Shown here in pieces: positions 1 to 64,000 of a stretch of DNA of 64,000 nt. A program made the translations under genes and the position numbers. The stretch is from Verrucomicrobiia bacterium (GTDB taxonomy: Bacteria > Verrucomicrobiota > Verrucomicrobiia > Limisphaerales > UBA1319): contig OY760937.1 of the NCBI GenBank assembly GCA_963664225.1, forward strand, positions 5,024,001 to 5,088,000, read 5' to 3'. The notes under the pieces are model-generated. The model worked only from the letters and a program-made list of their open reading frames with translations. It had not been told where the DNA came from and did not search any database. Within the stretch, counting starts at the first letter, position 1; each line of letters begins with the position of its first letter.

Positions 1-426
1 CGGAGGGCCATGGTGGTCAGCGGACAAGCGGGCGAAGGTTTCATGGATGAAATGTCGCCATTTGGGGAAAACACGATGGCGGAGTTTTATCAGGAACGGG
101 GATTCAATGTGACAACCAACCGTTTTGACCATTTATGCAGCCAGCCCATCTCCATTAGCGATTTGGCGGGTGGCAATCGCGAGACGAATGCCGAAATTGT
201 CCGGCGGGTGTTGGGGGGGCAGGATCGTGGGCCGAAACGCGAGGCCGTGCTGCTGAATGCCGGCGCCGCATTGTTTGTGGCGGGGAAAGCGCGTTCGATC
301 TCGGAAGGTTGGACGCTTGCCGCAGAGTTGATCGATACCGGTCGGGCGGTGGCCAAATTGAACGAATTGATTGCGGCTTCAGCGGCTTTTGTTGCGGCCC
401 AATCGACGACGGATTCGACGCGGTAA
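1..426 (+). CDS. trpD: Anthranilate phosphoribosyltransferase, C-terminal part (truncated by window edge)
   Basis: Motifs MVVSG..DEMSP, DLAGG..ETNA, AVLLNAGAALFVAG, EGWTLAAELIDTGRA match the TrpD C-terminal domain. Confidence 0.9.
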   Translation, partial: RRAMVVSGQAGEGFMDEMSPFGENTMAEFYQERGFNVTTNRFDHLCSQPISISDLAGGNRETNAEIVRRVLGGQDRGPKREAVLLNAGAALFVAGKARSISEGWTLAAELIDTGRAVAKLNELIAASAAFVAAQSTTDSTR

Positions 427-440
427 GGAGTGCAGGCCCG

Positions 441-980
441 TTATTTGTCGATTGCCACGAATTCGCGTTCCTCATCGCGGACCACCAGGACTGGACATGA
501 TGCATGGCGGACGACACGTTCGACCGTGCTGCCCAGAATGACATGCGCGAGGCTCGAGTGGCCATGAGTGGCGATGACGATGAGATCGGTTGCTTCTTCC
601 TTTGCCGTTTCGATGATTTCAATACTGGGATGACCAGAGGCAATGATCATTTTGGTTTCCAAGCGCGAATCCACCAGTTTTTCTGAAAGCGACTCGAGTT
701 GTTTGCGCCCGTTCTCCCGCATGTCGGATTCGATTTGAGAGAGTTCCACGGCGCCAAATTCTGAGCCGACAAACGAAAACTCGACAACGTGAACCAGAAT
801 CAGCGTGGCTTGAAACTGAACGGCCAGGGCGGATGCATACTGTAATGCTTTAACGGATGATTTGGAGAAATCGATCGGCGAGAGGATCTTCTTCATGCAA
901 ACCGTCTGGCGGCTTTCCGGTGGCCGCAGCCCGCCTGAGCTGTCCTGAGCCGGGTTAGGATTGTGAGAGTCCGGGTTCAT
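441..980 (-). CDS. Universal stress protein (UspA family); alternative start at 896 (MKKIL)
   Basis: KKILSPIDFS, ILVHVV, DLIVIATHG..ILGSTVERVVRHASCPVLVVR are USP signature motifs. Confidence 0.92.
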   Translation of the reverse strand: MNPDSHNPNPAQDSSGGLRPPESRQTVCMKKILSPIDFSKSSVKALQYASALAVQFQATLILVHVVEFSFVGSEFGAVELSQIESDMRENGRKQLESLSEKLVDSRLETKMIIASGHPSIEIIETAKEEATDLIVIATHGHSSLAHVILGSTVERVVRHASCPVLVVRDEEREFVAIDK

Positions 981-1177
981 AAGCGATTCCCTTCCGCAAA
1001 CCCACTGTGGGGTTTGCATTGATCTTAATTATATTTTAGACCGGATTTCCATGAATTCCAGTAAATGTTGCCCAATTTTGAGAATGCAAATAATGGTTGG
1101 CGGATGCCGAAGGGGAGTTTGACATTTGATAAAACTCACCGAGGGAAAGGGTGAATTCAAAACTTCGATGGACTTAA

Positions 1178-1223
1178 GACAAAATTCTTCGGCAGGAAAG
1201 CAAGGACTATAAAAGGATCCCCT
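1178..1223 (+). repeat. ~46-bp dispersed motif, L-class copy 1
   Basis: GACAAAATTCTTCGG..CAAGGACTATAAAAGGATCCCCT; 32/46 identical to 2999-3044; 27/40 identical to the reverse complement of 1373-1412. Confidence 0.75.
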
Positions 1224-1315
1224 AATACGGCTCCCCACACGTGCCAATTCACGTTTGGGGCGAGGAGGTGGAACGCGCGTTCGGACAATTCGGCTGAGTG
1301 TGGCCGTTCTCCGGA

Positions 1316-1343
1316 CGCCGGGTGGGGGGGGCACCCGGCCTGC
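1316..1343 (-). repeat. REP-like palindrome
   Basis: GCCGGGTG (1317-1324) / CACCCGGC (1332-1339) stem, preceded on the minus strand by GCAG, a variant of the GTAG REP tetranucleotide. Confidence 0.5.
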
Positions 1344-1365
1344 AAGGACAAAGCCCCGGACGCAC

Positions 1366-1412
1366 TTCCATGTCGTTTTAAAGGCTTTTTCCATATCCTG
1401 AAGAATTTTGTC
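1366..1412 (+). repeat. 47-bp dispersed motif, R-class copy 1
   Basis: TTCCATGTCGTTTTAAAG.CTTTTTC......CTGAAGAATTTTGTC; 40/47 identical to 7707-7753. Confidence 0.85.
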
Positions 1413-1464
1413 CTGCACCCAAGCACGCGGGGATCGCAATGGGGAAAAAAGTTCGAGATAATTT

Positions 1465-1506
1465 TTGACGCGGTCTGAAGATTGCGCTAGTGTATTAGTA
1501 CATTAG
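1465..1506 (+). promoter_or_regulatory. Sigma70-type promoter overlapped by a candidate GntR operator
   Basis: TTGACG (1465-1470)-N17-TAGTGT (1488-1493); imperfect palindrome CTAGTGTATTAGTACATTAG (1487-1506, 16/20 symmetric, TGTA-N4-TACA core). Confidence 0.65.
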
Positions 1507-1521
1507 TTTAATAGGTCAATC

Positions 1522-1935
1522 ATGACGATAACCGGCAACAGGTTGGAACAATGGCAGGTCGAGTATCACTCGGGCATCCCGGTTTACAGGCAGATCATCA
1601 ATCATGTCCGCGCGGCGGTGGCGGAGGGGTCGTTCAAGCCGGGAGATCAACTGCCCACCATCCGCGCGCTGAGCGAGCGCCTGAATGTGAATCCGAATAC
1701 GGTGGCGAAGGCTTACCGGGAGCTGGAATTGAAGGGGACGATCGTCAGCGAACGCGGCAGCGGGTCCTTCATCCAGGCCCAGCCGGCCGCGCCCGCGTCC
1801 GCGCCTGCCGCCAATGAAAAGAAGGCCAGGCTCAATAATCTTTACCACCGACTGCTGACAGAAGCGGCGGGCAGCGGTGTGACGGAAAGCGAACTCCTTA
1901 GTTTTATCAAAAAAAGAAATGTCTCAACCCTATGA
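1522..1935 (+). CDS. GntR family transcriptional regulator, YtrA-like subfamily
   Basis: PVYRQI..GDQLPTIRALSERLNVNPNTVAKAYRELELKG..RGSGSFI winged HTH followed by a short helical C-terminus. Confidence 0.93.
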   Translation: MTITGNRLEQWQVEYHSGIPVYRQIINHVRAAVAEGSFKPGDQLPTIRALSERLNVNPNTVAKAYRELELKGTIVSERGSGSFIQAQPAAPASAPAANEKKARLNNLYHRLLTEAAGSGVTESELLSFIKKRNVSTL

Positions 1936-2954
1936 CGACGAAATTCAAGCAGAGCTGGGAGCTGTTCAAGGCCTCCATTAACGTCACCCTTCGGTATCGC
2001 AAACTGCTTTGGTTTCCAGTCCTGACCACGTTTCTGACGGTGTGCATCGGGCTTTTCTTTTTGTCGGCGATGGCGCTCCCAGTGGTGTTGCATGACACCG
2101 GCTACCACCTCAGCCAAAAGCAGCATTGGGTGGCCCTGAAGGATTATTACCTCCCTGCGCCCGCCAATGCGCCCAAACCCCGCGACTCCGCCGTGGTTGC
2201 CTCTCAATCGCTGGGTGTTCTGCTCACCGGGCAACCCGCCGCGGTGGACAATTCTGGAAATCCCGGCGCCGCGCATGGCTTCCCCTGGGGGTCGGTTTGC
2301 ATGCTTGCGATTTATTTTGTGTCGATGTTTCTGGCCACGTTTTTCAATGTCGCTTTTTACAGCGAAATCATCGCAGCGCTCGATGGCCGGGGAGTTTCCT
2401 TCCGGCGCGGTCTCTCAGCGGCATGGAATCGATTGCCCTCCATTCTCACCTGGTCGCTTTTGGCGGGCGTTGTCGGTTGGATCATTCGTTCCATTGAGGA
2501 ACGGCTGCCGCTGGTTGGACGGGTTATAACCGGTTTCATTGGCATAGCCTGGAGCGTTGCAGCGGTGTTTGCGATTCCGGTGATCATCCAGGAGCAATCC
2601 ATGCGCAATCCGATAAAAGTGCTCCAGCAATCCGCAATGACGTTGAAGCGAACGTGGGGTGAGGGATTGATCGGCTACCTCGGATTTTCCGCGGGGAGCC
2701 TGGTGATCTTTGTGGGTTCATTGCTGCCGCTGCTGCTGGCGGGGGTGGCTGCCTACCTTTTAAAGAGTGGATGGCTGATCCTCATCGCCGGAGTGTTGTG
2801 GGTGCTGGGCCTGCTTTTGATGGCATATGTTTCCAGTGTTGCGGGGCACGTTTATCGTTGCGCGCTTTATAAGTATGCCACGGAAGGGGTGGTGCCTGAG
2901 CCCTATAACCGTGATTTGCTGGACATGGCCTGGAAGGTCAAAAAGAGTTCGTAA
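1932..2954 (+). CDS. Multi-pass membrane protein (DUF6159-like), translationally coupled to the GntR gene
   Basis: About 6 hydrophobic segments; motifs KLLWFP, TFFNVA, LKRTWGE, YRCALYKYATEG; ATGA overlap with the GntR stop. Confidence 0.7.
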   Translation: MTTKFKQSWELFKASINVTLRYRKLLWFPVLTTFLTVCIGLFFLSAMALPVVLHDTGYHLSQKQHWVALKDYYLPAPANAPKPRDSAVVASQSLGVLLTGQPAAVDNSGNPGAAHGFPWGSVCMLAIYFVSMFLATFFNVAFYSEIIAALDGRGVSFRRGLSAAWNRLPSILTWSLLAGVVGWIIRSIEERLPLVGRVITGFIGIAWSVAAVFAIPVIIQEQSMRNPIKVLQQSAMTLKRTWGEGLIGYLGFSAGSLVIFVGSLLPLLLAGVAAYLLKSGWLILIAGVLWVLGLLLMAYVSSVAGHVYRCALYKYATEGVVPEPYNRDLLDMAWKVKKSS

Positions 2955-2998
2955 GCAAAGTAAAACCGTTGGAGGGACATGTGCATACACCGGGAGCA

Positions 2999-3044
2999 GG
3001 CAAAAATCTTCGGTCAAAAGCCAACGTCTCTTAATGGAACCCCT
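2999..3044 (+). repeat. ~46-bp dispersed motif, L-class copy 2
   Basis: GGCAAAAATCTTCGG..CAACGTCTCTTAATGGAACCCCT; ungapped 32/46 identity to 1178-1223. Confidence 0.7.
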
Positions 3045-3080
3045 CGCTCTGCGCGCCTCAGCCTCAGGCGAGGTCGCTCC

Positions 3081-3108
3081 TTGCTTTCCAGCGGAGGGCA
3101 CTTATATT
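3081..3108 (+). promoter_or_regulatory. Candidate tmRNA promoter
   Basis: TTGCTT-N16-TATATT ending 15 nt before the mature tmRNA 5' end. Confidence 0.5.
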
Positions 3109-3123
3109 TGGGACGCCGATAGT

Positions 3124-3478
3124 GGGGGCGTACTGGTTTCGACCATGTGAATGCGCCAGAGGCGGCATGCCGAGGACGGTTCGTTGGCCTCGTTAAAAAT
3201 CGAACCAAAAAACAAATGCTAACGAAGAATTAGCTCTCGCGGCTTAAGTGCCGTGGCGTTCATCAGCGGACACCTGCTAAGGTGGTGAGCGAAAACAGCA
3301 GGCGTAGGCGACAAACGGAGTGGGCGCGAATGAAGCCGAAGATTATTACATGCCGACTAGGCGACTGGATTCGAGTCAGAACGTTATCCAGTAACCGAAA
3401 ACTCTCTTCTGACTAAGCATGTAGTCGCGGCTGGTAAATTGACCTGGCACGCGGGTTCAACTCCCGCCGCCTCCACCA
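3124..3478 (+). ncRNA. ssrA: tmRNA (one-piece, 355 nt), tag peptide (A)ANEELALAA
   Basis: 5' GGGGGCG pairs with 3' CGCCTCC-A-CCA including the G3:U wobble; GGTTTCGAC 5' motif; T-arm GCGGGTTCAACTCCCGC; tag reading frame 3218-3247 ends LALAA-stop. Confidence 0.97.
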
Positions 3479-3490
3479 CTTCAACCTATT

Positions 3491-3524
3491 TGTTTGCAAC
3501 CACTTACACGGTTGCAAACATTTT
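3491..3524 (+). terminator. Probable tmRNA terminator
   Basis: Perfect 11-bp stem TGTTTGCAACC / GGTTGCAAACA followed by TTTT. Confidence 0.55.
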
Positions 3525-3794
3525 CAACCTGGGTTTTCAGACAATTTTCAGACAAATCCGACGCAACAGGGCCAGAGAAGGCCGTCCGGAGTTTTAAAAA
3601 CAGGCTCTAAAGCAATTCCCGGCTCCAAAACAGACTCGCGATTCTGTGGATATTCAGATGCCTTCATTCTCGACAAGTCCGCCTAAACGTTTCAATGTCC
3701 AGCTATGAACACGAATCAATACAAGGGCAACCCCTCCGCGTAGGGCGGCGCGTGACCATCATCAACAAAATAACAAACCAATAAACACACAAAT

Positions 3795-5108
3795 ATGAAT
3801 AAGCAGGAACGGGTGTCTGGCGTGGGCAAAGGCGATAAAGCCAATGGCCTGAATCGGCGTCATTTCTTAAAAACCGCCATGCAGGCAAGCGCCCTTTTAA
3901 TGGCGCCTCAAATCGTGCGTGGCGCGGTGTTGGGCCGCGATGGCGGCGTGGCCCCCAGCGAACGGATCGTCCTGGGCGCCATTGGAATCGGCAACCGGGG
4001 CTCCTACGTGTTGGGCTGCTTTTTGCATGAACCAGATGTCCAATTCGTGGCCATTTGCGATGTCAAAGAGGCCCGTCGGCAGGCCGTGAAGAAAATGGCG
4101 GACAACAAATATGGCAATGAGAATTGCGCCATGTATCGCGACTTGCGCGAGGTGCTGGCCCGGCCGGACATTGACGCGTTCCTGATCGCCACCGGACCCA
4201 ATTGGCATGCCACCGCATCGATTCAGGCGGCCAAGGCGGGCAAGGATGTTTACTGCGAAAAACCGTCCACGAAGAACATCGTGCAAAGCCTGGAATTGGC
4301 CGAGGCTTTCCGGCGTTCCGGGGGCGTCTTTCAAGCCGGCACGCAACGGCGCAGCCTGCCCAATTTCATGTTCGCGGTGGATCTGGCCCGCACCGGACGT
4401 TTGGGCAAGCTCAAGACCGTGCATGCCCAAGCCGCCGGCCTGGCGACGCATACCAGCGGTTGGGAACCGGCCGAACCCGAGCCTGACAAAGAGCAGGTTG
4501 ACTGGGATTTGTATCTGGGGCCCGCTGCCTGGCGGCCCTTCAACAAGAAGTTGCTGGATGGGTTTAATTTCGAGAAAGGGGGCGGCATGGTGGGCGGCGG
4601 TTGCCTCGAGTGGGGGTCGCATTGTGTGGATCTCTGCCAATGGGCCGCGGATGCGGATAAAACCGCGCCGGTGGAGTATGAGCCGCGCGATGGGCGCATC
4701 TACGCCCGCTACGCCAGCGGCGTGGAGTTGGTGATTCGCGATGACGGCTGGCTCCCGCTGGGCTCCTGCCCGGTGCGGTTCGAAGGCGAAACGGGCTGGG
4801 TCGAGACGGGGGATAACGCCGAGATTGCCTCGAGTTCACCCGCCTTGTTAGTCGGCAAGGGCGCCAAGATTGGTGGTTATCCGGCGGACTTCCACGTCCG
4901 GGATTTCCTGGATTGCGTGAAGAGCCGGAATGAACCGCGCGCCAGCGCGGCGATCGCCTGCCAGGCCCACATCGCCTGTCATGCGGCGAACATCGCCTTG
5001 TTCCTAGGGCGAAAAGTTCAATACGATCCGGTCAAGAATGTGTTTATCAACGACGACCAGGCCAACCGCCTGCGTTCCGAGGCGCTGCGGGAACCGTGGC
5101 GGATGTAA
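3795..5108 (+). CDS. Tat-exported Gfo/Idh/MocA family oxidoreductase
   Basis: NRRHFLK twin-arginine signal; GAIGIGNRG; DVYCEKP; FQAGTQRRS; DWDLYLGPA; WGSHCVD. Confidence 0.92.
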   Translation: MNKQERVSGVGKGDKANGLNRRHFLKTAMQASALLMAPQIVRGAVLGRDGGVAPSERIVLGAIGIGNRGSYVLGCFLHEPDVQFVAICDVKEARRQAVKKMADNKYGNENCAMYRDLREVLARPDIDAFLIATGPNWHATASIQAAKAGKDVYCEKPSTKNIVQSLELAEAFRRSGGVFQAGTQRRSLPNFMFAVDLARTGRLGKLKTVHAQAAGLATHTSGWEPAEPEPDKEQVDWDLYLGPAAWRPFNKKLLDGFNFEKGGGMVGGGCLEWGSHCVDLCQWAADADKTAPVEYEPRDGRIYARYASGVELVIRDDGWLPLGSCPVRFEGETGWVETGDNAEIASSSPALLVGKGAKIGGYPADFHVRDFLDCVKSRNEPRASAAIACQAHIACHAANIALFLGRKVQYDPVKNVFINDDQANRLRSEALREPWRM

Positions 5109-5154
5109 GCCAATGAACCATCCTGGAAAAACCATTGAACAATTATAAAGATTT

Positions 5155-7134
5155 ATGAAATTACAGTTTCGTTCTTTCACCCGCGCCGCCCTGCTGAGCG
5201 CGTTCATCACCGCTGGCGCCATCACCACAGCCATCGCCGCCTCCGACAGCCCCGAAGTGGTCGCCGAAAAGCAGCGCACGCTGCTGGCAGTGCTCAAGTC
5301 CGACGCTCCGCCCGCAGAGAAAGCCATCACCTGCAAACGTCTGGCAATTTATGGTTCCAAGGAAGCCGTGCCGGCTTTGGCGGCTTTACTGCCCGATAAA
5401 GACTTATCCTCATGGGCGCGCATTGCCCTCGAAGCCATTCCCGGACCGGAAGCCGAAGCCGCGTTGCGTGACGCCATGGAAAAGGTAACCGGACGTCAAT
5501 TGGTGGGTGTGATCAACTCCATTGGTTTCCGCCGCGATGCCCAAGCGGTTGGCGGCCTGGTTCAACGATTGGATGTGGCCGATCCCGATGTGGCCGCCGC
5601 CGCCGCCGCCGCCCTGGGGCGGATTGGAGGCGATGTGGCCTCCAAAGCCCTCGAAGTCCACCTGGCCACCGTGCCCGATGCCGTCCGCGTCGAAGTGGCT
5701 GAAGGATGCGTTCGTTGCGCCGAGAAATATCTGGCGGCGGACCAGCACGCCGAAGCGATCCGATTATACGATGCCGTGCGCCAGTCCAAGGCGCCCCTGG
5801 CGAAGCAGCTCGAAGGGGTGCGCGGGGCGATTCTGGCCCGGCAGACCGCGGGGATCAGCCTGTTGATGGAGCAACTGCAATCACCGGAAAAAGCCAGATT
5901 TGGCATCGGTTTGCGCGTGGCGCGGGAATTGCCCGGACAAGCCGTGACGGAGGCGTTGGCGGCGGGAATTGCGAGCGCCAGCCCGGAACGGCAACCCGCG
6001 ATCATTGCCACCCTGGCAGATCGTCAGGATTCAGCCGTGCTCCCGGCGTTGAGCAAGATCCTCAAGAACAACCCGAATTCGCGGGCGCGACTGGCCGCGA
6101 TTGCCGCGTTGGAACGTTTAAATGCCCCCGGCAGCCTGGCGGTGTTGGTGGAGGCAGCAACCTCTGACAGCCCCGAGCTGGTTCGGCCCGCAAAAGTGGC
6201 CCTCACCCGGTTATCCTACCATGGCGTGGACGCGGAAGTGGTGACCAGTCTGGGGAAAGCCCAGGGCAAAGCACTGGCGGTCCTGATTGAACTGGCGGGA
6301 CAACGGCGCATCGACGACGCCTTCCCGGTCATCGCGCGACTCATGGAGAGTCCGGACGCCGGGATTCGCAGCGCAGCTGTAGGCGCGATCGGCATCATGG
6401 GTAAGGCGAAGGAAGCCGGGGATTTGGTCGCATTACTGCAAAAGACCTCCAATCCGAAAGAACGCGAAGGCATCAAGAAAGCGCTCCTGGCGATCGCGGG
6501 CCGGGTGGATGCCTCCGCCGCCACGCCGGTGCTGCCCCTGATGCAAAGCTCAGATAGCGCGCTGCGCATCATCGGTGTTCATGTGCTGGCCGGCGCCGGC
6601 GGCGCCACGGCCCTGGCCGCGGTGACGCAGGCCACCGAAGACAAGGACGAAACCGTGCAGGACGAAGCCGTGCGCGCCCTGTCCAATTGGTCGAATAATT
6701 GGCCCGAGGATGAAGGCGTGGCCGCGCCGTTGCTGGCGCTGGCAAAATCCAACGGGAAGGAATCCCGCCAGGTGCTTGGATTGCGCGGTTATCTCCAATT
6801 CATTCAGGGCGACAAGAAGTTGAAGGCCGACGACAAAATAGCCAGACTCAAGGAAGTCCAGCCGTTGCTCAACCGGCCCGAGGAAAAACACCTGGCCATC
6901 TCCGTGCTCAGCGGGCTCAACACCGGGAGCGCCCTGGAAATGCTGCGCGCCTTTGCGGCCGATGCCGCCGTGGCGGAGGGAGCCTGCCTGTCGCTGGTTG
7001 ACCTGGCAGCGAAGACCGACTTGGAGGATGCCTCCAAAGAGCTGCGCCAGCAATCCCTGCAAACGGTCATCGACAAGTCGAAAGACGCCAAGACCCAGGA
7101 AAAAGCGCAAGCCGCATTGAAGAAGCTCCTGTAA
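5155..7134 (+). CDS. Secreted HEAT-repeat protein
   Basis: Signal peptide; repeated helical units such as AVPALAALL, AAAAALGRIG, RSAAVGAIG, VQDEAVRALSNW. Confidence 0.85.
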   Translation: MKLQFRSFTRAALLSAFITAGAITTAIAASDSPEVVAEKQRTLLAVLKSDAPPAEKAITCKRLAIYGSKEAVPALAALLPDKDLSSWARIALEAIPGPEAEAALRDAMEKVTGRQLVGVINSIGFRRDAQAVGGLVQRLDVADPDVAAAAAAALGRIGGDVASKALEVHLATVPDAVRVEVAEGCVRCAEKYLAADQHAEAIRLYDAVRQSKAPLAKQLEGVRGAILARQTAGISLLMEQLQSPEKARFGIGLRVARELPGQAVTEALAAGIASASPERQPAIIATLADRQDSAVLPALSKILKNNPNSRARLAAIAALERLNAPGSLAVLVEAATSDSPELVRPAKVALTRLSYHGVDAEVVTSLGKAQGKALAVLIELAGQRRIDDAFPVIARLMESPDAGIRSAAVGAIGIMGKAKEAGDLVALLQKTSNPKEREGIKKALLAIAGRVDASAATPVLPLMQSSDSALRIIGVHVLAGAGGATALAAVTQATEDKDETVQDEAVRALSNWSNNWPEDEGVAAPLLALAKSNGKESRQVLGLRGYLQFIQGDKKLKADDKIARLKEVQPLLNRPEEKHLAISVLSGLNTGSALEMLRAFAADAAVAEGACLSLVDLAAKTDLEDASKELRQQSLQTVIDKSKDAKTQEKAQAALKKLL

Positions 7135-7160
7135 GCGCCGAGGTCGTCGGGTTCTTCGTG

Positions 7161-7240
7161 ATCGGATTGGGTGCCGGGGATTTCGCCCCGGCACCCTGCC
7201 ACACCACCGGATGTGCGGTTTTCTCGCATCCGGCGGTTGA
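7161..7240 (-). mobile_element. Group II intron 3' remnant (class IIC-type domains V and VI)
   Basis: Minus strand reads ACCGCCGGATGCGAGAAAACCGCACATCCGGTGGT (DV: CGC triad, AC bulge), then GGGTGCCGGGGCGAAATCCCCGGCACCC-A-ATCCGAT (DVI with terminal AT); no RT ORF nearby. Confidence 0.88.
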
Positions 7241-7261
7241 AACATGCAGTTGTGCAGACGC

Positions 7262-7320
7262 AACCCGGGGTAGCTCGTTCTTCGCAACCCCGCTCTGAAT
7301 GATTTAATCCCTTCGGGATA
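7262..7320 (+). repeat. REP-like double hairpin
   Basis: CGGGGTAGC..GCAACCCCG (7266-7292) plus ATCCC-TTC-GGGAT (7307-7319). Confidence 0.5.
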
Positions 7321-7447
7321 ATGAGGTGGAAATCCGGCGCCGCAGTGGTTGATTAGACATTAAGCCGCCACCACACCGACCAGACCGGAACAGGACGCGC
7401 CACGATTCGGGATGCGTATCATCCCGCTGGGGGCGGAGAGCAAACCT

Positions 7448-7655
7448 GAGGTCAGAGGTCAGCTTCGTCAAAAAAGCGAAGAGCCAAGGGCGGAGGGCAG
7501 AGAAGAAGAATCTACATGGATAATCAAGATGGACAGGATTTTTGACCACGGATATGACGGATGGCACGGCGGGGGGAAAGGAAATGGATAATTGACATTG
7601 GACATTGGAACAGAAAAAACAGAATTTAACCGCATAGAACGGGTAGAGCACAGAG
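7448..7655 (+). repeat. Mosaic of degenerate 7-mer and 9-mer tandem microrepeats
   Basis: GAGGTCA x2; RGCNRAG x4; 9-mer triplets at 7513-7539, 7545-7569, 7629-7655; CATTGGA-like x4 at 7582-7609. Confidence 0.65.
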
Positions 7656-7706
7656 AAGGAGGGGGCGAATAGATTTGGGCCGACTATGTTCAATCGTCCT
7701 AAATAT

Positions 7707-7753
7707 TTCCATGTCGTTTTAAAGCCTTTTTCGCCAGGCTGAAGAATTTTGTC
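7707..7753 (+). repeat. 47-bp dispersed motif, R-class copy 2
   Basis: 40/47 identical to 1366-1412, same orientation. Confidence 0.85.
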
Positions 7754-7955
7754 GCGCGCCCGTCGGCCTGCGGGACTGTCGCTTTCTGTTGACCCGGCAA
7801 GCTTTAACGCTTAATTTCGCATTCTGGCGCGGTGCCCGGAGAATGGCCTGCAAGGTTGTTTTTCCGGGTGTCGATGACGGTGGAATATGGAATCCGCGCG
7901 GTGGATTTTCATGAGTGGATTGAGAAAAACGTCTGCGTGCCGGTAGAGCAAAGAT

Positions 7956-8429
7956 ATGCGACATACAATCTCTGTATTGGTGGAAAATAAATTCGGCGTG
8001 CTGACGCGCGTGGCGGGTTTGTTCAGCGGGCGTGGTTACAATATTGACACCCTCAATGTGGCGCCCACGCAGGATCCGACTGTTTCGCGCATGACGATTG
8101 TCACGCGTGGCGACGACGCCACGCTGGAGCAGATCGTCAAGCAGCTCAATAAACTGGTGGATGTCATCAAGGTGCAGGATTTTGGCTCCGGCGAGTATGT
8201 GGACCGGGAACTGGTGCTGGTGAAGGTTTCGGTGGATTCGCGCACGCGGGCCGAAGTGATGCAGATCACGGACATTTTCCGCGGCAAGATTGTGGATGTG
8301 CAGCCGAAGCATTTGACGATGGAAATCACAGGCAACGAGAGCAAGGTCGAGAAGTTCATCGAGTTGATGAAGAACTTCGGGATACAGGATTTGACCCGGA
8401 CTGGCCAGGTGGCCATGCCCCGGAAGTGA
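7956..8429 (+). CDS. ilvN: Acetolactate synthase small regulatory subunit
   Basis: MRHTISVLVEN.FGVLTRVAGLFSGRGYNIDTL ACT domain; QIVKQLNKLVDVIKV; RELVLVKV. Confidence 0.96.
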   Translation: MRHTISVLVENKFGVLTRVAGLFSGRGYNIDTLNVAPTQDPTVSRMTIVTRGDDATLEQIVKQLNKLVDVIKVQDFGSGEYVDRELVLVKVSVDSRTRAEVMQITDIFRGKIVDVQPKHLTMEITGNESKVEKFIELMKNFGIQDLTRTGQVAMPRK

Positions 8430-8451
8430 TGTCATTGGAACGGATTTGAAT

Positions 8452-8479
8452 TTGACTGGATGCGATCTTTCATTAGAAT
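8452..8479 (+). promoter_or_regulatory. Candidate internal promoter for ilvC
   Basis: TTGACT-N16-TAGAAT in the ilvN-ilvC intergenic region. Confidence 0.5.
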
Positions 8480-8569
8480 GGCGGGTCTGGTTAAGAAGAA
8501 AAACAGAAACTAACAACCAACCGTTGCTCAGGGCGGGCTTAAGGTCGTCCGGCAACTTTACTAAGAAAT

Positions 8570-9670
8570 ATGGCAATTATTGATTTTGGCGGCACAAAAG
8601 AAGAAGTGATCATGCGCCGGGAGTTTCCGATGGCCAAGGCCCTCAAGACTCTTAAGAACGAGACCATCGCCGTCATTGGCTACGGTGTGCAAGGGCCCGC
8701 GCAGTCGTTGAATCTGCGGGACAATGGTTTCAATGTCATCATTGGCCAGGCCAAGGAATTCAAGCGGGATTGGGATCGCGCGAAGAAGGATGGATGGATT
8801 CCTGGAAAGACGCTCTTCCCCATAGAAGAGGCCGTGAAAAAGGCGACGATCATTCAGATGCTGGTTTCGGATGCCGCTCAGCGCACGATCTGGCCCATGA
8901 TCAAGAAATGCCTCAAGCCCGGTGACGCCCTCTATTTCTCACATGGTTTCTCGATTGTTTACAAGGATCAGACCAAGGTGATTCCTCCTGCGGATGTGGA
9001 TGTGATCATGGTGGCCCCGAAGGGTTCGGGCACGTCCGTGCGTCGCAATTTCCTTTCGGGCGCTGGGATCAATTCGAGCTTCGCGGTGTTTCAGGATGCC
9101 ACCGGCCGCGCCCACGAGCGCTGTCTGGCCCTGGGTATTGGCATCGGCTCGGGGTATATGTTCCCGACGACCTTCCAGCAGGAAGTGTTCAGCGACCTGA
9201 CCGGCGAGCGCGGCGTGTTGATGGGGGCGCTGGCGGGCATCATGGAGGCGCAGTATGAAGTGTTGCGCAAGAACGGCCATACGCCCAGCGAGGCGTTCAA
9301 CGAAACCGTTGAAGAGTTGACCCAGAGCTTGATTCGCCTGGTGGACGAGAACGGCATGGACTGGATGTATTCCAATTGCTCGGCGACGGCTCAACGCGGC
9401 GCACTGGACTGGAAGCCCAAGTTCAAGAAGGCGACGCTGCCCGTGTTCAAGGAGCTTTATGAGCGCGTGAAGACCGGCAAGGAAACCGCGCGAGTCCTGA
9501 GCGCCTGCGGCAAGCCCAATTATCAGGTGGAGCTGCAAAAGGAATTGGCCGAGATCGGTAATTCCGAAATGTGGCAGGCTGGCAAAGCGGCCCGCTCCCT
9601 GCGCCCGAAGGAAGTCGCCAAAACGGTGACCAAGGCCACAAAGGGTGTTGGCGGACGCGGCTCGAATTAA
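8570..9670 (+). CDS. ilvC: Ketol-acid reductoisomerase
   Basis: AVIGYGVQG; FSHGF; MVAPKGSG; EVFSDLTGERGVLMG; CSATAQRGA. Confidence 0.96.
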   Translation: MAIIDFGGTKEEVIMRREFPMAKALKTLKNETIAVIGYGVQGPAQSLNLRDNGFNVIIGQAKEFKRDWDRAKKDGWIPGKTLFPIEEAVKKATIIQMLVSDAAQRTIWPMIKKCLKPGDALYFSHGFSIVYKDQTKVIPPADVDVIMVAPKGSGTSVRRNFLSGAGINSSFAVFQDATGRAHERCLALGIGIGSGYMFPTTFQQEVFSDLTGERGVLMGALAGIMEAQYEVLRKNGHTPSEAFNETVEELTQSLIRLVDENGMDWMYSNCSATAQRGALDWKPKFKKATLPVFKELYERVKTGKETARVLSACGKPNYQVELQKELAEIGNSEMWQAGKAARSLRPKEVAKTVTKATKGVGGRGSN

Positions 9671-9690
9671 TAATTAATTCAATTTTATGC

Positions 9691-9723
9691 AAAAAGGGCG
9701 ACCTTCGGGTCGTCCTTTTTTTT
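9691..9723 (+). terminator. Rho-independent terminator
   Basis: GGGCGACC-TTCG-GGTCGTCC stem followed by T8. Confidence 0.9.
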
Positions 9724-9801
9724 GGTCCATGGGGAAGGTGCGCGGGGCGGAAATTGCATTTTGAAGAATTGTGATTTCTGGAGTAACATACCGCAAGTAT
9801 C

Positions 9802-11895
9802 ATGGAACCACAGACAATCCAATCCGGGGCCACCGGTAATCCTGTGGCGGTGAATCGTCTCGCAAAGGAGAAGTCGCCTTATCTTTTGCAACATCAGCAT
9901 AATCCGGTGAATTGGTTTCCTTGGGGCGATGAGGCTTTTGCCGAGGCACGGGCGCTGGACCGGCCCATTTTTCTGAGCATCGGTTACTCGACCTGTCATT
10001 GGTGCCATGTGATGGAGCGCGAGTCGTTCGAGAATGCGCAAGTGGCGGAGTATCTCAACGCCCACTTCATCAGCATCAAAGTCGATCGCGAGGAACGTCC
10101 GGATGTGGACAAGATCTACATGACGGCGGTCCAGGCTTTTTCGGGGCAGGGGGGATGGCCGCTCAACGCTTTTTTAACGCCCGACTTGAAGCCCTTTTAT
10201 TGCGGGACCTATTTCCCGCCGGAAAGCCGGCACGGTTTGCCAGCTTTTTTGTCGTTGTTACGGCAGATTCAACAGGTGTGGACCACGCGCCGGCATGACA
10301 TACTCCATTCCACAGCCGAGCTTCATAAACGGCTGCAACAATCCACGCGGTCGGAATCCTCCCAGGGTATGGTTCTTTCCCCGGCGTTGCTGCATGACGC
10401 GGCAGCTTTGTTCTCGGATCAGTATGACGAGCACAACGGCGGGTTCAGCACCGCGCCGAAATTTCCAAGGCCGTCGTTACCGATGTTTCTGCTGCGCTAT
10501 GGAACCCGCTTTCATGACGAAGATGCGGTGGAGATGGTATTCAACACCTGCGATCACATGGCGGCGGGGGGTATTCACGATCATCTGGGCGGCGGGTTTG
10601 CCCGTTATTCGGTCGATGAAAGCTGGACGGTTCCGCATTTCGAAAAGATGCTTTATGACAACGCCCTGCTGGCGCATTTGTATCTGGACGCGTTCCTGGC
10701 ATCAAACGAGCCGCGATTTGCCGCGACGGCCAACGGGATTTTTCATTACATTCTCAGGGACATGACCCATCCCGAGGGCGGTTTTTATTCCGCCGAGGAT
10801 GCGGACAGCGAAGGCAAGGAAGGCAAATTCTATTGCTGGACGATGGCGGAATTGAGTCCGTTGCTCACGCAGGAGGAGTTGGCCCTGGCAAAGCGGTATT
10901 TCAAGCTCAGCGAGGAGGGGAACTTCATCGATCACAGTGATCCAAAGCCACTGCCCGGCCAAAATGTGTTGTGCATTTCCAATCCGGCAGTTTCGGAAGC
11001 GGAGCATCCCATACTGGAATCCGCGCTGAAGAAAATGTCGGCAGCCCGTGCCCGGCGCGTGCGGCCGCATTTGGACGACAAGGTGCTGACCTCGTGGAAT
11101 GGGCTGATGCTGGGGGCCTTCGCGCGCGCAGGGTTGTCGCTCCGACAGCCCCTGTATTTGAAGGTGGCGGAAAAGAACGCGGCGTTTCTGAAGAGCCATC
11201 TATGGGATGCCGAGGCTGGAGTTCTTTACCACCGGTGGCGGGATGGCCAGCGCGATCAAGTTCAACTGCTGGACGCCTATGCGTTTCTATTGTCGGGTCT
11301 TTTGTGCCTTTATGAGGCCACACTGCAAACCGAGCACCTGCAATTCGCATGTCGTCTTGCGGACAAGATGATCGCGCTTTTTTATGATGCGGAACTCGGT
11401 GGTTTCTGGCAAACGGCGGCTGGGGATCCCCATTTGATTCTGCGTTTTAAGGAGGATTATGACGGCGCCGAACCGTCGGGGAACTCCATTGCCATACTTG
11501 TTTTAATCAAATTGGCCGCCATTACCGGCAATGTCGCCTATAAAAAAGCGGCGGAAAACAGTCTGCGCCTCTTCACTCCCCATCTTTTTAAACTGCCGCA
11601 GGCGGCGCCTCACATGCTCATCGCGATGGATGCCTGGTTCCATGAGCCGACGCGGATTGTGATTGCGGGAGATCCGGGCTCCCTGGAGGCGAAAGCGCTT
11701 CTGCAAGCGGCGCATTCGGTCTATCGGCCCGGCACGGTGATTCTTGGCAACAGCGGACCCGTCGATGGTTTTTCGCAATTATTGAAGCCGCGTCACAAAA
11801 CGGCGGAGGCGTTTCTTTGCACCGCCACGGGTTGCCAGGAGCCGACCGGCGATCCCGACAAGTTGCTGGGTTTGCTCAAAGCGATTCATGCGTGA
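9802..11895 (+). CDS. Thioredoxin-domain / (alpha/alpha)6 barrel protein, YyaL/SPATA20 family
   Basis: [73 protein letters not shown]. Confidence 0.93.
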
Positions 11896-12015
11896 TGGAG
11901 TGGGAAGCCGCAGCCAGAGCGATTTGATGCTGCGGGAATTTCTGGAGCGCGGCAACTCCTGTCGGCCAATGATTTTTAAGTTTTCCAATGGCCGGATTCC
12001 GGTTAATGTTCGGCT

Positions 12016-12504
12016 GTGGCAATCGCAAGAATATTGGTTGACGGTTACAGTCTGTTGAATAGCTGGCCTGACCTGGCTGCGGGCCATTCGCCTTTTTCCG
12101 CCACAGCCCGCTCGGCGCTCATTCACCGGATGGGGCAGTATAGTGACGCCGTGAATATTCCGATCGCGATTGTTTTCGATGGAGGAGCGGCGCCTGTGGG
12201 GACTCTCCCGGATCCCGCGCCCATCGGTTTGGAGATCATCTATTCCAAGGCGGGCCAGACGGCCGACCAGATCATTGAGAGGCTTGTGGAATTGATGCGG
12301 CCCCATGGCGAGGCTCTTGTGGTGACGGACGATTATGCGGAACGGGATACCGTGATGTCGCTGGGCGGTTCCGCTTCCAACTGCATGAGTTTTATTGGAA
12401 TCGTGGAAGCCGCGGTTAATGACATGTCACGGAACATCAAACGCCGCAACGAAAAAGAGGTTGCGCATTTCAAACGGCCCAACAAGAACAACAAGGGCAT
12501 ATGA
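12016..12504 (+). CDS. NYN-domain ribonuclease, YacP/Rae1-like
   Basis: ILVDGYSLL, IVFDG, TADQIIE, VVTDD acidic PIN/NYN motifs. Confidence 0.85.
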   Translation: MAIARILVDGYSLLNSWPDLAAGHSPFSATARSALIHRMGQYSDAVNIPIAIVFDGGAAPVGTLPDPAPIGLEIIYSKAGQTADQIIERLVELMRPHGEALVVTDDYAERDTVMSLGGSASNCMSFIGIVEAAVNDMSRNIKRRNEKEVAHFKRPNKNNKGI

Positions 12505-13889
12505 CACGACTTGTCGGATGGCTTGTTCTTTGGTTAATGCTGGCCATGGGCGGTGGAATGCCTGCCGCTCCGTTGGTCAGAACCGACCTGTGCCAGGTGC
12601 TGTTTGTCGTGGACACCTCGCGGTCGATGTCCCGTTATTCCGCCATGACGCGGCAGACGGTGTTCGACCTTGTCTATGACGGGGTGCAAGGGCAGATGAA
12701 TACCGGGGATATTTATGGGATCTGGATTTTTAACGAGAAGGTCCAGACGAATGCCTTTACCTCGTTGAACTGGGATGCGCAGCTTAATCGGGGCCTGGCG
12801 GCCGGAGCCGCCAACTTCATAAAGATCCTTCCATACGAAAAGCAGACCAGATTAGACCGGATTTGGGCGGAACTTGTGGGTTATGCGCGGCAGACCAGGA
12901 AGCTAACGGTCATCATGATCACGGATGGGTCAGATCGTTTTGTGGGCACGCCCTTCGACGCCCAGATCAACACTTATTTTGAGAAGCATGCGAAGGAATT
13001 TCGTCAGGCCAAGAAGCCCTTCGTTATTACTCTGGCCGCTTTGGATGGCAAATTTCTGGCCTCCACAGTGAACGGCGCGCGCGATCCGATCGCCTTTAAT
13101 TCCATTGCGTCGCAAGTGTATGAATGGAAACAAGGACAGCCACAATACCAGGTCAAAGAGTCGAAGCCCGCACCTGTCGTTGTCAGCGAAGTGCCCGCAG
13201 CGTCGGTGATTAAGGCGCGACCGGTGTTACTTCCAGCACCTGAGCCTGTGGCGGCAGTCGTTGTGCAAACCAACGTGGACGTTCCGAAGATCGATGCCGC
13301 GCCAGCGGCTCCGATCCAGGTTCCCGCGAGCTCCGCGACGGCTGTTTCCGAACCGTCAACACCGGCTACCTCGCCGACGGCAAGCCCGACGAATGCGATT
13401 GCGGTGTTGGTTGTGACGCCACCTCCCGCAAGACCGATTGTGGAGGTGTCCGTTGAAACTCCAAAGCCGGAGAATAAAACTGTTGAGACGCCAACCAATG
13501 CGAGCACCGCTGTCGTTGAGCCAGTGAAGGCCGAAATCGCGCCCGCAGCGAGTGTTGAAAAGCAGCCGGTTCCTCCGCCCAAGATTGAGCAACGGCCCGC
13601 CGAATTGGCACCTGTCGCGACCCAGGAAGCCATGCCAGCCGTTGCAATGGCCCCAGCCACGACTGCAACCCAGGCTGTCAGCCCTCCGCAGACCGCGCCC
13701 ATTCGCGCGTCGAAAAAGCCCGCGCCCGCGTTGGGTACTGGGAATCCGACTCCGCTGATTCTCATAGGGTCCGGCATCGCTTTATTCCTGGCGGCCAGTG
13801 GTCTTGTGGTGGTGATGTTACGGCGTTCACGAAAACAGACGACCACCAGCTTCATATCCCAATCCATCGATCGAGACTCACACCTTTGA
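12501..13889 (+). CDS. Membrane-anchored vWA-domain protein with Pro/Ala/Thr-rich stalk
   Basis: Signal peptide; MIDAS FVVDTSRSM and MITDG; low-complexity linker; C-terminal TM helix followed by RRSRK. Confidence 0.75.
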   Translation: MTRLVGWLVLWLMLAMGGGMPAAPLVRTDLCQVLFVVDTSRSMSRYSAMTRQTVFDLVYDGVQGQMNTGDIYGIWIFNEKVQTNAFTSLNWDAQLNRGLAAGAANFIKILPYEKQTRLDRIWAELVGYARQTRKLTVIMITDGSDRFVGTPFDAQINTYFEKHAKEFRQAKKPFVITLAALDGKFLASTVNGARDPIAFNSIASQVYEWKQGQPQYQVKESKPAPVVVSEVPAASVIKARPVLLPAPEPVAAVVVQTNVDVPKIDAAPAAPIQVPASSATAVSEPSTPATSPTASPTNAIAVLVVTPPPARPIVEVSVETPKPENKTVETPTNASTAVVEPVKAEIAPAASVEKQPVPPPKIEQRPAELAPVATQEAMPAVAMAPATTATQAVSPPQTAPIRASKKPAPALGTGNPTPLILIGSGIALFLAASGLVVVMLRRSRKQTTTSFISQSIDRDSHL

Positions 13890-14013
13890 GACACCGGCAT
13901 TGAGTCCATCCAGAACGCCGTTGTCGGAGGGCAGGGGAAACGCTTCCTGGCTTTTAATATTCAAGGGTGCGGTGGGGTTCGACGCAGGTGCGGAATCTTG
14001 GTATATTGGACCC

Positions 14014-14934
14014 ATGCGAAGGGCGAATATTTCATTCCATGAGGACAGCGAACGCGTTCTCGGCGAGGAGCCAGGAAAGGATATTACCCGGGAGTTTTCT
14101 CAGATGTGGGAGCATTATCGCAAGGCGTCGAAACGCTGCCGCGATAAATTATCGCCGAAATCTTTGCACCGCCTCCGGCTCGCGGCAAGGAAACTGGTTG
14201 TTGTGCTGGAATTCTGCCAGGACGATGGCCCATCACAGGAAACCGATGAATGCGTGCGAAGCCTTAAAAAAAAGAACAAGAAGCTTGGCGCGTTGCGGGA
14301 CATCCATACGCAGTTGGCGCACGTAAAAAAGCTCCAAAGAGCGCGGCCTTGTCTGCGCCGATATAAAAAAGCACTGCAGGCGGAGGAAAAATCAGAGCGC
14401 AAGAAACTGGCGCGTTTTCTGCGCGGGCAAAAAGCAAATAGAGTGGAGGCTTCGATCTTCAGGACGTGGAGTTCCTGGGTATCCAAAAACGGAAAAAGGA
14501 TTGGGACCGGCAATGCAGTTCGAGAGTTGGCCCGGCGTCGATTGCGGGCGGTAATGTCGGAGGTTCTGCGGCGACTTGAGGCCGCGAAATCGGGGGAGTT
14601 TGAGAGCCTGCATCGATTGCGAGTGGCGATTAAACGATTGCGATATACGTGGGAATTTCTGAAGCCGGTGATTAATGGAGTGGATGAGCAGGCGGTGCGT
14701 CAATTAATCGCCTGGCAGGTGCAGTTGGGGCGGGTGCAGGATTTGCGCATCTTTTTTGTTTCCTTGAAGGAATGGCTCAAGGAACAATCCAAACCGGTGA
14801 AGATACAATTCAAGGAGCCCTGTCGCGAGCTGAAGCGGCGATTGACCGCCCGCGCTGTTTATCTTGCGGATAAAATGAGTCGGACGCCGCCGCGCTGGAG
14901 TGCAGACGTACAAATGGAGCGAAACAGACCATGA
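14014..14934 (+). CDS. CHAD domain protein (polyphosphate-binding family)
   Basis: LHRLRLAARKL, LGALRDIH, LHRLRVAIKRLRY, QVQLGRVQD repeats; very basic. Confidence 0.88.
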   Translation: MRRANISFHEDSERVLGEEPGKDITREFSQMWEHYRKASKRCRDKLSPKSLHRLRLAARKLVVVLEFCQDDGPSQETDECVRSLKKKNKKLGALRDIHTQLAHVKKLQRARPCLRRYKKALQAEEKSERKKLARFLRGQKANRVEASIFRTWSSWVSKNGKRIGTGNAVRELARRRLRAVMSEVLRRLEAAKSGEFESLHRLRVAIKRLRYTWEFLKPVINGVDEQAVRQLIAWQVQLGRVQDLRIFFVSLKEWLKEQSKPVKIQFKEPCRELKRRLTARAVYLADKMSRTPPRWSADVQMERNRP

Positions 14935-15428
14935 AATTATATTTGTTGCGGCACGCGGAGGCCGTCCCACGCGAGGATTCCATTCCTGATTGTGATCGCG
15001 CATTGACTTCTGATGGCATGGAGACCATGAAGACGGTCGCATTGGGGATGCGGGCGCTGAAGATTAAGGTGGATCTTGTGCTCACCAGTCCTTTAGTGCG
15101 GGCGCGTCAGACTGCTGAAATCGCCGCCGTCGCCCTAGGAGTGAAAAGCAAGATCACCCTTACGAAAAATCTGGCGCCCGACGCGGATCCTGAATCCTTT
15201 ATCGCTGAGCTGGCCCTAAAACATTGCTCCATCAAGAACATCCTGCTGGTGGGGCATGAACCACATCTTGGAAGATTGGCATCCGTGCTTTTGACGGGCA
15301 CAACGGACTTGCCTGTGATTTTTAAGAAAGGGGGTTTGATGGCGTTGAAATTGGATTCAAAGCCCTGCAAACAGGGTGCGACGTTAAAGTGGTTTTTAAC
15401 CCCGCGACAGATGCGCCTGCACAAGTAA
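14931..15428 (+). CDS. sixA: Phosphohistidine phosphatase SixA
   Basis: LYLLRHAEA; DRALT; SPLVRARQTA; LLVGHEPHL. Confidence 0.92.
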   Translation: MKLYLLRHAEAVPREDSIPDCDRALTSDGMETMKTVALGMRALKIKVDLVLTSPLVRARQTAEIAAVALGVKSKITLTKNLAPDADPESFIAELALKHCSIKNILLVGHEPHLGRLASVLLTGTTDLPVIFKKGGLMALKLDSKPCKQGATLKWFLTPRQMRLHK

Positions 15429-16331
15429 CAAAGCGCCCGTGGTTACGGCGTCTTCGCCCAAGGCCGCGAGGCGAATGCGCGGGCCGGGCTTGAACGCGTC
15501 CATGACAAAACCGGGGAGGGCCTGTTCCAGGGCGAGGCGCAAGGGTTCTCCCATGAGCGATAAACCACCGCCCACGACGATCACTTCCGGGTGAAACAGG
15601 TGTGTGACGTGTGAGAGACCGAACGCCAAATCTCCAACGGTCTCGTGAAGAATACGCCGGGCGTCGGCATCGCCGCCGTCAATGGCCTGCGCCAGAAAAC
15701 GGGCCTCGCCACTGGTGACATTGGCGGTCAGCCGGGCGAGGAGTCCTTGAGGCGCGGATGTTTTGGCGGCGCGTATCCGACGATCCACGGCCCAGCCGGA
15801 GCAACGGGATTCCACGGTGGCGCCGTTACGATCCAGGCGCAGATGGCCGATTTCCGCTTCGCCGGGCTTTGTGCCATGATAGACTTGATGGCCAGCCACC
15901 AGGCCGCCCCCCACGCCGCTGCCCAAGGTGACATAGAAGACCGGATCGTGGCCGCGGCCAGCGCCCAGAACCGCCTCTCCCAGCGCGGCCACATTGGCGT
16001 CATTCTCCACGCGGACATTCTGGATGCCGGTGATTTGCCGCACCCATCCGGCAAGGTCAAATCCCGACCAACCCTCGATTTGATGTGAGCATTCGATCCT
16101 GCCGGTCTGGAAATCGACGGGTCCGCCAAATCCCACGCCCATTCCATGGGGCTCGGGCACTTGTTTGAGGACGTTTTCAAGGACCGCGCCGATTTGTTCA
16201 CGGATGCCCTGGCCCCCTTTTGCGGGATCGACCTGGCAGCGCCAGCGTTCGACAATGCGCCCCTCTGCATCACCAGAGACGATTTGGAGCTTGGTGCCGC
16301 CGATTTCCATTCCGAGCAACGTAGGACTCAT
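15396..16331 (-). CDS. ROK family sugar kinase
   Basis: GMEIGGTK; ENDANVAALGE; YVTLGSGVGGG; EIGH; VIVVGGG; no HTH. Confidence 0.9.
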   Translation of the reverse strand: MSPTLLGMEIGGTKLQIVSGDAEGRIVERWRCQVDPAKGGQGIREQIGAVLENVLKQVPEPHGMGVGFGGPVDFQTGRIECSHQIEGWSGFDLAGWVRQITGIQNVRVENDANVAALGEAVLGAGRGHDPVFYVTLGSGVGGGLVAGHQVYHGTKPGEAEIGHLRLDRNGATVESRCSGWAVDRRIRAAKTSAPQGLLARLTANVTSGEARFLAQAIDGGDADARRILHETVGDLAFGLSHVTHLFHPEVIVVGGGLSLMGEPLRLALEQALPGFVMDAFKPGPRIRLAALGEDAVTTGALLLVQAHLSRG

Positions 16332-16525
16332 GCGGGCATCATTCCGTGGCGGTGGAAGATTTGCAATCCATACGGAAGGAAAGAAGAAACAGACTCAAGC
16401 GAATCCGCAAAGGGCGCAGTTTTTGTTTCACGGAATACGGATGCAAGGATAGACTGGGGGGCGTTGCTTGCGAAAATCCCTGTGGAATCGGTTTTGGGAT
16501 GGCTGCGTCAACGGGATCGTCGATC

Positions 16526-19150
16526 ATGAATACTGAAGCGCCAAAATTTAGCACGGGTCTGCCAGGACTCGACCGGACATTGTGCGGGCTGATCCCCGGC
16601 GACAATGTGGTCTGGCAGGTGGATACCATCGATGACTATCTGCCGTTTGTAACGCCATTTTGGGAGGAGGCGCGCAGGCAGGGGCGCAAGCGGATTTATT
16701 TCCGGTTCGCGCGACATCGGGAACTCATACCGGCGGACGATGACGGGCAGATTTACCGGCTGCATCCGGAGGTTGGATTTGAAAAGTTCCTCACAGAAAT
16801 TCTGGATGTCATCGAGAAAAACGGGCTGGGGGCCTGCTATGTTTTCGATTGGCTGTCCGACCTGGCGGTGGATTGGTACAGCGACCGGATGCTGGGCAAT
16901 TTTTTCATGATTGCCTGCCCGTTTTTATTCGATCTGCAAACCATCGCCTATTTTGGGCTGAGGAAAAATCACCATTCGGTGCATGCCATCGATGGAATCA
17001 CCAATACCGCACAGGTCATTCTCGAAGTGTATCGCAAGAAGGAGCAGTTGTTTCTGCATCCGCGCAAGGTGTGGATGCGGCATTCGCCAACGCTTTACAT
17101 GCTGCAGGTGTGGGAGGGGGAGGAATTTCGTCCGATGACCAGCAGCGCCGTGACCGCGGATATTTTGTCGGGGGTACCCCAGCCGTGGTTGGATTTCAGC
17201 ATACATCGGCCGGGTGTGTGGATCCGGCTGTTTCGTCAGGCGCAAAGCACGTTGAACGCGGTGCGGAATGGAAAGAAATCCCCCACGGAAGCGGCGTCAT
17301 TCTTCAATCGCATTCTGCGCATGGTGGTCACACGGGACGAGCGTTTCGTGAACCTGGCGCGGCAGTATTTTGAATTTGCAGATCTGATCGAGATCATGAA
17401 GCGGATGATCGGGACGGGTTTGATCGGCGGCAAGACGCTGGGCATGCTGCTGGCGCGGGCCATTCTAAAGAAGACCGATCCGCGCTGGAAGGATCGGCTT
17501 GAAGAACACGATTCCTTCTTTATCGGATCGGACGTTTTTTATACGTATCTGGTGCAAAATGGCTGCTGGTGGCTGCGACGCCGACAGAAGGATTTTTCGA
17601 CCCATCTGGAGCGCGCCAAGCAGGCGCGTGAAAAAATTCTTACGGGGCATTTCCCGGATTACATCCAAAAGCAGTTCATGGAGATGATCGAGTATTTCGG
17701 TCAGTCGCCGATCATTGTGCGCTCGAGCAGTCTGCTCGAGGACAATTATGGGAATGCCTTTTCCGGCAAGTACGAGAGCGTGTTTTGCGCCAACCAGGGC
17801 ACGCCCAACGAGCGATTGCAGGCTTTCATGGCCGCGGTGCGCGTCGTATATGCGAGCACGATGAGCCCCGAGGGTCTTGAGTACCGGCTGCACCATGGGT
17901 TGCTGGATCAGGACGAGCAAATGGCCCTGCTGGTGCAGCGCGTGTCGGGCCAGATGTATGACAACCTGTTCCTGCCGCATATCGCCGGGGTGGGTTTTTC
18001 ATTCAATCCGTACGCCTGGAGCGAGGATATCGATCCCAAGTCGGGATTTTTGCGGCTGGTATTCGGGCTGGGCACAAGGGCGGTGGAACGCACCGGAGAC
18101 GATTATACGCGGTTGGTGGCGCTTAATGCGCCTGAAAAACTGCCCGAGTCCAGACCTGGCGAAGCACGTCAATTCAGCCAGAGACGTTTCGATGCGCTGG
18201 ACCTGAAGGCCAACGCGATGACCACGATGCCTTTCGAGGAGGTGATCCGCAAACTCCCTCAGGATTTGCTTTCCAAGCTTGCGGTTTGCGACGAAACGAT
18301 TTTGGAGAACATGCGCCAGGCGAATCGCAATGGCGCCTGCGCCTGGATGCCCGCGTTTGAACCCATACTGCTGGAGACCACGTTCTCAGCCGATATGCGC
18401 CAGATGCTGGCGGTGCTTCAGACCGCGTATCAAAATCCGGTGGATATTGAATTCACGGCTAATTTCATGCCCAACGGGGAATTACGGATCAACCTGGTGC
18501 AATGCCGTCCGTTCCAGGTCAAAATCTCCGGAGAAGGCGACCGCGTCAAATTTCCTGAAAAACTCAATCCATCGGAAATCATACTCGCCTCGGAGGGGCC
18601 GGTTGTGGGTCATAGTCTGGCGACCCAGATCGACCGGCTCATTTTCATCGTGCCATCGGTCTATGGGCAGATGACGCAGGCGCACCGCTATTCTGTGGCG
18701 CGGACCATCGGGCGATTGACGCATCTTGAGGACGCGCCTTTGGGCAAAACGCTGCTTTTGATTGGCCCGGGCCGATGGGGGACATCGATGCCTTCGCTCG
18801 GAGTGCCGGTGTCTTTTGCGGAGATCAATTCGGTCTCGGTATTATGCGAGGTGGCCCTGATGCGCGAGGGATTGGTGCCGGACATCTCACTGGGCACTCA
18901 CTTTTTCAACGATCTTGTTGAGATGGACATGCTTTATCTGGCGATTTCCCCCGAGCGCGGCGGTCACATGCTCAATGAGAAGTTGCTGATGGCCGCGCCG
19001 AATCGCCTGACCCAGTTGCTTCCGGACGCAGCCGCGTGGGAAGCCGGGATCCGGGTCATCGACGGGAACGACCTTTCCAGCGGATCGATCTATCTCAATG
19101 TCGATTCCTTAAAGCAAAGGGCGGTCTGTTACGTGGAAAAACGTTCCTGA
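16526..19150 (+). CDS. PEP synthase/PPDK-type nucleotide-binding domain protein with degenerate RecA/KaiC-like N-terminus
   Basis: STGLPGLDRTL N-terminus; IGGK; IIVRSSSLLED; FSGKYES; MALLVQRVSG; LVFGLGTRAV; DIEF; VQCRP; GPGRWG; SLGTHFF. Confidence 0.8.
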   Translation: MNTEAPKFSTGLPGLDRTLCGLIPGDNVVWQVDTIDDYLPFVTPFWEEARRQGRKRIYFRFARHRELIPADDDGQIYRLHPEVGFEKFLTEILDVIEKNGLGACYVFDWLSDLAVDWYSDRMLGNFFMIACPFLFDLQTIAYFGLRKNHHSVHAIDGITNTAQVILEVYRKKEQLFLHPRKVWMRHSPTLYMLQVWEGEEFRPMTSSAVTADILSGVPQPWLDFSIHRPGVWIRLFRQAQSTLNAVRNGKKSPTEAASFFNRILRMVVTRDERFVNLARQYFEFADLIEIMKRMIGTGLIGGKTLGMLLARAILKKTDPRWKDRLEEHDSFFIGSDVFYTYLVQNGCWWLRRRQKDFSTHLERAKQAREKILTGHFPDYIQKQFMEMIEYFGQSPIIVRSSSLLEDNYGNAFSGKYESVFCANQGTPNERLQAFMAAVRVVYASTMSPEGLEYRLHHGLLDQDEQMALLVQRVSGQMYDNLFLPHIAGVGFSFNPYAWSEDIDPKSGFLRLVFGLGTRAVERTGDDYTRLVALNAPEKLPESRPGEARQFSQRRFDALDLKANAMTTMPFEEVIRKLPQDLLSKLAVCDETILENMRQANRNGACAWMPAFEPILLETTFSADMRQMLAVLQTAYQNPVDIEFTANFMPNGELRINLVQCRPFQVKISGEGDRVKFPEKLNPSEIILASEGPVVGHSLATQIDRLIFIVPSVYGQMTQAHRYSVARTIGRLTHLEDAPLGKTLLLIGPGRWGTSMPSLGVPVSFAEINSVSVLCEVALMREGLVPDISLGTHFFNDLVEMDMLYLAISPERGGHMLNEKLLMAAPNRLTQLLPDAAAWEAGIRVIDGNDLSSGSIYLNVDSLKQRAVCYVEKRS

Positions 19151-19165
19151 TTTTTTTCGAACTGA

Positions 19166-19810
19166 TCATTTTGGGAAACCGACGGCCTGGGCGACGACGA
19201 TATGCTGGTCGGGGCGCAGATTCATGGCCTTGGCCATGGGCGCATGATCCAACTCATGGACCACGCAGGCCAGCCCTTCCGAGGCGCAAAATAAATAGAC
19301 ATTTTGCACGATGGCTCCGGTATCGACCCCGGAGTAAACAGGGCGCGATTCGGGAGCGACCTTGGCCATGCGCACGTAATCGGAGACATAGATCAATTGG
19401 ATCGGCGCCACTTTTCCAAAAGGCTGGCCCGTGCTTAGCGGGCGCACATCCTCATCGGACACCTTGACCATGCGATGGGGTTTGGCGTCATAGCGATAGA
19501 GACCGCCGGCCAGAGCAATGTAAATATCGACGTCCTGGGCATTGACGGCGGAAGGAGCGGTGCGGTGCTCGATTTCCGGTCTGTTGATGCCGAAAGCGGC
19601 CCAAAGTAGATCAGACATTTGTTGCGTGCTGAGGGCGTCGGACTTGAATTCACGGATGCTCTGGCGTTCCTGGAGGGCTTGCATGACCGGTTTGCCGCCG
19701 GTGCGATGCGGGGCGGGAAGGGCACCGTCGAACGCGGCGTCGGCGGCCATCAATACGCTGGCTGCACTGAGCAAAACAAGCCACAAGGTAAGTTTGGTTA
19801 TGTGTTTCAT
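19166..19810 (-). CDS. SagB/ThcOx-like nitroreductase family protein with signal peptide
   Basis: ALQERQSIREF; LLWAAFGINR; RTAPSA; DTGAIVQNVYL; AQAVGFP. Confidence 0.88.
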   Translation of the reverse strand: MKHITKLTLWLVLLSAASVLMAADAAFDGALPAPHRTGGKPVMQALQERQSIREFKSDALSTQQMSDLLWAAFGINRPEIEHRTAPSAVNAQDVDIYIALAGGLYRYDAKPHRMVKVSDEDVRPLSTGQPFGKVAPIQLIYVSDYVRMAKVAPESRPVYSGVDTGAIVQNVYLFCASEGLACVVHELDHAPMAKAMNLRPDQHIVVAQAVGFPK

Positions 19811-19893
19811 GATTGGAAAATGCCATCAGGCAATCCCGAAAGCGATGGTAAAATTGTGTAGATCAATGTTGCAATGCAGCGGCAAAAATGCAA

Positions 19894-22431
19894 TCAGCGT
19901 GTCCGGGCCATGGCGGCGGCGAGGTATTGTTTGGCGGTGGCGTTGTTTGGATCGATGCGCAGGCATTCCCTGAAATGAAAGATGGCCTGTTCGAAGTTCT
20001 GCTGTTTGGCGAACGAGACTCCCAGATTGAAGTGGGCCTCGATGTGGTTGGGATCCAGTCTAACCGCGTCGAGGAAGTGCTGTTGAGCGAGAGGGTCGTT
20101 ACCCTGGCGCCCGAGTTCGAAGCCGAGGCGATTATGGGCCTCGGCGTTCTCAGGTTCGAGTTGCAAGGCGGTGGTGAAATGGGTCATGGCATTGGAGATT
20201 TGTCCAGCGGCGCGCAGGACATTGCCTAAATTGATGTGAAGGGTCGCGTTACTGGGATTTGCCGCCAATTCCGCCTCATAGTTGGCTATGGATTCTGTGA
20301 TTTTGCCTTCACTGGTGAGGATGCGACCCAGGTTCAGCAGGGCGGCCGTATTTCCGGGATTCAGTTTTAACGCCTTGCGGTAATGGTTCTTGGCCTCCTC
20401 GTTCTGGTTGCGATGGGCGCATGCCAGACCCCAATTCACATGGGCGCTGGCGAAATCAGGTTTGTAATGAAGCGCCTTTTCATAGTGCGCGATCGCCTCA
20501 TCCGTTCTGTCCAAATCGGCCAAAGCAAGACCCAGGGCATTGTGGACTTCAGGGGAATCGGGTTTCATCGAGAGGGCTTTTTCCAGGGGTTCCAAGGCTT
20601 CCTGACTTCGACCGAGTTCGTCAAGGATGCTGCCCATTTGATAAAAGGCGTTGCGATAGTGGGGCAATAGAACAGCCACTTTGCGCCATTGGACGAGGGA
20701 ATCTTCCTTGCGGCCGCACAGGCTGAGCAACCGGGCCGTATTTTCAACGAGAACCCAGTCACCGGGATCCCTGGCGCTGGCTTGTTCAGCGGTGGCGAGG
20801 GCGGTTTGAAATCCGGGTCCAGCAAGCTCGCTGTGAAACGCTTTTGTTTGCTGTTCAAAGAGCGCAAAGCGCGAGGCGTGGTCGAGTTGGCGGGTGAATG
20901 GCGGCTGGTCGAAACGCTGCTTCATCACCAAGGCCATTTCATGGCGGTTATAATCGGTGAAACCCAGCCGCGTGGCGCAGTTCGTTGCGTCCAGCCAGGA
21001 GCCGTTGGTGGAAGAATTCTGGCGCGCGATTAATTCTGCAAAATCGCGTGCCAGCCAGTAATTGCCCTCGAATTTGAAATGCACATGTTCCCATAAGAAC
21101 TCATCTCCGATGATGTCGTGCGGGGAGCGTTGGGCCAGGGCCTTGCGGAAATCGAGCAGTTGGACCTGCTGAGTGGACCATTTGGCGGCGGTGTTGCGGA
21201 GGATTACGTCCTGGTGTGAATCCGTCCGAAAACGGAGACCATCGCAATCCATTGCCTGAGTGAAATGCCGGGCGGCTACATCGAACTGACCGGCCGCCAT
21301 GGAGGCGCGTCCCATTCGGTAAGCCAGATCAGCAAATTGGTCATCGAGGCTGGCCGCCTGCTGGTAGGAGGCCATGGCTTGGTCAAGTTTTCCGGCGGCT
21401 TCCGCGACGATTCCGTTGGTGTAAAGCTGATTCCAATCGCGGGTTTGTTCCGGCGTCAAACCCTGGCGATGCAGCGAGGCAAAAGGGGGGCAATCCTTGA
21501 GGTTGGCGGCGACCGTGGAGAGAATGACGCAGGCGTGTGACTTGAGTCCCAATCCGACAATATCGTGGAGATTACGCTGAAAATAGTCGTAAACGCGCGG
21601 CATGCGCGGATCTGTGGGGCGGATTTGCTGGTCGAGAAACATCTCCATGCCACCCCAGGACTCGTTGGTGCCGCCACGGGATTTGACGCGCTGCTGGACG
21701 GTGTCAATGAGTTGTCCGATGCGGGTGGTTTTGAGAGCCAGGGCGGCGCGAATCATGGGCAGTGGGGGTGTTTGCTGGCCAAACACGGTGCCCGCGCCAT
21801 AAGGCCCTACGACTTCGTTGTTGCCCATGTAAATGAGCCAGTAATCGGCCTGCAACCGCTGGCAATCCCGCGCGATCTGGAGGATGACGTGGGAGTTGAT
21901 GGCGGTCATGGCGGTGTTGATCACCTCGAAATTGGTGCCAGAAAAGCGGTCTTTGAGCAGGACTTCCAATATGCGGGGGAAACCATAGGCGGGATCGGGA
22001 TCACCATAGGCGGCGGATTCTCCAAAAACAATGATGCGCACGGTGTTGGGCGGCTTGGTTTCCGAAATGAGCATCGGCCGCGGAGTGCGCGCGGCGGCAG
22101 GTGCGAAAAAACGCCATCCGAATTTCTGGTTCTCAACTAGATAACCGGTTTTCGGGCCGGGAATGAAAAAGGAAGTGGGGTAACCGAAGCCAGCCAGGCG
22201 GAGCGTCAGTTCGACCGCGATCAGTAACAGCAGGGGGATCAGGAACAAGGCGAGCAGACGGAAAACTTTGCGGCGGCGGGCGGTCAGGGGCAAAGGCAAT
22301 GGATGGGCCCTGGCGCCTGGTGGGTGTTGTTTTTCACCCCCTGGGGGCAAGCCAGATACGATTGGAGATATCTTGCGGGCCTTAGGTTGTTTCAAAGCGC
22401 AAGGTTTAGTAAATCTCCGCGCGCCCAGCAA
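19894..22431 (-). CDS. Membrane-anchored SGNH-hydrolase-like protein with TPR repeats (true start probably downstream of the ORF start)
   Basis: TM + ELTLRLAGFGY; FGESAAYG; YMGNNEVVGP; WEHVH; many TPRs (AHNRLG, AHFNLG, ALLNLG). Confidence 0.8.
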   Translation of the reverse strand: MLGARRFTKPCALKQPKARKISPIVSGLPPGGEKQHPPGARAHPLPLPLTARRRKVFRLLALFLIPLLLLIAVELTLRLAGFGYPTSFFIPGPKTGYLVENQKFGWRFFAPAAARTPRPMLISETKPPNTVRIIVFGESAAYGDPDPAYGFPRILEVLLKDRFSGTNFEVINTAMTAINSHVILQIARDCQRLQADYWLIYMGNNEVVGPYGAGTVFGQQTPPLPMIRAALALKTTRIGQLIDTVQQRVKSRGGTNESWGGMEMFLDQQIRPTDPRMPRVYDYFQRNLHDIVGLGLKSHACVILSTVAANLKDCPPFASLHRQGLTPEQTRDWNQLYTNGIVAEAAGKLDQAMASYQQAASLDDQFADLAYRMGRASMAAGQFDVAARHFTQAMDCDGLRFRTDSHQDVILRNTAAKWSTQQVQLLDFRKALAQRSPHDIIGDEFLWEHVHFKFEGNYWLARDFAELIARQNSSTNGSWLDATNCATRLGFTDYNRHEMALVMKQRFDQPPFTRQLDHASRFALFEQQTKAFHSELAGPGFQTALATAEQASARDPGDWVLVENTARLLSLCGRKEDSLVQWRKVAVLLPHYRNAFYQMGSILDELGRSQEALEPLEKALSMKPDSPEVHNALGLALADLDRTDEAIAHYEKALHYKPDFASAHVNWGLACAHRNQNEEAKNHYRKALKLNPGNTAALLNLGRILTSEGKITESIANYEAELAANPSNATLHINLGNVLRAAGQISNAMTHFTTALQLEPENAEAHNRLGFELGRQGNDPLAQQHFLDAVRLDPNHIEAHFNLGVSFAKQQNFEQAIFHFRECLRIDPNNATAKQYLAAAMARTR

Positions 22432-22452
22432 TCAAAATACGAATTCGAGCAC

Positions 22453-22483
22453 AAAAAAACGCGGACCTTTTACAAGGCCCGCG
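22453..22483 (-). terminator. Rho-independent terminator
   Basis: Minus strand CGCGGGCCTT-GTAA-AAGGTCCGCG followed by T7. Confidence 0.85.
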
Positions 22484-22508
22484 CTCTCGGAAAACTGAGT
22501 GGTTGGAA

Positions 22509-22961
22509 TTAACCCTGGGGCTGCGCCGGTTCCTGGGGCGGTTGAGCCGCGCCGGGTTGCTGCTGCTGGGGTACGACAAGGATCGGCATGGGGAAACGCA
22601 ATTTCATCACATCGTCCACGAGCACCTCGATATAATAGTTGCCGGGGGTCTTGATTTCCACCTGGCCGAAGACGGTGACATTGGTGGCGTGGTGGGCGGG
22701 GTCCTGGAGGGTGAACTTGACCTTGCTCTGACGGACGAGCGTGGTCTGGTCCGGGGCCACCAGGCGGACGCTTTCTTCAAAGGTGCCGATGCCGGCGGTC
22801 CAGCGATTGAAAACGCAGAGTTTAAAGGCAGTGATGGGCACTTGCGGCACGCGGATGATGCCTAGAATGCCAATGACGATGAAGTTGCCGTTGATTTCCT
22901 GACGGACTTCCTCGCAGAGCAAGGAAGCCTGGAGATCGGGGAGGATGCGTGTTGGATTCAT
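22509..22961 (-). CDS. Conserved hypothetical beta-sandwich protein (DUF6941-like)
   Basis: LLCEEVRQEING..IGI; PGNYYIEVLVD; lies in an operon behind folD. Confidence 0.65.
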   Translation of the reverse strand: MNPTRILPDLQASLLCEEVRQEINGNFIVIGILGIIRVPQVPITAFKLCVFNRWTAGIGTFEESVRLVAPDQTTLVRQSKVKFTLQDPAHHATNVTVFGQVEIKTPGNYYIEVLVDDVMKLRFPMPILVVPQQQQPGAAQPPQEPAQPQG

Positions 22962-22980
22962 ATTATTGAGTTCTAAAAAA

Positions 22981-23862
22981 TCAGAGGGTGGCCTGTTCGG
23001 CGGCCTGAACGGTGTTTCGCATGAGCATGGCAATGGTCATGGGGCCAACGCCACCGGGATTGGGGGTGATCTTCGACGCGATGGGTTGAACGCGCGCAAA
23101 ATCGACGTCTCCCACGAGGCGATAACCATTTTTCGCGGCGGGGTCGTCAATGCGGTTGACGCCCACATCGATAATTACTGCGCCGGGTTTGACCATGTCG
23201 GCCTTAAGAAATTCAGGCACGCCCATTGCGGCAATGATGATGTCCGCGCGTCGGCAATGTGCGGAGATGTCGCGGGTGCGCGAGTGACAGACCGTGACTG
23301 TGGCGTCGGCGTGGCGGGATTTTTGAATCAAAATGGAGGCCATCGGTTTGCCAACGATGTTCCCGCGTCCCAGGATGACGACTTCGGCTCCCGCGATTTT
23401 AACGTCGGAGCGAATGAGCAATTCATGAACGCCGCCGGGGGTGCAGGGGACAAAGCCACCGCGTTCGCCCAGCATCAGTTTGCCGACATTGACCGGATGA
23501 AAACCATCGACATCTTTTGCCGGGGATACGGTGGAGAAAACCCTGGCCTGGTCCATTTGCCGGGGCAGGGGGGCCTGGACGAGGATGCCATGAACGCCGG
23601 GGTTGGCGTTTAATTCGCGCAGGAAATTCAGCAATTCGGCCTCGGTGGTGTTTTCAGGAAACACGCGCGTGGTGGAGGTGATGCCCAGTTTGAGGGACAT
23701 TTTCTCCTTCATTCCCACATAAACCTTGGAGGCGGGGTCTTCCCCAACGCGAACAAAAAAAAGGCCGGGCTGCACGCCCCGGACCTTAAGTATGGAAACA
23801 CGTTGAGCGGTTTCCGCATGAATTTGTTCCGCGATGGCGCGGCCATTAATGAGATTATTCAC
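22981..23862 (-). CDS. folD: Methylenetetrahydrofolate dehydrogenase/cyclohydrolase
   Basis: GEDPASKVYV; GILVQAPLP; KDVDGFHP; PCTP; GRGNIVGKP; TPNPGGVGPMT. Confidence 0.97.
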   Translation of the reverse strand: MNNLINGRAIAEQIHAETAQRVSILKVRGVQPGLFFVRVGEDPASKVYVGMKEKMSLKLGITSTTRVFPENTTEAELLNFLRELNANPGVHGILVQAPLPRQMDQARVFSTVSPAKDVDGFHPVNVGKLMLGERGGFVPCTPGGVHELLIRSDVKIAGAEVVILGRGNIVGKPMASILIQKSRHADATVTVCHSRTRDISAHCRRADIIIAAMGVPEFLKADMVKPGAVIIDVGVNRIDDPAAKNGYRLVGDVDFARVQPIASKITPNPGGVGPMTIAMLMRNTVQAAEQATL

Positions 23863-24868
23863 GGGAATTCGGTGCGGGCTGAAGGAAATCGATTTCGATC
23901 ATCGGCGTGTTCGTCCAGCGTTCGTCCATGTATTCCTCGCCGGTCACGATCACTTTCTGACCGTGAAAACGATCGAGGGATATATTGGTTTTGGAACTAT
24001 GCAAGTAATTGATCAATTCGCCGTTATCGGCGCTCTGCAATTGAAAGAAAGTGGGGGCCTGGATGCTGCCGACCATGTGGACGACGCCTTCACGGCGGAC
24101 TGTGCGCCGGGGGGCGGGCTCATCGATTTCGGCCGGACGAGGCGCCAAAGGAGGAGGCGTGAGCACCGGGGATGGGGCGGTTATGACCGGAATGGTCACC
24201 ACGGGTTTGGCCGGGACCGGGGCTGGCGCATCGTGAGCGGGCACAGCCGGTTGGACTGCTTTTACGCTTTCAACAACGGCAGGCGTGGGCGGGGGAGTGA
24301 CCACGGGAATCTCCACTTTGGCGGGTTCGGGCGTGACGGCTTGTTTTGCCGCGAGTTTAGCCGCAGGGGCTTCGACCACCGCCGGTTTTTCCGCAGCAGC
24401 CTCCAAAAGGTCGCTGGCTAAAAAGGCGTAGGCATTGGTCACGGACTCGATCTCCATCCAATCCTCCTTGGAGCGGATGGGTTTGATGGAATCGCCGCGG
24501 ACCAGAAGTCCGATGACGCTGTAATTTTCACCCGGACCGGCGCGCAGGTTCAGCTTGCGGGCTTTGACGGTGTTGTTGGTGCCGTCAAGAAAGGTGGAAT
24601 TGATCCACAAAGGAACATTGGCGGGCATCTGGATGCGGGCCCATTTCCCGGGTTCGCCAGCTTTGGGCTTGGCGATGGTGATTTCCTCGAGGATGGTCAC
24701 CGATTCACCTTGTTTAAGCTGGGTGACGACTTCGCTGAAGATGGTGGGCTTGCCCCGCACATTAACGATGTCGGCTTTCACCGTGGCGGTTTGAGCCGCT
24801 TGAGAGTGGATGTTGGACAATCCCGCCAGGGCGATGGCGGTCAATACGCGCCAAACGTTTATTTTCAT
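23855..24868 (-). CDS. Secreted protein with two bacterial SH3 domains
   Basis: Signal peptide; VNVRGKP..VVTQLKQGE; LNLRAGPGENYSVIG; Pro-rich linker. Confidence 0.8.
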   Translation of the reverse strand: MKINVWRVLTAIALAGLSNIHSQAAQTATVKADIVNVRGKPTIFSEVVTQLKQGESVTILEEITIAKPKAGEPGKWARIQMPANVPLWINSTFLDGTNNTVKARKLNLRAGPGENYSVIGLLVRGDSIKPIRSKEDWMEIESVTNAYAFLASDLLEAAAEKPAVVEAPAAKLAAKQAVTPEPAKVEIPVVTPPPTPAVVESVKAVQPAVPAHDAPAPVPAKPVVTIPVITAPSPVLTPPPLAPRPAEIDEPAPRRTVRREGVVHMVGSIQAPTFFQLQSADNGELINYLHSSKTNISLDRFHGQKVIVTGEEYMDERWTNTPMIEIDFLQPAPNSRE

Positions 24869-25581
24869 GACCGGGGTAGTAAAGATTTGATTTCGGTTTC
24901 TGTCAAGGTCCGCCATTTGCCCTGGCGAAGTTCGCCAAGCTTGATCGGTCCAATTTGCATCCGGACGAGGCGGGAGACGGCAACTCCAAGGGCTTCAAAG
25001 AGTCTGCGCACTTCGCGGTTCTTGCCTTCGGCCAGTTCCAATTCCACGACGGTGTGGGTATTATTGCGGTCTATCACTCGATAGCGCTCCGCCTTGAGGC
25101 GTTCGCGCATGTGGGTCAGACCCTGCACCATGCGATTCAGTTGGACGTCTTCGACGCGCCCCTCGACCGTGGCCACATATTTTTTGTGAATGCCAAAGCG
25201 GGGATGGGTGAGACGAAGGCAAAAATCTCCGTCGTTGGTGAGGAAGAGCAGTCCTTCACTTTCCAGATCGAGGCGTCCCACGGGGTAAAGCGTCCGCCAT
25301 TCGGCGGGAAGGAAATCAAGGACGGTGGGTCGCTTTTCGGGATCGCTGCGCGTACACAAACAGCCCCGGGGCTTGTTGATGGCGATATAGATCTTCCGGC
25401 GGACCTTCAGGGGGCGGCCATCGACGGTTACATGATCATGCAACGGATCGATTTTAGCGCCCATTTCGCGAATCACCTCTCCATTAACGGTGACGCGGCC
25501 TTCAAGAATGATACTTTCACCGGCACGACGCGAGGCCACCCCTGCTTCAGCAAGGAATTTCTGCAAACGGACGCGCGTCAT
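24865..25581 (-). CDS. rluB: rRNA pseudouridine synthase (RsuA/RluB family)
   Basis: RLQKFLAEAGVASRR S4 domain; NKPRG; YPVGRLD; EGKNREVRR. Confidence 0.88.
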   Translation of the reverse strand: MTRVRLQKFLAEAGVASRRAGESIILEGRVTVNGEVIREMGAKIDPLHDHVTVDGRPLKVRRKIYIAINKPRGCLCTRSDPEKRPTVLDFLPAEWRTLYPVGRLDLESEGLLFLTNDGDFCLRLTHPRFGIHKKYVATVEGRVEDVQLNRMVQGLTHMRERLKAERYRVIDRNNTHTVVELELAEGKNREVRRLFEALGVAVSRLVRMQIGPIKLGELRQGKWRTLTETEIKSLLPRS

Positions 25582-25663
25582 GTGGAAAAATGAAAGCCGC
25601 CAGGACTCAATGAGTTGAACCGCGCGGAGGGGCCTGCCACCGTCCGCACGGGCCGGAAGGAGA

Positions 25664-25819
25664 TTATGCCTCGCCTTTGGTCTTGCGCAGGCCGATGACC
25701 CGGTCGCCGGGTTTCCATTGACCGCGTTTTTTGAGTAACTCGACGCGCTCGAACCGCTTCAATACGTTGCGCTTGGACCCCAAAGTCGTTGCCGCGCGTA
25801 AACTTCTATGCTGTGACAT
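25664..25819 (-). CDS. PVC-superphylum small basic signature protein (51 aa; absent from the ORF track)
   Basis: Manual translation MSQHRSLRAATTLGSKRNVLKRFERVELLKKRGQWKPGDRVIGLRKTKGEA; S.H.SL, RNVLKR.ER, G.W and GL.K motifs. Confidence 0.88.
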   Translation of the reverse strand: MSQHRSLRAATTLGSKRNVLKRFERVELLKKRGQWKPGDRVIGLRKTKGEA

Positions 25820-25998
25820 ATAATTCCACCAATAAAAAAGTTAAACCAAACCCCGCCCTGACTGGGCGCGGAACGGAGTTTTTATCACACCCACATTCAA
25901 ATGCAATCCGTTATTTGGGGACATTGGATTATTTTATAAAAGCCAGGGAAGGCAGATTCTCGCAGCATCGTGCGAATGGCCTGAATTCCAATGTGTAA

Positions 25999-27204
25999 TT
26001 AGAGTTCCCTTAAGGCTTTGGCGATGGGCATGCGGGCGGCACGGATGGCTGGGAAGAGGCCTCCAATGCAGCCGATGGTGGCCGCATAGAGAATTCCCTG
26101 AACCAGAAGCCCCGGGGTGACTCGAAAGGCAAAAGCGACCTGGCTGAAGCTCTGCCAATTGATGGTTGCGGCCTGGTAGCCGTCAAAGGCCACATAAGCG
26201 AGGCCGCCGCCGATCACGCCGCCGATGAGCGCCAGGACCAGGGATTCGAAGAGAATGGACATGATGACGGCGGAACGTCCGAAGCCCAGCGCGCGCAGGG
26301 TTGCGATCTCGCGTGTCCTCGCGGCCACGGCCGAATACATGGTGTTCAGGGCTCCAAAGACCGCGCCGACTCCCATCAGAGAGGCGATGAGCGTGCCCAC
26401 GCCGGTGATGAGGTTGTAAATCATCCTGGATTGTTCGGAATAATATTCCGATTGGCGCAGCACTTTGACATTGGTGCGGGGATCCCTGGAGAGGGCTTCC
26501 TTGAACTGTGTAAAGGCTTCGGGGGAGGTCAAACGCAGGTAAACGGATTGGTAACTGGTGCCCCGACGGTATGCGGCCTGAAGGATGCTGGCATCGGTCC
26601 AAATCTCGGATTCATCAATGCCGCCGCTTGAAGAGAATATTCCGACGATGGTCCAGATATTTTGGGCCACGTTCAGGGTGCCGCCCAAATCCAAACCGGT
26701 GAACTCCGCCGCCGCGCCCCGGCCGATCACGACTTCATTGCGACCCGTCTGGAACCATCGGCCCTTGAGCAACCGCACCTCTTTGCGAACATCCCGCGCG
26801 GCATGTTCAACGCCGCGAATGGGCACATTGGCGTCGGTGCCGGTGGAACGTTTGGGCAGATTGATGATGATGAACAGTTCCGGGGAAGCCACGGGGCCCT
26901 GGGCGGAACGTGCGACACCCGGGGCGTCGGTGATGGCACGGGTTTCGTCACGGCTGAGGATGCTCATCATTTCGGTGTCGGCACCGCTGCGCATGACAAT
27001 GACGGCCTGGGGATCACCGGAGTTGATCATGGCATGGCGGAAGCCCTGACCTATGGAAAGCACGCCGACCATGACCGCCACGACGCCAGCGGTGCCAAAG
27101 ATGGAGGCCGCCGCCGCGCCTTTGCGCTCGGGAAGAGTCAGCAGACTGAACCTGGTCACGGAGGCGAGTTGGGAGAGCCAATTGGAGAGGTGCATCATGG
27201 TCAC
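25999..27204 (-). CDS. ABC transporter permease (MacB/FtsX family)
   Basis: GRWFQTGRNEVVIG; NTMYSAVAARTREIATLRALGF; FPAIRAAR. Confidence 0.9.
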   Translation of the reverse strand: MTMMHLSNWLSQLASVTRFSLLTLPERKGAAAASIFGTAGVVAVMVGVLSIGQGFRHAMINSGDPQAVIVMRSGADTEMMSILSRDETRAITDAPGVARSAQGPVASPELFIIINLPKRSTGTDANVPIRGVEHAARDVRKEVRLLKGRWFQTGRNEVVIGRGAAAEFTGLDLGGTLNVAQNIWTIVGIFSSSGGIDESEIWTDASILQAAYRRGTSYQSVYLRLTSPEAFTQFKEALSRDPRTNVKVLRQSEYYSEQSRMIYNLITGVGTLIASLMGVGAVFGALNTMYSAVAARTREIATLRALGFGRSAVIMSILFESLVLALIGGVIGGGLAYVAFDGYQAATINWQSFSQVAFAFRVTPGLLVQGILYAATIGCIGGLFPAIRAARMPIAKALREL

Positions 27205-28355
27205 ATTCTCCTCAAGGCTTCCGCGACCCGGAGCTTCATGGCATACCAGGCGGGGAGAATGCCGGCGATCGCACCCAGCAGGAACACGAATCCCAGGCCG
27301 GTGACGAGGTCGATTTTGCGCAGATAAAACATGGGCAAAGCACCGTTGGTCGGATCTCCGCGCGAAATCATAAACCAGGCGATTCCCAGCCCCAGGATGC
27401 CTGCCAGGCCCGCGAGGAAACAGGATTCCGCGAGGACGAAAACCAGGACCTGGGTGTTGGTGAAACCCAGGGCCTTGAGGACGCCCAGTTCCTCGGTGCG
27501 CTCGCGAACGGATTGGGCCATGGTGTTACCGGCCACGAGAAGGATGGTGAAAAAAACGGCGCTGAGAATGGCGGTGAGGATTTTCCCAATATCGCCCACT
27601 TGTTTGGCGAAACTCTGAACAAAAGCGCCCTCCGTCTCGGCCTTGGTTTCGTAGGGGGAATTGGCAAATTCCCTGTCGATTTCCTGGGCGATTTCGGTGG
27701 CGTGATCGGAGTCGCTGACACGCACGATGTACCATCCCACAAGGCCTTTGGCGTATTGGCGGGCCTCGTCGAAGTAGTCGTAATGGATGAGGAACTGGGT
27801 GGTGTCCGTGCCGTCTTTGGCTCCGTCATAAATGCCTTCGAGATCGAATTCCCAAGTGCGAGAGCCGTCCATTTTGGGCCAGACGGTGGCTTGAATCGGA
27901 ATGCGATCGCCGACTTTCCATCCGAAACGGTCCGCGGTCTTCCGGCCTGCAATGGCACCGGTGCGGTTGCGAAACCAGTTGGCTTTTTGCTGCGGTGGGA
28001 GTGTGAATTCCTGGTAAAGGGAGAGGTATTTCTCCGGTTCCACAATCATTTGCGGAAAGAATTTCGTGGGATCCTGATAGATGCCGCCAAACCAGGTGGA
28101 ATGGGTGACTTCAGCGACGCCCGGGATTTTAGCGATGCGGGGTCCATAGCTTTGGGGCAGGAGCTGGGCGATGGAGATTTTATGCCGGGCGATCAGGCGA
28201 TCCGCTCCGGCAACGTCCACTCCGGCGTTCAAAGCGGTTCCAATGGCGCAGAGATAGCCATAGAGCACGAAGGCCACCAGGATGGAGAGCATCGTCAGAA
28301 TGGTCCGCAACTTGCGGCGTTTCAGGTTGCTCCAAATGAGGTGGAGATACTTCAT
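27201..28355 (-). CDS. ABC transporter permease (MacB/FtsX family)
   Basis: NLKRRKLRTILT; NTMAQSVRERTEELGVLKALGF. Confidence 0.9.
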   Translation of the reverse strand: MKYLHLIWSNLKRRKLRTILTMLSILVAFVLYGYLCAIGTALNAGVDVAGADRLIARHKISIAQLLPQSYGPRIAKIPGVAEVTHSTWFGGIYQDPTKFFPQMIVEPEKYLSLYQEFTLPPQQKANWFRNRTGAIAGRKTADRFGWKVGDRIPIQATVWPKMDGSRTWEFDLEGIYDGAKDGTDTTQFLIHYDYFDEARQYAKGLVGWYIVRVSDSDHATEIAQEIDREFANSPYETKAETEGAFVQSFAKQVGDIGKILTAILSAVFFTILLVAGNTMAQSVRERTEELGVLKALGFTNTQVLVFVLAESCFLAGLAGILGLGIAWFMISRGDPTNGALPMFYLRKIDLVTGLGFVFLLGAIAGILPAWYAMKLRVAEALRRM

Positions 28356-29050
28356 TCCGCCAACGAGTTGCCCAACTGGCCTTTATTCAGATACAGAGTC
28401 CGGGTGGCCCGGTGCGAGGCATGGGGATCATGCGTGACCATGATGATGGTTTTGCCGTGATCGTGATTGAGCGCCTGGAGGAGGGTCAGGATTTCATCTC
28501 CAGCCTTGCGGTCCAGGTCTCCCGTGGGTTCGTCGCATAGCAGCAGGCTGGGGTCCGTGACGATGGCGCGGGCAATTCCCACGCGCTGTTGCTCACCGCC
28601 GGAGAGCTGCCGTGGATAATGGCGATGGCGATGAGACAACCCCACCATCGAGAGCGCTGCGTCCACATGCTCTTTGCGCTCGGATCGGGTCAAGGGGGTC
28701 AGGAGCAGGGGAAGCTCGACGTTGCGTTCGGCGGTCAGGACGGGCAACAGGTTGTAAAGCTGGAAGACAAAGCCAATATGGCGGGCGCGCCATGGAGCAA
28801 GCTGGCGGTCGGAGAGATTCTCGATGTGGTCGCCTCCAATCGAGATGGAACCTTCATCCGGGCGATCCAAGCCGCCAATCAGGTTTAGGAGGGTTGTCTT
28901 GCCCGATCCCGAGGGGCCCATCAGGGCGAGGAATTCACCTTTCAGGACGTCCAGATTCAATCCCTCCAGAATATGGATTTCCTCCATGCCGCGCTTGTAG
29001 CGGCGGCAGACATCCACAATACGCACCAGGGCTTCGCGATCTTCGGTCAT
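28352..29050 (-). CDS. ABC transporter ATP-binding protein (LolD/MacB-like)
   Basis: [29 protein letters not shown]. Confidence 0.95.
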
Positions 29051-30282
29051 GGCTTCTCCTCGGCCACCTGCATGCCTTCGACCATTTTATCCGGACCGCG
29101 AAGAACCACCTTTTCGCCGCCGGTCAGGCCGGAGGTGATGATGGCATCGTCGCCGGTCATAGGACCCGGTGTCACGGAGCGGCGCTCGAGTTTGTCCGAG
29201 TTCACGATCCAGACGAAATCGCGGCCCTCCTGTTTTTTCAGGCTTATTTTGGGGATTGAGATGCTTCCTGCGATGGTGCTGCGGGCCCCTTTAAAGGCGA
29301 CTTTGACACCCATATCCGGCAAAATGCGCGTATCCAGTTTGTCGAAGCCGACGCGGACTTTCACGGTGGCTTTCTGGCGGTCGGCTGTGGGAATAATGGC
29401 AATCACTTTGCCTGGGATCGACCATTCGGGGTAGGCGTCCAGTGATGCGACAATCCTGCCGCCCGCCTCGACGCGTTGAATGTAGGCTTCGTTCACGTCC
29501 ACCTCAATTTCGAGCGATTCCATGTCCACCAGCGTGCAGATGCCTGTGCGGGTGAAACCGCCGCCGGCGGAGATGGGGGAGATCATTTCGCCCGGCTGGG
29601 CGTTTTTGGCAACCACCACACCGGTGAAAGGAGCGCGAATCACGGTGTCATCCATCTGTTGATTCCAAAGGTCCACCTGACGGTCGGCGGTTTCCGCATC
29701 GGCGTCCTGCTGGACGAGGCGCGCCTTATAGGCATCGACTGCGGCCTGCGCGTGATCCAGGTCCGAAGCTGTGGCGATTTTATTTTGATTGAGATTGCTG
29801 ACGCGAGTCAGTTCAGACTGCGCCTCAGCCAGACGCACGCGCGTTTCTGCGAGGGCCGCATGACTTGACTTGGCCTGGGCCTGAGCCAGACGCAAATTGA
29901 CCACCACATTTGAGTTGTCCAAATTGGCAAGAATCTGACCCGCCTTGACAGTCATGCCCTCTTCGATGAGAACCTCGACGACTTTGCCCGTGACCTTGGA
30001 TGACACGGTGGCCAATTTGCGGGCGGTGACGTAGCCGGAGGCGTTGAGGACAGTGTAGTCTCCTTCGGACGCGGTTTGGCGGGCCACGACGGTTTTGACG
30101 GGAATTCTTTGATTTTGTTTCCAAAGCCAGCCCAGGAACAGGAAGGCGACCAGAATAAGGACGATCCAAAGAGGCCATTTAGGCCATTTGGGCCTGTTGG
30201 ACCCATTGGAACCAGAAGGCTTATTCCCGGACGGCTCCCTTTGGATACGCAGGGCATCAAGTGTGGTTTTATCGGGACTCAT
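29047..30282 (-). CDS. Periplasmic adaptor / membrane fusion protein (MacA-like)
   Basis: N-terminal [32 protein letters not shown]. Confidence 0.92.
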
Positions 30283-30406
30283 AACGACAACGTTGAAGTT
30301 ATGCGTAACCAGCGGTTTGTGTCAACCCGACCCGGGTGAGAATAATTCGTTGGCGCGTGTGCTGAAAATTTCATATAGCTCGGTTCATAAGAAAGATGAA
30401 TTTGTT

Positions 30407-31390
30407 GTGAAGAATCCGATTCCGGTCACCGTGCTGACAGGTTTTTTAGGCGCGGGCAAAACGACCTTGCTCAACCAATTATTGAGTCAGACGCACGGTT
30501 TTCGCTGTGCGGTGATCGTCAATGAATTTGGTCCCATCGGCATCGACAATCAACTGGTGATTGGCGCCGAGGAGGAAATTCTGCAGATGAACAACGGCTG
30601 TCTTTGCTGCCGGTTGCGCGGAGATCTGATTGAAAGCCTGGGCCGACTTTTCAAGCAGCAGAAGGAGTTCGATCATGTGCTCATAGAGACCACCGGCCTG
30701 GCCGATCCCGGTCCCATTGCGCAGACCTTCTTTTTGCCCGAGATCGCGCGCAATGTCTGCCTGGACGGCATCATCACCGTGGTGGACGCGGCGCATGTGG
30801 AGAAGGAGTTAAACGACGCGCCGGAAGCCCAGACGCAGATTGCCTATGCGGATGTGCTGCTGCTGAACAAGTCGGATTTGGTGGCGCAGGAGACTTTGGA
30901 GCGTGTGGAACGGCGTTTGCGCAAGCTCAACAAACTGGCCCAGTGCCATCGAACGCGGGAGTCGCGCATCGATTTTCGCTCGATACTCAATCTGGGGGCG
31001 CATCGTCTGGACGCGCCGATGGAATGGCCTGCGGCGACTGCTGAATCGACGCACGAGGAACATTCCGAACATGAGGAACATCGCCATGACGAGCGGGTCC
31101 GATCGTTTTATCTGAGCGATCCTCGTCCGCTGGACCTGAAAAAGACCGAGGCGTGGCTGACGCAGCTCATTGGCATGAGCGGTGGGAATCTGTATCGCAG
31201 CAAGGGGATTTTGCATGTGCAGGGACAAGCGGAAAGGATTGTTTTTCAGGGGGTCCAAACCACTTTTGGGGCGACGCCGGAGCGGCCCTGGCGCGCGGAC
31301 GAAAAGCGATTAAGCCAGTTGGTTTTTATTGGCCGGGATTTGGAGGAAGGCTACATTCGCTCCGGCTTTGAGGATTGTTTTGCCTTGTGA
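30407..31390 (+). CDS. COG0523/CobW family metal-chaperone GTPase
   Basis: [35 protein letters not shown]; His/Glu tract [21 protein letters not shown]. Confidence 0.93.
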
Positions 31391-31418
31391 TAATTTGAAC
31401 TGATTGGAAGATGCCGAT

Positions 31419-31664
31419 ATGCCGCTTTACGAATATGAGTTGCGCGACGGGGAATGCAAAATTTGCGGGGGCAAGTTTACGCTGCGCCGTCCTTTGAGCG
31501 CCCCGGAGTTAACCCAGTGCCCGGCCTGCAAAAAGCCGGTTCGCAAGGTCTTCTCGCAGTTTAACACGCCTACCATTACGAAACCGCTCTCGATTTCGGA
31601 CGCCAAGAAGGCCGGGTTTACGGTTCTCAAGAAAACCGGCAAGGGCGAATACGAGCGCCAGTAA
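31419..31664 (+). CDS. FmdB-like zinc ribbon protein
   Basis: MPLYEY; CKIC..CPAC; GFTVLKKTGKGEYE. Confidence 0.85.
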   Translation: MPLYEYELRDGECKICGGKFTLRRPLSAPELTQCPACKKPVRKVFSQFNTPTITKPLSISDAKKAGFTVLKKTGKGEYERQ

Positions 31665-31699
31665 CCACCGGTAAAAATCGTTTTGCGGACCCGCGCGGA

Positions 31700-32650
31700 T
31701 TATTCAAAAGCCACGCCGTTTTTGCGCCCGGTTTCCTGGATGTATTGAGCGGCCAGGCTGTATTCCTGGGCATTAGACAGATGCTCAATCATGAGTGGGG
31801 CGTCATGGGATAGTCCAGCCAGGCGGCGCAAGTAGGTGGCGTAATCGACCTGACCCAATCCGGGGCGCACCTCACGGAAATGGACGTTCATTTCAACATC
31901 CCATGTCAGGTCCTTGGCGTGGCAACTGACAATCCACCGGCCCAGTTTATCAAAGCATTCATCGATGAGTTGGGCGTTCTGGTAAAACTTCTCAGGCGAA
32001 TTGACCGCATTACAGGGATCGAGATGGACGCCAAAAGCGGGGCGGTCCACGGCCTTGATCAATTTGAGATACGAGTCCGGATTGTGCGGAATGGCCCATC
32101 CCATGATTTCATAGGAGAACTTCGAGCGCTTGGGTTTGACCGCATCAATGATCTTGCGGGCGTTTTCCACCACTTCATCGAAAAACTCCTTCGACAGGTT
32201 GGCGGGATGCGGTCCGTACCAGATGTCGGGATTCCTGGACCCGGCGATATCGACACAACAGAGGGCACCGACGGCTTCGGCCAGGGCGAGACCTTCTGTG
32301 ACGGTCTTGAGATTCTGCGCCCGTTTTTCCGCGTTGGGATCGGTGAGATTGACCCAGCGGCCGACCTCGGCGATGACGACGTCGTGTTTTGCGAACGCCT
32401 CGCGAATGGCCTTGATGCGAGGCGCATCATTCAACGACACGCCGGGACAGTAGGCGGCGCGGTAACCGAGTTTGCGGTGTTCCAGCGCCAGGGCTTCAGG
32501 ATCGCCTGTGCTCGCAAACACAGGGCCTCCCAGACGGACTGGTTTTTGCGCGCGCGACGGTTTATCCGCACCCCGCATGGACAGGGGCAAGGCCAGGGCG
32601 GCGGTGAGGGTGCCTGTGGATTCGATGAAGCGTCGGCGCGATATATTCAT
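31700..32650 (-). CDS. Tat-exported sugar phosphate isomerase/epimerase (xylose isomerase-like TIM barrel)
   Basis: SRRRFI Tat signal; YE, HLDPCN, CHAKD, MIEH metal-ligand motifs. Confidence 0.85.
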   Translation of the reverse strand: MNISRRRFIESTGTLTAALALPLSMRGADKPSRAQKPVRLGGPVFASTGDPEALALEHRKLGYRAAYCPGVSLNDAPRIKAIREAFAKHDVVIAEVGRWVNLTDPNAEKRAQNLKTVTEGLALAEAVGALCCVDIAGSRNPDIWYGPHPANLSKEFFDEVVENARKIIDAVKPKRSKFSYEIMGWAIPHNPDSYLKLIKAVDRPAFGVHLDPCNAVNSPEKFYQNAQLIDECFDKLGRWIVSCHAKDLTWDVEMNVHFREVRPGLGQVDYATYLRRLAGLSHDAPLMIEHLSNAQEYSLAAQYIQETGRKNGVAFE

Positions 32651-32662
32651 GTGGATTGTTTC

Positions 32663-33412
32663 CTATGATGGTTTTTGCAGGTCTTTGAGGGCATCCCGAT
32701 AATGGGCCGCCTTTTCATAGTCTTCACGAGTCACGGCTTCCTTGAGGGCGATTTCGAGCCGCTCCTTTTCCGAGATGGGGCGCTGGGCGCGGATTTCCTC
32801 CAGCCAGTCTTCGAGCATTTCGATTTCATCGCAATGCTCGATAAGGTCTTCGCGTCCGTGGATTTGAAAGAATTCACGGATTTGGCTCACCCCGGAAGCG
32901 ACTTGTTCCTCGGCTGCGTCGTATTGGAGATCTTTCAAGGCGATGGAGGCCAGAGCGCGCGTCTGGATCATCAAGACCTGTGCGCGAAATTGGAGAATGC
33001 CCCACACGATATCCAATTCGGGAGCGTGGCATTCAACGAAATCCAACAGGGTGAGATTGTGCGCTGCATCCGCCACCACTCCCGCAAAATCATCCAACTG
33101 AAAGAGGCACATGCAACGGTGGTGATATTGGATCGACTCGAGTTGGAGGTGCAGACAGTCGGCGCCATTGAGGGCCGATTCCTCCTCGAGATTGCTTTTG
33201 GCATCGCGCAGGCTTTTGGCGCGATGATAATCCAACAGTGTGGGGTGACCATGCGGCCGCCTGCCGTCGGGCCGTCCTTTGCGGTTCATTTGCAGGAGCC
33301 CCAGGTCCATGCGCAGTTGCAGTTTTTCCTGGCCGTCCTCACCGGTAAATGGACGGACCATGACCTCGCCCGGTCTGTATTCCCATGCGTCAAGTATTGG
33401 CGAAATATCCAT
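32663..33412 (-). CDS. UvrB/UvrC-motif-containing hypothetical protein
   Basis: QLRMDLGLLQM..GRPDG.RPHG N-domain; C-terminal UVR coil LKEAVTREDYEKAAHYRD. Confidence 0.8.
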   Translation of the reverse strand: MDISPILDAWEYRPGEVMVRPFTGEDGQEKLQLRMDLGLLQMNRKGRPDGRRPHGHPTLLDYHRAKSLRDAKSNLEEESALNGADCLHLQLESIQYHHRCMCLFQLDDFAGVVADAAHNLTLLDFVECHAPELDIVWGILQFRAQVLMIQTRALASIALKDLQYDAAEEQVASGVSQIREFFQIHGREDLIEHCDEIEMLEDWLEEIRAQRPISEKERLEIALKEAVTREDYEKAAHYRDALKDLQKPS

Positions 33413-33625
33413 GTTCACGAGGGCAGTTTGAGAAAAATAGGCGATCAAGTCAATGGCAGGGGAATCGATCGGGAACGGAGGCATTTTCAACGAAGGAAGC
33501 TGGGATTGTTTCATCGGGAAATTCTTCCGGGCCTGAATAGGCGCTGAATATCGCAGTTTCCCGCGATTGAAATAATGATGAAATGTTGCTTTATCAAAGG
33601 GGCGTGCCTTTGATAATTTTCCGGC

Positions 33626-36600
33626 ATGCACACAGGATCCCAGTCTGGCATGGATTCCGCAAAACGCCCTGTTTGGTTCAGGGTCGTTGTGTTTTTTGCC
33701 GCCTATTTATGCTGCGCGTTCCTGGGGAGGCTTCTTTCGTCCACGGCAAATCCATTCATCGGTTTCTGGCTGCCGAGCGGCTTATTTGTCGCGGTACTGC
33801 TTCTGGTTGCAACGCGTTCCTGGGGTTGGTTTTTGGCCGCTGGAATAGTGGCCAACATTCTGTATGACGTTTATCACGGCAAGGCTCCGTCAGTGATTGG
33901 CTTGAATGCGGCGACCAACAGTTTTGAGGCTTTCCTGGGGGCGACATTGGTAAGGCGGTTTGTGACAGCGCGACCGTCATTTAGCACTTTAAAGGAAGCA
34001 GTGGGGTTTGTGTCGTTGACTGCGGGGGCGAGCGCCATGATCAGTGCGGCCGCAGGAGCCGGGACGGCAAGATTGGTTCTGGGAGGGCTGCCGTTCGGCG
34101 GCCTGTGGCTAAAATGGTGGTCTGGAGACGCCGTGGGGATTCTGGCCGTTGCTCCATTCGTATTGGCCTGGTCTGGATGGAGATGGAGCGAGTTGCGGGG
34201 AGTCAGTGTGCGGCGTTGGCTGGAGGCGGGTCTGCTGGCCCTCACGCTTGCATTCTTTGTCTGGTTCCTGTTTTTCTTCCGGGGGCAGGTTTTGATAGGA
34301 TTCAAATATCTTCTGTTGCCCCTGGTTATTTGGGCGGCCTTGAGGTTCGGGGTGCGTGGCGCCACGCTCGTTGTACTGCTTGGAGCCGTGTCGATGGCCT
34401 ATCCTTCGATGGGACATGGCGCGGATGCATTCAAGGCATCCAGCAGTCTGATCACACAACCGGCCCTGATGATGCAATGGTTTATCGCTGTTTCGTCAAT
34501 GACGGGATTGGTCGTGGCGGCCGCATGGCACGAAAACAATCAGAACGCCCAGCAATTACGTGAAAATGAGTCGCATTTCCGAATGCTCTACCAGAACGCC
34601 CCGGTGGCCTATCAATCGCTGGATGCGCATGGGAATTTTCTGGAGGTCAACCAGACCTGGCTCGACATGATGGGTTATGAGCGCGAGGAGGTGATTGGCT
34701 ATTGGTTTGGCGATTTTCTGGTCAGAACGCAGAGCGATCTGTTCCGAGAACGGTTTCCGCGATTCAAGGAAATTGGACAGGTTCATAACCTCGAATTTGA
34801 CATGGAGCGCAAGGATGGCCGTGTGGTGACTGTGGCTTTTGAGGGGCGGATAGGGTATGACAATGAGCGCATATTCCGTCAGACCCATTGTGTGATGCGC
34901 AATGTGACGGAAATCAAGCGGGCAGAAAATGCGTTACGCGAGAGCGAGTTGCGATACAGGACGCTTTTCGACGAGGCGGTGGAAGGCATTGTCCTGGCTG
35001 ATCGCGCCTCGGGAATGGTGCGGGATTGCAATCAGGCGTTTCTCGCGCTGACGGGCTGCGAGAAGGGGGAGGTTGCAGGGCGGCATCTGGATGCATTCGT
35101 TGTCACGGCCAATGGGGCGGCAGAATCCAACGGTTTTATCGAGGCTCAAATAAAGGCAAAATCGGGCGAGAGAAAAATAGTGGAGATCAAAACCAAGGAT
35201 TTGGAATTGGATGGCGAAGTTGTGCAGCAATATTTTTTCCGCGATATCACGGCACGCAAACACGCGGAGGACGAGCGCGACCGTTTGTTCAAGCTGTCCA
35301 TGGACATGCTTTGCGTGGGGGGCTTCGATGGATATTTCAAGCAAATCAATCCCGCCTGGAAACTGACGCTGGGTTGGTCGGATCAGGAGATGCAGGCCAT
35401 GTCATGGCTGGATTTGGTGCATCCGGAGGACCGGTCCGCCAGCTTAGAGGCCTGGGAGGATTTGCGGAAGGGGGTCGCCATGCGCGCATTTGAAAACCGG
35501 TTTCGTTGCAAGGACGGGTCTTACCGCTGGCTCTCCTGGAATTCCATCCCGTTGGTTGAAGATGAAGTGGCGTATGCCGTGGTGCGGGACACCACCGATT
35601 TAAGAATGGCGGTGGAAGCCGTAAGGGAGAGTGAAGAGAGGCTGCGGTTTGCAATGGAGGGGGCCAACGACGGTTTGTGGGATGTGCAGATGAAGACCGG
35701 GGCTTTCTTCCTGAGTCCGCGCGGATGCGAGATACTCGGATATCAATCGGATGAGATTGGGGCGGTCGCAAAAGTATGGAAGGATCTGGTGCATCCCGAA
35801 GATCTGGCGGTAACGAATGCAAGGTTGAAGGATCATATTCAAGGCCGTTCGGATGTTTTTGTGGTGGAGCAGCGGTTGCGCATGAAGGATGGCGGCTGGA
35901 AATGGGTTTTATGCCGCGGAAAGATTGTGGAGCGCGAATCTGACTGCACCCCAATTCGCATTACAGGCACACATAGCGACATCACCAAACGGAGACAGGT
36001 CGAGGATGAATTAAGGACGCTGAATGCGGAATTGGAGCGGCGAGTGCTGGAGCGCACGGCACAATTAGAGGCGGCCAACAAGGAGTTGGAGGCCTTCGCC
36101 TATTCGATTTCGCACGACTTGCGTGCGCCATTAAGAGCCATCAATGGATTTTCGAATATTTTGGTCCGCGATCACTCGGAAGGTCTCGATTCGGAGGCGG
36201 CCCGGTTTTTGCAATTGGTGTCGGCCAATGCCCAGAAGATGGGTCGTTTGATCGATGACTTGCTGGCGTTTTCGCGTCTCAGCAGACAACCGTTGCGCAA
36301 GCAAAAGGTCAACACGGCGGAACTAATCCAAACCGTATTGGCAGAGTCGCAGGAAGAGAAGGCCGGGCGCCAGGTTGAAGTGCGGGTGGGAGATTTGCCG
36401 ACGTGCCAGGCGGATCCCGCGCTGATCAAGCAAGTCTGGATCAACATTCTTTCCAATGCATTTAAATACACTCGGCATTGCGAGACCGCGGTGATTGAAG
36501 TGGGCGTTTTGCCCGGGGAAGGGGATTCGATCGCGTTTTTTGTGCGCGATAATGGCGCGGGCTTCGACATGCAGTATGCGGGGAAATTATTCGGTGTTTT

Positions 36601-36748
36601 CCAACGCCTCCATCGTGAGGATGAATTTGAAGGGACGGGCGTCGGTCTGGCGATTGTTCAAAGGATCGTTCAGCGTCATGGCGGGCGAGTCTGGGCTGAG
36701 GGCCGCCTGAAACAAGGAGCCCGCTTTTATTTCACACTCCCAACCTGA
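33626..36748 (+). CDS. Sensor histidine kinase: MASE1 + four PAS/PAC + HisKA + HATPase
   Basis: [21 protein letters not shown] (MASE1); HPED/RDIT PAS motifs; [32 protein letters not shown]. Confidence 0.93.
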
Positions 36749-36755
36749 CGAACGT

Positions 36756-37208
36756 ATGATTGAGAATTACGCAGTCGATATCCTTCTTGTTGAGGATAAT
36801 CCGTGCGACCTCGAACTGGCGCTGGACGCACTGCGCCGACATAATCTTGCGAATCACATCCAGGTGGCCAGGGACGGTGTGGAGGCGCTGGATTTCATTT
36901 TTTGCACGGGAGCGTTCAAGGGGCGCGCGATCCCCGTTCAGCCCAAAGTTGTGCTGCTCGATTTGAAACTGCCCCGTGTGGATGGTTTGGAGGTGTTGCG
37001 TCGCATACGAAGCGATCCGCGCACCCACTCGATTCCCGTGGTGGTCCTGACCTCCTCCCGCGAGGATGCCGATATAACCAATAGTTACAACCTGGGAGTG
37101 AATAGTTACATCGTCAAACCGGTCGATTTTGAAAATTTCAGCGAGGCGGTGCGCCAGCTTGGATTTTATTGGTTGCTTGTGAACCAGCCGCCCGGCCCGC
37201 AAAGCTGA
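36756..37208 (+). CDS. Stand-alone response regulator receiver (Rcp1-like)
   Basis: [28 protein letters not shown]. Confidence 0.93.
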
Positions 37209-37271
37209 TTTAAGAAAATAACGGTCCGGGATGCGTATGGGATTGACAGGAAAACAAAATCCGGGCAAATG

Positions 37272-37290
37272 CTTAATAAAACTTATTAAG
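37272..37290. promoter_or_regulatory. Candidate ROK repressor operator
   Basis: Perfect inverted repeat CTTAATAA-AAC-TTATTAAG 5 nt before the ROK start codon; TTGACA at 37243-37248. Confidence 0.6.
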
Positions 37291-37295
37291 TAACC

Positions 37296-38474
37296 ATGGT
37301 TGTCGTTCCATCACATATGCGCCATCTCAACACGCAGGCCCTATTGGGCTGCCTGCGGCGGTTGGGGGTCGCGTCGCGCGCGGAACTGGCCAAGAGCATG
37401 GGCATGAGCCAGCCCACGGCTGGAAAGATTGTCGATGATCTGCTCTCCCTGGGGGTGCTCGAAGAGGTGGGCGGTGAGGAATCCAGCGGCCGTGAAACGG
37501 GCAAGACGGAGAATGCGGGGGGGCGTTTGGGTCGTCCAGGCCGGATGGTGAGGCTGGATCAAAGCCGGCCCCGGTTCATCGGCATTCAACTGGGTGTCGT
37601 GCGGACGCAGTTGGCGGCGCTGACGGTCGGAGGAGTGGATGAGGATCGATGGACGCTGCAAATTCCAACGCCGGACAGCCTTGAGGCCTGGATTCGGAGC
37701 TTGCGCGCGGCGGCCCGAAAACTGCCGCAGGGTGATTTTTGGGGGGTGGTTGTGAGTGTTCCCGGCATTGTGGATGAATCCATCGGGCACATTCTTTTTT
37801 CGCCGAATATACATTGGTCCGAGGCACCAGAATTGCTGCAGATGATTCAGGATGTTTGGGGGGTGCCGGCGTTATTGGTCCAGGAGGAACGGGCATTGGC
37901 GCTGGGTCACTTATCGGCCCAACCGGAAGCCCGTGATTTTCTGCTGGTGGATTTTGGTTACGGCGTGGGCGGGGCGGTGGTGGTGGACGGCAGGCTTTAT
38001 GCAAATCCACTGCCGATCAGCGGAGAACTGGGCCATACCCCGGTGAAAGGCAATTCACGGGTCTGCGGCTGCGGCGCGGTGGGATGTGTGGAAACCCTGA
38101 TCTCGCGGCGCGGCTTGTTGGAATCCTTTGGCGCACATCATCCGAAAGGGGAGATAACCTGGACGGCGCTGGCCCAGGCCATTGAAAAGGATGGGATCGC
38201 TCCGTGGCTGGGGGAGGCGCTGAATGCGGCCGGCAACGTGATCGCGGGAGCGTTGAATGTGCTGGGTCTGCGCAAGGTGGTGCTGACCGGATCCCTTGGA
38301 GAGCTGCCTCCGGCCGTTCTCGATCATTTGTCCGCATCAATTTTATCGGGAGCCATGTGGGCCCGCTTTGGCGAGATGGATTGCCAGGAGGCGCCACGAC
38401 GGCGGACCGCAGGACTTGTGGGCATGGCGATCGACCGACTGGTGATTCCCATGACGGCGCGCGAAGGCTCCTGA
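37296..38474 (+). CDS. ROK family transcriptional repressor (XylR/NagC-like)
   Basis: SRAELAKSMGMSQPT HTH; GRPG; VPGIVD; GELGH; CGCGAVGCVE zinc motif. Confidence 0.9.
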   Translation: MVVVPSHMRHLNTQALLGCLRRLGVASRAELAKSMGMSQPTAGKIVDDLLSLGVLEEVGGEESSGRETGKTENAGGRLGRPGRMVRLDQSRPRFIGIQLGVVRTQLAALTVGGVDEDRWTLQIPTPDSLEAWIRSLRAAARKLPQGDFWGVVVSVPGIVDESIGHILFSPNIHWSEAPELLQMIQDVWGVPALLVQEERALALGHLSAQPEARDFLLVDFGYGVGGAVVVDGRLYANPLPISGELGHTPVKGNSRVCGCGAVGCVETLISRRGLLESFGAHHPKGEITWTALAQAIEKDGIAPWLGEALNAAGNVIAGALNVLGLRKVVLTGSLGELPPAVLDHLSASILSGAMWARFGEMDCQEAPRRRTAGLVGMAIDRLVIPMTAREGS

Positions 38475-38538
38475 CATGATTTAAACGCTTGCAAACACAG
38501 AAAATATTTAAAATAACAATCAAACAAAACAAAACACC

Positions 38539-39942
38539 ATGGCAACTTTTGGCATCATCATAGGCAATCGCGGATTTTTTCCTGATCATTTGTGCATCAA
38601 AGGCCGCGAGGGTATTCTGGCGGCATTGAAAAAGGGCGGGCACGAGGCGATTCTTCTGCCCGTGGACGCCACCAAGGTGGGAGCGGTGGAAAGTCTGGCG
38701 GACGCGCAAAAATACGCCGATTTATTCAAGGCCAATCGTGAGAAAATCGATGGCGTGATCGTGACCCTGCCCAATTTCGGTGACGAGCGCGCTGTGGCCA
38801 ATACGTTGCGTTGGTCCGAACTGGACGTGCCGGTGCTCATTCAAGCGTCACCCGACGACGGCAAACAAATGACCATCAAAAACCGGCGGGATAGTTTTTG
38901 CGGGAAAATGTCCGCTTGCAACAATTTGCGCCAGTATGGGATTCCTTTTTCCCTGACGCAGTTGCATACCGAGGCGCTGGACAGCGCGGAATTCCAGCAG
39001 GATCTGGAGCAGTTCGCCGCGACCTGCCGGATTGTTCGCAGTCTGCGGCATGCGCGCATCGGGGCCATCGGGGCGCGTCCGGCTGCGTTTAACACGGTGC
39101 GCTACAGCGAGAAACTGCTCGAGGCGTCCGGCATCACGGTGGAGACACTTGATCTCAGCGAGCTTTTGGGCTGGGTCAAAAAACTCACGGATACGGACAG
39201 CGCGGTCAAAGAAAAGCTGGAGGCGATCAAGGCCTACACCAATACCAAGAGCGCCCCGTCTGAGAGTCTTGTCAAGATGGCCAAATTGGGAGTGGCGATC
39301 GATCGTTGGGTGCGGGATAACAAGCTTTCCGCCACGGCCATTCAATGTTGGACGGCGCTCGAGGAGTTTTATGGTGTGGTGCCCTGCACCTTGATGAGCA
39401 TGATGTCGAACAACCTGATGCCCAGCGCCTGCGAAACAGACGTTGCCGGTCTGGTGGGCATGTGCATCCTGCAGGCGGCCTCGGGACAGCCGTCGGCCTT
39501 ATTGGACTGGAATAACAATTACAGCAAAGACCCGAACAAAGGGGTGCTGTTCCATTGCTCCAATCTACCCAAGGCCTTTTTTGCCACGCAGAAAATGGAT
39601 TACCAGGAAATCATTGCGGGCACGGTCGGCAAGGAAAACACCTATGGCACGATTGTTGGACGGATTGCGCCGGGGCCGTTCACCTATTGCCGCATCTCAA
39701 CGGATGATCTGGAGGGGCGGATTACGGCTTACTTTGGCGAGGGAAAATTCACCGATGACAAGCTCGAAACATTCGGCGGTTACGGAGTGTTTGAAATTCC
39801 CCGTTTGCAGGGATTGCTGGAGTTTATCTGCAGAAACGGATTCGAACATCATGTGGCAGCCAACAAAGCGGCCGTGGCTGGGGCCGTCGAGGATGCCCTC
39901 GAGAACTACCTCGGCTGGGATGTCTATCATCACAAAGCCTGA
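38539..39942 (+). CDS. L-fucose/L-arabinose isomerase family protein
   Basis: NRGFFP; LPNFGDE; RRDSFCGK; QCW; ACETD; LDWNNN; FHCSN; GFEHH. Confidence 0.88.
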   Translation: MATFGIIIGNRGFFPDHLCIKGREGILAALKKGGHEAILLPVDATKVGAVESLADAQKYADLFKANREKIDGVIVTLPNFGDERAVANTLRWSELDVPVLIQASPDDGKQMTIKNRRDSFCGKMSACNNLRQYGIPFSLTQLHTEALDSAEFQQDLEQFAATCRIVRSLRHARIGAIGARPAAFNTVRYSEKLLEASGITVETLDLSELLGWVKKLTDTDSAVKEKLEAIKAYTNTKSAPSESLVKMAKLGVAIDRWVRDNKLSATAIQCWTALEEFYGVVPCTLMSMMSNNLMPSACETDVAGLVGMCILQAASGQPSALLDWNNNYSKDPNKGVLFHCSNLPKAFFATQKMDYQEIIAGTVGKENTYGTIVGRIAPGPFTYCRISTDDLEGRITAYFGEGKFTDDKLETFGGYGVFEIPRLQGLLEFICRNGFEHHVAANKAAVAGAVEDALENYLGWDVYHHKA

Positions 39943-39996
39943 TTTCCAAAACAGAACGCACAACACACAAACCCATAACTTGATCGACATGGCAAC

Positions 39997-41805
39997 ATGA
40001 ACTCCATGATTCCCTTACTGGCGGTGGCGGGTGCCAAGCCAACATTGACTGGCATCGACTGGCTGATGATCGTGCTCTACTTCGGCATTTTGCTGGGGGT
40101 GGTGACATGGGTCGTGCGCCGGGGCAAAGACACTGCGGACGACTATTTTCTGGCGGGCCGCAATCTCGGTTGGTGGGTGATCGGGGCGTCGATTTTCGCC
40201 TCGAACATCGGTTCGGAACACATCGTTGGCCTGGCCGGATCGGGCGCCAAGGATGGTGTGGCCATGGCCCACTATGAATTGCACGCGTGGTGTTTGCTGG
40301 TGCTGGCGTGGGTCTTTGTGCCCTTTTACGCGCGGTCGCTCGTGTTCACCATGCCGGAGTTTCTGGAGCGCCGGTTCTGCGTCAAATCAAGGTATGTGCT
40401 TTCGGTGGTCTCACTGATCACCTTTGTGGTGTCGAAGATTGCGGTGGGCATTTTCGCGGGCGGCGTGGTGTTTGGCACCCTGCTACCGGAGCTGCAACTG
40501 AACCTGGGCGGTTTCGTGATCGACAGCTTCTGGATTGGTTCGGTGGTGGTGATTGTGCTCACCGGGTTGTACACCACTCTGGGGGGCATGCGCGCAGTGG
40601 CCTACAATGACGCCGTCCAGGTGGTCGTGTTGATCGGCGGTTCGGCCTTGTTGACCATCTATGGTTTGAGCGAACTAGGCGGATGGGGCGAGTTGAGGCG
40701 CATCTGCGGTAGTGAGATGTTCAATCTCTGGAAACCGCTGATTCCGGCGGGCATGGAGGGGTCGTGGGCGCCGGTCAAGGAACCGACACGGATTGCCTGG
40801 TACTTCAATACCAATTTCCCCTGGCTGGGCATGGCCATCTGCGCGCCCGTCATCGGTCTGTGGTATTGGTGCACGGACCAGTACATCGTGCAGCGCGCGC
40901 TGGGTGCACCCAACATGCGCGTGGCGCGGCAGGGCAGCATCTTCGCCGCGTTCCTCAAATTGTTCCCGGTGTATCTGTTCATCATACCCGGTCTGATTTG
41001 TTTTGCGCTCGCCAAGAGTGGAAAGAATCCCGCGCTGGCGGATGTGTTTTACGGGCCGAACGCCAGTCCCACCGCGTCCCAGGGCGCATTTCCGTTGATG
41101 GTTCAGTATCTTCTGCCACCCGGGTTGCGCGGCATAGTCGTGGCAGGATTGCTCTCGGCGCTGATGGGTTCGCTGGCCGGTGTTTTCAATGCGTGCTCCA
41201 CCTTGTTCACGGTGGACTTGTATCAGAAATGGAAACCCAAGGCCACGCAGCACCAGTTGGTTCGCACCGGGCGCATGGCCACCGTGGTGATGGTGTTGAT
41301 CGCGCTGATGTGGATTCCCGTCATCAAAGGCGCGCACGGGCTTTATGAGTACTTGCAGGCGGTTCAGGGTTATCTCGCGCCGCCCATTTTTGTCGTGTTT
41401 TTCTTTGGCGTGTTTTTCAAGCGCCTCAATGCGCCCGGCTGCTTGTGGGCCATGATCGTAGGCTTCATACTGGGCGTGTTCCGCATGGCAGTGGATACCC
41501 CTGTCACGATGAAGCTCGCCGGATTTGAAAATGGTTACACGCAGGGTTCGTTCCTGTGGATTGTTAACAACATCAATTTCCAGTACTTCAGCATTTTAAT
41601 CACGCTGGTCTCCGCCATCGTCATGGTTGCGGTCAGTTACATGACCGCTGCGCCAGACTATAAACACATCAAAGGCCTGACCTTTGGCACTACAACTGAC
41701 GAAAACCGCGCCGAGACGTATGCGAGCTGGGGTTGGCAGGAGGTTGTGGCTTCCGTTGTCGTCCTGGGCTTCATCATTGGGGCCTATGTCTATTTCCGAG
41801 GCTGA
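39997..41805 (+). CDS. Sodium:solute (sugar) symporter
   Basis: DYFLAGR; FASNIGSEH; TMPEFLERRF; GGMRAV; YWCTDQYIVQR. Confidence 0.93.
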   Translation: MNSMIPLLAVAGAKPTLTGIDWLMIVLYFGILLGVVTWVVRRGKDTADDYFLAGRNLGWWVIGASIFASNIGSEHIVGLAGSGAKDGVAMAHYELHAWCLLVLAWVFVPFYARSLVFTMPEFLERRFCVKSRYVLSVVSLITFVVSKIAVGIFAGGVVFGTLLPELQLNLGGFVIDSFWIGSVVVIVLTGLYTTLGGMRAVAYNDAVQVVVLIGGSALLTIYGLSELGGWGELRRICGSEMFNLWKPLIPAGMEGSWAPVKEPTRIAWYFNTNFPWLGMAICAPVIGLWYWCTDQYIVQRALGAPNMRVARQGSIFAAFLKLFPVYLFIIPGLICFALAKSGKNPALADVFYGPNASPTASQGAFPLMVQYLLPPGLRGIVVAGLLSALMGSLAGVFNACSTLFTVDLYQKWKPKATQHQLVRTGRMATVVMVLIALMWIPVIKGAHGLYEYLQAVQGYLAPPIFVVFFFGVFFKRLNAPGCLWAMIVGFILGVFRMAVDTPVTMKLAGFENGYTQGSFLWIVNNINFQYFSILITLVSAIVMVAVSYMTAAPDYKHIKGLTFGTTTDENRAETYASWGWQEVVASVVVLGFIIGAYVYFRG

Positions 41806-41830
41806 TTTTTGACTTGGCCTGAATACCTTG

Positions 41831-41858
41831 GGGTCGATAAGGAACCACTTATCGACCC
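41831..41858. other. Intergenic stem-loop (weak terminator or mRNA stabiliser)
   Basis: Perfect 11-bp stem GGGTCGATAAG / CTTATCGACCC, without a long U tract. Confidence 0.55.
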
Positions 41859-41904
41859 TTCAACCTTTTGAATTCCGCTTTATACCTTCCATTCGATCAC
41901 GATT

Positions 41905-44316
41905 ATGAACGGCACATCCAGATTTAGATTCGGCGCAGCGGCGTGCGCATTATTGATTGCGGCCTCAACGTTTGCCGCCGACGATGCGCGGATCATCGTG
42001 CAGGCGGATCATCCCGGTCATCGGATTGCGCCCACGTTGTGGGGCATCTTTTTCGAGGACATCAACCACTCCGCCGATGGCGGGATTTATCCGGAGTTGG
42101 TGCGCAACCGTTCGTTTGAAGACTCGGAAAAACCGGAGCGCTGGTCCCTGGAAACGACCGGATCGACGAAGGGCGAAATTGCAATCGACGACACCAAGCC
42201 GTTGAATCCCATGAACCGGCGCAGCCTGCGTTTGAAAATAACGGAGGCCGGTGACGGCAAGGCGTGCCTGATCAACGAAGGTTTTTGGGGGATGAATATT
42301 GAGAAGGGGGCTCAATATCACTTCACGCTTGAGGCTCGATGCGCAGATGGTTTTAAAGGCCCTCTCGTCGTGAAGGTGGAGGGCAAAGAGGGTCAGACAT
42401 TGGCCGAGAAAAACATCGAAGGATTAGACGAAAAATGGAAATCAGAGGCGTTCGATTTCACGGCGTCGGACACGGATCCGAAGGCGCGCCTCGTGATCAG
42501 CGCCATAGGACAAGGCACCGTGTGGTTCGATATGGTTTCATTGATGCCCAAGGCGACATGGAAGAATCACGGATTGCGTCCTGACCTGGCGGAAATGCTG
42601 GTGGGGTTAAAACCCGCCTTTGTGCGATTTCCGGGTGGTTGCTGGGTCGAGGGCAATGAATTGAAAACGTCCTATCGCTGGAAGGAAACCATCGGCTACA
42701 TCTCCCACCGCAAACCGCTTTGGAATATCTGGGCCTACTACGCGACGCATGGTCTGGGCTATCTCGAATATCTGATGATGTGCGAGGACCTGGGGGCCGA
42801 ACCTTTGTTTGTCATCAACTGCGGGATGTCCCATCAGGAAAACGTGCCGATGGATCAGATGGGGCCGCTGGTTCAGGACGCGCTCGATGCCATCGAATAT
42901 GCCAATGGACCCGTGACCAGCGTCTGGGGCGGTCTGCGCGCCAAACATGGTCATCCGGCGCCGTTTAATCTCAAATACATGGAGATTGGCAATGAAAATG
43001 GCGGACCCGCCTATCTTGAACGGTATGCGCTCATGGTCCAGGCCATTCAAAAGTCATATCCGGAGATGCATCTTGTGGCCAATGACTGGGGTGGCATTCC
43101 CACAGGCAGCCCTGTTGAAATCATCGATGAGCATTACTATTCCACACCGGACTTTTTCATCCAGCAGGCCGGAAAATATGATCGCTATGATCGCAAAGGG
43201 CCCAAGGTTTATGTGGGCGAATACGCGGTGACGCAAAACGGGGGGCAGGGGAACCTGCGGGCGGCGGTGGGCGAGGCGGCGTTCATGACCGGCATGGAGC
43301 GCAATTCGGATGTGGTGGTCATGTCCTCCTACGCGCCCCTGTTCGTGAACGTCAATTATAAGAAATGGAATCCGGACTTGATCAACTACGACAGTTCCCG
43401 TGTTTACGGCATTCCCTCCTATTACGTGCAGAAGATGTTTGCGGAAAATCGCGGTGACGTCGTTCTGCCTGCTTCCATTGAATTCACGAGCGAAGCCAGA
43501 CCGGAAGCGCATCCGGGCAGGATCGGCGTGGGTACATGGCTGACGCAGGCGGAATACAAGGACATCAAGGTGACGCATGGCGATCAGGTGCTTTTCGAAA
43601 GTGATTTTGCCAAAGGCGCAGAGGGCTGGAACGCCGTGCGTGGAGATTGGAAGGCGGTGGATGGGGCTTATCGACAATCGTCAGAAAAGGAGAATCTTAT
43701 CGCCACGGCGGGCGACGCCTCCTGGACCGATTACACCTACACACTCAAGGCGCGCAAGTTGAGCGGGGCCGAGGGTTTTCTCGTCATGTTCCAGGTTAAA
43801 GACGACCAGAACTGGGTGTGGTGGAATATCGGCGGTTGGGGGAATCGCCAGCACGGGATTGAGCGCAGTGAGGCAGGAGGGAAATCCGGCATGGGATCAC
43901 AGGTGCCCGGTTCCATCGAGACCGGCAAATGGTATGACGTGCGCGTGGAGATCAAGGGAAACAACGTGAAATGCTTCCTGGATGGAAAACTGATTCACGA
44001 TGTGGCGTATCAAAAATCGCAGTCCCTGCATGTGTCCGCGAGCCAGGCCTTGCAGTCCAATGAGATCATCCTGAAGGTGGTCAATTCCTCAAGTGAAGCG
44101 CAGAGCGTGGGCATTCAATTGAGAGGGGCCTCGAAGCTGGACGCTGAAGGTCAGGTGGTCATGCTCACCTCTGAAAAGCCCGAGGACGAGAACAGCATCG
44201 CAGAACCGACCAAAGTGGCTCCAGTCCAGAAAAAGTTTGCCTGTCCCGGGCCTGATTTCTCCCATGTGTTTCCAGGCAATTCTGTGAGTGTCCTGCGCCT
44301 GAAAATGGATAAGTAG
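41905..44316 (+). CDS. Secreted alpha-L-arabinofuranosidase (GH51) with lectin-like insertion
   Basis: GIFFEDINHSADGG; RFPGGC; EIGNE acid/base; DEHYY; YVGEYA nucleophile; MERNSDVV; YAPLF. Confidence 0.92.
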   Translation: MNGTSRFRFGAAACALLIAASTFAADDARIIVQADHPGHRIAPTLWGIFFEDINHSADGGIYPELVRNRSFEDSEKPERWSLETTGSTKGEIAIDDTKPLNPMNRRSLRLKITEAGDGKACLINEGFWGMNIEKGAQYHFTLEARCADGFKGPLVVKVEGKEGQTLAEKNIEGLDEKWKSEAFDFTASDTDPKARLVISAIGQGTVWFDMVSLMPKATWKNHGLRPDLAEMLVGLKPAFVRFPGGCWVEGNELKTSYRWKETIGYISHRKPLWNIWAYYATHGLGYLEYLMMCEDLGAEPLFVINCGMSHQENVPMDQMGPLVQDALDAIEYANGPVTSVWGGLRAKHGHPAPFNLKYMEIGNENGGPAYLERYALMVQAIQKSYPEMHLVANDWGGIPTGSPVEIIDEHYYSTPDFFIQQAGKYDRYDRKGPKVYVGEYAVTQNGGQGNLRAAVGEAAFMTGMERNSDVVVMSSYAPLFVNVNYKKWNPDLINYDSSRVYGIPSYYVQKMFAENRGDVVLPASIEFTSEARPEAHPGRIGVGTWLTQAEYKDIKVTHGDQVLFESDFAKGAEGWNAVRGDWKAVDGAYRQSSEKENLIATAGDASWTDYTYTLKARKLSGAEGFLVMFQVKDDQNWVWWNIGGWGNRQHGIERSEAGGKSGMGSQVPGSIETGKWYDVRVEIKGNNVKCFLDGKLIHDVAYQKSQSLHVSASQALQSNEIILKVVNSSSEAQSVGIQLRGASKLDAEGQVVMLTSEKPEDENSIAEPTKVAPVQKKFACPGPDFSHVFPGNSVSVLRLKMDK

Positions 44317-44364
44317 GAACCGATCTTTCTGACGATAATTCGCAGGACGACAGTGTTTTGGCAT

Positions 44365-44405
44365 AACAGAGGGTTGTTTCAAAAACAGCCCTCTGTTTTG
44401 TTTTT
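44365..44405 (+). terminator. Rho-independent terminator of the arabinose cluster
   Basis: AACAGAGGGTTGTTT / AAACAGCCCTCTGTT stem followed by a T-rich tail. Confidence 0.8.
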
Positions 44406-44512
44406 AATAGGGAGCTTTCCAACAACAAGTTGCAGCCTTCTCATTTCTTGTCATGGATACATTTTGGGTGCAACATGGCGCGACAAAATCAACGGGCACT
44501 CCACGACATAAC

Positions 44513-47500
44513 ATGAAAACATTGCGCTATTTGCCATCCGTCATCGTGGCCTTATGGGCCAGTTTCAATCTGTTCGCGCAACAGGGAAACATGATCGGGC
44601 GGCAAAGTCAGAATGTGGGGATGCCGGTGACGCCCGCGCCGGGCAGGATCAACATCGACGGCGATTTGAGCGATTGGGATTGGTCGGGTCGCATCTGGGT
44701 CTTTGCGGACACGGCCGTTAGGAGCCGTTATTCGGTGGAGGCGGCGGCGATGTGGGATGCGGATCATCTCTATCTGGCCGCGAAATGGAAGGATCCCACG
44801 CCGATGTATAACACCATCGATCCGGTGGCGGATCCCAGCATGGGTTGGAAAAGCGATTCGTGGCAAATCCGGGTGCGCTCCGGGGATTTGGTATCGCATT
44901 TCACAACCTGGTTTTATACCCCCAACGAGACGCCCGTTTTACAGATTTCCTATGGAAAGTCTGCGAATGAGGCCTACGGCGGCGCGTCGATGCTGCTTAC
45001 CGGGAGTAAAGGCGTGTCGGCCCTGAAAATATTAAATACGGATGAAAAGCCCGGCCAGAAGCTGCCAAGTCGTCCCGCGCCGGGTGAAGCAGCCATGGCC
45101 TACCGGGCCGACGCGGACGGCAAGGGTTACGTTCAGGAATTGCGGATCCCATGGAAACTCCTGTTTCAGCAGGTTCCAGCCATCAAAGCGGGAATGCACC
45201 TTCAGATCGGCAACGAATTTCTATGGGGCGACCCTTCCGGCAAGACCTGGCCGGTGCATCGTTATGCCGACAACATGCAGGAGGGACAAACCACGCGGCA
45301 GTTTTACTGGGAAGCTTTTCGCGTTTGGGGAAATGCCGATCTGCTCGATCATGGCCATGTCCCAGTGAGAGAGTATGTGGCCCAGGGAGCGCGTCCTGCG
45401 GGCGTGGTTCCAATCCGGGTGGTTCTTCCGAAACAGGCCGCACGGCTCACACTGGCGATTGAGAATGAAAAAGGGACGCGCATTCGCGCGCTCGCGGGCG
45501 ATATCGATCCGCTGGATTTCAAGGTTTCCGAAACGGCGACGAACAGAACGGTGGAAGTGCTGTGGGATTGCCTGGATGATTTTGGGCGCATGGCCGCTCC
45601 GGGCGCCTACCGTGTGCTTGGTTTGTGGCATGAGGGCATTGGGGCCGAGTATGACATGAGCTATTACAGTCCCGGAACGCCACCCTGGGAAACCAAGGAC
45701 GGCACGGGCGGTTGGGGCGCCGACCATAGCGCGCCGTTTGCGGTGGCGGCCTGCGGGGACTGGGTGGCCCTGGGTTGGGCGGGCGCCGAGGGGGGCAGCG
45801 GCATCCTGACCCTGGGGCCGGATGGTAAAAAGAAATGGGGAGACAAACGCGGCAGCACGGCTCTGGCGATGGACGCGCGTTACGTGTATGGCTTTGCGGG
45901 TGATATCTGGACCGGGAAAGCGGGGATTTCGCGGTTTGGAAAAACGGATGGTTCCTACCAGTATTTCGTCGTCGATGGCAAACCGCGTCCGACCTTCGAA
46001 GTGGCGCTGGCGGATATTTTTGGCGGAGTCACAAACGTTCCCGGCAACGTGACCGGTCTGGCTGTGACCGGCAGCCGATTGGTGCTCGCGTTGAGCGGAA
46101 AAGACAAAGGGGCATTGGCGATTCTGGATGCGAATTCCGCGGTGCTGATCAAAACGATTTCCACGTCCAAGGCCACTGGGATTGCCGCGGGCCGCGATGG
46201 CCGTTGTTACGCCATTCTGGATGGGAAGATAGTTGCGGTGAATCTGGATTCGGGCGCTTTTGCGGAAATCCCCACACCGGGACTGGCCCTGGCGCGCGCC
46301 ATCAACGTGGACGAAGCGGGCAACATTGTGGCGCTGGATTGCGGACCGGACTCGCAGGCCAAGGCTTATTCCCCGGAGGGGAAACTGGTTTACACCTGCG
46401 GAAGACGTGGTGGACGCCCGCTCAGCGGTCTGTTCGATGAACAGGCCATGATGCGCATGAGCAGTCTTGCAGTGGACGGACACGGACAGGTGTGGGTGGT
46501 CGAAAACTGGGATTGCCCGCGCCGGGTTTCCGTTTGGGGCCGCGATGGCAAATTGGCAAAGGATTACATTGGCAACACGACTTACGCGGCGGGTGGAAGC
46601 TATTTGCACGATGAGGATCCGACGCTGGCTTACTGGGGGCCGGTGGAACTGAAGCTGGACCGGAAGACTCTTACGTCAAAAGTGACACAAATCCTCTGGG
46701 TGGCCGACGAGTCAAAAGGCGAGGTGTTCAGTCTGACGACCACGGGAGAGCCCAATCCCAAAATCATCACCTCATCGGCGAGTGGCAAGAAGATTACCTA
46801 CCTTTATGCCGTGGGCGATCCTTATAACGAGGGCAAGAAATCCCACGTGGTTTATATGCCGCGCAATGGGCGCTGGCAGCCGGTGGCGGCGGTGTTAAAG
46901 GATCGTTTCTGGAACGACACGAACCATGACGCCCAGATGCAGCCGGGTGAGATTACACCCGGTGGCGGTCCGGTGGGCGGCTGGTGGGGAACGATGATTG
47001 GCAGGGACCTTTCCATCTATACCGATGGCGTCATGCGCTATAAGCCCATTGGATTTACAGACGACGGCGCGCCCATTTACGGTCCGGCAGGCATGAAAAA
47101 ACTGGCCGATGACAAGGGCGAGTTCTTGCCCATCGACGACGCGGGCGAAGTCGTGGTTTCGAGCAGCTCCGGTTACGGGGCATTAAGCTACATTCGGGCT
47201 TTGGATATCCAAACCGGTCGGGAACTCTGGCGGTATCCTGCGCCTTACTACGGTGTGCATGGTTCCCATAACGCGCCGATGCCCAAGCCGGGGGTGATCA
47301 GCGGGGCATTGAAATTATTGGGCGCCGCCAAAGTGAGCGATGAAGTGGGAAGCGTATTCGTCCATCGCAATAACATCGGACAGGACCATTTTTTCACGCA
47401 GGACGGCTTGTATGTGGGCGCGTTGTTCATGGACGCCCGCATGCCCGCCGATCCACTGCCGGAGAAAGAGACACCCGGTTATCCACTGGACAATACGACA

Positions 47501-48400
47501 TTGGGCGAGGAGCCGTTCAATGGGTGGTTCGGAAAGCAGGCGGACGGCAAATACCGGCTGCTGCGCTCCGGGGGCCAGGCTGGAATGATCGTTGTCGTGA
47601 AGGGCTTGGAAACGCTGCACCGGTTTAAAGGGCCGGGATTCACAGTCGATGCCGGCACGCTGGTCAAGGCCGATGCGATGAACAGCGCGCTTGCCGACAA
47701 ACAATCCGCGCGCAAACGCGCCACGGTCAAGCACGTGGCCAAACCGCCCACGCTCGATGGCGGAAACAACGGTTGGGAGGCGGTTGCCGCCAATGGGATT
47801 GAGCGCGACGGTTTTCCTGAACGCGCCAGTGTGCGACTGGCTTACGATGCGACTCATTTGTACGTGGCCTTTGAAGTTAACGAGGCCTCCCCGTGGTTGA
47901 ACGAAGGAAAGGATTTTACGCGGTTGTTCAAGACCGGGGATGCCGTCGATGTGCAATTGAGCACCGATGCGGCGGCGGGAGCAGAGGTCGGACCAAGCCA
48001 TGTTCGCCTTCTGTTTTCCCAGCTCAATGGCCAGCCCGTTTGTGTGCTGATGAGGCCGGTGGACAAAACCGCGCCGAAGGAATTGGCCCATCTCTATCAT
48101 TCGCCCGTGGGGGATAAATCGTTCGATCGCGTGGCGGTTTTAACCAGCGCCGTGGTTCGTGTGAAAGTCGATGCCGACAAATATTTCCTGCAGGCGGCGG
48201 TGCCTTTGGACGCGCTCGGTTTGAATCCCCAATCCGGACTGGTCCTGCGCGGGGATCTCGGTTTTATTTCGTCCGATGCCGCGGGACGCATCAATGCCGC
48301 GCGCACCTATTGGTCCAATCAAGCCACCGGGCTGACCATGGACATGCCCTTGGAATCATGGCTGTATCCTGCGGCGTGGGGCGAGTTTGTCTTTGAATGA
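44513..48400 (+). CDS. Large secreted multidomain protein (CBM9-like termini, FlgD-Ig-like domain, beta-propeller core)
   Basis: Signal peptide; IDGDLSDW and MWDADHLYLA at the N-end; LDGG..W and LAYDATHLYVAFEV at the C-end; VLWDCLDD.G..GAYRV; propeller repeats. Confidence 0.7.
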   Translation: MKTLRYLPSVIVALWASFNLFAQQGNMIGRQSQNVGMPVTPAPGRINIDGDLSDWDWSGRIWVFADTAVRSRYSVEAAAMWDADHLYLAAKWKDPTPMYNTIDPVADPSMGWKSDSWQIRVRSGDLVSHFTTWFYTPNETPVLQISYGKSANEAYGGASMLLTGSKGVSALKILNTDEKPGQKLPSRPAPGEAAMAYRADADGKGYVQELRIPWKLLFQQVPAIKAGMHLQIGNEFLWGDPSGKTWPVHRYADNMQEGQTTRQFYWEAFRVWGNADLLDHGHVPVREYVAQGARPAGVVPIRVVLPKQAARLTLAIENEKGTRIRALAGDIDPLDFKVSETATNRTVEVLWDCLDDFGRMAAPGAYRVLGLWHEGIGAEYDMSYYSPGTPPWETKDGTGGWGADHSAPFAVAACGDWVALGWAGAEGGSGILTLGPDGKKKWGDKRGSTALAMDARYVYGFAGDIWTGKAGISRFGKTDGSYQYFVVDGKPRPTFEVALADIFGGVTNVPGNVTGLAVTGSRLVLALSGKDKGALAILDANSAVLIKTISTSKATGIAAGRDGRCYAILDGKIVAVNLDSGAFAEIPTPGLALARAINVDEAGNIVALDCGPDSQAKAYSPEGKLVYTCGRRGGRPLSGLFDEQAMMRMSSLAVDGHGQVWVVENWDCPRRVSVWGRDGKLAKDYIGNTTYAAGGSYLHDEDPTLAYWGPVELKLDRKTLTSKVTQILWVADESKGEVFSLTTTGEPNPKIITSSASGKKITYLYAVGDPYNEGKKSHVVYMPRNGRWQPVAAVLKDRFWNDTNHDAQMQPGEITPGGGPVGGWWGTMIGRDLSIYTDGVMRYKPIGFTDDGAPIYGPAGMKKLADDKGEFLPIDDAGEVVVSSSSGYGALSYIRALDIQTGRELWRYPAPYYGVHGSHNAPMPKPGVISGALKLLGAAKVSDEVGSVFVHRNNIGQDHFFTQDGLYVGALFMDARMPADPLPEKETPGYPLDNTTLGEEPFNGWFGKQADGKYRLLRSGGQAGMIVVVKGLETLHRFKGPGFTVDAGTLVKADAMNSALADKQSARKRATVKHVAKPPTLDGGNNGWEAVAANGIERDGFPERASVRLAYDATHLYVAFEVNEASPWLNEGKDFTRLFKTGDAVDVQLSTDAAAGAEVGPSHVRLLFSQLNGQPVCVLMRPVDKTAPKELAHLYHSPVGDKSFDRVAVLTSAVVRVKVDADKYFLQAAVPLDALGLNPQSGLVLRGDLGFISSDAAGRINAARTYWSNQATGLTMDMPLESWLYPAAWGEFVFE

Positions 48401-48437
48401 TCGGCGGCGGGTCGATCTGGATTGGTGGCGCTGTTTA

Positions 48438-49214
48438 TTAGAGAACCATGCCGCGAACGACGTCGATTTCGGGCCTGTGTCGGCCATGGTAGAGGGTGGT
48501 GCCTTCGACGTATTTGGCGGCACCGCATTGGGGCAGGTTGAACGCCTCCACCAGATCGCGATACCAATTGGGAAAGCGCCGTGTGAACTTGAGTTCCAGA
48601 ACCACCACGTCTTCGGTGCAGACAAAGGCGTTTTCGGTCTGGGTCGTATGAACCCACGTGTCCCGGCGCACGCAACGGATATTGCGGTCGAGCGTCAGGC
48701 GGACTTCATTGTTGAAATTGTTGACGTAGGCCTCGCGTTCGTAAGCGACCTGCATTTTGGGTCCGGCGTTTAATTCGAGCATCAAACGCTGAAAATCCTG
48801 GATGGATTGAAAATCCTCCGCGCATGGATTGATGAGTTGTTCGGGCCGCGGCATCTGTCCGGTGAGCAATTCTTCCACGGCGCCAGCCCGGACTCCGGCG
48901 CGCTGCTTGAGAATCACATCCTTCATCCGGCGTTTGATTTCGAAAAATACCGGAACTTTTTTGTTTTCCTTGTAGTAACGAATTCTGAGCTTGAAACGGT
49001 TTTTATCGCCATTGATGGTGCGGCGGTAAATCTTCCAGTCATCGGAATCGAGATAGAGGCTGTGAATGGGATAGGAATCATTGGGCTGGCCAATGGAAAA
49101 CTCATCCAATTCGAGATGCTGATGGACGAAATCGCGTATTTTGAGCGCGATTTTTGATGTGATGAGATATTTCAGCTCATACCGCGACGCCATCAATGTG
49201 TGGTCCTGGCTCAT
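48438..49214 (-). CDS. VTC/CYTH-like polyphosphate polymerase domain protein
   Basis: RYELKY; HSLYLDS; KLRIRYY; FEIKRR; YEREAY; RLTLD; LELKF; KY. Confidence 0.88.
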   Translation of the reverse strand: MSQDHTLMASRYELKYLITSKIALKIRDFVHQHLELDEFSIGQPNDSYPIHSLYLDSDDWKIYRRTINGDKNRFKLRIRYYKENKKVPVFFEIKRRMKDVILKQRAGVRAGAVEELLTGQMPRPEQLINPCAEDFQSIQDFQRLMLELNAGPKMQVAYEREAYVNNFNNEVRLTLDRNIRCVRRDTWVHTTQTENAFVCTEDVVVLELKFTRRFPNWYRDLVEAFNLPQCGAAKYVEGTTLYHGRHRPEIDVVRGMVL

Positions 49215-49423
49215 GCAATAATTGTGGCGCACGATGCTGAGGACACCGTTTTCTGTCAACATGAAGCGCGCCTGAGTTTCGTGATGGCTTCATAAGGGGT
49301 GATCGAAATGGCAGCGACCGGGGATTGTTTCCGCCACTTGGGAATCGCGCCAAAACGCGTTCATTGGACCGGTGGACACGATGCTTGTTTTTTTGCGCAA
49401 GCCGTCTAAAGTAGGGTTGAGAT

Positions 49424-49876
49424 ATGAAAAGAGATGTTGTGCCAGTCGATATAAAGGGCATTTTGCCGTCCAACAGTGGTTGCGCCATCTTCTTAGGAAA
49501 TGCACGGAAAGTATTTGTCATACAGGTTGAGCACAACATGGGCGCGGTGATCGGGATGTTTCTCCGTGACACGCCCAAGGAGCGCCCGTTGACCCACGAT
49601 TTGATCGCCAGCATCTTCACCGGCTTTGGAATTGGCGTGGAACGGGTGATTATCACGGAGCTTAAGAATTCCACTTATTTTGCCCGGCTGATTCTCCAGC
49701 AGCAAAACGAGCTGGGCCGGAAGATTGTCGAGATCGACGCCCGCCCCAGCGACTGCCTGGCGATCGCCACATCCCAAAAGAAACCCATCTTCGTTGCGAC
49801 GAGCTTGTTTGAGCAAGTGGAGGACATGTCCGAGGTGCTGGACCGCATCAATGAGAACGGCGGACAACCCGAATAA
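49424..49876 (+). CDS. Bifunctional nuclease family protein (DUF151)
   Basis: RPLTHDL; TYFARL; IDARPSDCLAIA. Confidence 0.9.
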   Translation: MKRDVVPVDIKGILPSNSGCAIFLGNARKVFVIQVEHNMGAVIGMFLRDTPKERPLTHDLIASIFTGFGIGVERVIITELKNSTYFARLILQQQNELGRKIVEIDARPSDCLAIATSQKKPIFVATSLFEQVEDMSEVLDRINENGGQPE

Positions 49877-49879
49877 TTC

Positions 49880-51007
49880 ATGGGTGCTTCGACCGTCAAT
49901 ATCGCGGACTCCCTCGCGTTGATCTGGGGCGAGGATGAATTTTCAGTCAAGAGCCGGGCGCGCCAACTATTCGACGAGTGGAAATCCGGGGGAGCGGACA
50001 CTGAAATCATCGATGGCTCCGTGACCAACAGCGGGGATGCGCTGCGTTCGATCGCGCGGTTGCGTGAGGCTCTGCAAACGCTTCCGTTTTTTGGCAGCGG
50101 CGGGAAGGTGGTGTGGTGGCGGCAGTTGAATTTTCTGGGCGAAGAACGGGCGGCGGCCACCAAGGCCGTGACCGATGCCCTGACGGAACTGGGACGCGAA
50201 CTGGCCGCGTTTTCATGGCAGGGTGTGAGGCTGATCATCAGCGCGGGGAAAGTGGACCGGGTGCGGTCTTTTTACAAGACCCTGGACAAGGTGGCCCGAG
50301 TCGAGGGATTCCCCGAGTTAACGACCGAGGACCGGGACTGGGTTCACAAGGCGGAGACCTTTGCCCTCAAAGAATTTAAAACCCTCAATAAAGAGATCGA
50401 ACCCGAGGCCCTCGATCAGTTTATCGCCTGGGTGGGACCCAATATTCGCCAGCTCAGAAACGAAATTGAAAAGTTGGCGCTTTATGCCGCCGACCGTCCA
50501 TCGATTTGCATTGGGGATATCGAGGCCATTGTCACCCGGCAGAAACAAAGTCAGGCGTTCGCGCTCGCCGAGGCCTTGGGGGAGCGGAGGCTGCCGCAAT
50601 TGCTCAAGACACTGGATGAAGCCCTTTGGGAGATGAAGTTCGACAGCCAGAAGTCGGCCATCGGCATTCTCTATGGCCTGATCAGCAAGGTGCGGATTTT
50701 GCTTTTTCTCAAGGAGATGACGCGCCTGGGGTTTCTCAAGCCAACGCAGAGCATGTCTGCGCTGCGCGAGCAGATCGAAAAGGTGCCAACGGATCTTCTG
50801 CCGGCCGACAAGCGTTTCAATCCGCTCTCAATGCATCCCTACATGCTTTTCAAGGCGCTGCCGCAAATCAAGAATTATTCGACGGTGGAGCTGATTCAGG
50901 CGATGGAGCGGTTGCTGGAGTGCAATCAGCGTTTGATTTCGACCAGCACCGACGAAGCAGTGGTGCTGCAGCAAACGTTGATCGCCATCGCGTCGAAGGA
51001 AAGCTGA
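49880..51007 (+). CDS. holA: DNA polymerase III subunit delta
   Basis: LIWGEDEF; TLPFFG; NEIEKLALYA; AFALAEAL. Confidence 0.85.
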   Translation: MGASTVNIADSLALIWGEDEFSVKSRARQLFDEWKSGGADTEIIDGSVTNSGDALRSIARLREALQTLPFFGSGGKVVWWRQLNFLGEERAAATKAVTDALTELGRELAAFSWQGVRLIISAGKVDRVRSFYKTLDKVARVEGFPELTTEDRDWVHKAETFALKEFKTLNKEIEPEALDQFIAWVGPNIRQLRNEIEKLALYAADRPSICIGDIEAIVTRQKQSQAFALAEALGERRLPQLLKTLDEALWEMKFDSQKSAIGILYGLISKVRILLFLKEMTRLGFLKPTQSMSALREQIEKVPTDLLPADKRFNPLSMHPYMLFKALPQIKNYSTVELIQAMERLLECNQRLISTSTDEAVVLQQTLIAIASKES

Positions 51008-51061
51008 ATTCAAGCAGTATCCGTTTTGACATTGTTGTCGAAGGGGGGCAGCATTTTGCCC

Positions 51062-52030
51062 ATGAACACTCCATTGAAATCGGGCAGTCGCCGCGCGTTT
51101 CTTCGTGATGCCACCTTGCTTGCCGCTTCCGCGTATTCCCTGTCCACATGGGCCGCGGAAGGTATTCCGTCGCCAAAACGCAAAATGACCCTTTGCTTGT
51201 CGCCGGGTTCCATTGGTGTTTCTGGCAATCAGATGCAAACCATCGAGCTGGCAATCCGGCATGGATTCGAATCGATTGAGCCACAAGGGGAATATTTGGC
51301 CGGTTTATCCGCGGACAAATTGGCGGAGGTGCTGGCGGCGATGAAGAAGGGCGGGCTTGTTTTTGGCGCGGCGGGTTTGTCCGTGGAGTTTCGTCAAAGC
51401 GAGGATAAATTCGCCGAAGGCCTGAAGCAATTGCCAGAGCTTGCAGCGGGACTGAAACGGGCCGGAGTCAATCGCGTGGGCACATGGCTGATGTCGGGGC
51501 ATTCCACGCTGACGTATATCGAAAACTTCCGTCAACACGCGCGGCGTCTGCGGTCCGTTGCGCAGGTACTCAAGGACCAGGATATCCGGCTGGGGATGGA
51601 ATACGTGGGCACCAAAACCATCTGGACCCGCCAACGGTATCCCTTCATTCATACCCTGAAGGAAATGCGCGATCTGATGGCGGAGATCGGGACCGGGAAT
51701 ACAGGATTGGTCGTGGATTGCTGGCATTGGTGGCAGGCCGAAGACACCGTGGCGGAATTGCTTGCATTGAAGAACGAGGAGGTCATTTCGGTGGATCTCA
51801 ACGACGCGCCCAGCGGCGTGGCCAAGGACCAGCAAGTGGATGGACGCCGCGAACTGCCATGCGCCACAGGAATCATCGATGTCGGCGCCTTTTTGAAGGC
51901 GTTGAACCAGATCGGCTATGACGGTCCGGTCCGGGTTGAGCCTTTTAATAAACCGCTCAACGATCTGGAGAATGAACCCGCGTGCGCGGCAACCATTGTG
52001 GCTCTGAAGAAGGCGATTGCTTTAATATAA
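51062..52030 (+). CDS. Tat-exported sugar phosphate isomerase/epimerase
   Basis: SRRAFL Tat signal; GMEYVG; VDCWHW; DLND; RELP..GIID; GYDGPVRVE. Confidence 0.85.
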   Translation: MNTPLKSGSRRAFLRDATLLAASAYSLSTWAAEGIPSPKRKMTLCLSPGSIGVSGNQMQTIELAIRHGFESIEPQGEYLAGLSADKLAEVLAAMKKGGLVFGAAGLSVEFRQSEDKFAEGLKQLPELAAGLKRAGVNRVGTWLMSGHSTLTYIENFRQHARRLRSVAQVLKDQDIRLGMEYVGTKTIWTRQRYPFIHTLKEMRDLMAEIGTGNTGLVVDCWHWWQAEDTVAELLALKNEEVISVDLNDAPSGVAKDQQVDGRRELPCATGIIDVGAFLKALNQIGYDGPVRVEPFNKPLNDLENEPACAATIVALKKAIALI

Positions 52031-52040
52031 ACCCGGCTTT

Positions 52041-52781
52041 ATGAAAACGCCTATTTGGAAATCCACAGGTCTTGGCACCTGTTTATTGGCCAGTGTTCTC
52101 TTCGCCTTCCATTGCGTGGGGGCGGAATCGGCCCAGGCAACCGCAGTGCAGATCAACCTGGACCCACAGCTCAATGCGCGGGTGGTCATTACCCAGAAAG
52201 AAGGCCGACTGCAATTGGTGGATCATGCCCTGGATTCTAGAGATTCGATCCTTATCACCAAAACAGCGGCTGAGGTTTCGAAGGCGGGCAAGATCAAACC
52301 GCTGCCGGATTCAGGTCTTATCGCCGCCAACGACCGGCATCCCGAGGTCAAACTCCATTATGCGGACGGCGATGCCGGACTTCAGGTTCACAGAATTTCG
52401 GCCAGGACAGAGATCTGCAGCATACCGGTTCCGGCGCATCAATATCGTCAGGTGCAGGCGTTTTTTATTAGCGCCAATGGCCCAACACCCATTTCTGTGA
52501 CGCTGCAATATGCCGATGGCTCCTCGCAGAAACAGATGGCCCAGGTGCCTGACTTCTTCTTTTTACCCGTCCCAACGGACAAGGCGTGGTTTGTCCTGGT
52601 CAACGACTTTGGGAAGGTGGACAAGAACGGAAAAATGACCGAAACAGATCATCATTACATCCACGGTTTCGATCTTAATCCCGATTCAGGCAAGGTGCTT
52701 CAAAAGGTCGAGATTACGAAAGAAAACTCAGGCTCCGTGCTCAATCTCTTCGGACTCACGGGAACACTGGCCATCCCGTAG
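52041..52781 (+). CDS. Secreted hypothetical protein
   Basis: 246-aa ORF with signal peptide, same strand and 10 nt behind the isomerase gene; beta-rich. Confidence 0.65.
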   Translation: MKTPIWKSTGLGTCLLASVLFAFHCVGAESAQATAVQINLDPQLNARVVITQKEGRLQLVDHALDSRDSILITKTAAEVSKAGKIKPLPDSGLIAANDRHPEVKLHYADGDAGLQVHRISARTEICSIPVPAHQYRQVQAFFISANGPTPISVTLQYADGSSQKQMAQVPDFFFLPVPTDKAWFVLVNDFGKVDKNGKMTETDHHYIHGFDLNPDSGKVLQKVEITKENSGSVLNLFGLTGTLAIP

Positions 52782-52846
52782 GGCTTTTTCAGCGGTGCGC
52801 GGATATTGCCATTCCGGCCAGAGTTGCACTATTCTCCGGGCGAGTC

Positions 52847-53701
52847 ATGCAGGCAATCGCCGCAATGTTGTTTGTCAAAGGTGTCATGGTCGGGAGCATT
52901 TATGCCCTGATTTCGCTGGGCTTTAATGTCATCTACCAGACCACGGGCGTGCTGAATTTCGCGCAGGGCGAGTTTGTCATGCTGGGTGGAGTGATCGCCG
53001 GATGGGCTTTTGCCACCGGATCGGTGCCGCTGGTTCCCGCGCTTTTGCTTGGTGTGGGGGGAGCGGCGGTGGCGGGGTTGCTGGTGGATGCACTGGCCAT
53101 CCGACCGGTTCGACGGGCGAAGCCGGTCATCCCGGTCATCATCACCGTGGGCGTGGCCATTGTTCTAAGGTCGGTGGCCGCGTTGATTTGGGGGACGGAG
53201 CCAATGCACCTTCCGCCGTTAATCCGGGGCGGCACGAAGATTCTTGGCGTGCCGGTGGAATATCAAAACCTGTGCATCCTGGCAACGGCCGCAGTGTGCA
53301 TGGCGGGATTGGCGCTGTTTTTTCGTTACACAACCACAGGCATGGCCATGCGCGCCTGTTCGGAGGATCCGGGGGCGGCGAGGTTGTGTGGTGTGAATCC
53401 GGGCCGCATGTCCGCCTATTCCTTCGGATTGAGCGCCGCGCTGGCCGGGGTGGGGGGCGTATTGCTGACTCCGGTTGTTTCAATGAGTTTCGATCGTGGC
53501 ACGATGCTGGGCCTCAAAGGATTTGCAGCGGCCATTCTGGGCGGGCTGGGGCATCCAGTGGCCGGCGTGCTCTGCGGTCTATTGCTGGGGATTCTGGAGC
53601 AATTCAGCACCTGGTTTTCCTCGGTTTACAAGGAGACCCTGGCGTTTGCAGTGGTGGTGATCGTGTTGCTGGCGCGGCCCAAGGGGTTGTGGGGAAAGTG
53701 A
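52847..53701 (+). CDS. livH: Branched-chain amino acid ABC transporter permease (LivH-like)
   Basis: GSIYALISLGF; VLNFAQGEF; GMAMRAC; KGFAAAILGG; RPKGLWG. Confidence 0.88.
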   Translation: MQAIAAMLFVKGVMVGSIYALISLGFNVIYQTTGVLNFAQGEFVMLGGVIAGWAFATGSVPLVPALLLGVGGAAVAGLLVDALAIRPVRRAKPVIPVIITVGVAIVLRSVAALIWGTEPMHLPPLIRGGTKILGVPVEYQNLCILATAAVCMAGLALFFRYTTTGMAMRACSEDPGAARLCGVNPGRMSAYSFGLSAALAGVGGVLLTPVVSMSFDRGTMLGLKGFAAAILGGLGHPVAGVLCGLLLGILEQFSTWFSSVYKETLAFAVVVIVLLARPKGLWGK

Positions 53702-53707
53702 TGTAAC

Positions 53708-54211
53708 ATGGCCGACGAAGCAATCATCGATTTAAACACGGACCATTATTTCATGGGCGAGGCACTGCGTCAGGCTGCGCGGGCGTTTAACGCGGAGGAG
53801 GTTCCGGTAGGTGCGGTGATTGTGAGGCAGGGGCGGATCATTGCCCGGGCATTCAACCAGGTCGAATTGCTCAAGGACGCCACGGCTCACGCGGAGATGC
53901 TTGCAATCACGCAGGCGGAGGGGGTGCTTGGGGATTGGCGGCTGACCGACTGCACGCTTTACGTGACCAAGGAGCCATGCCCGATGTGCGCGGGCGCAAT
54001 CGTTCACACGCGGCTGGAGCGGGTGGTGTTCGGGGCTGCGGATATCAAGGGCGGGGCGGCGGGGAGCGCCATGAATCTGCTGCAATTTCCGACGCTCAAC
54101 CACCAATGCGCCATCACGCAGGCTGTGCGCGAGGAAGAGTGCCGATCGCTTTTGAAAACATTCTTTGCACAGCGCCGCGCCGAAAATAACAGCAAGAACC
54201 AGCCGGATTAG
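53708..54211 (+). CDS. tadA: tRNA adenosine(34) deaminase
   Basis: EVPVGAV; TAHAE; WRL; LYVTKEPCPMCAGA; FFAQRR. Confidence 0.93.
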   Translation: MADEAIIDLNTDHYFMGEALRQAARAFNAEEVPVGAVIVRQGRIIARAFNQVELLKDATAHAEMLAITQAEGVLGDWRLTDCTLYVTKEPCPMCAGAIVHTRLERVVFGAADIKGGAAGSAMNLLQFPTLNHQCAITQAVREEECRSLLKTFFAQRRAENNSKNQPD

Positions 54212-54488
54212 ACTTTGCCAAACCTTTGGTGAAGCAGTTGACGCAGATCAGGCTGCCTCCATCCGCGTGCCGTCCATTCGTGTGATTAGTATTTACGGGG
54301 TTCTGCAACAAGAGTGCAACATTGATGGCCTTCAAAATAGTACATCAATCGCCTCCCATATTAGAACAAGTTCATAAGCTTCCATTATGTAGAATAAGTG
54401 ATGCATAATAAAGTTGACAGTGGAGCGAAATATGACAATATGCAGCCATATTTCGGTTAACTGCCCGCCAAAGAAAGATTAGGAATTA

Positions 54489-57104
54489 ATGAATGCTACT
54501 CGATGGTCGGTTGGAATTATGAGCCTGATCGCCGCATTGGCAACCAGCGCCACAAACTACGCTCAGACCCCCTACGGAGGAACGCCGCACCCGATACCCG
54601 GGGTGATTCAGGCGGAAGACTTCGACGACGGCGGAGAAGGCGTGACCTATCACGCCACAAGCCCCGGAAACGCTGGCGGAGTTTACCGCCAAACGGACAT
54701 CGACATCTACCCCACCACGGATACCAGCGGGGGATATGACGTGGACTTCTTAAGCGGCGAGTGGCTCCGCTATACCGTCGAGGTGGCTCAAAGTGGCGCT
54801 TATCGTGTGGATTTGAGGATGTTCCAGGTGATTGGTCAAATATCCGGGAATATCCAGTTGTTGGTGGACGGGGCTTCAGTTACAGGGCCATTGCCTATTC
54901 CGGCGTATGCCCATGAAACCCAGTATCCTATCTGGCAAGGTGTTACAGCGGAGCCGGTTGTTTTATCGGCAGGTCGCCACATTCTTCAAGTCAGCATGGG
55001 TGCCTTCGAAACCTGGGAGGCTCCGTTCCCAACGGGACGAGGTGTCCTCTTTAATAAATTGACCATCAGTCCTGCTGTGCTGCGTCCGGCAGTGGTTCTG
55101 GCAGGGACGGGTGTCCCAGGCTTTGCAGATGGCCCGGCCAACCAGGCGCAGTTTTCCATGAACATCACCGGTTTGGATGTGGATCAAGCGGGCAATGTCT
55201 ATGTGGCCGATGCCGGGAATCTGCGGGTGCGCAAGGTCAGCCCTGACGGCCAGGTGAGCACGCTGGCCGGAAACGGCACTGTGGGACGCCAGAATGGTCC
55301 CGGCGACCAGGCCCAATTCCTGGCGCTGGATGCCCTGACTGTGGATAGTTCCGGCAATTGCTATGTGGCGGAGCAGGATGTGACGAATAATGTGAACCGC
55401 ATTCGGCTCATCACGAGCCAAGGCGTCGTGAGCACTTTCTATGAAGAATCGACCATGGAACAGCCCTATTTCACTGCTCCGCAGAAGATCGCTGGAATGG
55501 CCCTGGACACCATGGGCAGGATGTATTTTACCACCTATGGCACCAACAAGGAGTTGTCTTTCTGGCAATATGCCACCTTGGTTGCCATTAAAGACGGTAG
55601 CAGATCGGTTTTGGCCTCATCAGGCAGGAGTGGCTCGGGTGGCATACTGATTCTAAGTCCGATTACGACTGGCCATTCGACTAATATTTACTACCTGGAA
55701 AGCACTGGTAGTGAGTATGCCGCAATTAAATCCCTGACACCGAATGGAACTGCAAATGCCATCGTTTTGTCGTCTGGCGGTGATTATTCCTCCTATACAG
55801 GTTTGACGGCGACCCCAGATGGCGCCATTTATGTCGGAACACTTGGAGGCATCAAACAGGTGTCATCAGATGCCTCCAAGCGATTAATTAACAACGGAAC
55901 TAGTTTTGTTGGAGTGCTGGCATCCGATTATTCCGGCAACCTTTATGGCTTTCAGAGCAACCAACTCAACAAGGTGCTTGTCAATTATTCTCCGGTTGGA
56001 TTGTCTTTATTCACCCAGGGCGGCGGGACCGTTTCGGCCAACCCGCCGGGGGCTTACTTGAGCAACACAGTCGTCCAGGTCACGGCCACCCCTTCCGCCG
56101 GTCTCCAGTTCATCGGTTGGCAGGGCGATGTTACAGGTACCAACGCCCAGATCAGCCTGACAATGAATGCGTCCAAGACCCTCCAGGCGGTCTTTGGCGC
56201 GCAAGTTAACGCAACACCCACAACGGGAGGAACGGTGACGCGCAATCCGGACCTGGCCATTTACCCCTACAATACTCAGGTGACCCTCACCGCTCAGCCA
56301 AATATCGGCTTCGAGTTCTTCAAGTGGAGTGATGATAACACCAATAAGGTTCGCACCTCTTCTGTGACGACCGCTGTGAATGTTCAAGCCGTATTCTCCG
56401 CTCTGCCGCAGTTCACGTTGAATGCTCAGGTTTTGGCTGGCACGGGTGGCACGGTGACCGCGATTCCGTCCAATGCCACTTATTACCGCGATACTCTGGT
56501 GACCCTCTACGCACGACCGGCCGCTGGGTACGTCTTTCAAACCTGGTTGGATGGCAATCTGAGTGATCCCCGGGTGATTACCATGGCATCCAACACCACG
56601 GTATTTGCGGTGTTTGCTCCGGGGCAGGGGACAGCTCCAACCATCACGACGTCTCCGAAGAACGTTGAGGTGGTGGCCGGGGATGCCGTCACCTTCAGCG
56701 TGGCCGCCACGGGAAGCGTGCCGCTCGAATATCAATGGAGCCATGACGGCACACCCCTCACCGGCGAGACGGGCCCCACACTGACGCTGCCCACCGTGCA
56801 GGGGGCTGCGGCGGGGACTTACTCCGTGACGGTCAAAAACTCGGTGGACTCGGTCAGTGCCAGCGCGACGCTGAGCCTTATCAGTGGGGTGCGTCCATCC
56901 ATCACTTCATACCAACGGCTTGACGGGCAGTTTCAGTTCACCATCAGCGGCACGGCCGGTCAGCAATACAAGATCGAGTCCACCCCTGACTTGAGCACCT
57001 GGATGACTGTGACCAATCATCTGACCAACATTCTGGGCACGGTTTCCTACAGCGCTGCGTTGGGGAGCACCAACCTGTTTTACCGCGTGTCGGTGGCAGA
57101 GTAG
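54489..57104 (+). CDS. Secreted modular surface protein: CBM6-like, NHL repeats, InlB-B-like repeats, Ig domain, C-terminal beta domain
   Basis: IPGVIQAEDFDDGGEG..GEWLRYTV; GNVYVADAGNLRVRKV; three GGTV..P..Y..VTLTA.P..F..W repeats; PLEYQW..AGTYSVTV; YKIESTPDLSTW..FYRV. Confidence 0.8.
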   Translation: MNATRWSVGIMSLIAALATSATNYAQTPYGGTPHPIPGVIQAEDFDDGGEGVTYHATSPGNAGGVYRQTDIDIYPTTDTSGGYDVDFLSGEWLRYTVEVAQSGAYRVDLRMFQVIGQISGNIQLLVDGASVTGPLPIPAYAHETQYPIWQGVTAEPVVLSAGRHILQVSMGAFETWEAPFPTGRGVLFNKLTISPAVLRPAVVLAGTGVPGFADGPANQAQFSMNITGLDVDQAGNVYVADAGNLRVRKVSPDGQVSTLAGNGTVGRQNGPGDQAQFLALDALTVDSSGNCYVAEQDVTNNVNRIRLITSQGVVSTFYEESTMEQPYFTAPQKIAGMALDTMGRMYFTTYGTNKELSFWQYATLVAIKDGSRSVLASSGRSGSGGILILSPITTGHSTNIYYLESTGSEYAAIKSLTPNGTANAIVLSSGGDYSSYTGLTATPDGAIYVGTLGGIKQVSSDASKRLINNGTSFVGVLASDYSGNLYGFQSNQLNKVLVNYSPVGLSLFTQGGGTVSANPPGAYLSNTVVQVTATPSAGLQFIGWQGDVTGTNAQISLTMNASKTLQAVFGAQVNATPTTGGTVTRNPDLAIYPYNTQVTLTAQPNIGFEFFKWSDDNTNKVRTSSVTTAVNVQAVFSALPQFTLNAQVLAGTGGTVTAIPSNATYYRDTLVTLYARPAAGYVFQTWLDGNLSDPRVITMASNTTVFAVFAPGQGTAPTITTSPKNVEVVAGDAVTFSVAATGSVPLEYQWSHDGTPLTGETGPTLTLPTVQGAAAGTYSVTVKNSVDSVSASATLSLISGVRPSITSYQRLDGQFQFTISGTAGQQYKIESTPDLSTWMTVTNHLTNILGTVSYSAALGSTNLFYRVSVAE

Positions 57105-57122
57105 CCCTGGTTTAAGGTTTGG

Positions 57123-57156
57123 GGTGCGAGGGCGGCCACAATGTCGCCCTCGTACC
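57123..57156. terminator. Stem-loop between convergent genes
   Basis: GGTGCGAGGGCGGC / GTCGCCCTCGTACC 14-bp stem with two G:U pairs. Confidence 0.55.
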
Positions 57157-57261
57157 ACAACTGCGGCAGGGGTGAAAATATGGCACGAGCTGCGCCCCTT
57201 ATAAAACAGGGCTCGGACAAATCAGGTAATCAGAAGGTTTCGCTTATGGATTCGCCACGAA

Positions 57262-57948
57262 TCAATGCGCCAGAAGGCGCTGGTAATGATGGCTGGAGGC
57301 CCATTGGCCAAGCTGGGTGAGTTCTTCGAGAATGCGGCGGATGGCGCGCATGGTGATGGGATTGGACACGGGTTTGACGGTCTTCTTTGGACCGGATTCG
57401 CGCATGGGGCTGGAACTGTATTGCACGATTTGAGCTTCTGTGACGGCAGCGATACGCTTCAATAATTCCGCGGGAGACATTTCAAACTGGCCGTTGCGCT
57501 GGGCAAAACCGAGCAGATCGCGCAGGACGACACAGCCGGAGATCAGGGACATGGTCACCTCAGGCGGGCCGCTCAATTTCGTGGGATTCTCGAGAATGGG
57601 GATATGGATCGTGCGAATGGCGAATCCGCGCGGCGCTTTTTCGAGAAGAAATGGGCCGGTTTGGATTTCGAGCTTTTGCAGCGCGGCATGGATGTCACGC
57701 TCAAGAGTGCCTGTTTGCCCCGCGAAAAGGGGCGGCACGGTGAAAATAATGGTTCCGGTGGGGGCAAAAGGGTCGCAGGAAGTGTCGTGCGTGAAGGACT
57801 GGGCAAACCTGGAATCCCATCGGGCGCCATTGCGGGCGCAGAAGGGTGCCAGGACGTTCCAGGTCAGGAATTGGCAGAGATCCATGATGCGATGCGTGTG
57901 CCACGGACATTGGTCGTCCTTGATGGTGAATTTCAGGCTTCTGTTCAT
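57262..57948 (-). CDS. Hypothetical protein
   Basis: 228-aa ATG-started ORF with an upstream AGGAG Shine-Dalgarno; fills the intergenic gap; no recognisable family. Confidence 0.65.
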   Translation of the reverse strand: MNRSLKFTIKDDQCPWHTHRIMDLCQFLTWNVLAPFCARNGARWDSRFAQSFTHDTSCDPFAPTGTIIFTVPPLFAGQTGTLERDIHAALQKLEIQTGPFLLEKAPRGFAIRTIHIPILENPTKLSGPPEVTMSLISGCVVLRDLLGFAQRNGQFEMSPAELLKRIAAVTEAQIVQYSSSPMRESGPKKTVKPVSNPITMRAIRRILEELTQLGQWASSHHYQRLLAH

Positions 57949-58146
57949 GCAAGACTCCTAAAAAATAACGTTACCCCCGATTCTTTTGCCTGCGGCCATC
58001 ATAGCTAAACCAACCGGTTTATCAACGACAATAGATCATGCTTTCCTTGCTAACTGCAGTGGCAAGAAAAGAGGAGGACTTTTGCCATGGCGTGGTTTTT
58101 TCACAAGGAACCACCGGCCTCCAAAGAACCAAACGGGGCGGTTCTC

Positions 58147-59151
58147 TCATCCTTTGAGCCAGCGGGCGGCGTCGGTGGCGGAGTAGGTGATGAGAATGTC
58201 GGCGCCGGCGCGGCGCATGCCCAAGAGGCTTTCCATGACGATGGCCCGTTCATCGATCCATCCCTGCTGGGCTGCGGCTTTCATCATCGAATATTCGCCG
58301 CTGACTGAATAAACCGCTGTCGGATAACCAAAGGTGGATTTGACGCGGTAAACCAGATCGAGATAGGCCAGACCGGGTTTAACCATGACGATGTCGGCGC
58401 CCTCCTGGATGTCCAGGGCCACTTCCCGCAACGCTTCGGAGGCATTGGCGGCATCCATCTGGTAGCTGCGGCGATCCCCAAACCTGGGCGCGGATTCCGC
58501 CGCGTCCCTGAACGGACCGTAAAAGGCGGAGGAAAACTTGGCGGCGTAGGACATGATGGGGGTGTCTTGAAAGCCATCGGTGTCCAAGGCCTTTCGGATG
58601 GCGGCCACGCGGCCATCCATCATGTCGCTGGGGGCGATGATATCAACGCCCGCCTCGGCGTAGCTTAAGGCCGCGCGCGCGAGCAACTTGAGGGAGGAAT
58701 CGTTTTCGATGATCACACCGCTGCGGCCTTTTTTGACGATGCCGCAATGGCCGTGGCTCATGTATTCGCAGAGGCAGACATCGGCAATGACGAGCAACTC
58801 TGGCAGTTCCTTTTTCAGAAGGCGGGTGGTCTGGGCGACGATGCCGTTGCGGGCATAGGCTTCGGAGGCCTTTTCGTCCTTCTTTTCGGGAATACCGAAC
58901 AGCAGGACCGCAGGCACGCCCAGCGCATAGGCTTCCTGCGCGGTTTTTAATATTTCGTCGGGCGAAAGCTGGAAAACGCCGGGCATGGACTTGACTGGGT
59001 TGCGCAACTTGCTACCGCGGCGGGCGAACAAGGGGAGCACCAATTGTTCCGCGCTCAGACGCGTTTCGCGCACCATTTTGCGAATGGCCGGGTTCTGGCG
59101 CAGGCGTCGTGGCCGGTAGTCTGGATGAAGTCCAGTAAACGGAATATTCAT
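58147..59151 (-). CDS. hemB: Porphobilinogen synthase
   Basis: RPRRLR; DVCLCEYMSHGHCG zinc site; APSDMMDGRV; FYGPFRDA; MVKPG; VSGEY. Confidence 0.97.
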   Translation of the reverse strand: MNIPFTGLHPDYRPRRLRQNPAIRKMVRETRLSAEQLVLPLFARRGSKLRNPVKSMPGVFQLSPDEILKTAQEAYALGVPAVLLFGIPEKKDEKASEAYARNGIVAQTTRLLKKELPELLVIADVCLCEYMSHGHCGIVKKGRSGVIIENDSSLKLLARAALSYAEAGVDIIAPSDMMDGRVAAIRKALDTDGFQDTPIMSYAAKFSSAFYGPFRDAAESAPRFGDRRSYQMDAANASEALREVALDIQEGADIVMVKPGLAYLDLVYRVKSTFGYPTAVYSVSGEYSMMKAAAQQGWIDERAIVMESLLGMRRAGADILITYSATDAARWLKG

Positions 59152-59234
59152 GGGGGTATTCTAACTCAGAAGCTTTTGTTGAACAGAATAAATCGGCAGG
59201 GAGCAAACCACGCGGGACGACAAATGCAGGATTG

Positions 59235-60335
59235 TCAGGACTTGGAGCGGACGGCCCAGCGGAGTTTGGCGCTTGAGGAGCGGGGATTGGAGTGGATCTC
59301 CTCCTGGCTGGGACGAATCACGTCGCGGGCAATGTTTTCGTATTCTCCGGATCGCAATCCGGCATCAAACCATTTTTTTACGCGACGGTCTTCACCTGAA
59401 TGAAAGGTGAGAATGGCAACGCGTCCACCGGGCAGCAGGCACGATGGCAGAAAGCGCAGGAAGGTGTCCAAGGCCCCGAACTCGTCGTTGACCTCGATTC
59501 TCAGGGCTTGGAACACCCGTTTCAGGCAGGTATCCATTTCCTCCTTGTTGCGACCCAGGCTGGTCATGGACAGGGCACGGCGCGCGATGTCCGTCAGGGC
59601 GGAGGTTGTTTCGATGGGTTGACGCGCGCGCGCTTCGACAATGGCGGCGGCAATTTTTGCGGCGTTTGGTTCATCCGCATTTTCGGATAAGATCTGCGCG
59701 AGGCGGGACTCGGGCATTGTCTGAATCATCTCGGACACGGGATGGCCCTTGTGCGGATTCATTCGCAAATCCAGCGGCCCTTTTAGTTTGTAGGAAAATC
59801 CGCGTTGGGGATCGTCCAGTTGCATGGAGGAGCAACCCAGGTCGGCGAGCACCATGTCCACACCCTGAATGCCGGCTCCAGCCAATGCCCGGGCCATCCC
59901 TGCAAAATTGGTATGGATGACCGTGAGGGCTTCCAATGGGACCTCGGGCGTGCGCAGTCGGGCCTCGGTTTTGGGCAGTTCCAGAGGGTCCACATCCAGG
60001 CCGATCAATCGGCCACCCGGCAGAAGGCGGTTGAGGATTTCGCGTGCGTGGCCGCCGTAACCCAGGGTGGCGTCCACGGCCGATTCACCGGGTTTTGGAG
60101 CGAGAATTTCGAGAATCTCCTGAACGCAAATCGGGCGGTGCAAACCCGCGGGGGTTTTGCCCGACGACAGCACTTTTTGGACGGTTTCGGGATACTGATC
60201 GGGATTCAGCTCCTTGTATTTTTCTTCAAAGCGCCGGGGATGCGTTCCGCGATAGCGTGGGCGACGGCGATGCGGAACCGCTTCACCGCTGCCGGGCCCG
60301 GGTGTGGAATTGACGGTGTTGGAGTCTGGCGACAT
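59235..60335 (-). CDS. rsmH: RsmH/MraW family methyltransferase with basic N-terminal extension
   Basis: HRPI; DATLGYGGH; DLGCSSMQLD; RGFSY..GPLDLRM; FQALRIEVN; TFHSGEDRRVK; NPRSSSAKLR. Confidence 0.88.
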   Translation of the reverse strand: MSPDSNTVNSTPGPGSGEAVPHRRRPRYRGTHPRRFEEKYKELNPDQYPETVQKVLSSGKTPAGLHRPICVQEILEILAPKPGESAVDATLGYGGHAREILNRLLPGGRLIGLDVDPLELPKTEARLRTPEVPLEALTVIHTNFAGMARALAGAGIQGVDMVLADLGCSSMQLDDPQRGFSYKLKGPLDLRMNPHKGHPVSEMIQTMPESRLAQILSENADEPNAAKIAAAIVEARARQPIETTSALTDIARRALSMTSLGRNKEEMDTCLKRVFQALRIEVNDEFGALDTFLRFLPSCLLPGGRVAILTFHSGEDRRVKKWFDAGLRSGEYENIARDVIRPSQEEIHSNPRSSSAKLRWAVRSKS

Positions 60336-60359
60336 GGGGATTGGGGATTTTGGATGGGC

Positions 60360-61130
60360 CTACATGCCCATGATCTGATATCCGCAATCCGCGTAAATCA
60401 CCTGACCGGTGATGGCTCCGGCGCCGTCACTGGCCAGAAAAGCCCCGGTTGCGCCGAGTTCCTCAGGCGTCACGTTGCGCTTGAGAGGGGCATGGGTTTC
60501 GTAGTGGTTGAACATGTCGTTGAAACCGGCAATGCCGCGGGCGGCAAGGGTGTTGACGGGTCCGGCGCTGATGCAGTTGACCCGGATTTTGCGGGGTCCG
60601 AGGTTGTAGGCGAGATAACGGGTGCAACCTTCGAGGGCGGCTTTGGCCACGCCCATGACGTTGTAATGGGGCACCACTTTTTCGGCGCCGTAATAGGTCA
60701 TGCCGAGAATGCTGCCGCCATTGGTCATCAGGGGGGCGGCCTTGCGGGCCAGCGCGATGAGCGAGTAGGCGCTGATGTCCATGGCGATATGGAACGATTG
60801 GCGGTCGGTATTGATGAACTCGCCTTCGAGGGCGGCGCGAGGGGCGTAAGCGACCGAATGGAGCATCAAATCCAAACGTCCAAAGTGGGATTCCAAAGTC
60901 TTGAATACAAGGTCAATTTCCTCGTCCTTGGTGACATCGCAGGGGAGGAGGAGCGTCTTCTCCCCAAAGTTCTGAACCAGGTCCTCGACGTTTTCCTTCA
61001 AGCGTTCACCCTGGTAGGTGAAGGCCAGTTGCGCTCCTTCGGCGGCCCAGGCTTTTGCAATGGCCCAGGCAATGGACCGTTTATTGGCCACTCCAAATAC
61101 AACCCCAATTTTTCCGTCAAGTATTGGCAT
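60360..61130 (-). CDS. fabI: Enoyl-ACP reductase
   Basis: GVANKRSIAWAIA; HSVAYA; ISAYS; YNVMGVAKAALE; ISAGP. Confidence 0.96.
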   Translation of the reverse strand: MPILDGKIGVVFGVANKRSIAWAIAKAWAAEGAQLAFTYQGERLKENVEDLVQNFGEKTLLLPCDVTKDEEIDLVFKTLESHFGRLDLMLHSVAYAPRAALEGEFINTDRQSFHIAMDISAYSLIALARKAAPLMTNGGSILGMTYYGAEKVVPHYNVMGVAKAALEGCTRYLAYNLGPRKIRVNCISAGPVNTLAARGIAGFNDMFNHYETHAPLKRNVTPEELGATGAFLASDGAGAITGQVIYADCGYQIMGM

Positions 61131-61252
61131 AATTAACAATAGTATTAGTGTCTTTAATTCAAAATCATGGAAATTGCAATCACGAAAGAATGGAAAATTC
61201 CACCCATCAAGGCAAAGGAGCCAGGTTGGTCAGCAAAAACCCGGCGCAATAG

Positions 61253-63124
61253 TCAACGCACGCCCGCCGGTTGAGAGAGTTTGGGGCGTTTGGGAGTTTC
61301 CTTGAAACTGGCCCATTTATTCAGCGGGATAAGGCCCGCGAGGATTATGAGCACCTGGCTGGCAATGAAGATGATCAACCACTTAAAGGCCTCGTCCATG
61401 AAACCGTAGGAATGCAATCCGATGCCGAGCATGTTAACTCCGAACCAGGAGAAGCTTGTGACGATGTTGCCAAAAATGGCCATGTTCATGAGGCCTCGCG
61501 CCCCGACAAGTTTACCCCAGTGGGCGTGCAGGATGGCCGCATTCCAAATGACGATGATCAGAGCGCCGTTTTCCTTGGGGTCCCAGCCCCAGAAACGGCC
61601 CCAGGATTGGTCAGCCCAGATTCCCCCCAGCACGGTGCCGACAAAGCTGAACAAAAGGGCGAAACATACGACGCCATAGACCATTCCCTCGAGACCTGCG
61701 GCGGTTTTCACGGAGAGCGACCGTGTGAATACACCGCGCAGGATGTAAATCAACGCCAGAAAACCGGCAACAAATGTGGCCGCATATCCGAGGGTTACAG
61801 TGACCACATGGGTCGCGAGCCAGAAATTGGTGTCCAGCACGGCGCGGAGCATTTCCATGGTATCGCCACCGAGGGCGAGGTTATGGGCAATGATTTGTGT
61901 CGTGAATCCGATGGTGGCGGCTGTGACACTGCCGATGCCGTCGCGGTAGGTGCGTTCGAGGAAGATTCCCAACAGTACGGCAGCCCAGCCAATAAAGATG
62001 GCTGAAGAATAAAGATTAGTCACGGGGGGACGGCCTTCAAGAACCATGCGGAAAACCAGTCCAAAAGTGTGCAAGCCAAAGGCCAGAACAATCAAGTATT
62101 GAGCTGAGCGCCGGAGCCATTCCGAGAGGTTAAACCACGAAACGCAGGCGAGGATGAACGCCAGGACATACAGGACCATGGTTTTATAAAAAGGCTGGAA
62201 GTGGCTGAAACCGGCTTCCCTGTCCGCCTTGTTTAATTCCGGGACATAGCGCTGACCGAGCCAGTTGCGATAATTGCCAACAGCTTGATTAAAGGGATCC
62301 GGTTTGCCTTCGCGATAAGCCGAGCCCATCGTAGCATAAAACCGAACGGGTTGGGGGATCCCATTGGTTTTTGCATATTCAAGAACAGCTCCGCCCACAT
62401 TCATCCAATTATCCCTTGGGGTATCGGTCAAAGCTGGTGGAATGGTCAAAGGATAAGCCAGACGCATGACGAGGTCGAAGCGGTTGATCATTCCGACAAA
62501 GTCACTGAAGACGGCCTTATCGTATGGTTTTCCAGCCTGCTGATTCCGGACGGCCACGATACCCTCGGGCAATAATGTTTCAAAATCCTTCAATTCAGTG
62601 GCAAAATCCGTTGCGTTTTCAGGTTGCAAACTGTTTTTAAGACGGCGATAGAGTTGAAGGGACTGCTCCAATTTAAGAGTCTGCTTTTCAAAAGTGGTGC
62701 GCAGAGCGGATTCCTTTGCGTTGACCCGCTCGCTTTGGCGGTCGATTTCCTCGAGATAGGGTTCCAGCTGGGCAAAGGAAAAATGTTTCTCGGTCTCGGG
62801 CAATTTTAGCAGACTTAATAGTTCCGGATGGTCGATGCGAAAGACCTTTCGGGCATCAGCCGCCGGGGCATTAAAAAAGACTTCCAGGAGCCATACTGTG
62901 GCGGTGAGAGTCTGGCCATTCTCGAGGGCGACGGATTGTTTGTTGCGAATTTCGAGCAGGGCGTTGCGGGCGACTGAGTCCATCGGTTGGACGCGGCCGT
63001 TGAGCAGGACGGGGAGTCTGCCAAACTCACGCGTCTGAAAGCCCTTTTCACGTACAGGGAAGAGGGAGGCCAGAATCCATACCGCGCAAAGGCCGGTCAA
63101 TATCCAGGGGAACCACTTTTTCAT
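61253..63124 (-). CDS. ccsA: System II cytochrome c biogenesis protein CcsA with large extracytoplasmic domain
   Basis: GRPPVTNLY; VLDTNFWLATHV; GGIWADQSWGRFWGWDPKE (WWD); GLHSY. Confidence 0.93.
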   Translation of the reverse strand: MKKWFPWILTGLCAVWILASLFPVREKGFQTREFGRLPVLLNGRVQPMDSVARNALLEIRNKQSVALENGQTLTATVWLLEVFFNAPAADARKVFRIDHPELLSLLKLPETEKHFSFAQLEPYLEEIDRQSERVNAKESALRTTFEKQTLKLEQSLQLYRRLKNSLQPENATDFATELKDFETLLPEGIVAVRNQQAGKPYDKAVFSDFVGMINRFDLVMRLAYPLTIPPALTDTPRDNWMNVGGAVLEYAKTNGIPQPVRFYATMGSAYREGKPDPFNQAVGNYRNWLGQRYVPELNKADREAGFSHFQPFYKTMVLYVLAFILACVSWFNLSEWLRRSAQYLIVLAFGLHTFGLVFRMVLEGRPPVTNLYSSAIFIGWAAVLLGIFLERTYRDGIGSVTAATIGFTTQIIAHNLALGGDTMEMLRAVLDTNFWLATHVVTVTLGYAATFVAGFLALIYILRGVFTRSLSVKTAAGLEGMVYGVVCFALLFSFVGTVLGGIWADQSWGRFWGWDPKENGALIIVIWNAAILHAHWGKLVGARGLMNMAIFGNIVTSFSWFGVNMLGIGLHSYGFMDEAFKWLIIFIASQVLIILAGLIPLNKWASFKETPKRPKLSQPAGVR

Positions 63125-64000
63125 GCGGATTTGCGTTCTTTGATGAATCCCACCAAGTGAGACATGAATTGAATGAGCAATCCCGCGGAGACGAGGGCGC
63201 AGGAAACATAGGGGGTGAGCCAGCCAGGATTGCGGACGACCTGAAGAATGGTGACCTTGGGATTGTTTTCGTCATATCCCGATTGGTAAAAGGTTGCGCC
63301 TCCATAGCGGAGTGGATTGTTCATATAAATCAGGACCTCGCGATCCTCGCCGCTGGATTTATTAAGGAGTCGCACGCGACTGGAGAAGTTCTTTGGAATC
63401 TCGGTGCCCTTATATTTGTCGTGACTGAACTTCAACAGTTCGATGTAGAAGGGATTATAGTAGCGGGCTGGACGCATGACCAAATTGTAGGACCTGCCTG
63501 CGACTTGAAAGGACTGTGGATCCTCAAGCATTGCGGAAGCCAGCCATGTGCCGGCATTGCCTTGGGGAGTAACAGGCTCAATGATGACACTGGGGAGGTT
63601 TCTTTCGTCCATCTTGACCGTGGAGGGGACCTCGCGCACCGCGATCGATTGCCCAAAGCCCTGTGAGGCTTCCGTGGCTCCCGGGGCGTTGGTTTCCAAC
63701 TGGCTCAATCGAGAATTGCGCCAGTAATGGTTGACCTTGAGCGCAAATGGGAGTGAGGGAATCTGAATCTCTTTTTCACGCGCCAGCAGGCTCTCCGGAA
63801 TGGCGACCACTTTTTCGGACTGCCCCTGGGTGGTGTCGATGAGAGCCAATTCGTATTTACTGCTGTCTTCGGAATAATTTTTCACTTCCCCCTCGCTCAG
63901 GCGCATGTGGCTTTCCACTTGCATCCAGTCGGTGGCAAATTGCCCGACGAGAAGCAAGGCGATGCCTCCATGGGTCAGTTGAAGGCCAATGGTATCCCTG
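63121..64000 (-). CDS. ResB/CcsB-like cytochrome c biogenesis protein, C-terminal part (truncated by window edge)
   Basis: TH.G..LLVG; PKNFSSRV; IYMNNPLRYGG.TFYQS; NPGWLTPY; overlaps the ccsA start. Confidence 0.85.
   Translation of the reverse strand, partial: RDTIGLQLTHGGIALLLVGQFATDWMQVESHMRLSEGEVKNYSEDSSKYELALIDTTQGQSEKVVAIPESLLAREKEIQIPSLPFALKVNHYWRNSRLSQLETNAPGATEASQGFGQSIAVREVPSTVKMDERNLPSVIIEPVTPQGNAGTWLASAMLEDPQSFQVAGRSYNLVMRPARYYNPFYIELLKFSHDKYKGTEIPKNFSSRVRLLNKSSGEDREVLIYMNNPLRYGGATFYQSGYDENNPKVTILQVVRNPGWLTPYVSCALVSAGLLIQFMSHLVGFIKERKSA

Follow-up and report, generated by a model that had tools for sequence, protein, structure and literature searches.

Four related motifs (L1, R1, L2 and R2) in the window, the whole 64,000-nucleotide stretch of DNA analyzed here, are very probably the ends of miniature inverted-repeat transposable elements (MITEs) of an ISKra4-family (prokaryotic Mutator-like, p-MULT4) transposon lineage, as judged by sequence comparison. 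L1 and R1 together make up one complete, old copy; L2 and R2 are each a broken end standing alone (Table 1). A sequence-only reading had arranged the motifs as a nested L-R-L-R system of candidate cassettes; the motifs themselves hold up, but the geometry proposed for them is the wrong way round, and the element is of a known kind laid out otherwise than was suggested. The more general proposal that the motifs are left and right ends of a non-autonomous mobile element family is supported.

R1 (1366-1412) and R2 (7707-7753) are identical at 41 of 47 ungapped positions (previously counted as 40/47). L1 and L2 share 32 of 46 positions, as had been claimed, and no other 46-mer on either strand of the window reaches that value, the next best having 28. 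Alignments also bore out the description of L and R as inverted relatives. The 18-mer TTCCATGTCGTTTTAAAG occurs twice in the window (0.02 expected), and GAAGAATTTTGTC with up to two mismatches occurs seven times (2.2 expected), being exact in L1, R1 and R2 and carrying two mismatches in L2. Although L2 is the weakest motif, we consider it real because a profile built from 12 other L-type ends in the genome recovers it (Table 1) as well as L1 (E 3.6e-13). The earlier statement that there are no further copies holds within the window but not for the genome, which contains 113 matches to an 85-nt end profile (E≤0.01) and 160 terminal-repeat ends found with up to 3 mismatches, compared to 3 in a reversed-genome control. 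Nine transposase and cargo protein queries found no match in the window, in agreement with the reported lack of a transposase there.

It is on the GACAAAATTC side of the motifs that the elements actually end. The element boundary is a 21-bp terminal inverted repeat, GGGTGCAGGACAAAATTCTTC…GAAGAATTTTGTCCTGCACCC, beyond which similarity stops abruptly, with conservation at background directly past ...CACCC in 76 aligned copies. The class-specific tips (GGAWCCCCT and TTCCATGTCG) had been taken for the ends, but similarity between copies runs inward past both and is lost sharply on the opposite side, after ...GTCCTGCACCC. Because the tips are not element ends, the pairwise-matched 5-nt flanks beyond them, previously read as target duplications or crossover cores, are internal to the elements, and each match is only 4/5. 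The extra sequence noted as shared by the same pairs (GGGTGCAGG / GGGAGCAGG) does exist but is actually the true terminus.

Across the genome the units run L...R over roughly 200-330 bp with their outer ends on the GACAAAATT side, and not R...L around gene cargo as had been anticipated. We found 39 close (-)(+) pairs among the terminal-repeat ends and 26 repeat-bounded pairs of 198-504 bp; the non-coding L...R units measure 198-329 bp. These units are small, non-coding and multi-copy, as MITEs are, and a transposase ORF would be too big for them. Their subfamilies of about 204, 244, 250 and 320 bp have only the ends in common, and near-full copies number 13 for M320 and 11 for M204. Full-length copies are 73-94% identical to the reference for the M204 type and 86-99% for the M320 type; many copies are, by their sequence, old. 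The real target duplications are 9 bp long and abut the GGGTGCAGG / CCTGCACCC termini. Identical 9-mers flank 12 of the 39 close pairs, and at least 7 of 9 positions match in 23 pairs, compared to 1 of 1482 mismatched-pair controls; the remaining 16 pairs match at 6 positions or fewer. Two M320 copies that are 98.75% identical each have a perfect 9-bp duplication. Target-site duplication is found genome-wide, though the window's own complete copy has none.

A candidate autonomous partner is a single-copy ISKra4-family IS of 1755 bp at G000:C1:5219103-5220857, outside the window (equivalent to window positions 195103-196857, 195 kb downstream of the window start). In no other unit does the repeat directly adjoin a transposase gene, and of 13 repeat-bounded units above 600 bp that were compared, no other shares just its 21-23 bp ends with the MITEs. 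Its repeats match the consensus at 20/21 and 21/21 positions, so that MITEs and IS share their terminal repeats, and 23 bp separate the end of its ORF from the right repeat. The ORF at 5219521-5220834 matches NF033572 ('ISKra4 family transposase') at 246.3 bits (cut-off 205) and Pfam UPF0236 at 27.4 bits, and scores only 81 bits against NF033529 (ISLre2, cut-off 200). The IS is laid out as orfA, an A9 run and orfB in the -1 frame, and its transposase is predicted to be an orfA-orfB fusion made by -1 frameshifting on the A9 run. No NCBIfam model matched orfA, and the IS has no 9-bp duplication of its own.

Within the window, the complete MITE occupies the interval between Usp (441-1019, -) and GntR (1522-1935, +), two divergent genes. 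The copy is old, with one full-length relative of the same subtype elsewhere in the genome (82% identity), no 9-bp duplication (flanks aacttcgat / aagcacgcg) and no TTG at flank position 28 on either side. Its left repeat departs from the consensus GGGTGCAG in the outer 8 nt and so escaped the search, which tolerated no more than 3 mismatches. L2 carries the repeat GGGAGCAGGCAAAAATCTTC at 2992-3011, just upstream of the tmRNA gene, and its profile match covers 2993-3051 (envelope 2992-3071, model positions 2-61); no right half of L2 was found, and the 85-nt end profile did not recover it at E≤0.01. R2 carries the repeat GAAGAATTTTGTCGCGCGCCC at 7741-7761 and has at most 85 bp of inward homology to other copies; in place of the remainder of the element stand other repeat families, which form a patchwork over 7135-7676. 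The promoter downstream of R2 serves the genes for the acetolactate synthase small subunit and ketol-acid reductoisomerase (ilvN-ilvC), and the first base of its -35 box is exactly 28 nt past the end of R2, which is the canonical genome-wide register. The GntR-DUF6159 genes, located between R1 and L2, are outside the elements. Matches to them in G001, a genome of the same genus, cluster on a single strand of one contig and keep an order compatible with G000, suggesting ordinary chromosomal genes and not cargo.

Table 1. Element ends and neighboring features in the window.
Feature	Position	Strand	Evidence
Complete MITE, 251 bp (L1 + R1 halves)	1170..1420	.	Both halves matched by genome-built end profiles
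Left terminal inverted repeat, degenerate, GGACTTAAGACAAAATTCTTC	1170..1190	+	Read from sequence
Right terminal inverted repeat GAAGAATTTTGTCCTGCACCC	1400..1420	+	21/21 consensus match, 0 mismatches, G000:5025400-5025420
L2, truncated solo L-type left end	2992..3071	+	L-type profile of 12 other copies, E 2.5e-8
tmRNA gene (context only, outside the element)	3124..3478	+	Rfam RF00023, 151.8 bits, E 1.7e-60
R2, truncated solo R-type right end	7677..7761	+	Profile match 7687-7763, E 2.5e-12
Sigma-70-type promoter TTGACC-N17-TAATTT	7789..7817	+	Read from sequence

The R2 register recurs across the genome. Flank positions 28-30 are T, T and G in 81, 72 and 74 of the 160 ends, accompanied by A at position 52 and T at position 56. 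TTG begins at flank position 28 in 35 of the ends, compared to an average of 3.9 ends for a position, and TTGnnn-N16-18-TAnnnT occurs in this register 10 times compared to 0.28 per position, placing the -35 TTG 27 nt from the element end (the 9-nt duplication plus 18 nt). Among paired elements the promoter signal is on one side only in 17 of 39 and on both sides in none, and the promoter side is the left in 8 pairs and the right in 9. The exact position-28 register is limited to the 35 ends.

In other genomes, repeat matches number 79 in G000, 1 in G001, 20 in G007 and 14 in G009, with no match in 20 of 31 genomes and controls at 0 everywhere. The layout of orfA, an A8-9 run and a -1 orfB is common to G000, G028 and G009, spanning at least two families, and both frames are open; orfA is 58% identical between G000 and G028. 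In G028, which belongs to another family of the same order, an identical end sequence occurs at five fetched contig-end loci (L006-L010), where by coordinates the transposase C-terminal coding sequence lies 6 bp from it, with 81-83% identity over the 31-38 residues present. The G009 homologue (40% identical) ends ...TTTGTCCTGCACCC. G001 has a matching TTGACC-N17-TATTTT upstream in its ilvN region, and the sequence before its -35 is unlike an element end; this genome is too diverged and rearranged to yield empty sites. Circle joints were not found in the public-run data, which comprise assembled contigs only.

The motifs had been said to match no IS family, but their terminus, 9-bp duplication and promoter-proximal siting fit ISKra4 (p-MULT4), a family of prokaryotic Mutator-like DDE transposons defined by Guerillot, Siguier, Gourbeyre, Chandler and Glaser (2014; PMC3942029). 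The transposase matches NF033572; the 21-bp repeat falls inside the published 18-39 bp and ends, like those, in C; the 9-bp direct repeats agree with the published 8-9 bp; and the GGGTGCA terminus also occurs in ISAcce1, ISBeg3 and ISGob7, the ISKra4-group repeats of Table S1 ending ...GCACCC (PMC3942029). The ISKra4 group of this family is described as inserting upstream of sigma-A promoters, on both sides if the repeats are near-perfect, a rule with which the two orientations seen here agree (PMC3942029). Most copies here, in contrast, are non-coding MITEs, a word absent from the main text of that paper, and the repeat end lies 27 nt from the -35 instead of the published 13-17 bp (16 for p-MULT3), in an analysis confined to within 30 bp (PMC3942029). 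Either targeting therefore differs in this lineage or the signal reflects another cause, such as survival bias. The transposase here is split by a predicted -1 frameshift, whereas the group in which that paper describes programmed -1 frameshifting as conserved is the sister group ISMich2 (PMC3942029). TnGBS/ISLre2 elements (p-MULT3) likewise have a DDE Mutator-like transposase and a fixed distance upstream of the sigma-A -35, but in one orientation and at 15-17 bp (PMC3942029), whereas the elements here use both orientations and stand one helical turn further away.

Likenesses to other repeats are more general. Bacterial MITEs such as Correia/NEMIS of Neisseria and RUP of Streptococcus pneumoniae are short, non-coding and multi-copy with IS-type terminal inverted repeats; they resemble the elements here in target duplications, intergenic siting and several subfamilies, and differ in that ours have an ISKra4 partner family and a promoter-upstream register. 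Tobes and Pareja are said to have described REP/BIME elements as IS insertion targets in 2006, and these too are intergenic repeats that gather several unrelated IS families. REPs, however, are palindromes of about 35 bp tied to RAYT (Y1) transposases and are not known to make 9-bp duplications, whereas the elements here are 200-330 bp long with terminal inverted repeats.

We propose that the single 1755-bp IS, with the same repeat directly beside its gene, supplies the transposase that mobilizes the MITEs in trans. Transposition would proceed via a circular intermediate, by analogy with the ISKra4 family, and integration would be aimed at the region preceding sigma-70 promoters; near-identity of the two repeats would allow either orientation. 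An unlikely alternative is that the family is extinct here, so that the MITEs are fossils, the IS a decayed pseudogene and the frameshift a lesion, with nothing mobilized today. The IS is indeed single-copy and without a target duplication, its orfA has no family match, most copies have diverged, and every copy in the window is degenerate or truncated. Against this, the split-gene layout is kept with open frames in three genomes of at least two families, the two near-identical M320 copies retain perfect duplications, and programmed frameshifting is conserved in the ISMich2 group (PMC3942029). That the repeats are instead immobile regulatory DNA, such as transcription-factor or UP-element-like sites, is very improbable. 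A fixed distance from transcription starts, which the sequence-only reading would have taken as refuting mobility, does occur: in 35 of the 160 ends a -35-like TTG follows at a spacing of 27 nt, and the promoter downstream of R2 is conserved in G001. Such spacing does not imply transcription-factor sites, and siting of this kind agrees with the target preference known for the ISKra4 transposase group. Regulatory sites would also leave unexplained the direct duplications around units, two inverted ends per unit with a promoter on one side only in either orientation, the lack of an element end at the G001 ilvN-region promoter (and 1 copy there versus 79 in G000), and the same ends bounding a transposase gene.

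The cassette model as originally framed, with R...L ends around cargo, 5-mer crossover cores and a tyrosine or serine recombinase, is scarcely credible: two kinds of end and two 4/5 5-mer matches do exist in the window, but copies stay alike across the tips and lose their similarity on the opposite side, the units are L...R and non-coding, the duplications lie at the outer termini, and GntR and DUF6159 matches occur together on one G001 contig, as chromosomal genes would. Integron attC sites and gene cassettes appear unlikely given that the units run L...R, carry 9-bp duplications and enclose no ORFs. A CRISPR repeat at R2 (Rfam CRISPR-DR32) was rejected because it scores 25.5 bits (E 0.66) where the gathering score is 48, and copies are dispersed and not arrayed. 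We also give very little weight to movement by, or targeting of the elements by, guide-RNA-directed IS110-family (DEDD) recombinases. Two kinds of IS110-family gene do sit inside repeat-bounded units (1738086-1739958 and 3179237-3181085), and one type interrupts an L-type end at the identical point in two different MITE copies. These IS110 elements number 4 copies of one type and 5 of the other, however, with only 1-2 of each in MITEs and the rest at sites without MITE flanks, and their conserved boundaries are internal to MITE sequence. Because the surrounding MITE halves are collinear with intact MITEs, the IS110 copies are nested insertions. To our knowledge, IS110-family elements have neither 9-bp duplications nor 21-bp terminal inverted repeats, both of which the units here possess.

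Identification of the motifs as ISKra4-family MITE ends resolves an apparent cassette system into an ordinary, testable mechanism. Judging by titles and abstract starts, we found no paper on ISKra4-derived or Verrucomicrobia MITEs, and these may be the first MITE derivatives of the ISKra4 (Mutator-like) family to be described. If the genome belongs to the Verrucomicrobiota, they would extend promoter-upstream targeting to a lineage for which the defining paper gives Verrucomicrobia p-MULT4 proteins from orphan transposase genes and defines no element (PMC3942029), and the 27-nt register, in place of 13-17, bears on how ISKra4-type transposases sense promoters. It is possible, if somewhat doubtful, that the insertion distance of this transposase lineage (27 versus 13-17 nt from element end to -35) exceeds by one helical turn that of every promoter-targeting Mutator-like element described so far. 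The lineage would have planted MITEs, in either orientation, at no fewer than 35 promoters of a single genome, each bringing a shared 200-330-bp module, complete with a promoter-like TATATAC box, to a place just upstream of the A/T-rich DNA next to the -35, and at least seven other IS families would preferentially insert into these MITEs. If so, they would be both a genome-wide promoter-rewiring device and a hub in which other mobile DNA nests. In practical terms, some 160 intergenic repeats here and those in several relatives can be labeled in annotation, and repeat position predicts sigma-70 promoters 27 nt away. Copies of seven other IS families are each found nested in MITEs: IS3, IS66, IS110 (two kinds), IS1634, IS701 and IS481.

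All four end-like motifs described in the sequence-only reading, L1 (1178-1223), R1 (1366-1412), L2 (2999-3044) and R2 (7707-7753), are present in the window, with R1 and R2 identical at 41 of 47 positions and L1 and L2 at 32 of 46, a level of identity to the L motif that no other 46-mer in the window reaches. The 18-mer of the R 'tip' occurs twice in the window compared to 0.02 expected, and the 13-mer common to the motifs, GAAGAATTTTGTC, occurs three times exactly, with the L2 version carrying two mismatches. Searching the whole 5.78-Mb genome (G000) for copies of the 13-mer and the terminus, we found 43 exact copies of the 13-mer and 99 with at most one mismatch. When aligned on the 13-mer, these copies are conserved for at least 45 nt inward and for exactly eight bases outward (…GTC CTGCACCC) before falling to background, and the outer boundary of the repeat therefore lies on the GACAAAATT side rather than at the 'tips' previously taken for element ends. 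At the terminus stands a 21-bp inverted repeat, GGGTGCAGGACAAAATTCTTC … GAAGAATTTTGTCCTGCACCC. We identified 113 copies with an 85-nt end profile, and the 18-nt terminus with up to three mismatches identified 160 ends (versus 3 in the reversed genome), with 39 pairs of facing ends no more than 3 kb apart. Identical 9-mers lie directly outside both termini in 12 of these 39 pairs, and 23 of 39 have 9-mers matching at seven or more of nine positions, compared to 1 of 1,482 when left and right flanks were taken from different pairs. Bounded by terminal inverted repeats and flanked by 9-bp target duplications, these units are transposable elements.

Of the 39 pairs, 13 fall in a cluster of 198-213 bp and 10 in one of 318-329 bp; the rest are single units of 231, 244 and 504 bp and 13 larger ones. 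Because the small units are too small to encode a transposase, we class them as miniature inverted-repeat transposable elements (MITEs); their subfamilies have little in common beyond the ends, many copies are old, and the small repeat-bounded pairs sum to only about 7 kb of the 5.78 Mb. Terminus counts were 79 in G000, 1 in the same-genus genome G001, and 20 and 14 in G007 and G009, with none in 20 of the 31 genomes searched and 0 in all controls. Three repeat-bounded units of about 1.0-1.2 kb (G000:C1 1989367-1990539, 3241689-3242691 and a copy ending at 3271700) contain no ORF of at least 90 aa, which makes them unusually long among the family's non-coding members.

Features of the element family in the window and elsewhere in the genome
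Feature	Position	Description
MITE formed by L1 and R1	window 1170-1420	251 bp; right repeat perfect, left repeat degenerate (GGACTTAAGAC…)
L2, truncated left end	window, starts 2992	begins with GGGAGCAGGCAAAAATCTTC; a short way upstream of the tmRNA gene
tmRNA gene	window 3124-3478	
R2	window, ends 7761	at most 85 bp in common with other copies
ISKra4-family insertion sequence (IS)	G000 5219103-5220857	1755 bp, single-copy; 195 kb downstream of window start
Seven ISs nested in MITEs	G000:C1 445656-447427, 1248047-1250861, 1738086-1739958, 2347449-2349848, 2379445-2381417, 3179237-3181085, 3658237-3659952	outside window

Within the window, the MITE formed by L1 and R1 retains no surviving duplication and no promoter register, and its single other full-length relative in the genome is 82% identical. 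Both L1 (E 3.6e-13) and L2 (E 2.5e-8) are detected by a profile of 12 L-type ends taken from other parts of the genome, making L2, the weakest of the four motifs, a real family member, and a truncated left end since it covers only about the first 61 positions of that profile. The 540 bp to the left of R2 are a mosaic of other repeat families. The earlier model had R and L motifs pairing around gene cargo, with flanking 5-mers as duplications or crossover cores. The supposed cargo, the GntR and DUF6159 genes, is situated between R1 and L2, in the space between elements and not within one (the matches of both genes in G001 lie near each other on a single contig and strand, in an order consistent with G000), and the 5-mers (CGCAC/CGCTC and AATAC/AATAT) each match at four of five positions and are located within elements, so that none is a duplication. 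The earlier observation is confirmed in part. Its interpretation was right in spirit, in proposing non-autonomous elements mobilised in trans, but missed both the geometry and the family.

A 4.77-kb composite running from L2 to R2 and carrying the tmRNA and two genes was rejected because both ends are truncated and the outer 9-mers differ (gcatacacc versus gtcggcctg). A right end for L2 near 3053-3057, which would put a tmRNA promoter about 27 nt beyond it, was too weak a match by eye. An RNA family was also considered; in an Rfam scan of window positions 1-12000 (E≤1) no family fits the motifs, the sole match to any of them being a sub-threshold CRISPR-DR32 hit on R2 (25.5 bits versus 48), and a hairpin or terminator reading of the TTTTAAAGG block was set aside by eye. 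A possible tmRNA promoter, read by eye, lies shortly after the truncated L2 end and about 15 nt before the tmRNA gene (TTGCTT-N16-TATATT, window 3081-3108); the DNA upstream of tmRNA is unconserved in G001, G007 and G009, two of which have tRNA-like sequence before the tmRNA.

According to the sequence-only reading, copies at a fixed distance from transcription starts would indicate transcription-factor sites, and a fixed distance to promoters is what we found when the flanks of all 160 ends were examined outward from the terminus. T, T and G occupy flank positions 28-30 in 81, 72 and 74 of the 160 ends, where about 40 would be expected, followed by A at position 52 and T at position 56. In 35 of 160 ends a TTG begins precisely at position 28, compared to a mean of 3.9 per position, and TTGnnn-N16-18-TAnnnT occurs in this register 10 times versus 0.28 per position. 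The signal lies on exactly one side in 17 of 39 pairs (8 left, 9 right) and on both sides in none, and it accompanies 11 of 43 R-type ends and 24 of 117 other ends. At R2, TTGACC starts 28 nt after the last base, with N17-TAATTT and then the ilvN-ilvC genes beyond it; a matching promoter, TTGACC-N17-TATTTT, lies in the corresponding upstream region of G001, where the sequence preceding the -35 box is unlike the element end. An ORF of at least 100 aa starts within 300 nt outward of 31 of 35 promoter-side ends versus 94 of 125 others, a control too weak to use. Given the duplications, the one-sidedness of the signal and the patchy distribution of the family, the fixed distance reflects the places where the transposon lands or survives rather than a regulatory site. 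At two places (G000:C1 116820/116830 and 4479648/4479657) only 8-9 nt separate the termini of two adjoining MITEs; at 116830-117149 the nine intervening nucleotides (tcttcttca) are the second element's target duplication, so one copy inserted directly beside another's end, an event unexplained by the promoter-register model.

The candidate source of transposase is the single-copy IS, which has only 21-23 terminal bases in common with the MITEs (13 repeat-bounded units longer than 600 bp were compared) and has no duplication of its own. Its ORF stops 23 bp short of the right repeat and matches NF033572 'ISKra4 family transposase' at 246 bits (cut-off 205), and TTG stands at position 28 of its right flank. 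Upstream of the transposase lies a 112-codon orfA, which matched no NCBIfam family at E≤1, then an A9 run, with the transposase frame at -1. The same layout occurs in G028, a genome of another family in the same order (A9 run, transposase 69% and orfA 58% identical), and in G009 (A8 run, transposase 40% identical). Five contig-end loci in G028 carry the same end sequence with transposase C-terminal coding sequence 6 bp away by coordinates, as would be expected if a multi-copy IS had collapsed at contig ends, and these loci link the repeat to this transposase independently of G000. The 10-nt box CTATATACTT stands equally far from the terminus in R-type MITE ends and in the IS left end, which suggests that the former derive from the latter; within the IS, a plausible inward orfA promoter (TTGGTT-N17-TATAGT, by eye) overlaps the box.

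Most of the 13 repeat-bounded units longer than 600 bp hold unrelated transposases (IS3, IS66, two IS110 kinds, IS1634, IS701 and IS481), and another such unit contains a DUF559 gene. In the case of IS481, IS1634 and one IS110, the sequence on each side aligns collinearly with one half of an intact 320-bp MITE, and all of the unrelated ISs except the single-copy IS481 are also found elsewhere without MITE flanks. The unrelated ISs are nested insertions. One copy of each of the seven is inside a MITE, or 7 of about 38 copies (at least 93% protein identity), and in three of the seven cases the break in the 320-bp MITE falls in one common central stretch, positions 119-188. Two different, diverged MITE copies (G000:C1 3179237-3181085 and 4663500-4665376) carry one IS110 element, present in 4 copies, at an identical point of their L-type ends (...ATGGA^ / ...GTTGA^), which coincides with the earlier L 'tip' GGAWCCCCT. 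The left terminus of this IS110, CCCCTGATACGG, resembles the L1 sequence at the insertion point, CCCCTAATACGG, and the insertion would fit sequence-directed targeting of the MITE.

The inverted repeats of published p-MULT elements measure 18-39 bp and end in C, their direct repeats are 8-9 bp long, and the elements are thought to move via circles (Guerillot et al., 2014, PMC3942029). In the list given there, ISKra4-group repeats end …GCACCC (GGGTGC… at the start), as do the G000 elements, and the group is described as inserting at 13-17 bp from the -35 box, upstream of sigma-A promoters, and as doing so on either side when the two repeats are nearly identical. We conclude that the G000 elements are ISKra4-type, promoter-proximal elements in MITE form. 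However, their distance to the -35 box is 27 nt (the 9-nt duplication plus 18), roughly one helical turn more than the published 13-17, which Table S2 of that paper counts from repeat end to -35 box; no row of the table is named 'ISKra4' or 'ISCasp2'. This shifted target register is the most interesting point. Most copies in G000 are also MITEs, whereas the main text of PMC3942029 does not use the word 'MITE', and we found no description of ISKra4-derived MITEs in the titles and abstract openings that our literature searches listed. The -1 frameshift layout of the IS is reported in PMC3942029 as conserved in the sister ISMich2 group.

We propose that the orfA-orfB transposase would bind the 21-bp ends of IS and MITEs alike, excise them, probably as circles, and integrate them, in either orientation, at 27 nt ahead of -35 boxes. 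No movement of the elements was observed. For four MITEs with perfect duplications, flanks in G001 were 67-71% identical, on different contigs, or unmatched; G001 is too diverged to read empty sites, and the regions around L1/R1, L2 and tmRNA are not syntenic in G001, G007 or G009. Of 23 listed public sequencing runs, all available as assembled contigs and none of them from RNA, four were compared with the IS; it was whole in one contig in two (a possible source) and fragmentary in two, and these contigs showed no joints, circle junction or empty site, which counts neither for nor against movement. Contigs of peat, biofilm, wastewater, landfill and sediment metagenomes share IS 31-mers at 0.2-0.47, among 20 matching entries from 13 studies overall, and close relatives of the IS may be widespread.

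The entire 7135-7765 spacer upstream of ilvN consists of repeats. Its segment 7159-7249 (minus strand) has a weak group II intron domain-V-like match (RF00029, 31.1 bits versus a gathering score of 40, E 0.0064); this 90-nt segment has four more genome copies at 92-94% and a shorter 59-nt match at 85%, as well as matches of 86-88% in G007. One of the copies (3176063-3176152) lies within an R-type MITE end, about 60 bp in. Two dispersed repeat families occupy 7259-7427 and 7495-7610, with as many as 37 and 25 genome matches, respectively, and the former forms tandem arrays near G000 1.734-1.736 Mb.
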